DNA of 50,357 nt, the filler included, from Dimargaris cristalligena (taxonomy: Eukaryota), in assembly GCA_003614675.1 (NCBI GenBank). It is 2 parts of 2 records of this genome, joined end to end, with 100 filler letters (N's around TTAATTAATTAA, not from the genome) between each part and the next. Parts side by side here need not be neighbours in the genome. Positions count along the whole stretch, not along the records: positions 25,244 to 50,357 come from ML002571.1; 1 more part is not named here. The stretch is one strand, 5' to 3'. Under the pieces are notes generated by a model, which worked only from the letters and a program-made list of their open reading frames with translations, was not told where the DNA came from and did no database searches. Positions 1 to 50,357 of this stretch are shown piece after piece (position 1 is the stretch's first letter; every line of letters begins with the position of its first letter). The position numbers and the translations under genes were made by a program.

Positions 1-982
1 TAGTATATAAGGGGTGGGTGGTTGCACTGTGGTAAAAATATTCGGAATATGTATAAAAATATATATAAATGTGAACTTACTTTTTGTAAAATCCAATGGA
101 TGGGTTTTACAATGGGCGCCTTAGGATCGGCCGTGGGGTAATCCCTACTCGGCCGATCCTTGCCTTTAGATGAAAATAATGAGGTCAAAGTCATACTTGA
201 ATGGTGGATATGACTTAAACTATAGATTTGAACACCCTGGGGGGCCTGTGTATTTATATATCTCCGGGGGTACATCACCTCACCCAGAGAAAACAGGCGT
301 ATTAGACGGGGAATATGGGTTTCCCTTACAAGAAAAAGAGAATTAATGAGGCCATTGGTGAAGCGAATTTTTAACATTTTCCAATGTTACAGTATTTCCT
401 AGTTGGGTTTTCCTTGTATTGTATCCTTCCTTCTAATCCAATCCAATTCAATCATAAACACCACTGGTATTGTGGTTTTACATATCTTAATAGCAGACTC
501 CGACCTTTTTCTTGAAGGTGGTGACTCTTTCACTAATAACAGTACTTCCCACCCATTTGGAAAAACATTCATTCTATGGATAACAATGCTTTTCCCTGCC
601 GTAGTCAAGAACAATTCGGCTATTCCCATTGATTTTCCCTACTAGCTAGAAACAAGATAAACTAGCATTATCCTATTTGTCCATTGTTAATACGGCCTTC
701 CATTCCTGGTTACTGACCCTTTTTTCCACATATTCTGCATTCGAGTTGTTTAGCTAGATATGGCACCCTTGTTTCCCACCCCCTATGTCTTGTTAATGTC
801 TAAGTGTAATGCCAATGCCACTATTCCTTCAAGGTATGGCGCCACCAAGCCGACTTCAGTTGGATTAGGCGTTACCATAGGTTTTAAAAATGTATCATAA
901 AACTGAATGCCTTTTTTGTCATGGAAACTAGAATATTCCTCAATGTAGATATATGTGAATATTTTATGGGGCCCTTTTGTGC

Positions 983-1125
983 ATATGGCAGGAGTTCATC
1001 CAGGCTGTTTAACGAAAAATCCATTTGATGAGGTAAATATTACTGGTCAAAAGTTATTCTCCCATATATTATCCCATACACATTTTGTGTAAAATCTTAT
1101 ACAGTTGGGTTGAAGTTTACCCATA
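983..1125 (+). mobile_element. MITE-like ~144-bp element, copy 1
   Basis: atatggcaggagttcatccaggctgtttaacgaaaaatccatttgatgaggtaaatattactgg...tatacagttgggttgaagtttacccata; alignable by eye to five other copies, with imperfect ~30-bp terminal inverted repeats (TIRs). Confidence 0.85.
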
Positions 1126-1339
1126 CTTAAATAGTAAAGTGAATTACTTATGATTAGATTGATAAGTCAACTACTACCAATAAATAGTATTATTATCTAT
1201 GGGTTTCTAGGATTTGTGGACTTGGACAGGAGATTTTCGCAACTATGACTCCTTTATTTTTTATCATAAAGTACATGGTTGCCTATGGCACACAGCTTAT
1301 TTGGTGGGTAATGTTGGATGGTTGATGGTAACCGTGAAT

Positions 1340-1361
1340 TATATATATATATATATATATA
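1340..1361. repeat. (TA)n microsatellite
   Basis: About 11 TA units. Confidence 0.9.
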
Positions 1362-2979
1362 CTAGTCCTATTAAGATGAGTTTTGGTGTAAACAGAAACC
1401 CCGCCATAGGGTTTAAAGTCTTGAGTGAATAGTATTATAGACTGGTTTTGGAGTTCAAGGAACTTGAGGACAATCGACAGGCTGAGGATGTATGATGTGG
1501 GGTTATATACGTCATCGATTCATGGGTGGCTCGCATGGATGTATCATTTGATTTGCCAACATGGACATGTTTTGAAATTATTTATAAGCACCGCCTTGCG
1601 GCGTGACAGGTGTGCTGATGAACTGGGGATGAAGTGCATTCCTTGGGGCACTGGGCATATATGGAGAGTAATCAAATCGGACTTCAGCAATGATTCGGCG
1701 ACTCATACTGTTTACCAAATTAATGCCCGCTTTATCCGGGAGCACCTGTTGTGGGAAATGAAATATATTGTCCATCAAACGCATCCTAGGTATAACCCAT
1801 ACCTTAGCAAAAACTAGTTTCATAGATGGCTGCAGTATAGATGGTAAGGGATGAGAAAGCCAGGGCCCGCCATCTTAGACCCCGAGATCGCCTATATTTT
1901 ACCACCTTCATCTCAGGATTCCTATGTTGCTTTCTTTAAATAGTGCTGATTGTGTGGCATGATTATTGATCGAATCAGTTGCTGCCATAGCTATATTTGC
2001 CCTAGTCTCCACCCGCGGTCTTTTTCAATACCCCTTTTAATTAATTTGCTCCAATGGATGGGTTTTATAGTATTGTCTAGGTGGTCGGAACGATCAGTGG
2101 CTCCTAGTTATAATGCGTAACCGGCAGGAAATTTGAGGGAATTATGCCGTGTTGCTGTTATTACCTACCAATAGAATGCCAGTTTATACTCAAAGATTCC
2201 CTAGTTTGGGGGAATAAATGTCTCACGCATGAACTGGGTTTACTATTACCCGCTTTTGACCCCAAGAAACGGGTCGCCGGGACTTCTATGGAAGAATCGG
2301 TTGGCTATTTTTGACCAAACCGCTTTAATGGTGCATCTGTTGGAGCAAAAGTCTCTAGCCCTGCTAACGAAACCATTTGCAATTCTGGTTTCGGAGAATT
2401 ATTGACTGGTATGTGAGATCCAGGGACCCCCTCGTGTGGGTAAGGTAGCGCGGCTTCCTTGTTAGATTTGTTGGTCAACAAATGATCACACCCCCATTCT
2501 ACCGAGAATGCCATTATTATGGGCACGTTGGCCAAATGACTGACTACACCTCACCCGCCCAGTCAGACCGTTCGACTCAGCCATTGCACCGGCTTGATGG
2601 GTTGATAATGTAAATCAACTACCCTGGTTCGTCATCAATTTGGATAGTCTGTTAAAGCGGGCGGGGTGAATAACGGTGGGGCGAATGATGCGGGCATGTG
2701 GCAAAGGCCGGCTTGGGTAGAGGCTAGTAGCACCTCTACTATAACCCCATCGATGACGTTAGCCTTGTGCAGAGCGCTATGTGGAGTGGATAAACGTTAT
2801 AATGCCCACCAAATGATTGCCCTGTTTTCCCTCTTTATTATTATTTTGCATTGTCCATTTGTAACACCCCATCCGAGGCCGCCGCCTTTATCACCCCAAC
2901 TATACCCCAGCTTTGTTATACTTACATAAGCGGTCATCTGCCCACCCCCCCTTTTTTTTTGCAATAACTCCCCTCTTAC

Positions 2980-5169
2980 ATGCCCCGCTCGCCCAAATTA
3001 CCTCAGCCAGTGCCCATCGGACCTGACAAGGGCAAACCGGCATCGAGCGCTTCCATGTTTCATCGTGCTTCCGCGGCAATTGAGGCTAAGATCCCCCGGA
3101 GCTTTCCGCGCCGTAGAAATTCCGATGACCAGGACGCTGGACCCGATGCCGGCTCCTCCGCTAAATTCCTCAGCAAATCGGCCCAGGACGGGGCCAAGCA
3201 GCAACTTGGTGTGTATCGGTCGTCCACCGTCGAAACGCTACGCCCCCCGGGAGACCAGCAATACACGGTTTCCTTCTCCAGCGACTTTAGAGACTATGAC
3301 CTCCTAACGCCTATTGGCTATGGGTCGTCAGCGGTAGTGTATAAGGGGGTCCATCGGCCCAACCGGCTGCTGGTGGCCATTAAAATCATCGACCTGGACA
3401 TGTTTGAGCGGCGCCAAATCGATGAACTCCGCCGTGAAACCCAAATCATGTCGCTGAGTCGTCACCCCAACGTCCTCGAGGTCCTATCGGCCTTTGTGCA
3501 GGATTCCAAACTTTACTTGGTGACGCCCTACCTGGCCGGCGGCTCCTGTCTCGATATCATTAAGACGGGGTTTCGCCGGGGCGTGGATGAATTTTCCATT
3601 GCCCTGATTCTTAAACAGGCCCTCAAGGCCCTGGACTATATTCACCGCACGGGCCATATCCATCGCGACGTGAAAGCCGGTAATTTGTTAATCGACGCGT
3701 CGGGCTGGGTCAAGCTGGCTGACTTTGGCGTCAGCTCGTCCCTGACCGACACTGTGGGTAGCGAACGGCAGGGAGTTCGACTCACCTTTGTAGGTACCCC
3801 ATGCTGGATGGCCCCTGAGGTCATTGAGGAAAAGGCGTACGATGCCAAAGCGGATATTTGGTCGTTTGGCATTACCGCCTTGGAACTGGCCACGGGAGAA
3901 GCTCCCTTGGCCAATCTACCGGCCCTCAAAGTACTCATGACAACCTTATCGAAACCCCCGCCAGCGTTGGATCGGGGGAATAGCCAGTATAAGTATTCGA
4001 AAAGCTTTGAGGATTTGATCAGCCAGTGTCTGCAAAAAGATCCCCGCCAGCGACCTACCGCCCAGGGTCTTCTACAACACACCTTTTTCCGCAAAGCCCG
4101 CAAGACGCATCACTACGGCCATTTGGTCACCCATCTGTTGCAACGGGTGCCCGTGCTCGAACAACGCCCCCATCGGCCGCCAGACCGGGCCCCCGAACAA
4201 TTCGCTCGCGGAGTCTCTTGGGACTTTTCCCAAATATCCACCCCACGTCCCGAGGAACGGACCGAATTTCTAGGGGGTGAGTACTTTGGAGCCGCCCCAA
4301 TTATTGCTGAACCCAGTGATGAGAATGATGATGACGGTGAGGGTGAGGATAACGCGATTCATGGGACGCGTGATGAACCCGACTTATCCGATGGCGGCAA
4401 CCCTGGCCTGTCAACTAATAGCCCCCACCGAACTACCCCTGGCACGACTCCTGTTATTGATACCCAACACCTCCCCTCTAATCCAATCCTGGGGCAGTCT
4501 CCACCAAATTCTTTACCCGAAATTGAATCATTGAATCCAACCACGACCGGCAGTTTGGACCCGACTGGACCCGCCCCCGCATCCTCCAAGTTTAAAGTGG
4601 GCCGATTCTCGGTATCCACGGCAACCGCTAATACTCATGCTGACCAGAGCCTATCCTCCCACACCTCCGATATACTAGGGGTTCCCGAATCGGAGCTAAA
4701 TCCCTCCGGCCATTTCGCCCGTTACCCTTCGCACGAGCCCGATTCCTCCTGGCCGCCCCTAAGTGCCCCGCCAGTTGTCATGAATACCAACACGAACACC
4801 AGTCACCATACCAATACGATCACGAATCGACGGGGTCGTTTTGCCGTAAACCGTACCGAAGGAGCTGGCGCCGATACTAATGCACCCGCCCCGCCCCCTC
4901 TACCCACTGAGCCGAGCGTTGTTGTTGGCGATCCTTACGATGCTCTATTAACTCGTCTCCAGGTTACCCTGGGAACGTCGAACGGATCCTCGTCTGACCC
5001 AATCCCAGCCGATGCCCAGATGGAGGCTTTGCTGGAAGCCGTGCGACGCTTGAAATCCTCCCACGCCTCGTTACAATCAGAAAATCGCCAACTTCGGTTG
5101 CAGAATGACATTCTCCAGCGACAGTTGGTTATCCCAAAGCCCACTGGGGAGCCACCAGCGTCGCCATAA
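2980..5169 (+). CDS. STE20/GCK-VI (OSR1/SPAK/Fray-like) Ser/Thr kinase, intronless, 729 aa
   Basis: Kinase motifs IGYGSSAVVY, VAIK, HRDVKAGN, DFG and the activation loop RLTFVGTPCWMAPEV typical of OSR1/SPAK-like kinases. Followed by a low-complexity tail and a C-terminal coiled-coil-like segment (SLQSENRQLRLQNDILQRQL). Confidence 0.9.
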   Translation: MPRSPKLPQPVPIGPDKGKPASSASMFHRASAAIEAKIPRSFPRRRNSDDQDAGPDAGSSAKFLSKSAQDGAKQQLGVYRSSTVETLRPPGDQQYTVSFSSDFRDYDLLTPIGYGSSAVVYKGVHRPNRLLVAIKIIDLDMFERRQIDELRRETQIMSLSRHPNVLEVLSAFVQDSKLYLVTPYLAGGSCLDIIKTGFRRGVDEFSIALILKQALKALDYIHRTGHIHRDVKAGNLLIDASGWVKLADFGVSSSLTDTVGSERQGVRLTFVGTPCWMAPEVIEEKAYDAKADIWSFGITALELATGEAPLANLPALKVLMTTLSKPPPALDRGNSQYKYSKSFEDLISQCLQKDPRQRPTAQGLLQHTFFRKARKTHHYGHLVTHLLQRVPVLEQRPHRPPDRAPEQFARGVSWDFSQISTPRPEERTEFLGGEYFGAAPIIAEPSDENDDDGEGEDNAIHGTRDEPDLSDGGNPGLSTNSPHRTTPGTTPVIDTQHLPSNPILGQSPPNSLPEIESLNPTTTGSLDPTGPAPASSKFKVGRFSVSTATANTHADQSLSSHTSDILGVPESELNPSGHFARYPSHEPDSSWPPLSAPPVVMNTNTNTSHHTNTITNRRGRFAVNRTEGAGADTNAPAPPPLPTEPSVVVGDPYDALLTRLQVTLGTSNGSSSDPIPADAQMEALLEAVRRLKSSHASLQSENRQLRLQNDILQRQLVIPKPTGEPPASP

Positions 5170-6413
5170 TTTAACTAGCCGTCTCCACCTTCGTACCTTC
5201 ACCCCACTTCAAAGTCCCTATGGAACTAGAATTGCTCTGTTGATATTAATGATTTAGGCTCATATGATTGTATTATGTATACTGGGGAAAAAGTCTCAGT
5301 GTAGTAGCCAATGTAGCAGTTTCCTTTTTTTGGTATGTATTTACGTTATCGTACCGTTGTTTTTGTACAGTTTAACGACTAGTTGTCTGAGGCTGAAGTC
5401 CCGGTGATCCCCGTATGGGTAAGGTTCAGTATGGCTTCATAGTGAAACCCCCGAATACTAGCCAGCCAATCCAAGTGAAGCCCACTTGGACGTGAAAATC
5501 TGAAGAGTTGCGGGGTGTTTGTTTTTTTTTAGGGCCACAGCCGAAACTTGACTTTAAATTCAAGGCAATGGACTGAACCCCAACGTTATTGCCATTGTAG
5601 TTAGCTGGAGAGGGATCGGTTTCCACCGTTACCGAATGGACCGAGATATCTGTAGCCTGCAAAATGAAGGGAAAACATGAGTGCCAAGGTATATATGGGG
5701 TAATGGTAAGAAACAGCCTGGTTTCGAGGATGGTGCACAATGGATCATATTGCTGCGCAAAGTATTCACAGCTAATGGTGCCTATTAGACCAATGGTTCG
5801 CGTTGCTTGCTGAGCCGGTGAGAAGCCGGTTGGATAACCATCTCGCCAGGAAATACAAATGAAAGTAATTGGGAATTAAACCAGCCAGTTTGAAAGAGTC
5901 GCCCTGGGAATAGAGGCATTCCAGATTTTCAGCTGATTCAACGTATCTTGAAATGTGTGTTTATCCATCTGCTAATATGCGTCATATTACGGCACACTAT
6001 ATAGGTATATGTCCCCACTTTAGTATCACTTGGCTCCATAGCCGCCCTGACTGCTTTCCATTTTTTTTACAGACAATCTAGTGGTGAGTACAACCGAATC
6101 CCCCCAAAAAAGAGGCATTAATGGCACTTACTATCAATAATCCTGAGCCAAGTATAGGCTATTGGCCCACCAGGTTTAAATACTTATTGACGCTGGGCTA
6201 ATCCTGAAATACCCCTACCAACATAGTGTCTATTTTCACATTAGCATTGCAGGCTGTCACATAAAATCGGCCTTAGCCACCCTTATTGTCACGACCTGCT
6301 AATAAATATAGGCATCGGGTGACCGTACTCACCCACTTCACTTTACAGTATTATACTATATAACCTTTTCTAGTTTCATTTATACAACAGGAATGACGAC
6401 TTTTATCACAAGA

Positions 6414-8929
6414 TCAGTAAATCCGCCATAATGTGATTTTTTTGTCTTTTGAACCAGCGGCAATTAAATTCGTCTCCACAGGCGCTGGCGGGGGCCTGTG
6501 GGTGAGGCTATTAGAACAGGCCTGAGTTTCGTCACAGCCTATCATAACAGAAACGGGCGCATTGGCCGAATTGTAATTACTGGACGAAGGTTGGGCGGGG
6601 ATCAGCAATGAAGGATCAGTATTACCGTTAGCTACCTGGTGGTCCGTACCATCACCATAGTCAAGCTGGCCCTCCTCTCCTGCCTCTTTAGCCGAACTGG
6701 CGGAGTGTAATCCTGGGCGGACCACCGTCCCAGATGCATCCGCTTCCTGGCCCGAAGGGACGGGTATTCCACTGACCTGATTGGGCAGTATGTCAGGTAC
6801 AGCCAAACAGTGCACCAGTTCCCGGTGGTTGGATAAAACAGCCAGGGTAGTTAGCGTTTGTGCGTGGAGAACACGAATCTGGGCATCCCATCCAGCGGCT
6901 ATGATGATATTTCCATCCGAACGAATTCGAATGTCAGCCGTACCCGGCTGGGACAGCTCTGCTACGGAATCGATTTGGTCTGGCGGAAGTGTGGCGGGAA
7001 TCGTGGGCTCAATCCGGTTATGGATTCGGAACCGCACAATTCGATCATCTGCCGAGCCGGTGCACCCGAAAGTAGCCGTAGAGTCAATGTCCATACATAG
7101 GACTAGGATGGCCAAAAAATATTAATATATGGTTAAAACACCAGTTTCCGAAAATAATAAAGACGGTTGAGGGATATTAGTGTCCGTGGTAAAATAATAC
7201 TGAATATGTGTATATGAGTGATGGTATTAGTAGACAAATTCCATCGTAGGGTTAGGGTGTAAATGCTGGTACTTGAGGGCTTGTCCGACTGATACTCAAG
7301 TTACTGAGAGAAATTGTAATGTAGGTCACTGCTAATACATATATATACATGTATGTATAAGCAGTTTTCATAGGTAGACCGGGATAGCGGCAGCATGGGT
7401 ATCATGGGTAGCATTTCTGGTATGGGAATCGGGCAATCGATACAATACCTGCAGATTTAATGGCACATAACTTAGGGCTAATTATAACCAATGACCCTTA
7501 CCTGGTTCACTATGAAGCACTTGCGACCATACGAGAGTAACGGACTGGTGCACAATCGCCCACAGGCTAACTTGCCCACCCTCGTGAGCCGTTAGCAGTG
7601 AGGGAAAATGTGGTTCAGACGAATCAGACTGTTGGACCGGCGGCACTAATCGAAGACACATGCACAGGCCTGGGGAGCCGGGAGAGCATGTGCATAGAAT
7701 ATAAGTGTATGAGATAGGGCAGGTTGGTGGTTAGCAGATGGCATTACGTCAATTATCGACTAAGAAAATAATAATAAATTGGAACAGTGGTGGCTGGGTA
7801 CTTACCGTGCTCTTGGGGTGTAGTAAACGAAAATGTTGAAAGGGTTTCAAACTCTCGGCCCATGTGTCGAACACTTAGCTACATAAAAGTGGATGCGGCC
7901 CATCACCGAAACGGTATTGCAATAGACATGGACAATTTGGCGGTTAAAAAACAGCTATGAATCGGTTACATGAGCGCAGGTACAAGAGGGTAATTAAATA
8001 GAATGTGGGATGCCCAAGGCATGCCAGTAGCATGGATTTAGGATTAGGCCGTAAACCTTACCTTGTTAGTAGTTGAGTCACCCAGCGAGATTATATAATG
8101 TTCGCGATTATCTAAATCCCAGTCCAATGCGTATATATAAAAAACAAAGGTACCATCCGAGGTAAGTTGTGTTGAACATATATAGCGTGTACTAACTAAT
8201 GCTAAGGGTATAGTATCTTCGGCAAAGGTTATTTGGGACGGAAATATCCCCCGGCCGAAGGCAAAGTAAGAAGAAACATAATATAGCGCGGTAGGTGTTT
8301 GCAGCAGCAGCATTTTGCCATACAAACAAGGAGGTCAGCTCTAGAAGAAAAGTAAACCTACCGGGGGTTGAGTAAGTTGTTAGGCGGCAAAAATTGATCG
8401 AATCAACGTTAAATGAAGCCCTGAGTGACAGTGTCGCACGGCTTTCTTCGTATGGGGAGGGTCGGTGAATGTTTAAATCCCAAATTTTAGCACGGTCATC
8501 GCGACTCTGGCTAATTAGAATACGGTCCCGGCACAGTGTAGTGACTGCAATTATAGGGCCTTCGTGGCACTCCTGTTTAAGTACAGGTCGCTTATAAAGC
8601 AAGTCCCAGAGAAACAGATTTCCGCATTCATCGCTGTTTGCCATCAAAAACGGGAGGGGGGTTGGCACAAAAGATAGTATGTATACAGTAATACCGGAAT
8701 AAGTTGGTTAAACACAAGGCAGGTTGGTTATGGTGTACGTTGTGGTTCTAAGTATCCCGCAGAAATAGACTCGGTGGTCCAAACTGTGAACCAACGCCCA
8801 ATGTTCGAAGGTCATGAATGCCTACCCTGAGACTAAGTATTCGCTGCCGTGAATGAAGGTCAAACTCCGAATTTCAGCCAAATGCCCCCGAAAGGTATAG
8901 CGGGGTATGAGGGGTCGGGGTTGGGCCAT
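6414..8929 (-). CDS. ASA1: WD40-repeat ASTRA-associated protein 1 (ASA1/GNB1L-like); 6 exons: 8929-8826, 8633-8362, 8111-8062, 7878-7806, 7669-7502, 7102-6414
   Basis: Manually spliced with phase-consistent GT-AG introns: MAQPRPLIPRYTFRGHLAEIRSLTF..SGDECGNLFLWD..SQSRDDRAKIWD..VDSINFC..GLCMCL..AHEGGQVSLW..HSEPVLCMD..GSADD..GTADIRIRSDG..AAGWD..LAVLSNH..IAAGSKDKKITLWRIY. These match my recall of ASA1 family motifs. Confidence 0.85.
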
Positions 8930-9268
8930 GGGCTATCGGGAAAGAGGTGGAGGGAGCTACTGTAAATGTTAAGAAGTGACTAGTAAACAAGGAACGGCAT
9001 GAAGTAAGTATAGGTAGGTTTGTTCAACCACAACCAGATAGTGGTGTCACGGAAATGACTAACGCTGAATGGGCCATACTTTTGGCTCCTAAGCCCTCCT
9101 GTGGTGTCTATAGTTTACACTGTAAGTTGACCCGATGGGTATCCAGCAAGGGGCCTGTAATTAATTATGAGAATACTGGTCATGTGATTAAGTAAGTCCG
9201 GTGCTTATAAGATGCTCAGTCTACCAGATTGCAACCCAGCATTAAATGCCTGCTATCAAAATCAACTG

Positions 9269-9417
9269 TATGGGAGAGTCTCAGCCAGGCTGTATAACGA
9301 AAAATCCGTTAGATGAGGCAAATATTACTGGTTAGAAATGAATCACTCACCTATTTTCCCATATATAAATATATATCATCAAATACCTTAAACAGTTGGG
9401 TCGAATTTCACCCATAT
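9269..9417 (+). mobile_element. MITE-like element, copy 2 (ASA1-RPN3 divergent intergenic region)
   Basis: tatgggagagtctcagccaggctgtataacgaaaaatccgttagatgaggcaaatattactgg...acagttgggtcgaatttcacccatat. Confidence 0.85.
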
Positions 9418-10136
9418 CTTAGTAAGTACAGCTTCAACCATATCATTAGATTTCGGTTTGCTATAATTATACCCTAGACTACTATATAGGGAATAGGGTC
9501 CCTACTCTTCATCCACTGGTTACATGGGAGGCAGTATCATTGACTGAATGGGCTACTTTGAACCTGAGGTCATAAATGATGTATAAATACTGAACAGCCA
9601 TCGCAATAGTTCCAAAGAATGTAGCCGCTAGTATGGATTTAAAGTAATGCCTCAATGTAATTATAACAATGGCTACGAGTAGGGCCAGTGCCTAATCCAC
9701 GTCTAAAAGATAAAATACACGATATTTCCCAAAGTACTCTACAAGCCAGTTGGTAGATAGCTCGACAAAGTTGGCGAATTTCCATTTCACCAGAGACCCA
9801 GTCCTGTTTTAACAGCCACTTGGACAAGGTCCGAATTACCACTCCCTTGGCCACTCACAGGAGAGTTACCACTGGTGGGGCTTTTTGGTACTTTTGACCA
9901 TTTACTTCCATGGCCAGTCGAGCTCGCGCAGACTCCGCTGACCAACCCCTTTCCCTGGAGGCCCCACAGCAGATGGATATACCATTCGTCGTGTGTGGAA
10001 AGGAGTCGAAGGAAAGAGCCAACCCGCCCATTATTAGCGTTACCTTTATTCGTATTCCGATGCTTAGAAATCGGCACCTCACTTGTCTTATTCTTTTAAC
10101 CCTTATTCCATTCCCATCCATTCAGTACTTTCCCCC

Positions 10137-11970
10137 ATGTCGAACGACCAGAAGATGAACGTGGAGGCCAAGGCCTCGGACAGTCCGGTCGAAGAGACCC
10201 CCGTCTCCTTCGAAAAAGGTAAGTATGCCTTGCCAGTAGACGCTTCCTCGACCATGCCTATCCCCTGTGCTCCGCTAATACTAGGGAACCGACCTGCTTC
10301 ATCTTGGCTGATCCCACCAATCCTTGGTCTACCATCTTCCACCTCCGCTCCCCTATTTATCGCTATCCCCGTGGCATGTAGACCTCGACCGCAGTATCCG
10401 AATCATTAAGAAGGGCGTCGCCAGCCTGGAAGCCCGCTACCTTCACCGCGTTCTCCGTACGCTTCCGGCCATGCGCAAGCTGGTGGATCCTTCCGTGTTG
10501 GCCCAAGCTATCCAGAAGCACTACTCCACTGGTAAGTACGCTTGGCCCAACGCCCATTCCAGGACATAACTCTCTTCCCCCATACTTATCACGGTGTTAC
10601 ATATCAGCCCTTTATATTTAGCCCCGACTCAGCTCGTTTAGGCCCACGGGCAGCTACCCGCCCATTTTCAGGGTTTTAACCTAGCCCTAGAACTATGTTA
10701 ACCTCATACACTGCCCTTTCCCGAACTAGAACTCGGCTATAAGAACCAGCTGCTCGACCTCCTGACTGAGTCCAACCCCGGTATGGAGGTGGATCAGAGC
10801 CCAGTCGCCACAAAGGAAACCGCTTCCGACGGACCTGAGGTCGGGGTGTTCCTGAGCTTGCTGGTACTCGTCCACCTTTTGGACGCCAAGAAGTTCGACG
10901 CCGGGCTAGCGCTGGCTACGACCCTCGCCACCCAGGTCATGGACCTCAACCGTCGCACGCTGGATCCCCTCGCTGCCAAGCTATTCTTCTACCTGGCCCG
11001 CTTCTACGAGCTGGCCGGGCGTTTGGCCGAACTCCGCCCTACCCTGCTGTCCAACTTGCGGACCGCCACCATCCACCGGGACACGGAGCTCCAGGCCGCC
11101 CTCCTCAACCTCAGTCTGCGTAACCTCATTCACTTTAACCTCTTTGAGCAGGCCGAAAAGCTGGCCTCCAAGACCGTATTCCCGGAGAAGGCCAGTAACA
11201 GCCAAACCGTGCGCTACATGTACTATCTCGGCCACATCAAGGCCATCCAGCTGGATTACACGACGGCCCACACTTACCTGTTGCAGGCCCAGCGTAAAGC
11301 GCCCCAGTCCAATGCGACGGTTGGCTTCCAGCAGTCCGTGCACAAGCTGTTCGTGATCGTCCAGCTGCTGATGGGCGAGATTCCGGAACGGTCTATTTTT
11401 CGCCAGTCCATATTGCGCCGCTCGTTGGCCCCTTACCTAGCCATTACCCAGGCGGTCCGCGTGGGCGACTTGGCCAAATTTCAACAGACGGTGGCCCAGT
11501 ACGAATCGCGGTTCCGGAGCGACCAAACGTACACGCTGATAATGCGACTCCGCCACAATGTCATCAAGACCGGTATCCGCATGATTAGCCTGTCCTACCT
11601 GCGTATTTCCCTGCGCGACATTTGCCTCAAACTCCACCTGGACAGCGAAGAGGACGCCGAGTACATCGTCGGCAAGGCGATCCGCGACGGGGTCATTGAC
11701 GCCGTCATTGACCACGAACACGGGTTCATCCAGTCCAAGGAAGTGGTGGACGTGTATTCGACCAGCGAGCCCCAAACGGCATTCAACCAGCGCATCGAAT
11801 TTTGCCTCAACCTGTACAACGATTCGGTCAAGGCCCTGCGGTTCCCACATAACGCGCACCAAAAGGACCTCGAGTATGCCACTGAGGTGCTGGAGCGTGA
11901 GCGTGAACTGGCCAAGGAGATTGCCCAGGGCGAATTCGACCCCGATAGCGATGCTGATATGGGTCTCTAA
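10137..11970 (+). CDS. RPN3: 26S proteasome lid subunit Rpn3 (PSMD3); exons 10137-10218, 10382-10531, 10730-11970
   Basis: Motifs NRRTLD, RYMYYLGHIKAIQLDY, LLMGEIPER, LRHNVIKTG, SEEDAEYIVGKAIRDGVIDA and YSTSEPQTAFNQRIEFCL (PCI domain plus Rpn3 C-terminus). Two GTAAGT..TAG introns are phase consistent. Confidence 0.96.
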
Positions 11971-12636
11971 TAGGAAGAGCTTATTATGTGGTGCACTTCC
12001 TTGAAGAAACGGACCCAAGTCCAATTGGGTTATTAGGGGGTATACCTTTATTTTGGATCATCACCAATTGCAATGTTACTGCAAAGACGTTTTATTTTTT
12101 CCATCCTTTCAGTGGCCATCATTCCGGATTCCTATTTTATTTTATTCATTCACATGTGATATAATAAAGGTGGGTTTGTAACAGTATACCTACCGATGGT
12201 CTTAGTAGCGGGTGGAAGCTGGCATTAAGGGTATACATGTAAGTAAGAAAATGGCTTTTATATGGAGTCCTTTATTCGCGATAAGATAAAAACTAGCAGA
12301 CTAAACAGGGATAATACCAAAAGCGGCAGTGCTATGAGAAATACGGCAATCAAGAGGGTTGGGATAAAGCATCTTTAATCGGGAAAATGAGGAAGACGGA
12401 GTGCCAGCAGTCAGTTGGATATTGCCTCTGAGCTGCTTTAATGGCATTCGTTTCGGTGAGTAGGATGGCGAAAATAGAGGAAGGTGATACAATTCGTCTT
12501 GAACAAGCCTAGGCTCTGGAACTAATAGCCTGGCTACTGTGGTCCGCCTTTCTCCCCCCTCTCCCCACACACATGAGGATGCCCTCCCGCGATCAATACG
12601 GGAGAGAAAGGTAGGTGGGGGGGGGGTTGTTGTCGT

Positions 12637-13869
12637 TTACAGAGCCGAGGCATTGATGACAGTCCCGAGGGTCTGGACGATATTGTCGGACATGGCCTCC
12701 TCCACCGTTTCGGCCAAGTGCCGCTTGGGGTCCTGCTTGCCAATGTGCCGAGTATCCAGCTGTTCGGCGGTCAGGGTCGATTCCTCCTGGACGGATTTGT
12801 TGTACGACTCGGCCAGCGTCAGCATCCGCTGGACGCTCTGCTCATTGCCCTTCATATGGTTTTCGAAGTTGGTCAACGTCAAACCATCGGTCCAGTCCTT
12901 CTTGTGCAGGTTCAGGAGCATCTTTTCTTCGAGTTCGTTCTTGCGGTAATCAATAGCGATGGAGTAGTAGTGGCGATTGAGGCCGTGGATCAGCGCCTGG
13001 ATGCTGGGCTTGTTCAAAAAGCCGACGTTGGAAGTGTTTTGGCGAGACTCTTGGCCGGCCATGACCAGCTGGGACTCGATACAGCGAAAAGCGTCAATGA
13101 CGACCTTGCCCTTGACCGACTGGATCGGATCGACTACGACGGCCACCGAGCGGGGGTTCAGGCGTTCAAAGGCTTGTTGGGTGTTGATGTCGACGCTGGA
13201 GAGCCAGCAGCCGAAACCGGGGTGGGAGTGGTACCAGCCAACCACGGACTCGGCCCGGCCGGTTTGCTTCAACATCTCCATCATGGCGGCCTGGTAGGCT
13301 TCGTCAATGGCCTCGACGGACACAGTGGTACCACTCTGGGGCATGGCGAACACGTCGACCACGCGAACGGTATAATCATCGACAAAGTCCCCCAGCATCA
13401 GGCCCATAACTTCCATGGGGACACCGGCGCGACCTAAAGTAAGAGTAACGGGGCAGGAGGGGGGGTGATTTGGTGGTTAGAAGGTGCATTATACAAAGGC
13501 GGGGTTGTTAGTTATGCATATGGGAGAAGTTCATCCAAGCTGTATAACAAAAAATCCATTAGATGGGGCCAACATTATTGGTTAAAATGGTTACTCCCGC
13601 ATACTATCCCATACACAAATCATGTAAAACTATATATAGCTGGCTTGAATTTCACCCATATATTCTCCAATTGGGCAGGGTCTATCCCGGCAAGCAAAAA
13701 GGGAGGGGTGATCGTCAACGGGCTTTACAAGTGGCTGCGTACCGTGTTTGAGCATTTTCAATAGGGCCAAGGAGGAGATGTGAATGACTTCGGCGGTATC
13801 GTTGACGGGATGGTCACCCAGGTCGCCACCCAGACCGGGCGCACCAGCGAGCAGAGGATTGAAGTCCAT
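12637..13869 (-). CDS. RPN11: 26S proteasome lid deubiquitinase Rpn11 (PSMD14); exons 13869-13743, 13433-12637
   Basis: Reads [27 protein letters not shown] across a phase-1 GT-AG intron (13742-13434). JAMM motif [18 protein letters not shown]; also [19 protein letters not shown] and [14 protein letters not shown]. Confidence 0.98.
13518..13661 (+). mobile_element. MITE-like element, copy 3 (inside the RPN11 intron)
   Basis: atatgggagaagttcatccaagctgtataacaaaaaatccattagatggggccaacattattgg...tatagctggcttgaatttcacccatat. Confidence 0.88.
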
Positions 13870-14596
13870 GGTGGGGATGGAGGATGGATAAAGAGGGGAT
13901 GGGTATGGAAGGACGTGGAACTTTGGAGGTCGCGAAGGAGGCACAGGAGATAAAGTGAGGGATGGATCGAGGGTAATGCAATATAACAAATGGAGAGAAG
14001 AGGTAGGACTTCTATGATGCAGCGGAGGTAGTCTGGAGTGATAAGCGAGTGAAGCAGTAAGTAGCGTCCAGCCTCGATGACTAATAAGGCCCAAGTATAG
14101 TGATTATAACCCAGAGCTTAGTCTATGCGCAATACCTAGAAACTCCGTCACCCAAAGCAAGGCCACTGGAGTCAACGACAAACAGCCTACGGGCTTGACC
14201 GTGGCAGCCCAGGGCACTTCAAAGGATTCCCATAGGGCTTCTTCCTTTGCGACTTCCCCAGACTAGAGTTTCCTTCCGGCTTTTGGTGATAAGTCCACAT
14301 TTCGCCAAGTTCAAGCTCAAATTAAACTCCCTTTTTCTTCTCGCGCTTCCAGTTATTTGTGGAGTACCAACGGCCAGGTCACCACCAAATATCTCCGCCA
14401 AACGGCTTGATATTTTGACTAATCTACAGCTACTGCCAAAGCCAGGTGTAGCTAGGTCTTCAGGAATCCACTCCCTTTAATCCCAACCCTCCTTTTGTTA
14501 ATTCCTAATCTTACTGACGATACTTTACTTTTCCCCTTCGGTACCTCTCCCCGTTTGTCGTTCATTCCCGTGCCCTTTTTGTTTGCACCACTCATC

Positions 14597-17500
14597 ATGT
14601 CCGACTTTTCTACCCTTGGGGCAATTTCGGACAGCGTCCAGCCCGATCAATACATTTACTTCAAGAACACCAGCCATGCCGTCCTTCTAGCCGGGGCCAT
14701 TCCGGAACCAATACTAGCCCTTCTCAAATACAGCGACGGCACCGTTCCCCCCGTCACCGGCTGTGTGCATTCGGCCACCGGCTACGCTGCCGTGGCTTCC
14801 GAATCCCACGTCTATGTATGGAGCTACAACCAGGCCGGCTTCCACGCCAGCCGCCCCACGACGCCGTACTATACATTCCCCATCGCCACCTCCCCCCTTG
14901 CTAACCGGCCGCGCTTGGCCTTACCCCCGGCCGACCGACCTCCCCTGCTGTATCTGGTCGCCCGTGATCCTGGTGTCACCTCGTCCACGCACGATGTAGG
15001 CTTACTTGTGGCCGCGCGGGACGGCCAGGTCCGCTTCTGGCAGCATGTGGCCTACGGCCTCTCGGGCTCCGAGAGCTACCAAAGCGCCGCCCTAGACCTG
15101 GAAGCCGGGGATTACGTGCAGCGTATTACTCCTTGCGAGGTAAGTGTCCGAATTAAATCCGCCTAGCCGAATAGTGTCCAGCAGCGTCGCATAGCTTCCT
15201 ATTTATTACACGGCTCTGCTTGATTTTTGGTTTCCGCAGTTTATCCGACTCCAGCTTCGACCAACCTAACCATATTCGTTTTATGAATTGACATCCTCTT
15301 AAATCCACGCAGCCGGTCGGATACCTCGTCTCAACCCACCATAGTCGATTGTTCAAGATCACCCTGTACTCTGATATAGGCAAGCCCCACATCACGGCTA
15401 CTGCATTAACCAAGCCCATGGGTATGTTGCATCGCGTCACTTCCTCCCTCCTAGGCTATGTGTCCCATGTGGTTGATGAAGCCAGCCAGTCTTTGGGGTT
15501 GGCCAGCGAGGCCCCCGCAGTGGTCGCTACGGTTGCTGGCGCCCCCGCGGGCTACCGCCAATCTCGCGAACTATTTGTCCTCACCCGCCGTCATCTCCAA
15601 CAGTGGGCCGTATCTCGGTCATTCGGGGACCAATTTATGTTCGAGCTTAACGCCTACGAACCTATTGTCCATGCCATCGCCCAACGGTACCAAATCGACC
15701 CAGCCTACATGGGCCAGCTTCGTTTGCAGCTCCGGGACTTCCAGCTGACCCCCGATGGTCGCTGGATCGTCCTCGCCTCGTATCTGCGCGATGCGGCTAG
15801 CCGGCACTTGGCCTCCGCCCTTAAAACCCATTTTGCCATCTTCGAGCTCCAACGGGTCCCCGCAGGGAACGGCGCCGAAGTCCTCCAGGTCGTGCAGGTG
15901 CGTAGCCTGCGATTCGCCTTGGCCGAATCATCCTGCCCCCGTGATTTAAGGCTCGTCCTGCCCCAAAGCGAGCCGCCGAGGCTAATCGCCCCGGTTCCGG
16001 TTGCGGGTAGCGAATCTCTCCCCCTAGTGGCCGCAGTGGTGTTTCCGTCCACCCTCGTGTTAACCACTCTCGGTGGGGGCACCGGCTTTGAGGAGGTGCT
16101 TCAGCTACGGGAGAGTCGGCTCTTGGATACCGCTCCCGAATTAACCCTCCGGGCTAACCTCAAGAAGGCCACCCACCGCTCGTTGGTTTCTGCCATTCCC
16201 TGGCTGGTTAATGAACGGTCGGTGGCTCAGCTATCTTTGCTCAGCATGACCGGGGGTGTCATTGACCTCTACTTTAACCTCTCCCAGCTGCGACAACTGA
16301 CCGTCAGCCAACCCCCCGATGCGGTTAACCAGCGCTCGGAAGTGGCTCCCTCGGCTGCCGAGCGGCGTCTTAAACAAATGCAACAAGTGAAAGGCACGCT
16401 AGAACAGGCCACCTTCTTTGGAACCGCTCCCGCAAATCCCATTGAGTTTTCGGTGGACCGGGCCGCCCCCGATGTTCTCGAAGACGCCGCCTTGGCCATT
16501 AGCCGCGAGATTACCGATTCGCGGTCCCCGTTTATTCCCCCGATGGTGGAACTGCGCCAACAACTCCAGGAACGCCTGATGCGATTGGGTACATTGGCCC
16601 AATATCTGCACTCCTGCGAGCTCACTTCCAAACTCTCTTCTCGTACGCGGGCCGATTTAGCCTGGAACGCCCAAAAGATGGCCGTCGCAACCGCCCTGTG
16701 GAACTACCGCAACGGACTGGTTACCCCGTCTTCTTCCTCGGCCCGCCATCCCGCGGTCCAGCTTTTGGCGGATGCCGTGGCCTTGGTTGATCCGAATACG
16801 GACACCCCCGCCGCCGACCCCCAAATCAATGATTCCTTCGCTCTTGCCGACATGGATGATGACCACGACGGGGGCGATAATGAATTACCCGCCGATCCCC
16901 TGCGTCGATTTTTCGTCCAACACGTGGGTCAAATGGACGCCCTCTTGATTGCTCTGTACCAGGCCTTTTTGAACCTGCGGGAAACCTCCAGCCAAACCGA
17001 AAGCCAGGGTCTCTATATTTACGAACTGAACCGTCTGCTGATGATGGCTTTCCAGACCACTTTCTTCTACCGCGACGACCACCGGGCCGTCTACCAACTC
17101 GATGAACGTCCGCTGGACACCGAAGCTTGGTACGCTACGGCTGACGTGCTTTCCCTTCTCCGGTCCGTGTATAACCTTTGCCGCACCCAGATCGAGCATC
17201 TGGGACGTCTCTACGATGGCTCCAAAGCGAATGAATCGAGAACCGCGGCCCCGGGTCCCAATCGGAAGGCGGGGATGGCGGAGTCCGAAGACTACCGGGA
17301 CGAAAATGAAATCTACGAATCCCCCCGGGCGCTCTGGTCGGTGCTTAAAAACCAACTGGTGTACTTGGGCGACCTGGTCTTGGATGTCTACCAACACCGC
17401 CTGACCTTCCACCAGGCCCAGGCTAGCGCCACTCACTCCCCACAGGCACTGGCTACTTTGGAAGACCAGTACAACCCTATCCGTGAAGAAATTATCTACC

Positions 17501-18834
17501 CCTTGGTGGACTTTGGCCGGGTGGATGCCGGATTCGAACTGGCCGAAAAATACCGGTGCTACCCTATCCTAGTCGACTTGATCTTCCAATATGAATCCCA
17601 GATTCTGGACAGTCGCCTGGAGCACCATGTGACCGAGTTCGGTCGGCCATTTGCCTTTGCGCTATACGATCGGTACACCTCCCGTCGGGAATATTACCAG
17701 TTGATTGCGCACGGGCGACTCCATCCGGATATTCTGGACCAATACTTAGAGTTACATCCAGAATTATTGACCTACACCTGGTTGCATAACGTCAACCAAG
17801 AGCGCTTGCCGGAAGCCGCGAGTCAGCTACTGCAGATTGCCCGGCAAAGTGGGGACGAGAACGCCACTACCCGCACTACTCTGAGCCTGGGAAAACTAGC
17901 GTTCCTGGCCACAGTGACTCTGGGCCAACTGGACGATCCGAACATTCAGGACCAGGTTGCCGATTATGACGATCAGCTGGATGTGGCCAACATCTACCAT
18001 AAGCTCCAGGAATACTGTAGCACGGTCTTGGCGGAAGTTGATGACCGGGTACCCAAGAAGATTGACGAAAAGGCTGTATTGGTGTCCGACCATATGGCCC
18101 CCGAGCTGGCCACCAGTGGAACCTACCCTACCTTGCATCGTCATTTCTTTCGGTTGGTCCGCAATATACTCCAGAATGTAGCCTTAGATACCCTAGACAT
18201 GGTTGACGTACTCACCCTGAGGGAGGTCGTTAGCCCCGTTCCTACCTCCGCCTCGAACCCCGACGCAGACAACCCTCCCCCATCGGATGATCGCAGCGAC
18301 TTCCAGTTAGCTCTGGAAGTCCTCCGTCGGGACCTGGACATCTCCAAGGATGGTCTCAACTACTGTCTGCGAGCTATTTGGCGCCGTGTCTTGTTACGGG
18401 ATGATTGGGCGGCTATCCATGCCGCTCTAGATCAGACCAGCGATGACGAGTTGTCCGCTACTCTACAAGACACTCATCTTTACCGCACGCTATGGTACGC
18501 CCGCTCCACTGATCTCCCGGACGACTATTTTGTGTGCCCCCGGGATGCCACTTGTAATACAAAAGTCGGTTTTCTGGCGACCCGCCTCGAACATAACGCC
18601 GCTAAACTGCCGCTCCCCCCATCCGGCCGGGGCTATACCGCCAAGGGTCTACTTGCTGACCTAGAGGCCGAGAGCAAACAACTGTTGGACCGGGTTAAAT
18701 CGTGCCACATTACCCGACACTACGGAGAAATCCTGCGTTTGATCAATACCCAGTTGCGCGAAATGAGCTTGGTGGACCAAAGTATGGACTTGGAAGATGA
18801 CGACACCCAGTTGATGGACACGGACTCGACTTAA
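14597..18834 (+). CDS. NUP133: Nucleoporin Nup133-like (N-terminal beta-propeller plus alpha-solenoid); exons 14597-15139, 15313-18834
   Basis: About 1350 aa after splicing a phase-0 GTAAGT..CAG intron. Motifs TGYAAVASESHVYVWSY, VGLLVAARDGQVRFW, CE|PVGYLVST, LEQATFFG..NPIEF, FELAEKYRCYPILVDL, LSLGKLAFLA and AIWRRVLLRDDW resemble fungal Nup133. Confidence 0.85.
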
Positions 18835-21061
18835 TTTTGGCTGCCGTACAATGAATGGGAGCGGTATAAAGCACTACCGTCTAGGCTTTAGACCATGGCT
18901 TTGGTTTTTGGTTCCCTTGGGGGACGGTATCTCATCCATCCTCAATATATTATTATCGACAGTGAGTAGTTTGTTGTTGTTTTTTTTTTTCATTGTCAGC
19001 CCAACACTCCTAACCATTGGTCACTATGCGTCTCCTTCCTCCCGAAATTACCTTTATATAAATATATATTCACGATAGGGGCAAAATTTACTATAATTGT
19101 TTAAGTTCTTGAATAGAACGAATGTGGTAAAATAGATGGGGAACATATTGGTTGCTAGTAAAATTTGTTACATTGGCTGTTCCTAGAGACTCCCGTGATA
19201 CCAATTGTCTCTAAAGTATTCAATGGTGGAAGCGTAGGTTCTAATGGCCGTAAAATGTCGAAAATAACAGGTTATTGAACCTATAAAAAAATCATAAGGA
19301 AAACAGTTGACCAATGGTACTACGTAGGTTAGTCTTGTTGATAAGACCAGGATCCCAGTTAAACCTAAAAAATGGTGTGGTTTGAGACAATTAACCATTA
19401 GGTGGTGACCCCAGGGATCATTTGTAGCTATTAGGGCAGTGTAAGTGGTCTCGTTATCTAGTAATGCCCTTGCGGTATCCTGCTGTAGTATCCCTCAGAA
19501 ACAATGACTTATTTCGAGACATTGTTAATGCTGGTATTAATCAACAGTTCTGTCAATGAGGCTATATACTTGCATATTGTTACATCTACAGCTAGAGCAG
19601 GGGCCGACCCTGAACACCGCATTAACCCAACTTCCCCGGATCCCACTGTTATTCCCAAGACCATAACCCTGGAAGTACCAACGGCAGACTAGAGCGGGTT
19701 GTAGCCATCCATTAGCTTTGGTGGCAGTATATGCGGTCCCTTACTCGGTCTTATCTGAGGATAATAATCGGTCATATAAAGTGTACTGGCCGCATTCATT
19801 GATTCCTTTAGTTTACTAGCGATCACAACGCTGCTACTAGTTCTATATTTCATGTTCCCTTTCAATAATCACGCTCATTCCACTCGCTATTTAACAGTAC
19901 CAGCATTATGGCAATCAAGCAATGTGGGATACTAAATGTAGAATACCCGTGAGGAAATACCCCATAGTACTAATGATACTCTGAAGTATAGCGAATAAGC
20001 TGGAGAATACGGCTATATCTAAGTAACCATAGCACAAAGGGTGCCTACTGTTTCAGCAATTGCCCTCAACAGCACAGTCAACACCCAATAGACCCCAGTG
20101 TAATAATTCACTGCCGATTTCGAGTATCCTCTGGATACAAATAGATACAAACAGGTACCTCATCACCATTACAGGACCACCCTCTGGTGGCATCCCTATA
20201 TATATATATATCTCCTGAATTATGGCCCCCTTATGTTATTTACATTTGAATCCATTAAGTTAAATCTATTAAGCTCATATATGCTCATTCCAATCAGTAA
20301 GTGTGCCAATAGTACCAACTTACTGACAACCCCCCATTGCTATGCTTCAGCAAGTAAGTCCCAGCTGAGATGGCTCCTGGGGCCAAATTCTGCAGAAGTG
20401 TGCTACACCAACTCCTCATTGGTGTATGAGTGGCTTCCCACTGTAATCCCAGCATTGAATAAGACCATACCACCTGCCAGCTGTTTCAAACCTCCTGTTT
20501 ACTTTTCCTATTTTTTAAAAATAGTAGAAAAATATGAAGAATATTTAATGTTACCCAGGTTTACCACCCTTAATCCACCAAGAGTCCCAAGGATAGGCTT
20601 CTAACAGTAGGTGGGGCTCAGGTTCAGCCAAGTGGGTTACTAGCATCAGGTACAGGTACAGTACTAACTAATAAAGGCTTAAGTACAGATATAGGCAAGG
20701 GGCATGTAGCAGGCACACTTACTAGTCAGTACAATGGGAGTGAGTATATATAGGGTTCATTTAGGGGTAAACCAGGGGGTAAGAATAAGCTAAGGAATCT
20801 AACTGGTCCCAATGGGGCCTGGTTATATATACATGGGGACAACCCCAGAGGGAGGTCCTGGGGGAAGGATACTTCTAAGGCTAAGGTATAGGTAAATAGG
20901 CCAACTGGATGACCATTAGTATCTGGAAGTCTCTAATGGTAACCAGAAGAGTCTTTAGATCAGCACTTGAGTGATTAGTGCAAGGAGCTGGAGTCCAGAA
21001 GAGGAAGGGTTATATAATATAGGACAATCCCATAGTATTGGGGGTGACTATGGGAAGGTTA

Positions 21062-21205
21062 ATATGGGAGAAGTTCATTCAGGCTGTATAACGAAAAATC
21101 CATTGGATGAGGCCAATATTGCTGGTTAAAAGCTATTCTCCCACATATTCACCCATACATGTACTATGTAAAACCCTATACAGCTGGTTTGAATTTCACC
21201 CATAT
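21062..21205 (+). mobile_element. MITE-like element, copy 4 (within the CpG-free tract)
   Basis: atatgggagaagttcattcaggctgtataacgaaaaatccattggatgaggccaatattgctgg...tatacagctggtttgaatttcacccatat. Confidence 0.9.
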
Positions 21206-21790
21206 AGTACTATAAGGCCTAATAGGGATATATACTAATGTATCTGGATTACAGAGGATTGGGTGGTCTGATATGGGTAACACCAGTATAAAAAGGAACA
21301 GTTGGTTAACCCAGGGATGGGTCCTTAGATGACTATTACTCCTATGTTTACTTTTATTTTCCTAGAGTTACTACATTAATCTTCATACAATACTAGGTCC
21401 ACTAATAATAATAAAGCTAGCTTCCTGAATACTTCCATACTTGCTCAATCTCATTCTTAACAGTACCAGGCCGCTATATAGAAATGATTTAAAGTATCAT
21501 AATTTACTCTGGTCATAAAAATAATGATTTATCTGCACTTTCATTAGTTGCACCAAAGGTATCCTCATTGTTGGAAATACTAAACGAGTACAAATAAAAA
21601 ATTATAAAAGCAAAGAAACAAGCTAGGGGTTAGTTGGTACCTCTAGGTGTGTCAGTATTATTGAATAGTATGATCGACGGGGGGGGGGGTTAAGTAGATA
21701 AAATAAAAGTAAATGGTGTAACTAATAGACTGATTTAATTGGCCAGAAATAGGAGATAATAGTAGACCCGTCGGGGTTTGTTTATCAGAG

Positions 21791-21810
21791 ATATGGGTGA
21801 TATTCGACCC
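21791..21810 (-). mobile_element. Isolated 20-bp fragment of the MITE right terminus, opposite orientation
   Basis: atatgggtgatattcgaccc is a 19/20 match to the reverse complement of the copy-2 right end (atatgggtgaaattcgaccc). Confidence 0.45.
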
Positions 21811-22839
21811 TTAAACAGGGATAATATTTCTATCTAGTGCGGTATATCTATTTGAAGTTTAGATAGCAGTCCTACTTTCTAGATAAACCAATTTATAATC
21901 GTTAAAGCCAAAAATCGGATGTTAAGCAAACCTCACTACAGGTTCATCATTGTAGGAATCATTACCCCCTTGCTCTTTAACACCACCGTCACAATTTTGA
22001 CTGCCCACACTTTGGTATTCCAATAGCTGGACACCTTACTTGCAATATATTAAGAATTAAGATGGTACCTCCCATGGCCATGACATGTCTGGCCAGTTAT
22101 GATAACGAGATACCGAATAGTCGGTCGACTGAAAGTGACAAATCTCCTTTAATATTCCCGTTTTCTCCACCCTCAGATTCATCAAACACTAATGCAATTT
22201 TTTCTGTCCAGGCCGCATAGTATCGATTATCTCTCACCCAGTATCTATAATCTATATATAATAACTATATTTTAGTCGAAAATAAGGGCATATCGGGCCA
22301 TATAAAACTCAACCCAGTCATTCTTGTCCATTCACAAACTATTCGGATTTGTTTCATTCCATTTCTTACAAACCTACTTTATATTACTTTCCCCCACCTC
22401 CCCAACTACTAGTTTATAGTATATACTATACCCCTTGAACAAAGCGCTCCTTTTATACAGTTTTTCTAGGCGCAGCATATCTCGAGGGTCTATTTGGGTT
22501 ACATCATAGGATATGAGACATGTTATTCCGTTGGAAGGGCCCAAAATCCCCGGACTGGGTGTGGTAAACTAAATCACTGGGCTTGAATAAATATGGATAC
22601 TGGCTGGTCCCACCGTAGTGCATCTTTTGCCGTCCTAATGACACTGTCTCCTGTAATAACGGAGCCGAGCCTGTGGAATATCCAAATGAATGGTCTATAT
22701 CTCTTGGTCTGGAACTGTTGAATCGGAAAACACAAACTATATTAACACTAGCCACCATCTTTGTACTGCCGAATTTTTCTTTGTATCAGATGCACAACTT
22801 AATTAAACCCTTGAAAGTAGCTCTGTTTACATAATATTA

Positions 22840-24160
22840 TTGCTTTTACTCATCACCATCAAATCGGGAGTATCCCATATATCGCATTGCTGAATGAAAG
22901 AAAGTATCCCCACCGAGTAGGATGCTTTAGCCACTGGGCTCCAGATTCGATTGAAGGGATTCTAACAAACGTGGTAGACCATGTGGTTGAGGCGGAGGGG
23001 CTTCTGGATAATAGGGTGGAAAATCCACTTGAACCAAAATTACACTCATTGACGGATGATCTTGACCATCATACACTAAAGTCCTTCCATAGGGGTCCCT
23101 GGTGAATTTTTTTAATTATGCAGCCTCTAAACAGGCTTAACCCATTGTTGGTTATTCTAATTTTCTAATTAACAAGGCGTCCACCACAAGGATCTATTGG
23201 ACGTAACCTACAAACACCCTTTAGTCTATATTGGAAATACAGTGATAATGCAAAAATATGTACTCCAATATACATCTTCACTAGCCGTAGTATGCGTGTA
23301 TAAATATGCCTTCTTATCCAGGTAGCCCTGGTCCAGTGTACACTGTGCTATGTGCATTCATCTCCACATTATTTTTTCCGAATCCGTCTTCTAACTGTAT
23401 AAAATCTTGTCATTTCAGTCATTTTGTGTTCTCCCCATACCTTTGGAACCAGAATTTATATCAGTCATTTCATCATTTACATTTTTGTGATTTTTCACCA
23501 GTGTTTAAGTATTGTATTCTAGGCTACAGCCAGACCAAGCAACTAATATCCCGATTCAAATGAGTGGGTTTCAGATAACCTTCGATAACCCACGGGCATC
23601 CTTCAATAAACCAGGTGAGTGAGAAATCATTATGAATGTATGCTGTGTGACAGAACATCATTTTCATTGACGTACTATTGGTACTATACCCCGTGTCGCC
23701 TTATTGTATAAAAGTGACCATTTTTACCATTTGTGTTGGAACATACATACATCTTCTAATTTAAATTTCCTGCCACTATTTCGATTGAATACCTAAAGGG
23801 GCTCTCTATGCTAAGGACCAGACAACCCATGTCCTACGAATGCTTCAGCTTCGGAAGACCTACAATGTCATGATATATGATAATATCCCCAGGGTTAATG
23901 CGGATGCCTTCGATTTCTCGCCTGATTCGGTCGGACTCCTTAATATACAAGATATAAGTAATCCCCATGTTTGCACCACATATCTCATCTGCCTTAAAAT
24001 AGATGAATCACATGAATTGGTCATCGAAAAACTACATTTCTTCTGGCAGCTCCAATTCGTTCTAGATAAGCTCAGTGATATGAATTCCAAAGCAGACTTA
24101 TTCATTATTCCCCGTGATGAGGTTGGAACATTCCAGGACATTATGGATTTTCATTGTTTC
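22840..24160 (-). pseudogene. Decayed protein-coding relic of unknown family (possibly transposon-derived)
   Basis: The minus-strand frame reads protein-like (..NELELPEEM*FFDDQFM*FIYFKADEICGANMGITYILYIKESDRIRREIEGIRINPGDIIIYHDIVGLPKLKHS*..) with scattered TAG/TGA/TAA stops. In-register antisense frames stay open (23840-24241, 22887-23105). Confidence 0.35.
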
Positions 24161-25143
24161 CTACCTATGTGTAGAGGAATGGGTCTTAAGCAAATTGCTG
24201 TTAATAGTACCAATAGTGTTTTGAGGTGGACCTGGGAATAGCCCTAGCCAGGTGGGATCATATCATGTGGCTCCCTTGTAGGTTCATCAGTCTCATATTA
24301 CCTTACCTGGTATTGCTTACTCTTCATTGTGGGACCTCAAAATAGTCCCAAACCCAGTATGTCCCCCTCCCCACTTCCCTTGGTCACTCTCAATGAAAAC
24401 TTGGATTAAGTGATATAGTTCCCTCAGTATCATTCTACAGTCAAGCCACCTTTTAATGTTCCCAGGCACCATTTATACACCTCATAATTTGTGATGGGCC
24501 AGGTTATTGGTGGTCTTTGCTGTTATTCTGTAACTGTGTTTATGTCATTAATAAACTGCAATTACTGCCATCACTGTAAACCCATTGGCTTCCTTGAACT
24601 CCCACCAGCCACTTATGGTTAGGAGATCTGGCCCATTAAAATGTCTTACTGTTCAAAATCTACTTTAGACACTTCATACTTCCCGCCTTTATAATATTCA
24701 CATAGAGAATCCAAGTTGTAGGAATTAAGGGCATACAGGAGGATTGCCCTGCCTTTATATATACCTCACAATGTGGATTATGTTAGAATAATTGAATATA
24801 CGACAATGCAAAGCCTTGGTGTATTAAAGTAAATGAAAGTAATGAAACCTGCAAGAGTTATGTGGAATACACTCTGCTGTGTAATATATTATATGACTAA
24901 TAACTGTAAAGAGAGTTGGGATATAAATCTCTATATGATGGGATAATCTCCAAGAATATAATTTGATAGAGGCAGAAACTTCCTTTCTGTGGTGAACTTA
25001 CCACATTTTTTACCTACTTTTATTTTTTATCTATTTTTCGCACTTATCGGAAGTATGCCCCTGACGAGTGAATGAGCCCCTGCCCCTGCCCCTGACGAGT
25101 ATGGTCATTTTTCCTCCATTTTCATTACTATATTGTTTTTTCT

Positions 25144-25243
25144 NNNNNNNNNNNNNNNNNNNNNNNNNNNNNNNNNNNNNNNNNNNNTTAATTAATTAAN
25201 NNNNNNNNNNNNNNNNNNNNNNNNNNNNNNNNNNNNNNNNNNN
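25144..25243. other. Assembly gap or artificial contig linker (44 N + TTAATTAATTAA + 44 N)
   Basis: Exactly 100 bp with a centred palindrome giving stops in all six frames. DPH7 exon 2 stops abruptly at it. Confidence 0.95.
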
Positions 25244-26429
25244 TCCCTTGAATTTGGAATCGTCGCCACCTGGGGAATCGTGGTCCGGAATAGCGGTATT
25301 GTAAGAGATGGATCGAAGCAAAAGTGCAGCAGGGTATAATATTCATAGAGATTAATGGTCAAAAATTGGGGGGGGGGGGAATAAGTAGACTAGGCCAGCT
25401 CTAACGCGGCGACATCGACCAAGCCACTAACTGAATTAACACTGCCTGGGCCTAGCTGAATGATAGCTACGGCTGATATTCGCCAATCGGGATTGAAGGT
25501 TATATATATATATATATATATATAAGGAAAAATTATTTACCTGAATATACCACTTCGGGTTGCCATTTATCAAAAGCGGTGATCCATGCCTCGAAGTCAT
25601 GGGCATACCATTCCGCGGTGCTTTGCAGTCCACCCTGGGGGGTGATTTGGAACAACTGGAGATGGCCATCGTTTCGACTGGTGATCAGCCGGGGAAGTCC
25701 GTGGGCTAATGAGATGGGCTCAGCGGCATGCGGGCCCGGTCGAACTGACCAGTCGAGCGATAGATAGAATGTCCCCGGTCCGGCGGCCGAAGTCGCACCG
25801 GTGTCGGGGTGATCATCCCGGTACTGGTACTGGCTAAATGGACGTAACCAAGTATCATTGGATAGCGACGATGATGATGATGCGGACGCCGTGAGTAGAG
25901 TAACGGTTCCATCCGCCCCCGCTTGAGCCAACACGCCCTGGGCACCGTTGCCATTGCCGGTGGCTGTGTAAGCGTCGGAAGTAAAGACTAGGGGTCGGGG
26001 GCACCACTTGATATCAAAAACTCCGGCTCGATCGTGTCGCTCCACCTCCCGCATGCCAAATAATGGTAATGGGCCCGGTTGAGCTGGAGCTACAACGTCC
26101 TTGGGAAGTGGTTCCGTCTCGGCAGTCTCTGCAGAAGGGGTCGCAGTGGTAGGTCCTACCACATCAACCACGATCAATTGGCCGATGCGAGAGCGTTCAG
26201 TACCCGATTCCGCCGGAGTGGCCGCTGGGGAAACCCCAGCGGGGCAGGCCTCCGAGTCGGTGGGCTGGGCGGTGCTGCTACCAGTTGTGGTTGTGGATTC
26301 GGGAGTTAAATAGTAGGAGGCACAAATGAAGCGGCGGCCGTAGTCACCGGGCAGGGGAAAGAATTCGACGGCATCCGCGGTATAGCCCGTGTCGAGGTGT
26401 TGGTAGGAATTCCGAATTTGGACAGTCAT
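25244..26429 (-). CDS. DPH7: Diphthine methylesterase DPH7 (WDR85/RRT2), 5' part only; exons 26429-25541 and 25269-25244, truncated at the gap
   Basis: Motifs LDTGYTADAVEFFP, AGVFDIKW, YLSLDWS and WYAHDFEAWITAFDKWQPEVVYSG|GDDSKFKG. The second exon follows CAG at 25272-25270 and runs into the N block. Confidence 0.88.
25501..25524. repeat. (TA)12 microsatellite in the DPH7 intron
   Basis: tatatatatatatatatatatata. Confidence 0.9.
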
Positions 26430-28973
26430 GGTGAGCCAATGTTATACTTAAGAAAAATTTTAACCAAAATGAGGTTTTGCTGTGGGGGAAAGATGGGCGA
26501 TGCCCTAGTTTTTTGTTAAAAAATATATATATAAAATAAAATACAACTGGCGGTACTCCTTCAACTAGTAACAGTCAAAAAATCGTCTATGATAATGGGT
26601 ATTATCTCTTGAGCGAAAGTCGGCCTATTTATTATGCTCTCTTAACTAGTATCGGCTAGTCACATTCTTCGAGCCCCCATCTGTACTTTGCTCTATGTGC
26701 TGTACGGTTATAAAAGGCTAGAAATGTGATGTTATTGGGCTCTGAGAATCCTGTACTCAAGAACTCGATAATGGTATTGACGCACTGACCCATCTGATTA
26801 CATCTACACATTGGAATATCGGTAATTTCCCTTCCCATTACTAATGTTGATCGAAAATGATATAGATCAACGGTAGTCAGCCAGCCTCGGAGAACAACAA
26901 AAACCAATATTCTACTTATCTAAACAGGCTATACACCAACGTCAAGGGTACAGACATGCCACTTATTAGGGATATGATGCATCTCCGCGTATCTGCTGGC
27001 CGAGAATATAACAATTGCCCTAAGCAAGTTGCCATTGCTTTTACAAGTACACTATAATAAACATATTGAATTGTTCGACTGCATCACAAACCCATAATCA
27101 CAGCTAGCACGGAAACTCACCTATAAACATACTAACAAGGTATAATGAATACCCATACAAAGGCCCTGTAATCAATCCCACTCGACGTATGTTCACCATC
27201 GACCTCCAGGACTTCGGCGCAAAACATTATCTGCTTCTACTTTTCACCTGTTGATTTAAAACATAATGAACTATTCAAACCACCCATCAGTATAGATACA
27301 GACATTGCCCTGTCCCCCGCCACCATCATTTTCCTGGTCCGAAATACCATTGTTGGTGGTTTGATTAATCCTAGACCACCTTCACCTTGACAAACAAGTC
27401 AACAAGAGGGAAGATCTTAGGCAGTGTACGGCTTATCCCCCGATCCATCTACCCACCCTTCCTTGATTCTCAAGCACCCTACTATTTAATGGAATTTACA
27501 ACCCCTCCGCTAATTACAGCCAAAAACATAGTTATTTGACAACAGCCTGCTTTGTTTATCGTTATCAACTAAGTGAGGACCTTTCTCGTCTTCTAGCTGC
27601 TTAACTCCAAAATATCATAATTATTATCTGTTCACATACTTATTAATTATGTTTAATTAACCAAAAATTGCTTTAATTTGACCTAGCCTCTGGCTATATT
27701 CCGCTAACACTGGTCCCCCAGGGGCACTACTGGAAAGCAGATTTAAGTGCTTAACCCTCTCTCCCCCTTAAACGGAAACCTCGCCGATCCGTCTCTGGGA
27801 CCTGTCCCCGGCAGTAGCATGGCCAATCTAGATACCCGTCCCCCTAGTCTAATGGAGAAAATCCTTACCACTTTAGTTATTTCGCGCGTTCTCTCAATGA
27901 CTGACATCATCCTTCAATATTGCATTAGACTCCACTCCGCAACATTGTTCGCTGGGTGTGGTTGCCCCTGTTCTATAGCACCTACTCGCGTAGATTAGTT
28001 TTCCACCATCATGTGCAACGAAAGAAAGGATCTTGTCATTCTATTTATAAAATTGTTATTTTGGGATGCGTTTCCCATATGACTTCATACCAACTAGTTT
28101 CTCCTGCAATTTCTGGTTAGGCGCCACGGCCCTTTGCGGTACCAGCAATTTATATTGAACTAATTTGGGTTATCATCACCAACGACCCTGGTTTATTTTT
28201 GCCATTGCGAACTATCAAATATATATTATTTGTCACCAACCTAAACATTTTTATAACCCCCCACCCCCTTGCTTTGTTCGGTTAATACCAGCTATTAATA
28301 CGCCTGGAATGTACTGTTTTGCCAATTGCAAATAGTGCAAGTCTCCGTAATAATCACAGCCTATGTCCAATATATGGCAAGCGGGGTGTATAAATAAATA
28401 TAAAAAATAAAATGAAGATAAGTCGGACTTGTCATTTAGGCAAGGGTTTCTATATTAAATAGTCTAGAATACCAAAATAGACTAACGTTAACCTTTGTTT
28501 TTCAACAAATAATGTTAGCTGGGCCGGGTGCTACTAGTTAGTAACCGACCATCACCATATTAGCCCAATTGCATGCGATTCAAAAAATTACATAGTTGAG
28601 TTGAATCCCTTATATATTCAAGTACAAAAGAATACGCAGGGGGTAGGGAAATGTAATACCGGTACAAACTCGTAACTAGTACCCTACCATCAGCATCTAC
28701 TGTGGCCCTTACTCCATAAAAATGGTACTATAATGGTCGTCAAACGATGTTATAAATAGCGTTTGAAAGCCTCTACACATTAGTTGTTCTATGGTGGCCT
28801 AGACATATCACCCCTTAATTAATTAACCATGAGGTTTTGAGAAAGCGACTGGGGATAGTGACACTTGACTAGGGGATTTGCGGAAGTGTTAAAATCTCGG
28901 TAAAGACATAGCATCGTCATACCTTTTCTAGCCTTATAAGTATAAAGTATCAGCTGTATTTCTATTTATATTT

Positions 28974-29779
28974 CTAATCATTAAAATGCCACCATATGCG
29001 ACAGCGGCCAAAGTGTATAAATTCCTGGCCAAGTAAACGGGCAGCCCCTCGATTCAGATCGATATCACCATAATCACATCTTAGGCACGTATCAGTAATA
29101 CTGACAATTGCTGAACGATTTTGATAATGAACGGTTATTTGGCGGCCACAATTGAGGTTATCATTAGGGTTCGCGGGCATTTCGACATCTCCCCTATACT
29201 CCTGCATTTGATAAATATTCTTGAAATAGAATATGATATTAAACTAGACTGATAGTTAAGTTAGACGACCAAAAATAAAATACAATGCCAGTTTGATGGG
29301 ATATTGGCCCATTGTGGCTAGCAACGTAAATGGGGCTGCGTAAAAAGGGGAGAAGGCCAAAGCACTGAAAGCCCCATTTAACGAACAAAGCAACCTCACA
29401 GACTACGTATGGATTTAATCACTTACCAATGCAGCAGTTAATCCCCACTTAGAACCGGCGTAGCCGCATGAATGTATCCCAGTGGACCCATCATAGTAGG
29501 TACCGTCCCCTACATAAAAATATGGGGACACTCCAGGTGGATAGAGACTACCCTCGGGCTCGGGCTCGTAATCCGGCCGATTAGTGGGTATATTAAAAAA
29601 TTGAGCATGACCATCTTCAACTTGTTTCAACGATGGATCCAGAGATAGGCGTGTCGGCTTTCGGTTGAAAGAATGTCGCTCACTTTAGGTTGCTTGGGTA
29701 GGGGGAAAACACGCGGCAGCAAACCTGCCCAGAGAAGAAGGTAGAACCATGAAGGCCATAATAATGTGTCCAATAACAT
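28974..29779 (-). CDS. Secreted expansin-like/RlpA double-psi beta-barrel (barwin-like) protein; exons ~29657-29427 and 29219-28974, 5' exon (29779-29684) uncertain
   Basis: YVGDGTYYDGSTGIHSCG..TAAL|NIYQM..ANPNDNLNCGRQITVHYQNRSAIVSITDTCLRCDYGDIDLNRGA matches the fungal DPBB pattern (G.GT.Y..CG..ALN..NPN..CG..V.DTCP.C..G.LDLS). Intron 29426-29220 is phase 0. A signal-peptide-like frame begins at ATG 29779. Confidence 0.8.
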
Positions 29780-30328
29780 CAGCTAAAACGACAGGCAATT
29801 TTGCGAAGACTTATGAAATAGTACAGGGATGCGATTACATATATTCTTACGATTAGGACAAGCAGTGATATAGCTTAAGAGATTAAGTGAACAAACGCCT
29901 TAATAAAAAAGTCAGTGAAATTAGTAAGCCCATCCTCCCACCATGTAGAAATGATTCATTGCTTTGAACAAATTGCCCAATCTGCGACAGCGTCATATAA
30001 GATAGGACATAGCCAGCCCAGTGAACCCCCACGACGAAAAATAGACACAGTTCTGAATACAGGGGCAAGTTAAACCGCCACTGTAGTTTTACACGAACGC
30101 TTAAAGCCACTAGTTGGTTTTCGCTTTATCGAAAATAATAATGGAATAGGGCGCCAGAACAATATTAAAAGAGCTGGGGGGACGGTATTCCTTGATTTGG
30201 AAACCAATCCATGTATACCAGCAACCGCAAGCTGGGCTCGTATTGGATACGACAATGGGGCATATAAACATATAAACAAAAGTATAGCAGGTAAGTTGAA
30301 GCAAGGATACGCCTTTGGGCGCTTGAAC

Positions 30329-31497
30329 TTAGAACTTGGCATTGTAGAGTTTGAACCACTGCGGCTGACCGCCCATAAACGCGGTGATGGCACCGGCCAA
30401 GCCAACGATCCCCTCGCCCAGGTTGTGGTAAAGTAGGGTGTGGGAGGGGATCAAGATATCTAGGGAATCCTGGATCAGTTGACGCATGATCAAGTGCCGC
30501 TCGGACGAGATGGTCTGGGCTTCGAGCAGGATTTCGTCGGTCTGTTGCTGCCTATCCTTGAAGATCATCAGGCGCGGGCTGATGGAGCTGTAACGGACAC
30601 GGTTCTCGTAAAGCTGGTAAATACCCGCCAACCACGAGCAAGCCAGGGCGGTAAGCCAGAATTTGGCCCCAATCCGAACGATGGTGGCGTGGTTGCGGAA
30701 TTTATACACGTTGGCGCCGTGGACCTAGACGATTTAGTCCGATATAGTATAGATGAGGGGAGGGTTGGATAGGAGCGAAAAATAACTGGTTAGTTCCGGG
30801 GAATGGGCAGTTCCAAAATAATGACGGGTGAGTTGACCAGAAAGGTGGACCGGGAGACATAAACTTTTGTAATAGAAATGACTTGATTCATCGAAATGCT
30901 CTAGCCAAATGACTTACCCACTGCAGCGAATCACTGCACATGTACAGAGCCATGAAGACCTGCTTGACGGTTCTCAGTAAGCGCAACAGGTCATCGGGGG
31001 TGGACTTCATGGCCTGCTTAGCCCCCACAATAAAATCGATGGGCTTGCCGATTCGCATTACTATTAGTGGAGAGGGTACCGGCGGCCATGGTATAGAAAG
31101 GATAGGCGGGGGACGGGGTAATATGGATGATGGGGATATAATAAATATAAAGGCGGAGTGGAGTGGGTAAATAAGGTACATTAACAAGGCCAGGGAAGGC
31201 GTGGGTAAAGGAAACGAGGTAAAGTGGTGGTGATATAAGTTAGAAGGTGTCTTCTCACAGGCCAAAATAGAGGTGAGAATGAGGCAACGGTTTTGAGAAT
31301 GGGGACTTACATTTCCTGGTTAGTCCGATGGAAGCCTTGAGGGCATTGAGGGGCTGGACAATGGCCTTGGGGGCGCCGTATTTCATGGCATAGTAGGAGA
31401 GGAAGCGACAGAAGTACTGGACAAAGCGGTAGGCCTTGTCGCGGCCCATGGTGGTGGCAGCGAACTGCATGTAGGTTTTAACAATGGGGGACACCAT
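30329..31497 (-). CDS. PEX11: Peroxisomal biogenesis factor Pex11; exons 31497-31311, 31060-30918, 30724-30329
   Basis: TTMGRDKAYRFVQYFCRFL, GLTRK|LMRIGKPIDF, KFWLTALACS, QLIQDSLDILIPS and EGIVGLAGAITA. Two phase-consistent GTAAGT..TAG introns. Confidence 0.93.
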
Positions 31498-32577
31498 GTT
31501 GAAAGCGAAGGGGGGGAGGGAATTAGCAGGGGCGAAGGGAAAGGGCACTGGAGTTAAGGCGGCAGGTAGTTTGGTGGAGAGGGGAAAGAGGAGAATAGTA
31601 GTCACACCAGCACAGAGGAAATGAAAAGGGATTAGGAGAGAAAGAGAAAGAATACTGAGAGGAAGGGCGGTGGGGGCATGTAATATAGAGAAGGCAGGCA
31701 GGTGGTTCATATAGATAGGCACAGTGGTCATTGTATGCAGCTAAATGAGCCAATGCCAGGGACAATAGAGACGAGTTCCTCTTCCTACACTCTGCAGTCC
31801 AGCTAGCTAAACATGCCACATCATCAGCCTCCCCCCAAAAAAAAACACGATACCTTAGAAACGACGGCGTTGTAGGCTAAATGCAGCAGCATTCAGCATT
31901 GATTGAATAAATGCGGGGAGGGGGCGGCTTTTTCGCACCACCCAAATACCCTTGACAAAAATGCACATGTCACGCATAGACAGATTAGAAAAAGGGCCAT
32001 GTGAAAAAGTGGATCCACCATCCCGTCACTTATCCACCCACCGAGGAGGTCGGCGGCCACTCAGAACAATAGGCAACGTGGAAACGGAATTGCCCGTCAC
32101 TAACCGACCATATGTCCCTTCTCTGTGCTGCCAGGTCTATTCATTCGCATTAATAAAATAGCTAATTCATTTCCCAAGGATGATGCACATAACCAATGTG
32201 ACGGGTTCACCTTAAAGTCGCAACAAGACAATTACCTATGGTCAACCACACATTAATATATCTAATTCCAAGAAACCCCCCGACTGGATACTACTGACCA
32301 GCCAACTAAAAGAATGGCATCCCATACCGTAAGAATGGAGATATAAATATATATTTATTAAGGAGCAAGGGGGGAGGATCGCAAGGCAACCCTAGGTGGA
32401 TACTTTAGGGATTCGAACCAGTGCCTGAGAGACAGATTGGGTCCAGATGAGACCCGTACATTTCTAAATGTACGTATATCTATATTTAGAATAAAGGGAG
32501 CAGTAGTTCGAGATTAAGTCCTGGTCATAATATAATATGATCAGCAGTTAGCACAAATCAAACAAGGTCACTGCAAT

Positions 32578-33804
32578 TTACTCGGAGCAGGGACCGTTCT
32601 GGCAGCCGGCACCGCAGAAGGCATCGGAAGAACCGCAGAAGCCGTGGGAGCTGCAGCAGTTGTTGTTGGCGCAAGGGTGAGCGGCGTCACAGGCACCATC
32701 GGGAAGAGGGGCGTTGGTGGGCTGGGCGGAGGTGGTGGGAGCAACGGTGCTGGAGGGGGTGGCGGTGGAGCTGGGGGCATCGGTGCTGGTGGGGACAGCA
32801 GTGGTGCTGGGCTTGCCTTCGCAAGGACCGTTCTGGCAGCCGGCACCGCAGAACTCGGCGGTGCTACCGCAGTAGCCGTACTGAGAGCAGCAAAGGTTGC
32901 CGGAGCAAGTGTGAGTGGCATCGCAGGCACCGTTGGGGAGAGTGGGGAGGGGTTCAGCGGTGGTGGTGGTGCTGGTGGGGGCAGCGGTGGTACTGGGCTT
33001 ACCCTCGCAAGGACCGTTCTGGCAGCCGGCACCGCAGAACTCGGCGGTGCTACCGCAGTAGCCGTACTGAGAGCAGCAAAGGTTGCCGGAGCAAGTGTGA
33101 GTGGCATCGCAGGCACCGTTGGGGAGAGTGGGGAGGGGTTCAGCGGTGGTGGTGGTGCTGGTGGGGGCAGCGGTGGTACTGGGCTTACCCTCGCAAGGAC
33201 CGTTCTGGCAGCCGGCACCGCAGAACTCGGCGGTGCTACCGCAGTAGCCGTACTGAGAACAGCACAGGTCACCGGCGCAAGTGTGGGTGGCGTCGCAGGC
33301 ACCGTTGGGGAGAGTGGGGAGGGGTCCGGCGGTGGTGGTGGTGCTGGTGGGGGCAGCGGTGGTGCTGGGCTTGCCTTCGCAAGGACCGTTCTGGCAGCCA
33401 GCACCGCAGAACTCGGCGGTATTACCACAGTAGCCGTACTGCGAGCAGCACAGGTTGTCAGCGCAAGGCTTGTTGGAACCGCACTGGTTGGTCTGGTTGC
33501 CTTCGCAAGGTCCGTTCTGGCAACCAGCACCGCAGAAATCGGCACCGGCACCACAGTAGCCCCACTTGCTGCAGCACAGACCGGCGGCGCAAGGGCTGGT
33601 GGTCGAGCAGAGACCGGGGTTGGTGGTGCAAGCACCGCCCTGGCAGCCAGTACCGCAGAAATCAGCGGTGGTACCGCAGTAGCCGTATTGAGAACAGCAC
33701 TGGCCGGCGGCACAGGGGGCGGAGGCGGAGCACTGGCCCTGGGCGGACACGAGGGTGGCGGCACCGAGGATGAGGAGGGAAGCGATGGCGATCTTGCGGA
33801 ACAT
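32578..33804 (-). CDS. Secreted non-catalytic chitin-binding protein with 7 hevein/CBM18 domains and Thr/Pro-rich linkers, 408 aa
   Basis: Signal peptide MFRKIAIASLLILGAATLVSA. Seven 8-Cys units C..C....CCS(Q/K/S)(Y/W/H)G(Y/F)CG....CG.GCQ.G.C, with no catalytic domain. Third codon positions are strongly C-biased. Confidence 0.95.
   Translation of the reverse strand: MFRKIAIASLLILGAATLVSAQGQCSASAPCAAGQCCSQYGYCGTTADFCGTGCQGGACTTNPGLCSTTSPCAAGLCCSKWGYCGAGADFCGAGCQNGPCEGNQTNQCGSNKPCADNLCCSQYGYCGNTAEFCGAGCQNGPCEGKPSTTAAPTSTTTTAGPLPTLPNGACDATHTCAGDLCCSQYGYCGSTAEFCGAGCQNGPCEGKPSTTAAPTSTTTTAEPLPTLPNGACDATHTCSGNLCCSQYGYCGSTAEFCGAGCQNGPCEGKPSTTAAPTSTTTTAEPLPTLPNGACDATHTCSGNLCCSQYGYCGSTAEFCGAGCQNGPCEGKPSTTAVPTSTDAPSSTATPSSTVAPTTSAQPTNAPLPDGACDAAHPCANNNCCSSHGFCGSSDAFCGAGCQNGPCSE
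32821..33378. repeat. Three tandem 186-bp (62-aa) near-identical linker+CBM18 units inside the lectin gene
   Basis: GCAAGGACCGTTCTGGCAGCC recurs at 32821, 33007, 33193 and 33379 (period 186). Confidence 0.95.
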
Positions 33805-36800
33805 GTTGATGAATTAGGGGGTAGAAATTAGTAGTCGTCACTGGAAAAGTGGGAAGATACAGAAAGGATCGTTAGAAGGATGGGATGATGCAGGATTAAG
33901 AGAATGTAGAAGGCTTGAGTCTATTGAAGATGAGAAGGATACTGGTCTCTATTAGGGCTGCCGGGTGGCCCCTTTTATATTTGAGACGGAAAGGAAGGGA
34001 AAGCCACGCTCATGCGGGCCCCCTACATGACCAGGTGTATATGGGTCGAGCAGTGCCCCTCTCCTGCAGTGGGGCAAGGAGGAGACCGGAAAGGCCAGGG
34101 CGATCTGCGTTAAGAAACAACGGCCAATGGGGTCTCGCGGGCCACTCTCCACTATGGATGGGCACTGACATATCGACGCACCGTTAATTACGCACCCTTT
34201 CGAGGATTCCGCTCGTGGGGAATGCCCACCAACGACAGGGAGCAATGACTATTGTTGACTGGTCGAAGATTGGCGGGTTTGCACTATTTTTATTTTCCGA
34301 AGCTGTGAGATAAATACCATTCCCCTACTCGAGACGCGCTTGGTAACTGAGAAGTGCGACGTCATGGGGGATGGTGGACGATCGCACCAAACAAACCCGA
34401 AGAGGGAAAACGATAGCAAAAGCATCAACTGTTGGTGAGAAAGTCGAGGCGGCGGAAGGGCTCCCTCGCCCTCTAACTAACATTTAAGGATAGAGACGCC
34501 TAGAGCGAACCGCTGGCCTGATTGCCCGGAGTGGGGTGTGGCCATCAGGCTGCTCCGCTCAGTCAAATAGATCCTCGCACGCGCCAATCCCCCTCCCGAA
34601 ACTGGCCCCGTCTACTGTGCGGACTATAGAGACTGTTTATCGCTTCCATTCACCCATTCTAATCGGACCTAGCCGCTGTTAGTCCCACCATTCCCTATTG
34701 GGCTGTTGCCAGTAAAGGCACAGCCAAATCAGATGCTCCCCGCGCTTCTAACCAGCCATTCCCATCACATATCCGCCATTTACCTTTATTGGCGAATGTT
34801 TACCAGGCCGAGCCACTGAATGGCCTTATTCCTAATTCGCTCACTTAATTTGTTTCGTCTATTTTTAATCTCCGGTGGAAATACCACTGGCTCTCGTAGG
34901 TTTCGGGGGAATGTAAAGGAGTGGGCTAATCCCCTAGCCAGTCCCAGACGGGTCAAGGTCAAGCGCCCGCGCTCCTCGTTCGTGGTTTCTTCGAAGTCCC
35001 TCTACCACCCCCCTAGCACAAGGCCCTTGACCTACTCTGAGGAGTTACCAGCGCCCTAAGTCCGAATGACTGCTCGGTGGAGTACCACTGATTTCCCCGC
35101 CCTTTATCAACCCACTCCCAATGGCTTTTTGATGGCCACCCCTCGCAAAATTGGCTCAAGCAGCCCCATTTGCTTGGACGGCATCTCTAAACTCTGAATC
35201 CATTTTCAACACTAGGGCTTGGGTATCATAGTGGATCTAGGGAGAACGTGCTGATGGCCATTTCGGCAATTCCTTGGGACTTTATCCATAAACTGCCCCG
35301 TCAATCGGATGACTGTCCCGTCGGCATTTCACTATCCTATAATCAAGGAAAACCTTTCCGCTTCAGGATTAGACGGCGGGCTGATTCGGACTTGAACATC
35401 CGATGAATATCGCTGGCTTATTATGACTTATCCCACACCTTTGAATGGCCTATAGAGGCCCACCTGTTGGCCAAGACCGAGTATCGCTATATTCGGTGTA
35501 GATTACGCCTAATGATCCACGTAGGCTGTTCACCGTAGTTCCAATTAATCCCCTAACCCTACCTGCCATAGACTGTTAATGTATCCCCTCCAGTTGCCAT
35601 CGGCAATCCCATTTATCGTACAGAGATACTCTATCATCCACTCAAATTCATATATTCTAGCTGATACATTTTGTACACACACTCGCTGGTCTTGAACATG
35701 AACAGATTAGTTCTAATCAGTGGCATCGGCATATCCGGGCCTTTGCCCAGACTATGATGATATTAGCTCATGGGCCAAACTAAGCGGATCGCTACCTCAC
35801 CGCACTATAAACATCCCTTGTAATTAGAGTTGCTTGGCTGCCATTATATCAGCACTGACATCACTTCACAAGGAAATATACAGCGACGCGTATCGGCAAG
35901 GCATTGCGTATATCGTCTGTGAATTAGCTACGTATGCGGTCGCCTTTAGCCTCCATCGATCTAGGGAATATTTCGAGTATGCAGCCTGCTATACCCCGGC
36001 AAAAGAATAATCAGCAAGGCAAGGTCTTCCGAATCAAAGGTACAAATCAAACCCATAAACAACTCAAGTATAGAGCTCACTTTAACAGCCCCACCCACCC
36101 TAAAAATAGTTACTGCGAATGGCCCCACTATCAGTGGCATCTATACTAGTCATACAACATACCAGGACCGGGGTATCACTAACCCAGCGAATCATCTCGG
36201 TGTGCCTCTGTGAAAATGAGATTCAGTATTTATTAAGGATGGGATATGAGGTATAAACAAGTGGGCAGGGGGAAGGAAGGCAGGGCCGCATTATGTTAAG
36301 GCAAGGGCTAGTGCAGGCGTAACAGAAACCCAAGCAGCGTTGGGTAGTGGGAGGGGGCTGGGTTTAAAAATAGCTCCTGCACATCGTCACAGCCAGAAGT
36401 CCTTGTTTTCCAACCAACTAGCCTAGCCGCCGAGTGGCATACAGCCATTACATTGGCCACTTTCAACTTGACCATACACTAACGCATCCAGCCTGTCACT
36501 GAACTAATGGGGAGAAACCTAATATGAATGCAATGGATCGACGTTCAAGATACCAGTCGGACTGGGTGGAATACAGGCGAGACCCCCCGATTGGGCCGTA
36601 TGTAGACTATGTTTTGATTTGGGCAGTGTTGAGTAGCAGGAAAACCATCGAGCAAGGGGATCGTCGGTGGTGGGGCTGTATAGTTGGATCGCTTAATGGG
36701 AGTAGAGACCACCGATTACCATACTTGACAAATTGAGATGTGATAAATGGGATAACTTAACCGATTTGGAAGCGCGGCAGACGGGAAGGCGAAAATCCCC

Positions 36801-37282
36801 ATTAGGATGTGGGAGTTCAGCAATAACGTGGACTCTCGCCCCTTCTCAGGAACTGCTACCGATATGGACACCCTTGCCTTTTCCCGTTAGCCAATAACAC
36901 ATCTGTCACTTAGCCTATCCACAAACAACGGGTAAACCCGAGCCCAGTTAAGCGACCCCCGCCCCCATGTAATAGAGGAGACATCGTGCAGACACTCAGG
37001 TAGGTCCAATAATAAACAGCAATTGTGGGTAAACATGGAGCGGAGGTATGTTTGAATGTAATTTGTTTTTTTATGTATCTATGCTTTATTAGGCAAATCA
37101 TCAAAATAGCTTCCGCCTTGTTTCATTATGGCTGATGGGGAAGGAACGGGTTAATCAAACAGTAATTCTAAAAGGCGAGGTTGATAAACCCCAATATGAC
37201 CAACGGAGGAAGACATTAAAGACAAGACGTAGAAAATGTTGAGGAACAAGATGGGAGAGGGAGGGGTGTCCGATGGGGTAGT

Positions 37283-40171
37283 CTATTCATTCTTGGAATC
37301 CGGAGCAATGTAGGAGCCGATCAGCTTTTCCGAAGCCTCATCATCATCACGGTCTTCTTCATTATCCGCTTCCACAATATCCGCCAACTGGGGGGTTTGC
37401 CCCGACTTGATAATATCCTCTAGAACATCCTCCTCCGATGTGCGACCATTGACCAATTTGCGGGCCAAAAACCACAGCGCGTTGATCACCTTATTCTTAA
37501 CCTGGCGGGTGGCCGAGGCCATCCGGTGGTAGAGGGGGGCCGTATGGCGATTGCGTTCCAAGAAAGAACGCACGCCGAAGAGCTGGCGTTGCCGGGCTTT
37601 GCCCCCGGCTAGGCTGGGCACCCGGAAGAACAGTATTTGGTCGATGAAACGCAGGTGGAGGCCCTGGTAGAGGAGTTGGTCGGCGGTGCGGAAGGCATTC
37701 CGGATTTGGTCCAGGTTCGGTTGGCAGGGGAGCAGTTGCAGGGATAGGCGCCAGATGCGAATTAAGGCAATATTACCCGGGGGGCTGGACCGACTGAACC
37801 GGCGGTTGGCCGAACGCTCTTTTGCGTCACCCCCTGTTGTGGAAGGAGGGGGAGTAAGCGGTGGTGAGGTATTACTGTCCTGGGGCCCGTCCCCTCCGTA
37901 GGCAAACCAATTGGCATCGTAGCCGAACTCGCGGACGAAAACGGTATACAAATCCAACATCATTTGCGTCCACCACCGGGACGTATCGCCGATTCTATCG
38001 TGAATCGGAACGGCGATGTTCGATTCATAGCCCGGCTGGCTAAGCACATACGACCGGTAGTAGCCGCGGTGCAGGGGATGTCCCCACCAATTGAGAGTTA
38101 CGGTAAGCTGGGGCGTCCGTAACTGCTGTTCGTTTAGACTCAGAATAATCGGAATAAAATCGCTCCAGGCCTCAAAGACCGCACGACCGTCGTGGTGGGC
38201 TAAGCAGTCGTCCGTCTGGGGACCACCCACGAGGCGGTAGGATATACCATGGGTGTACTCATGGGCTACGACGCCCGGGTCAACCATGTAAGCGTAGCGG
38301 TGGCCGGGTTCCTGTTCCTGAATTTGGGCCTCCAGGGTCATGATGGGCGACTCGCCGTCTTTGGCCGTGTACATTTCGCCCAAGCGAAGTCCTTTGGTGC
38401 GGCTACCTTTAATCACCACCAACTGCACCGGATCGCCCCCGGATGGCGAGGATGCTGGTGCCGGATGACTGGGCCGGGGGCCGAAACTGCCATTGGCTTC
38501 GGTAACCCCGACGACATGGTAAAACCAGTCGTGTAGGAAGGTGGTCATAACATAAGTGTCGTGGGTGGCCTCGACCAGAGACATGGATGGACACATGGGG
38601 GGTTCAGTAGAAAGCACGGGGGGCTGGACGGGAGAGCAGGGCGCTTCGTATTCGGCGTGGGCGAGTCCTTCATCGCTGAGGTACCGGGCGCTTACGTAGG
38701 GATTTTCCGTTTTCTTGGCCGCTTGAAATTCGGCCCGCCGGGGCCAGTACTGGTACAAATGCTCCGTATCAAACCGAATTTGGTGGCGGGGGGCAATATC
38801 GAGTGTGAGCGGGCTGGGGTCGTCACCGGCGTCGCTCGCTGGGGTAGGGTCGGCTTTAACCAACCCCGTGTCCGACGACCTAGCATCACCCTTTCCTTCC
38901 GTGGGATAAGGGGAGTTGTCGGAGGTAGGCGGACCCTGCGTCTGTGGCATACTGGCCAGAGACGGGGAAAACAGAGCGGCCGGCGACTCAGAAGCAATCT
39001 TGGCCTTGATGTCCTCTTCCCCCTCGCTAACCCAGTATTCCTCTTCACGAATAGCGTTACTAATATCGATAATCTTGTAGTTATAGTAGTTAAACGTTAA
39101 TACCTGGCCCCGGATAATGCCCGTAGGGGCCCAGAGCTCCACAACCCAGGCGGGATTAATCAAGTGGTCGCGCTTGAAGTAAATGGGGTATAGGCGGGCT
39201 TCACCACCCGGCAGCCCACTGTGGCCTCGAACGATGTACCGGAAGCGGGTGAAGCTCGGCCCGTACGGCAGGTTGGGATAGGGCCGGTGAAAGATTGGTT
39301 CGGGCCGTAAGTAATCCTGCCGCTCAAACGTCCACCCGTGAACGTCGAGGATGCTGAGGAGGTAGTTGCTACTATGCAACATGCCCACGAGGGCCTTCTT
39401 GCAGTTAAACTCGTCCCAGGCCTTGGCCTCCAGGTGCTCGTTGGTAAGGCGTCCGGATTCGACATCTTCGACCACCCACCGCCCGTCGTTACTAGGGTCG
39501 CTGTTTTCATGGTAGGACCCGGCGTAGTCGAGGGGGTCAGCCTCGGACCCACTGTTCCCGGCGGTATCGCCGACCGCCACGGGATGGTGAACGGGGTGGA
39601 CCCGCTGCTCAAATTTGCGCAGCCGCATCCCGTCCGCCAGGTAGGGGTTGATATGAACGAACTGACCCTGACTATCGAACAACACAATGGCCTCGCCGTT
39701 TACCATGGGCAAACCCTTGTAGACCTGCTGAACATGGACAAACACCTGGCTGGTTTGGGGGTCGGTGAAGGTATCCGTAATTTCTAACCGGCAACTGAAA
39801 CAGCGTAGCTGTTCCCGGACTTTTTCCAAGGACCGGGCGAAAATCTTTTCTGTGAGCGGGGCCGGTGCCGGCGGAGGCGGAGACGGGAATGCTTGTCCGG
39901 CAGCGGGATAACCATTCGGGCGGCTATTCTCCGAAGTCGACCGGTTTTTTGTATCCGAATGCGGGTGGACATGGTGGCTATCCCGGTGGGAGGTTAGTTC
40001 ATGGACGAAGTCGAGGCCCTTGCGTAAAACCGATGCGGTAGCGGAGCCCCCGGGGGCGTGGTGAATCCAGTTCATGGGGACGTCATTTCGACCGGCGACT
40101 CCGGCCGATACGGCCAGGCAATAGAGCAGAATGATCTGCGATAAAATAAGTAAAGATAATAGCCACACCAT
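37283..40171 (-). CDS. Secreted M36 (fungalysin) zinc metalloprotease, divergent, about 962 aa, intronless
   Basis: Likely start ATG 40171 (MVWLLSLLILSQIILLYCLAVSA signal). FTP-type propeptide (VHVQQVYKGLPMVNGEAIVLFDSQG) and PepSY-like PAWVVEL. HEYTHGISYRLVGGP..CL..AVFEAWSDF gives HEXXH plus a third Glu ligand; LQLLPCQPNLDQIRNAFRTAD resembles the fungalysin C-terminal PCNP..RDA..AD motif. Confidence 0.88.
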   Translation of the reverse strand: MVWLLSLLILSQIILLYCLAVSAGVAGRNDVPMNWIHHAPGGSATASVLRKGLDFVHELTSHRDSHHVHPHSDTKNRSTSENSRPNGYPAAGQAFPSPPPPAPAPLTEKIFARSLEKVREQLRCFSCRLEITDTFTDPQTSQVFVHVQQVYKGLPMVNGEAIVLFDSQGQFVHINPYLADGMRLRKFEQRVHPVHHPVAVGDTAGNSGSEADPLDYAGSYHENSDPSNDGRWVVEDVESGRLTNEHLEAKAWDEFNCKKALVGMLHSSNYLLSILDVHGWTFERQDYLRPEPIFHRPYPNLPYGPSFTRFRYIVRGHSGLPGGEARLYPIYFKRDHLINPAWVVELWAPTGIIRGQVLTFNYYNYKIIDISNAIREEEYWVSEGEEDIKAKIASESPAALFSPSLASMPQTQGPPTSDNSPYPTEGKGDARSSDTGLVKADPTPASDAGDDPSPLTLDIAPRHQIRFDTEHLYQYWPRRAEFQAAKKTENPYVSARYLSDEGLAHAEYEAPCSPVQPPVLSTEPPMCPSMSLVEATHDTYVMTTFLHDWFYHVVGVTEANGSFGPRPSHPAPASSPSGGDPVQLVVIKGSRTKGLRLGEMYTAKDGESPIMTLEAQIQEQEPGHRYAYMVDPGVVAHEYTHGISYRLVGGPQTDDCLAHHDGRAVFEAWSDFIPIILSLNEQQLRTPQLTVTLNWWGHPLHRGYYRSYVLSQPGYESNIAVPIHDRIGDTSRWWTQMMLDLYTVFVREFGYDANWFAYGGDGPQDSNTSPPLTPPPSTTGGDAKERSANRRFSRSSPPGNIALIRIWRLSLQLLPCQPNLDQIRNAFRTADQLLYQGLHLRFIDQILFFRVPSLAGGKARQRQLFGVRSFLERNRHTAPLYHRMASATRQVKNKVINALWFLARKLVNGRTSEEDVLEDIIKSGQTPQLADIVEADNEEDRDDDEASEKLIGSYIAPDSKNE

Positions 40172-42060
40172 AGTGGAGGAGCGGGACAAGACCCGGTGGA
40201 AACTAGGTGAAAGCAAAAAAAAAAAGAACGATGATATAAACTGGTTGATTGTATGTGAGTAGACGCGAAAAACGAGGCTATCGAAGCGAAGGAGTCTACC
40301 GACGAGCGAGCTAACTCGGATTTATTTAATACAGGCAATGTACACGGCGAGTTAATGTGGGTAGACTGGACGAACTATAATTGATAATTGGAAATTTGGT
40401 TGGAGTATGTACAGATAAGTATGTAGAAAAAATGGGGACTAGTGTAAAGAGGGTGGGCTTCGCCAATATCGAAGCACCTGGGTCAACGAATGTATGTATC
40501 TATATAAATTGTGGAGTATGCAACCTCGTAGGGCAAGTATACAGTAGAGCATTAAACCCCAAACCGGGCGGCTAAGTCGGTTATATATAGAGGGGCACTT
40601 GCATTAACAGTGCCAAGAGGTCCCCAACCCCTTTTTTATGGAACCCGCTGGTACTTTACAACAGCGATTGAGTTACCGCGAAGTAACGCAGAGACTGTTC
40701 ATTGAGGGAAAACGAAAAAGAAAAAAAGAGCCAAGGTAGGGAAGAAGGGAGGGTATAATAAACGAAGCAGTGAAATAGGAGGACAATAGAAAGGGAGAGG
40801 TCTTGTGTTGCGGTACAATATAGTTACACAAGTTGCCGTTGAGTATTTCCCGATATCCAACCAATTCAATCACCTTATACCAGCCGGGTTTGCTTATTCG
40901 ACCATTTAATGGAAACCACAGGGCCTTTGGACAAAAGGTAGAAGGAGGGTTGCAGTCACCATCAGGCCATTTGGCAGGCTTTGAAAAAAAATGTTCAATG
41001 GAAAAATATATAGTACGGTAATTTATTACTGCGTCAAGTGTTTGGGAGGGAGGTAATGTTTAGTATTTCTTAATTGTAAAGTGTACTGAGGTATCGGGGC
41101 GTTCCTCCCTGTGAAAACTACTTGGAATCTTACCCAGGAATAGCACAATAGGTACTCGTTGTAGTAGGCCAAATCATCCAACAAGGGGTTTCTTTAGTGA
41201 ACAGTTCGAACCACTGTCACCTATCATACGACGAAAATCTTTATCACACGGAAGCCGGCTCCTCCAATTTATCCGATTTAGATTCCGGGCGGTACATTTA
41301 TCATGCTGGTATCTGCAAGATTGGCATGTGAGGCTTTGCTTAATTAGGTCTGGCCCCAGTTTACTGTCTTGGCCGTGTTCAAACAACTTTGAAGTAAACG
41401 TGAAGCTGCGAAATCGTAGACAGTTCAAAGCTAGGCGCGTGAATAACTTTCAACTTCAAACGCCGGTGCCATAGGGGACATGCATAGTTAAGGGAGTGTT
41501 ATTTATGCTGATACACTACTCATACATTCTAATTGTAATGGTCTGTGATAGTTAAGGAGGCGCGCAGCATTAAAGCCCAGTGACATGCGGCGTGAGGCTT
41601 CAATGTAAGCAGTGGTCCCTTTGCGGATGGTCCGATTCCTTTCAATCCATTAGAAACGTTGCAAAGGTGGTCGTGTCCTAACTAGCGCCCCCAACAAGTT
41701 ATGCGTAGGTGGCTATCAGCCCACCATGTGTTCAGAGTTACATCCCATATGAACTAGTGGGTACGCAGCCTAGCCACATTCTTAAAGCCAGGCTACATCA
41801 ACTGGTCGCATATCCAATTTTTGGCAAATGTATTTCAAAGAAAGTGACCTAAACCAGCCGTGGCTGCAAGTATTACGACCGCGGGCCAGTTGGTCATTAA
41901 TCCAAAAAACGGAATCCACTTCAACATAAGCTGTTCTTGGTTACGCCATTAATGGCTATTCTGTGTGACTTGCTATTACCTACTAATTGAATTACTAGGC
42001 AAGTGGCGGTACACATTACTATGACAATAGTATCAAGTTGAATCGTAAATTATACATTTA

Positions 42061-42202
42061 ATATGGGAGAAGTTCATACTGGCTGTATATTGAAAAATCC
42101 ATTGGATGAGGCCAATATTACTGGTTAAAAGCTTTTCTCACATATTCGCCCATTCACGTATTATGTAAAACCTTATACAGTCGGTTTGAATTTCATCCAT
42201 AT
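42061..42202 (+). mobile_element. MITE-like element, copy 5 (about 170 bp downstream of the repeat-precursor stop codon)
   Basis: atatgggagaagttcatactggctgtatattgaaaaatccattggatgaggccaatattactgg...tatacagtcggtttgaatttcatccatat. Confidence 0.88.
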
Positions 42203-42375
42203 ACTTTTAAACCCAATTCCCACAAGATACCAAGGGAATAGATCATTTATTGATGATGGTTTTTAGGATGAGGTATGGGAAGCCTCGTGTGTTACGCATA
42301 TGAATGCGATTCTGGTGAATACAAAGGGGATTGGACCCTAGAAAGTCAATAGAGGGAATGGCACGAGGGAGCCAT

Positions 42376-43674
42376 TTAGTACCAGCCGAAGTTGTTACCG
42401 CGGCCAGAATCACCACCGTCACCACCGTCGCCGCCGTTACCTCCATCGCCGCGGCCGAAACTATCGCCACCATCACCGCCGTCACCGCCGTTGCCACCGC
42501 TTCCAGAGCCACTGCCCCAGTTGTTTCCCCAGTTGCGACCACGGTGATCGTCGAAGTCGAAGTAGGGGCTGCGGCGGTGGACACCGGAGTTGCCACCGTC
42601 ACCGCCATCGCCACCGTCGCCAGCATTGCCGCGACCGAAGCTGTTGCCGCCATCACCGCCGTCACCACCATCACCAGCATCACCGGAGCTACGGCCCCAG
42701 TTACGGCCACGGTTGTCACGGTCATGATCGTTGAAACGGCCACGGCCACGACCACGGCGGTCATCATCCCAACCGCCGTGGTTGTTGCTGTTGAAGCGCC
42801 AGTCATTGAAGTTAAGCAGAGGGCTGCGGCGATGAACTCCGCCAGCATTGCCACCATCACCACCGTCACCGCCGTTGCCAGCGTTACCCCATCCCGAGCT
42901 GTTGCCACCGTCACCGCCGTTACCGCCGTCACCACCATTGCCGGAGTTACCCCCCCAATTGCCACCCCGGTTGTTGCCCCAGTTGCCGCCGCGGTTGTAG
43001 CGGTCGTTGTTCCAGCGGCCACGGTCGTTGCCGCGGAAGCGCCGGTCATTGAAGTCAGGCACTGGGCTGCGGCGGTGGATACCACCGGCATTGCCACCAT
43101 CACCACCGTCACCACCATTGCCAGCGTTACCCCATCCCGAGCTGTTGCCGCCATCACCGCCGTTACCGCCGTCACCACCATTGCCGGAGTTACCCCCCCA
43201 GTTACCACCCCGGTTGTTGCCCCAGTTGCCGCCGCGGTTGTAGCGGTCGTTGTTCCAGCGGCCACGGTCGTTGCCGCGGAAGCGCCGGTCATTGAAGTCA
43301 GGCACTGGGCTGCGGCGGTGGATACCACCGGCATTGCCACCATCACCACCGTCACCACCATTGCCAGCGTTACCCCATCCCGAGCTGTTGCCGCCATCAC
43401 CGCCGTTACCGCCGTCACCACCATTGCCGGAGTTACCCCCCCAGTTACCACCCCGGTTGTTGCCCCAGTTGCCGCCGCGGTTGTAGCGGTCGTTGTTCCA
43501 GCGGCCACGGCCGTTGCCGCGGAAGCGATCGTTGTTGTTCCAACCGCGACCGTGGTCACGGTCATTCCAGCCACGGGTGGTAAGCTCGGGGGCTTCAGTA
43601 GCGGCAGTAGCAGCCTGGGCCTGGGTGGCCATCACGGTGGCCAGAAGAGCGGCGATTCCAACGTTGACCTTCAT
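42376..43674 (-). CDS. Secreted Gly/Asn/Asp/Arg/Trp-rich repeat precursor with four HRR|SP dibasic sites (candidate Kex2-processed repeat protein), 432 aa
   Basis: Signal peptide MKVNVGIAALLATVMATQAQA, then five related modules separated by IHRRSPVP (x2), VHRRSPLL and VHRRSPYF. Codon usage is strongly biased (GGT/GGC, AAC, GAC). Confidence 0.85.
   Translation of the reverse strand: MKVNVGIAALLATVMATQAQAATAATEAPELTTRGWNDRDHGRGWNNNDRFRGNGRGRWNNDRYNRGGNWGNNRGGNWGGNSGNGGDGGNGGDGGNSSGWGNAGNGGDGGDGGNAGGIHRRSPVPDFNDRRFRGNDRGRWNNDRYNRGGNWGNNRGGNWGGNSGNGGDGGNGGDGGNSSGWGNAGNGGDGGDGGNAGGIHRRSPVPDFNDRRFRGNDRGRWNNDRYNRGGNWGNNRGGNWGGNSGNGGDGGNGGDGGNSSGWGNAGNGGDGGDGGNAGGVHRRSPLLNFNDWRFNSNNHGGWDDDRRGRGRGRFNDHDRDNRGRNWGRSSGDAGDGGDGGDGGNSFGRGNAGDGGDGGDGGNSGVHRRSPYFDFDDHRGRNWGNNWGSGSGSGGNGGDGGDGGDSFGRGDGGNGGDGGDGGDSGRGNNFGWY
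42793..43528. repeat. About three tandem 243-bp (81-aa) units inside the repeat precursor gene
   Basis: Antisense ORFs 43007-43243 and 43250-43486 translate identically at offset 243. Matches extend to about 42793 and 43528. Confidence 0.92.
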
Positions 43675-45386
43675 GTTGCTGAGTTGCGAAGTAAGATACC
43701 GAAAGAGGGTAATGTTTTGAGTTTAAATGAAATCCGTCGAGGATGGATTGGAATAATTAATGTCAAACTGATGCGTCGAAAGAAAAAATCGTACAAGTTA
43801 ATGAATAGGGAGTAGGAATATCGCCAGAACCAGTTCAGGGACCGTCGGTGACAGAATACAGAAACAATCGTTGGATAAAATGTTGCTAAGGAAGCAAATT
43901 TTCTCAGAAAAATGCGTTAGGAAGGAAGAGAAGGCGGAATCGTTGAGAATGCAAATAGAGCACTGGGCTTATTGTTTCAATGGTTGCCGACCCGCTTGGT
44001 ATATATAGGAAAACTCCAACCACTTAGGACGGTGTAGTACCCCTCAGAATACTGCCCGACTCTCCTCATATTGGGCATAATGGAGTTTTGCGGTGCATGT
44101 CCGGTAGGTTTGACCGTCGTCTCCACTACTGAGTGGACCAACTTAGATGAAAGGCTGCCGAGTCGTCCAGAACGGGCGGGTATCGGCTGGGCGACTACAA
44201 TACATTTCATACACTAATGCAGGCCAAATGTTAGGCCAACTGCCCAGATTCATGTACCATCCCAGTTGTCCGACCTGGGCTTCTACACAGCTATTCCTTA
44301 GGAATGTGTTCCGGTATGCATGGCGCATCTTCTAGTTACCGAATCAACCTGCTGGTTGGTGATTCGTAATACGGTCTTGAACCTGAAGTCCAGTAGTGTA
44401 TTTCTTTTGGAAGGAATTACACTACCGGTCCAACTTGAGCTACGCAATGGCTATCCAGGCGGCGGAGTTTACACGCACGGGAGTGGACAACTGGCGACAT
44501 ACCCACTGTTCGTACCGGTATTGACGATACAGTATTATTAAGCGGCTCATCCGCCACTGCATGGGCAAAGGGGTGTGAAATAGCGGAATAGTTCACTGGC
44601 GACTGGGGTGTGTGACTTTAATTTAGACCATTTGACAAGATCTTTTTTAATCCATCGGGAAATGCCCATCGCTGGGGATGAAGGCGCTTGCGGGGTCAAA
44701 GGGGAAACGCGATTTCCAAATGCACGACCGGACAATCCCCGAAAAATAAGGTGTCGAACTGCCCCTGAAAAGGTGGTCCACTTTCGCAGTCAAGAAGGCG
44801 GCCAATTGTCCCATGAGTGTACCTTCAAAAGCGTGGAGATTATTGTGACACTGCGCAAATGCCAATGTTTTGGACATAATCCAATCGTATTCAGTAGGCG
44901 GGTATATAACTCGGTAACAGGGCTGGGTAACTCCCGCTTCTAACCATTGTAAGAGAGGTGGGTTGGTTGTATGAGAAGTACACATGTCGGCCGGGTTGCA
45001 GTACCCCAATCTCCCTTTGTGAGTAAGGTCCGGTGAAACCCAGCGTCCAATTGAAGGCATGGTGAGTTGAGCCAAATTTGATGCAGCGCTGCATCGGGAA
45101 GAAAACTGTACTGAGCCTTCGGCGGGATTCCACTCACCTCTCAAACAAGATTAGTAATATGAAATGTATGTGGGGCGGTTATTCCAAATTAACTTCAGTT
45201 TATTGTATGAAAAAAAGGGGGGGATAGGCAAATTCCCCCGTCGATGGATTCAGGCACAGTATGCTCCTAAACCGACCAAAGACGTAATCAAATGACCGAG
45301 AGCAACACGAAGGCGGGGTTCGAGCAGCCACCGAATCCGAACCAGTCCAATGGATCCCCCCCCATTGATCCCACCGGTATCCCGGC

Positions 45387-47406
45387 TTAGAAGGTGTTAT
45401 CAGCAATAGTCTTGGCGGTCCGCTCATCGGGCTTATTCCGCTTGGCATGAATCTCACGTTGGCGAACCTTCTTGGCCCGCCGCTCTTGGTGACGCTCAGC
45501 ATCGGTGCGTTCGGTCTCGCCGCGAATGGCGCCCTTAGTGGGCTTGTAGACTTCCTCGGGCGCCAACTGAACCGCATCATTGGCAAAGACGGGCAGTACC
45601 TCCTCCATTTTAATCGTGGAGGCATTGGTGATGACCTTAACGTTAAGTTCCTTGAACTGGGGCTTGAAATGGAAGCTCGTGAGCGAGTCGAGGGTGTGGT
45701 GCAGGCGCTGGGAGATGGCGGCGATATTATCATGGACTTTTGCAAGCGCGGCCTTTTTCTCATTCGTGGGCGCTATGCCCTGCATGAGCTGGGCCTTGTT
45801 CTGGTACTCTTGTTCGTAGACTTCGGCGAGCGACTTGGAGTTTTGCTCGTGGTCCAGTTCCACCGCCTCGGAGGGTTTGAATACCGTGGCGTTGGACTCC
45901 TTCCGGCGTTCCACGTCGTCGAACTCCCGGTCGACGATACGACGTTTGATGAACTCCTCCAGCGTTTCGGTCAGCTCGGCCGTAATCACGGGCACGGCCT
46001 TTTTACCCTGGATAAACTCAAGGTCCTGCTCCAATAAACTGTTCACCGGACGGTCCTTAGCGGATGCCTCACCAATCATGGTCCAGTTCTTGGCGGATAC
46101 GTTTTCCCGTTCCAGGACTTCGATGCGCTGGCGCGCCTTCTCCTGTTGAAGTTCGAAGCGGGATTTTCCGGGATTCTCTTCGGTGTCCGACTCGACCGCA
46201 TCGAAGAGGGACATTTTGGCATTTGTGCTAGGTTCCTCGTCACCACCATCGTCTTCATCTTCTGAGTTCGCTTCGTCTTCAAACGCCTCCTCGTCAGAGG
46301 AAGAATCACCAGCAGTGGAAAAGAAATCGGCGTAGCGCGCGGCGGTGGGGTCTACTTCGTCTGGGTCCGCGCCTTCCTCGTCCGAATCCTCATCCAGGTA
46401 GGCATCGGGGTCTGTAATATAATAGGATTTCGTCGGAGTGGGATATCAATGTAAATGTACGGTGGTTAATAGTGATACTGGATAGCTATACAATATATAA
46501 TATAAAGGGACTTTTAACTTGCATTAGCCTGGAGGGACCGTGGGCTTCAGAATGTAAGTAATTATAGTTGATCAGATACTGACCTTGGAAAAGATCGATT
46601 TCCTCGTCTTCATCCTCCTCCGAATCATCGCTGTCGATGTCTAGTGATTCGGCAAGCGATTTTTCGAGCTTATTCCGTTTAAATTCATCGTCCATCTCCT
46701 TTCGCTCCGCGTGGTCCACGTGCTTGTCCATGCGTCCCAGGGAAAAGAAGTCGTCCTCAAATTCGTACTTTCTGGCCCGGGGTTTACGCGAGCCAGCGGG
46801 GGCAGGCCTAGTACTAGCCAGCGTTTTATCGCTGCCATCGGATTCGGAGCCATCGGTTTCCTCGTTCGCCGCTTCCTCCTCCTCCTCCTCCTCCGACTCT
46901 TCTTCGCTGATGTCCAAGGCTGCCTCCGTCTCCAAATGGACACTGGCCTTTTCGCTTGACCCACTTACGGAATCATCATCGTCGTCAGACCCTTCGGATT
47001 GATTCGATCCGGCGATGGCTTCGGAGCCGCTATCGGCTTCCTCTTCATCGGCGGAGGCAACCGAAACAACATCGTTGGCCTCGTCCTCGAGCTCCTCCAC
47101 CCAATTCTGAAGGCGCAGGAGGTTCTGGGTGTAGCGGTTCATGATGGGCTGGTTACGCAATTGGAGCTGTTCCCAAATTTGGTTGTCGGGAAAGTCCTTT
47201 GTGTAGAGTTCCGAGAGGGGGTCGATTTCGGTAAAGTCCAGGGCCTTGGCTTCGGCGAACAGAGAGGTGGTCATGGCCAGGATTTCGTTGGCCAAGTCGG
47301 CATCGACCAGCAGAAAGCGCTCGGGACGGTCGAGGACTTGCGTGGTGAACAAGTCACTCGCGCTGACCGGCGCCTCTGGTTCTTTCGGGGCTTTGGTTTG
47401 AGCCAT
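45387..47406 (-). CDS. MPP10: U3 snoRNP/SSU processome protein Mpp10; exons 47406-46584, 46411-45387
   Basis: QIWEQLQLRNQP, acidic tracts, EDDFFSL, EIDLFQ|DPD, RYADFF, WTMIGEASAKDRPVNSLLEQDLEF, PVITAELTETLEEFIKRRI..FDDV, KSLAEVYEQEY, LDSLTSFHFKP, MEEVLP and LAPEEVY. Phase-1 GTCAGT..CAG intron. Confidence 0.95.
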
Positions 47407-48143
47407 GCTAGCAAGAGGGTGTATTGTAGTAGAAAGGGCAATGGGGGTTGGGCCTGTAGGAAACTAGAAAGGATTCAATCGAGAGGGAAGAAGTTCAGGG
47501 GTTGTAATACATTGTTTTTGTGAGATGCTAGCTGTACCTAATTAGATCTCTTTTACTCTGCTCTGCTCTCTATAGCTCTCTTTCCTTGGCTTTCCTTTTT
47601 TTCTGCTGTGGATATATTTTTAAGTTGACCATGACGGGTATTAATTTGGATACAGTCACGTGTTTTAGAAGTCCAATAGCCAATATTGCTGGGATTAGTT
47701 TAATAGCTCGACTGGGAATTAAATACCCATGCATGAGGGGGGGGGGAGAGCTCAGGCTTAACCAAGAGTGTGAGAATTAGGGAGACCCAAGAACTTGGAG
47801 TGCCCTATGACCAGATTAAATAACCACTTGGGGCCCTCCGCCTTATCACAGACATCGGTGTAAAGGGAAGGACCGACTGCCCTTTATTGCCAGCTGTTGA
47901 GTGGTACAGTGGGGAGTAAGTTCCGTTCCCTCAGGGGCTGGACGCGGCTATTAGAGGGCCATACAACACAACCCTCTTCTTATTATTGCATTCTCGTTCA
48001 TTTTCGAACCTCCCCTCCCCCACTCTTGTTATAGTCGCTGCCCTTACCATCCCAGCCTCTACTGCCTCCTTTACGTTACTTCCCCACTCCGCATTGCCTC
48101 ACCACAACTGTTCTCATAGCCTTCCATTCGATTGCGCGCATTC

Positions 48144-49130
48144 ATGTCGGCGATTCCCAACAGTCGCTACAAACGGTCCGATAAGCTGGGTGAGGGTACC
48201 TATGCGACCGTCTACAAGGGCGAGGACACCCAGAACGGGGCCATCGTGGCCCTCAAGGACATCCACTACGACCCTGAAGAGGGTACTCCGTCCACCGCCG
48301 TTCGTGAAATTGCCCTCATGAAGGAACTCCGCCATGACAACATTGTCCGGCTGCTGCATGTGGAACAAACCGAAAACAACCTCGTGATGGTCTTTGAATT
48401 CATGGACAAGGATCTGAAGAAGTACATGGACACCGTGGGTACACCCGGTACCGGTGCTCTCGATGCCGGGGTCATTCGGCGCTTTATGTTCCACCTTCTC
48501 CAGGGTCTCGCGTTCTGCCACGACCGGCGGGTGCTCCATCGCGACTTGAAACCGCAGAACTTGCTCATCAGCAAAACGGGCGTGCTCAAATTGGCCGATT
48601 TCGGTCTGGCGCGCAGTACCGGTATCCCCGTCACCACGTTTTCCAACGAAGTGGTCACCTTGTGGTACCGCGCCCCCGACGTTCTACTGGGTTCCAAGAA
48701 CTACGATACCACCATCGATATGTGGTCGGTGGGCTGCATTTTCGCCGAAATGTACACTGGTCGCCCGCTGTTCCCTGGCAATAATGCGGATGATCAAATT
48801 AACCGCATCTTCCGTGTACTGGGTACGCCAACCTACCAGACCTGGCCCCTGTTGCCCGAACTACCCAATGCCAAGAGCAAGACGTTCACCCATCACAATC
48901 CAGTGCCTCTACCTAGTGTGCTCCCTATGATGGACCACCTAGCTATTGATTTATTGAGTCGCCTCCTACGCTATGAGCCCAGTCAGCGCATCGGGGCTAA
49001 GGAGGCCCTTATGCATCCTTATTTCAGTGAGCTCATGCCTCAACAACAACAGCAGCAGCAGCAACAGCAGCCCTATAACATGTATTTCCCCCCCAACATG
49101 ATTCCATCCAATTTCCCCAACTATTTCTAG
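48144..49130 (+). CDS. PHO85: Cyclin-dependent kinase Pho85-like (PSTAVRE), intronless, with a C-terminal polyQ
   Basis: [57 protein letters not shown] and [20 protein letters not shown]. Likely start ATG 48144. Confidence 0.92.
49041..49070 (+). repeat. CAA/CAG trinucleotide tract encoding Q10
   Basis: caacaacaacagcagcagcagcaacagcag. Confidence 0.9.
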
Positions 49131-49349
49131 TTCACCACCTTGACACCCATCCATTCTTGTGCTTTCGCTCTGTATTTTCGTCTAACTCTATAAATTACCG
49201 TCATCAGTTCTCTCCATACGTATTCATATAATTCCAATACCTCTCATTTGTCTGTTCTTGGGCTGAATTTTTTCATTGGGTGGCTGTTACGTATTGCGAC
49301 TCCATCGCATTAGGAATATAGTCCATTATTCGCATATCGGTTTGATTGC

Positions 49350-49492
49350 ATTTGAGAGAAGTTCATCCAGGCTGTATAGCGAAAAATCCGTTGGATGAGG
49401 CAAATATTACTGGTTGAAATTAAATCTTCCGCCTAATATCCCATACACATAGCTTTTAAATCTTATACAGCTGGGCCGAATTTCACCCAATT
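49350..49492 (+). mobile_element. MITE-like element, copy 6 (about 220 bp downstream of PHO85)
   Basis: atttgagagaagttcatccaggctgtatagcgaaaaatccgttggatgaggcaaatattactgg...tatacagctgggccgaatttcacccaat. Confidence 0.85.
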
Positions 49493-50357
49493 CGTTGTCG
49501 GTTTAATCACATTCCTCAGCAAAGGAAGCTCTGCCTTGTGGGTATTTTATTACTCTCGAGGACCAGGCGTGGCCTAGTCGCGAATGCTTCAACTGGTTAC
49601 ACAATGGCTCTTTTTTCTACCAATTGCCTACCCGAATATTTTTACATATTTCGCATCCCAAAGATAATAAATAACCAATATGACAATTATAGTTCCCGTA
49701 TCGGAGGGAGGGGCGGGTGGATAAATTAAATGGAAATAAGGGTATTGAAGTCATTCGACGGAACTGTGTATAAGTTTGGACAGCTTTTGCATATTATACT
49801 CGGCGATATTTATTTTTAAATGATAGATTTTGACCTGCTACATGTTATCGGGATGGAATGGAGCTGTGATATATAGTATTTATCGGTATGGTAATACCTA
49901 ATGAAAAGAGCTGGCAAGAACTGGGGGTGGCCAGAGCGGTTAGTTTTGATAAAAACCGAAGGGTGCAGATTCCCCTACCTCAATGGTTGTTACACTAGCT
50001 CTGCCACTGAACAAGGGGCCCGTCACAGAACAATCGAATGGATGTCCGGTTGAATAGGTAGGACGAATTCCTCTCCAATCGTTTACCTCGTTGGCCGATA
50101 GGGAGTGGACAACGGGCTCGTTGCGCGGGTGTGCCATTCTCTCATAAATGTGAATATTACAGAGTTTTTATGCACAGCTGCTCCCACACCTTCAGACCTG
50201 TCACTAAATAATGATAAATAGAAAGACTGGAAAAGGGAGTCTAATTCATACGTTTTAACTAAAGCGTAATATAAATATTAATGTCATTGAAAAATAAATT
50301 TTTGTTGTGCCGCCTCCCCAAGAACCACAAACTTCGGCGGCACCTATTCCTAGGCCC

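Follow-up and report, generated by a model that had tools for sequence, protein, structure and literature searches.

We describe a secreted repeat protein, P0001, encoded in a stretch of 50,357 nucleotides of the Dimargaris cristalligena assembly GCA_003614675.1 (hereafter the window). Our preferred reading, to which we give somewhat less than an even chance, is that P0001 is a Kex2-processed repeat protein (KEP) whose pieces build a polyglycine-II (PGII) layer of the surface, wall or matrix, bearing variable Arg/aromatic arms. The proteins of its family are probably cut into pieces and would then be an undescribed fungal surface material of known parts. KEPs are common in fungi, their function is mostly not known, and this family offers a concrete structural hypothesis. 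If it is true, PGII bundles, known so far in springtails, phage, mycobacteria and a few enzymes, occur in fungi as well, and they include not just domains within one chain but self-assembling units released by a protease. This would bear on the design of protein materials and on host attachment by haustorial mycoparasites. If the structure is wrong, the family is another lineage-specific glycine-rich KEP.

A secreted precursor of five modules

P0001 is a coding sequence of 432 residues without intron (42376..43674, minus strand, like all features below). It is overlapped by two shadow ORFs, of 485 aa on the plus strand and of 440 aa in another minus frame. One might suppose that there is no gene in the 432-aa frame, the repeat being non-coding or a shadow ORF being the gene: the 485-aa ORF is uninterrupted and has a codon score of 0.134, not much lower than the 0.204 of the 432-aa frame. 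Yet, of 18 differences that separate the tandem copies, 11 are silent when read in the 432-aa frame, compared with 2 in the 485-aa ORF and 3 in the 440-aa ORF, and we take the 432-aa frame as real because of this pattern. Stops also interrupt the family segments in 6 of 12 cases in the antisense frame and in 8 of 12 in the other minus frame, and signal peptide, TATA box and leader are all conserved. The shadow ORFs were rejected on the silent changes and the stops, and the non-gene reading has next to no chance. Judged from sequence, P0001 is almost certainly a genuine gene with a signal peptide and a family-conserved promoter and leader.

The initial annotation had proposed a secreted precursor of five modules split by four HRR/SP sites (the stroke marks the cut), and the sequence confirms it. 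Hydropathy and the match to paralogues place a family-conserved signal peptide at about residues 1-21 (43612..43674, putative cleavage point); the best 11-residue Kyte-Doolittle mean is 2.43 there and -0.16 elsewhere. The pro-segment (43573..43611) ends with LTTR at residue 34, an LxxR-type Kex2 site (motif as given in PMC8528282), and LxxR is present in 7 of 8 N-termini of the family. Module 1 (residues 35-121, 43312..43572) comprises an arm rich in Arg, Trp and Asn, a Gly hairpin (43333-43428) and an HRR site (43312-43320). Module 2 (residues 122-202, 43069..43311) is made of an SP..DFND cap, an arm, a hairpin (43090-43185) and an HRR site (43069-43077), and module 3 (residues 203-283, 42826..43068; hairpin 42847-42942, HRR site 42826-42834) is nearly identical to it. 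Module 4 (residues 284-368, 42571..42825) has a diverged arm, a hairpin at about 42589-42675 and an HRR site at 42571-42579. Module 5 (residues 369-432, 42379..42570) has an SPYFDFDD cap, a hairpin (42409-42504) and a C-terminal aromatic WY. Modules 1-3 form a tandem array (243 bp, 3.0 copies, 96% matches). The HRR/SP sites end at residues 121, 202, 283 and 368, i.e. they are spaced by 81, 81 and 85 aa, and all four have Ile or Val at P4.

The protein lacks Cys and has a single Lys and seven Pro. The N-terminal halves of modules 1-5 have net charges of +5, +4, +4, +2 and -1, and the Gly halves of -4, -4, -4, -5 and -5. The charge segregation proposed earlier thus holds in P0001, where it is strongest, but not family-wide. 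Arms of modules 1-4 with charges of +2 to +5 and 6-7 aromatic residues might suggest a precursor of antimicrobial or membrane-active Arg/Trp peptides directed against dung competitors or the host, for which Ece1/candidalysin, as outlined in PMC9769878, is a precedent. However, the pieces that cleavage would release have pI values of 8.7, 6.5, 6.5, 5.4 and 4.1, hydropathy reveals no hydrophobic segment past the signal peptide, and there is no site that would split a cationic arm from its acidic half. We regard this reading as very unlikely. The C-terminus is hydrophilic, with no GPI-type hydrophobic tail by hydropathy.

Predicted proteolytic processing

The Kex2-type sites claimed initially are upheld by the four [IV]HRR/SP motifs, by the recurrence of RR after the hairpin in paralogues and by a complete kexin in the genome (contig C197, a 991-aa open frame with Peptidase_S8 and P_proprotein domains in a profile scan). 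Kexin would cut at LTTR and at the four [IV]HRR/SP sites to give five pieces of 64-85 aa, whose Arg pairs may then be removed by a carboxypeptidase like Kex1; the genome has seven S10 carboxypeptidase matches, none assigned to Kex1. There would be no Ste13 step, and the second RR, preceded by Asp, would be cut little or not at all. We consider this map quite likely. A point against it is that predicted Kex2 sites are cut in about two thirds of cases and not in all (PMC2515848).

Two elements of the earlier proposal are not supported. The second RR was read as a cut site, but paralogues and modules 4-5 have DYR, DWR or DHR instead. Moreover, the P3 residue is Asp in all three secondary RR sites, and Kex2 disfavours Asp there (PMC8528282). 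Ste13-type trimming was rejected because DPP-IV was not found in the draft genome and the dipeptide run is not conserved. The DPPIV_N profile had no match in a search whose control was positive in 5 of 14 genomes, and DPP-IV was absent from the six S9 peptidase matches (five domain-scanned, one judged by eye). The SP-VP run is confined to two duplicated modules, since SP-VP-DFNDRR continues the first and second HRR/SP sites only: two X-Pro/X-Ala dipeptides follow the HRR at two of the four sites, one at the other two, and none or one in paralogues. The same observations bear on the idea of a pheromone-like signal trimmed by Ste13 in the manner of alpha-factor. It would fit SP-VP after the RR in modules 2 and 3, and KEPs outside Ascomycota do show Ste13 signatures (PMC6339444). 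But besides the missing DPP-IV, in what is a draft genome, and the unconserved dipeptides, the pieces of P0001 are far longer than alpha pheromones (9-24 aa, PMC6339444), and we find this reading most improbable.

RR pairs are not more numerous than expected by chance in the mature chain (7 versus 5.66 after shuffling, P=0.33). Where they lie is another matter: of the 19 distinct long linkers in the family, 10 have an RR no more than 13 residues behind a GGX run, versus 3.77 in shuffles (P=0.0007), a test in which the 13-residue window was chosen post hoc and the linkers are not independent. A DNA scan of the genome for the HRRSPY-type pattern gave 10 matches, 3 of them in known members, versus 9 with the reversed control.

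KEPs have been defined by an ER signal peptide and at least three tandem repeats of 8-100 aa between KR, KK, RK or RR sites, and 7,878 were catalogued in 1,461 genomes, with the highest number per genome in Zoopagomycota (11.56; PMC7329392). P0001 has the signal (by hydropathy and family conservation) and repeats of 81, 81 and 85 aa, and a kexin is encoded in the genome. The "new system" of the initial annotation is therefore not new as a class, KEPs being already catalogued (PMC7329392), though P0001 indeed has no match to a Pfam family. This survey lists 11 D. cristalligena entries as accessions without sequences, and P0001 may be among them. The lineage-restricted expansion of paralogues is shared with KEPs, and so is the lack of a DUF3328 neighbour, common to all 185 Zoopagomycota KEPs (PMC7329392, Table 1). 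In contrast, the pieces of P0001 are long (64-85 aa) and bipartite, and their conserved part is a GGX hairpin; the relevant sections of PMC7329392, PMC6339444 and PMC9769878 describe no GGX or PGII KEP. The earlier remark that no DUF3328-type (UstYa) gene lies nearby is correct for the neighbours of P0001, which are a fungalysin, a protein with seven hevein repeats and Mpp10, and on this ground we rejected a dikaritin/ustiloxin RiPP. Genome-wide, the UstYa search gave no match, and its positive control was also silent.

A multigene family

P0001 belongs to a multigene family, some members of which lack cleavable sites, and this goes beyond what the window alone could show. The draft genome of the Dimargaris lineage (2,220 contigs) has at least seven complete and four partial paralogous loci. 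Common to the family are the signal peptide and the GG[D/N] hairpins, while the arms are variable; most members have the LxxR pro-end and the upstream leader motifs. Locus C899 has no RR site (RK/P only) and the partial loci C1710 and C264 have no dibasic site, and therefore cleavage is not a family-wide feature. Arg/aromatic arms are almost missing in C899, C829 and C1478.

Searches for homologues found none outside this genome, which must be read with care since low complexity blinds such searches. There was no Pfam match for P0001 at E up to 0.1, as the initial annotation had anticipated, and the protein search, with 7,999 candidates, gave no match at E up to 0.001. Searching with the N-terminal alignment gave 44 matches at E up to 1 among 8,000, none with RR[ST]P, and those with names were all bacterial. 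The family profile had 40 matches among 1.84 billion representatives, none at 1e-10; the 38 new ones were compositional GGNGG matches without the family layout. With the C601 paralogue we obtained 22 matches at E up to 10 (best 1.3e-3), and the three inspected were unrelated. A pattern scan of metagenomes gave seven matches, none to family members: five were off-frame or chance, and two were bacterial-type proteins with GGNGG inserts. Absence from other fungi is not demonstrable, because the protein searches missed even the family's own members, P0001 itself being outside the collection.

Glycine hairpins and the PGII model

In each hairpin, a short S-x-G-[RW]-G turn connects two strands, each made of 3-5 GG[D/N] triplets. 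Twelve Gly columns are invariant across 39 aligned hairpins, and the number of GGX runs is even in six of the seven complete genes (10, 8, 8, 10, 16 and 22), the irregular C706 having five. An even strand number is the rule for PGRS PGII sandwiches (PMC10216338). The PGII propensity of the Gly half, suggested initially, agrees with these sequence rules and with the predicted stack. When four copies of the 41-aa hairpin of module 2 were modelled as a complex, the score was 0.54 (best of three controls, which were unrelated proteins and not scrambled Gly-rich ones, 0.00), with partner pLDDT of at least 81 and 100% contact agreement between runs. Among proteins of solved structure, 21 of 30 pairs of one chain attain this mark and none of 23 single chains does (17 of 29 and none of 30 in eukaryotes), but four copies and disordered chains fall outside that calibration, the family alignment was unused in the run, and the pass may reflect memory of solved PGII bundles. 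In the model, residues meet their own counterparts in register (i:i), cross-contacts 26-17 and 31-12 are antiparallel, and the contact face recurs every third residue (25, 28, 31, 34, 37, 40). Read geometrically, this three-residue period is as expected of PGII, not of beta structure. With AlphaFold2, confidence was too low for a usable model, both for a single module (pLDDT 57.9) and for the mature chain (pLDDT 37.6).

We infer that the end of each piece would be a PGII hairpin. As one hairpin cannot make up a bundle by itself, hairpins would stack in register to give a PGII sheet of two layers, of the snow-flea-antifreeze or PGRS-"sail" type. As a prediction, this is rather likely. Against it, some plant Gly-rich proteins adopt PPII only transiently in simulation (PMC13243192). 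An alternative without any ordered bundle is that the pieces are disordered polyampholytes forming a coacervate, gel or mucilage, as in a spore drop or for protection from desiccation. Arg/aromatic and acidic halves are charge-segregated with a net charge near neutral, and AlphaFold2 gave no fold. However, the triplet register is strict, the hairpins have a fixed length, GGX runs come in even numbers and Gly columns are invariant, which is more constraint than such a role asks for, and the stacked model is confident; we hold this alternative to be unlikely.

The nearest Atlas models are actinobacterial, with PE/PGRS clusters among them. P0001 matches them at TM of 0.43-0.46 (0.76 by best target) and the C340 paralogue at 0.61-0.63, the matched models having themselves pLDDT of 0.46-0.47. 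An Atlas feature search with the same two queries gave no usable match, Foldseek with the pLDDT-38 model of the mature chain had no match, the query being too poor to inform, and the hairpin profile found one collagen-like peptide in PDB sequences (E 2.1). PE_PGRS proteins share GGN/GGX strands of 3-5 triplets, even strand numbers, and short aromatic turns on one edge with variable loops on the other. Unlike them, P0001 has no PE domain, GRPLI motif or PF21526 match, has D/N and not A/N as third triplet residue, and carries a eukaryotic signal peptide and internal Kex2 sites. The resemblance is probably a convergent likeness of fold.

The springtail PPII-bundle antifreeze proteins HhAFP and GrAFP are also secreted G-X1-X2 repeats, and they form a two-layer bundle such as is predicted for P0001. 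Ice binding had been suggested, and the GGX pattern and predicted fold are alike. But an ice-binding face requires Ala, Ser, Thr or Val on alternate helices (PMC10235112), and the 398 exposed triplet positions hold 392 D/N/H, 5 Ser, 1 Trp and no Ala, Thr or Val. P0001 also differs by the absence of Cys and by its long Arg/aromatic arms and internal cleavage sites. An antifreeze was thus rejected, and we find it scarcely credible.

The PGII domain of phage S16 gp38 is a conserved platform with hypervariable loops, a plan to which the predicted structure of P0001 is analogous, but gp38 is a single uncleaved domain on the tail fibre. P0001 could similarly be a mostly uncleaved single-chain platform, i.e. 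a host-recognition adhesin like gp38 or PE_PGRS, with RR sites serving only turnover or shedding. With ten GGX runs, a single chain has enough strands to form a sandwich of its own, some members have no cleavable sites, and the gp38 bundle carries variable receptor-binding loops (bioRxiv 10.1101/2023.11.25.568672). The well-formed [IV]HRR sites at a fixed position in long exposed loops and the lack of an anchor sequence argue against it, and we consider it distinctly unlikely.

A proposed surface layer of released pieces

Returning to the KEP with PGII pieces, the closest functional model, by analogy, would be the Rep1 repellents of Ustilago maydis. Rep1 is a pre-pro-protein cut in the secretory pathway, as P0001 would be, and its peptides assemble on the hyphal surface, where they form a layer according to the relevant passages of PMC3133707. 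Yet Rep1 pieces form amphipathic amyloid fibrils, whereas those of P0001 are hydrophilic, about one third Gly and predicted PGII. The lack of a hydrophobic segment after the signal and the three-residue contact period of the model speak against a Rep1-type amyloid. AGL proteins of arbuscular mycorrhizal fungi, another early-diverging lineage, are likewise secreted low-complexity tandem repeats; their zwitterionic repeats form PPII and self-assemble, and some basal AGLs are Gly/Asn-rich, as far as the relevant parts of PMC8786786 go. They are Pro/Gly/Ala-rich, often GPI-anchored and not described there as Kex2-cut, unlike P0001 with its 7 Pro in 432 residues, no GPI tail and GG[D/N] hairpins.

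Stacked hairpins would either remain together after nicking or polymerise in trans. Arg-rich arms or Ca2+ may neutralise the Asp/Asn rows of their faces. At one edge the variable Arg/Trp/Tyr arms would protrude and adhere to wall polymers, to themselves or to the host, so that spores, hyphae or appressoria would bear a coat or an adhesive layer. We give this role of faces and arms an even chance. More speculatively, hairpin "bricks" released by kexin might polymerise in trans into open-ended non-amyloid PGII sheets or fibrils, in which co-regulated paralogues with different arms co-assemble into a mixed coat or glue for host recognition or sticking. This extension is rather doubtful; the literature that we searched describes no natural PGII bundle whose hairpins are released as separate pieces, and no fungal PGII bundle.

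The repeats might instead enter the host fungus as a haustorial effector akin to the SP7 family of arbuscular mycorrhizal fungi, their RG-rich arms binding RNA or joining condensates. This lineage lives as a biotrophic mycoparasite that forms an appressorium and a haustorium (PMC9866270), SP7-like effectors have a signal peptide and hydrophilic imperfect repeats and act in nuclear condensates (PMC11333574), and the adjoining genes encode the seven-hevein protein and the fungalysin. But the conserved part is the Gly hairpin and not the arm, which is nearly missing in three paralogues, and no sequence link to SP7 was found; an effector is quite unlikely.

Putative regulatory elements and sequence variants

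A TATA box lies 333 nt 5' of the ATG (44000..44007) and is aligned with TATA in all six paralogue upstream regions. It is followed by three conserved leader boxes: box A (43957..43970), about 30 nt 3' of the TATA box and near the presumed start site, box B (43881..43915) and box C (43827..43839), a short palindrome. The core pattern of box B occurs five times in the 30.65-Mb genome, always upstream of family genes, from which the pattern was itself derived. An RNA structure in box B was not supported (-3.1 kcal/mol, two-sided change in 1 of 8 pairs). Downstream, AATAAA (42246..42251) is a candidate polyadenylation signal by consensus match. The 3' part of the locus (42142-42790) is identical in a contig of sequencing run X1, and the copy in run X2 differs solely by an in-frame insertion of 12 nt behind 42513.

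The coding frame of the repeat precursor

The secreted repeat precursor P0001 is a real feature: an intronless CDS of 432 aa lacking Cys (42376-43674, minus strand). Its layout was borne out when we re-read the open frame, i.e. a signal peptide and an LTTR-terminated pro-segment, then five modules with four HRR↓SP sites between them. Within a module, an Arg/Asn/aromatic arm leads into a pair of GG[D/N] runs linked by a short turn (the GGX hairpin). Modules 1-3 repeat in tandem with a 243-bp period and 96% matches, and the turns contain three NSS sequons that could be glycosylated. Two long Ala/Val/Thr-rich frames overlap P0001, at 42358-43815 (plus) and 42243-43565 (minus). Both are products of the GGN-RAY repeat and could mislead gene callers. 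Codon scores (0.204 for P0001 against 0.134 and -0.195) are indecisive alone. Silent differences between tandem copies number 11/18 in the P0001 frame and only 2/18 and 3/18 in these shadow frames, which rules the latter out as the gene. Judged by this substitution pattern P0001 is the real coding frame, and that it is not a gene is hardly credible.

We compared contigs from four DNA sequencing runs with the 3' part of the region (991 bases). Those of X1 and X4 show zero differences over 649 and 413 bases, that of X5 covers part of the region, and X2, from another study, carries an in-frame 12-nt insertion amounting to one GNWG unit.

A paralogous family with shared upstream elements

The Dimargaris assembly, G000, holds at least seven complete family genes, named by contig (C364, which is P0001, C601, C340, C819, C1603, C899 and C706, a His/Gly-rich member). 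At least four more are cut off at contig ends (C1710, C264, C829, C1478), and some of these could be opposite ends of a single gene. These numbers are lower bounds from the pattern matches listed, two pattern scans having 77 and 48 further matches beyond them. Eight loci share a signal-peptide pattern (control 0), and 7/8 N-termini have a pro-segment ending in LxxR, an expanded Kex2 motif (PMC8528282; this and the other papers are cited for their available parts). The final residue is Tyr in every member with a complete C-terminus, and many of the sites are followed by the cap [ST]P-Y-x-D-F-D-D-x-R. Every regular member keeps the Gly hairpin: of 41 extracted units two duplicates were dropped, and the 39 aligned have 12 invariant Gly columns. 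In the C264 paralogue (L050, ~3015-3017) an in-frame stop interrupts a GGX run, so either the copy is broken or the assembly is wrong there. The C706 relative (L047, 1193-2491; 57% Gly, 45 His) has the family's signal peptide plus two ALYRR↓GDGYGY sites and is a possible metal-binding variant. Protein-database searches, which also missed known family members, found no homologue outside G000.

Six aligned upstream regions share a TATA and three ordered boxes, which lie between TATA and ATG at 43827-44007 (minus strand) for P0001 and also precede C601, C819, C899, C1603 and C340. Across 30.65 Mb the box B core has five occurrences, all of them upstream of family genes (from which the pattern was built), and it is missing at C340. 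The boxes probably belong to a 5' leader ~290 nt long. A pyrimidine run and AG close box B and resemble a 3' splice site; no matching donor was seen, and RNA structure at box B has no covariation support. Since the boxes are conserved beside coding sequences 49-61% identical, they suggest that the family is expressed and co-regulated.

Processing

By the published definition, and on its sequence, P0001 is a KEX2-processed repeat protein (KEP; PMC7329392, PMC6339444, PMC9769878). This class numbers 7,878 proteins from 1,461 genomes (PMC7329392). The tables supplementing that survey give accessions only, and P0001 may be among them. Ece1 is a Kex2 substrate (PMC9769878, PMC2515848). G000 encodes a complete kexin. 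The RR count of P0001 (7, against 5.66 in shuffles, P=0.33) is not above chance for a chain this rich in Arg. RR position is: 10/19 distinct long family linkers carry RR no more than 13 residues past a GGX run, where shuffles give 3.77 (P=0.0007, window chosen post hoc). At P4, all four HRR↓SP sites carry Ile or Val. In vitro, predicted Kex2 sites were cut in no more than about two thirds of the proteins tried (PMC2515848). Cleavage would be optional across the family: the sites of C899 are all RK↓P, and the parts of C1710 and C264 lack any dibasic site. An uncleaved platform like gp38 (bioRxiv 10.1101/2023.11.25.568672) is quite improbable.

Two further steps of the initial annotation fared worse. 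All three secondary RR sites place Asp at P3, where it is reported to disfavour Kex2 (PMC8528282), and the equivalent place reads DYR, DWR or DHR in paralogues and modules 4-5; a second cut is therefore not supported. Neither is Ste13-type trimming, since SP-VP is confined to the duplicated modules. DPPIV_N has no match in G000 (control working), and none of six S9 peptidase matches is a DPP-IV. The same observations make a pheromone very improbable. A genome-wide lack of DPP-IV/Ste13/Dap2-type peptidases would be a loss if real, which a draft of 2,220 contigs leaves unproven. The genome has seven S10 carboxypeptidase matches and no UstYa (DUF3328) match, the control there being silent too.

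Predicted structure and assembly

AlphaFold2 gave no usable model for one module (pLDDT 57.9) or for the mature chain with 11 sequences (37.6). That the pieces are a disordered coacervate is unlikely. Low-confidence Atlas models lie nearest to actinobacterial proteins, including PE/PGRS clusters (TM 0.43-0.46 for P0001, 0.61-0.63 for C340). Four copies of a 41-aa hairpin were predicted as a complex, scoring 0.54 against 0.00 for the best control, with pLDDT 81-83 and 100% contact agreement between runs. Of known homo-pairs 21/30 reach this mark, and of single chains 0/23 (in eukaryotes 17/29 and 0/30), a calibration set that has no disordered chains and differs from the four-copy job, whose pass may reflect memory. 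Contacts run in register, cross-contacts are antiparallel and one face recurs every third residue; we read the model as a two-layer polyglycine-II (PGII) stack. The family sequences fit the rules for PGRS sandwiches (PMC10216338), i.e. 3-5 triplets per strand, even strand number, preserved Gly and, along one edge, short turns with aromatic residues; GGX run number is even in 6/7 complete genes. The exposed triplet position is D/N/H in 392/398 cases, whereas springtail antifreeze proteins bind ice through an Ala-rich face (PMC10235112). P0001 does not belong with these, and the suggested ice binding, hence an antifreeze, is scarcely conceivable. GG-X-GG hairpins also occur between beta-solenoid-like repeats in many unnamed, apparently bacterial secreted proteins (P0050-P0087; L079, L080), which suggests a widespread convergent module.

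The gene, signal, cleavage sites, family and kexin are observed, and hairpin stacking is predicted. Kexin would nick P0001 into five pieces of 64-85 aa (pI 8.7 to 4.1). Their hairpins might stack into a PGII sheet, Asp rows being balanced by Arg arms or Ca2+, while the variable arms would bind wall polymers, yielding a coat or adhesive. We find this whole reading quite possible, if tentative; self-assembly of released hairpins into a PGII polymer is itself somewhat doubtful. That the precursor yields antimicrobials is very unlikely.

P0001 would work like Rep1 (PMC3133707) or the AGLs of arbuscular mycorrhizal fungi (PMC8786786), yet it belongs to neither of these groups and not to PE_PGRS either. 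The claim of a new system holds only in part: the class is known, but we could not find described a small family with shared leader elements and protease-separated, predicted PGII hairpins with variable arms. The searched literature, from which subscription journals are mostly missing, holds no secreted glycine-rich protein of Dimargaris, and its available parts on Kex2, glycine-rich repeats or polyproline II in Zoopagomycota and Kickxellomycotina (including PMC11878562) describe no P0001-like protein. For fungal polyglycine-II GGX fibrils, the matches listed concern only silk, materials and other topics; the available parts of the PPII-bundle papers (bioRxiv 10.1101/2023.11.25.568672, PMC13243192) do not mention fungi.

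Host biology and neighbourhood

A Pho85-like kinase encoded in the window falls into a 90%-identity cluster with a protein labelled Dimargaris cristalligena. The Dimargaritales occur on dung and parasitise other fungi by means of haustoria (PMC9866270). An effector like SP7 (PMC11333574) is decidedly unlikely for P0001. The gene belongs to a consecutive, co-oriented trio with those of two other apparently secreted proteins, a 7-hevein chitin-binding protein (32578-33804, minus) and an M36 fungalysin with intact HEXXH (37283-40171, minus); the three may make up a small patch for host interaction in this mycoparasite. Other neighbours we take to be Rpn3, Rpn11 and STE20-like. Contigs C363 and C364 meet in the window at a run of N (25144-25243). 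A 142-bp MITE-like element (42061-42202) lies 170 bp downstream of the P0001 stop, with 29-nt inverted ends (79% complementary) and ATAT at both termini. The window holds six copies, and six copies that were read show no clear target-site duplication. G000 has 935 first-look candidates, and the 40 scored besides the element itself are 79-94% identical.
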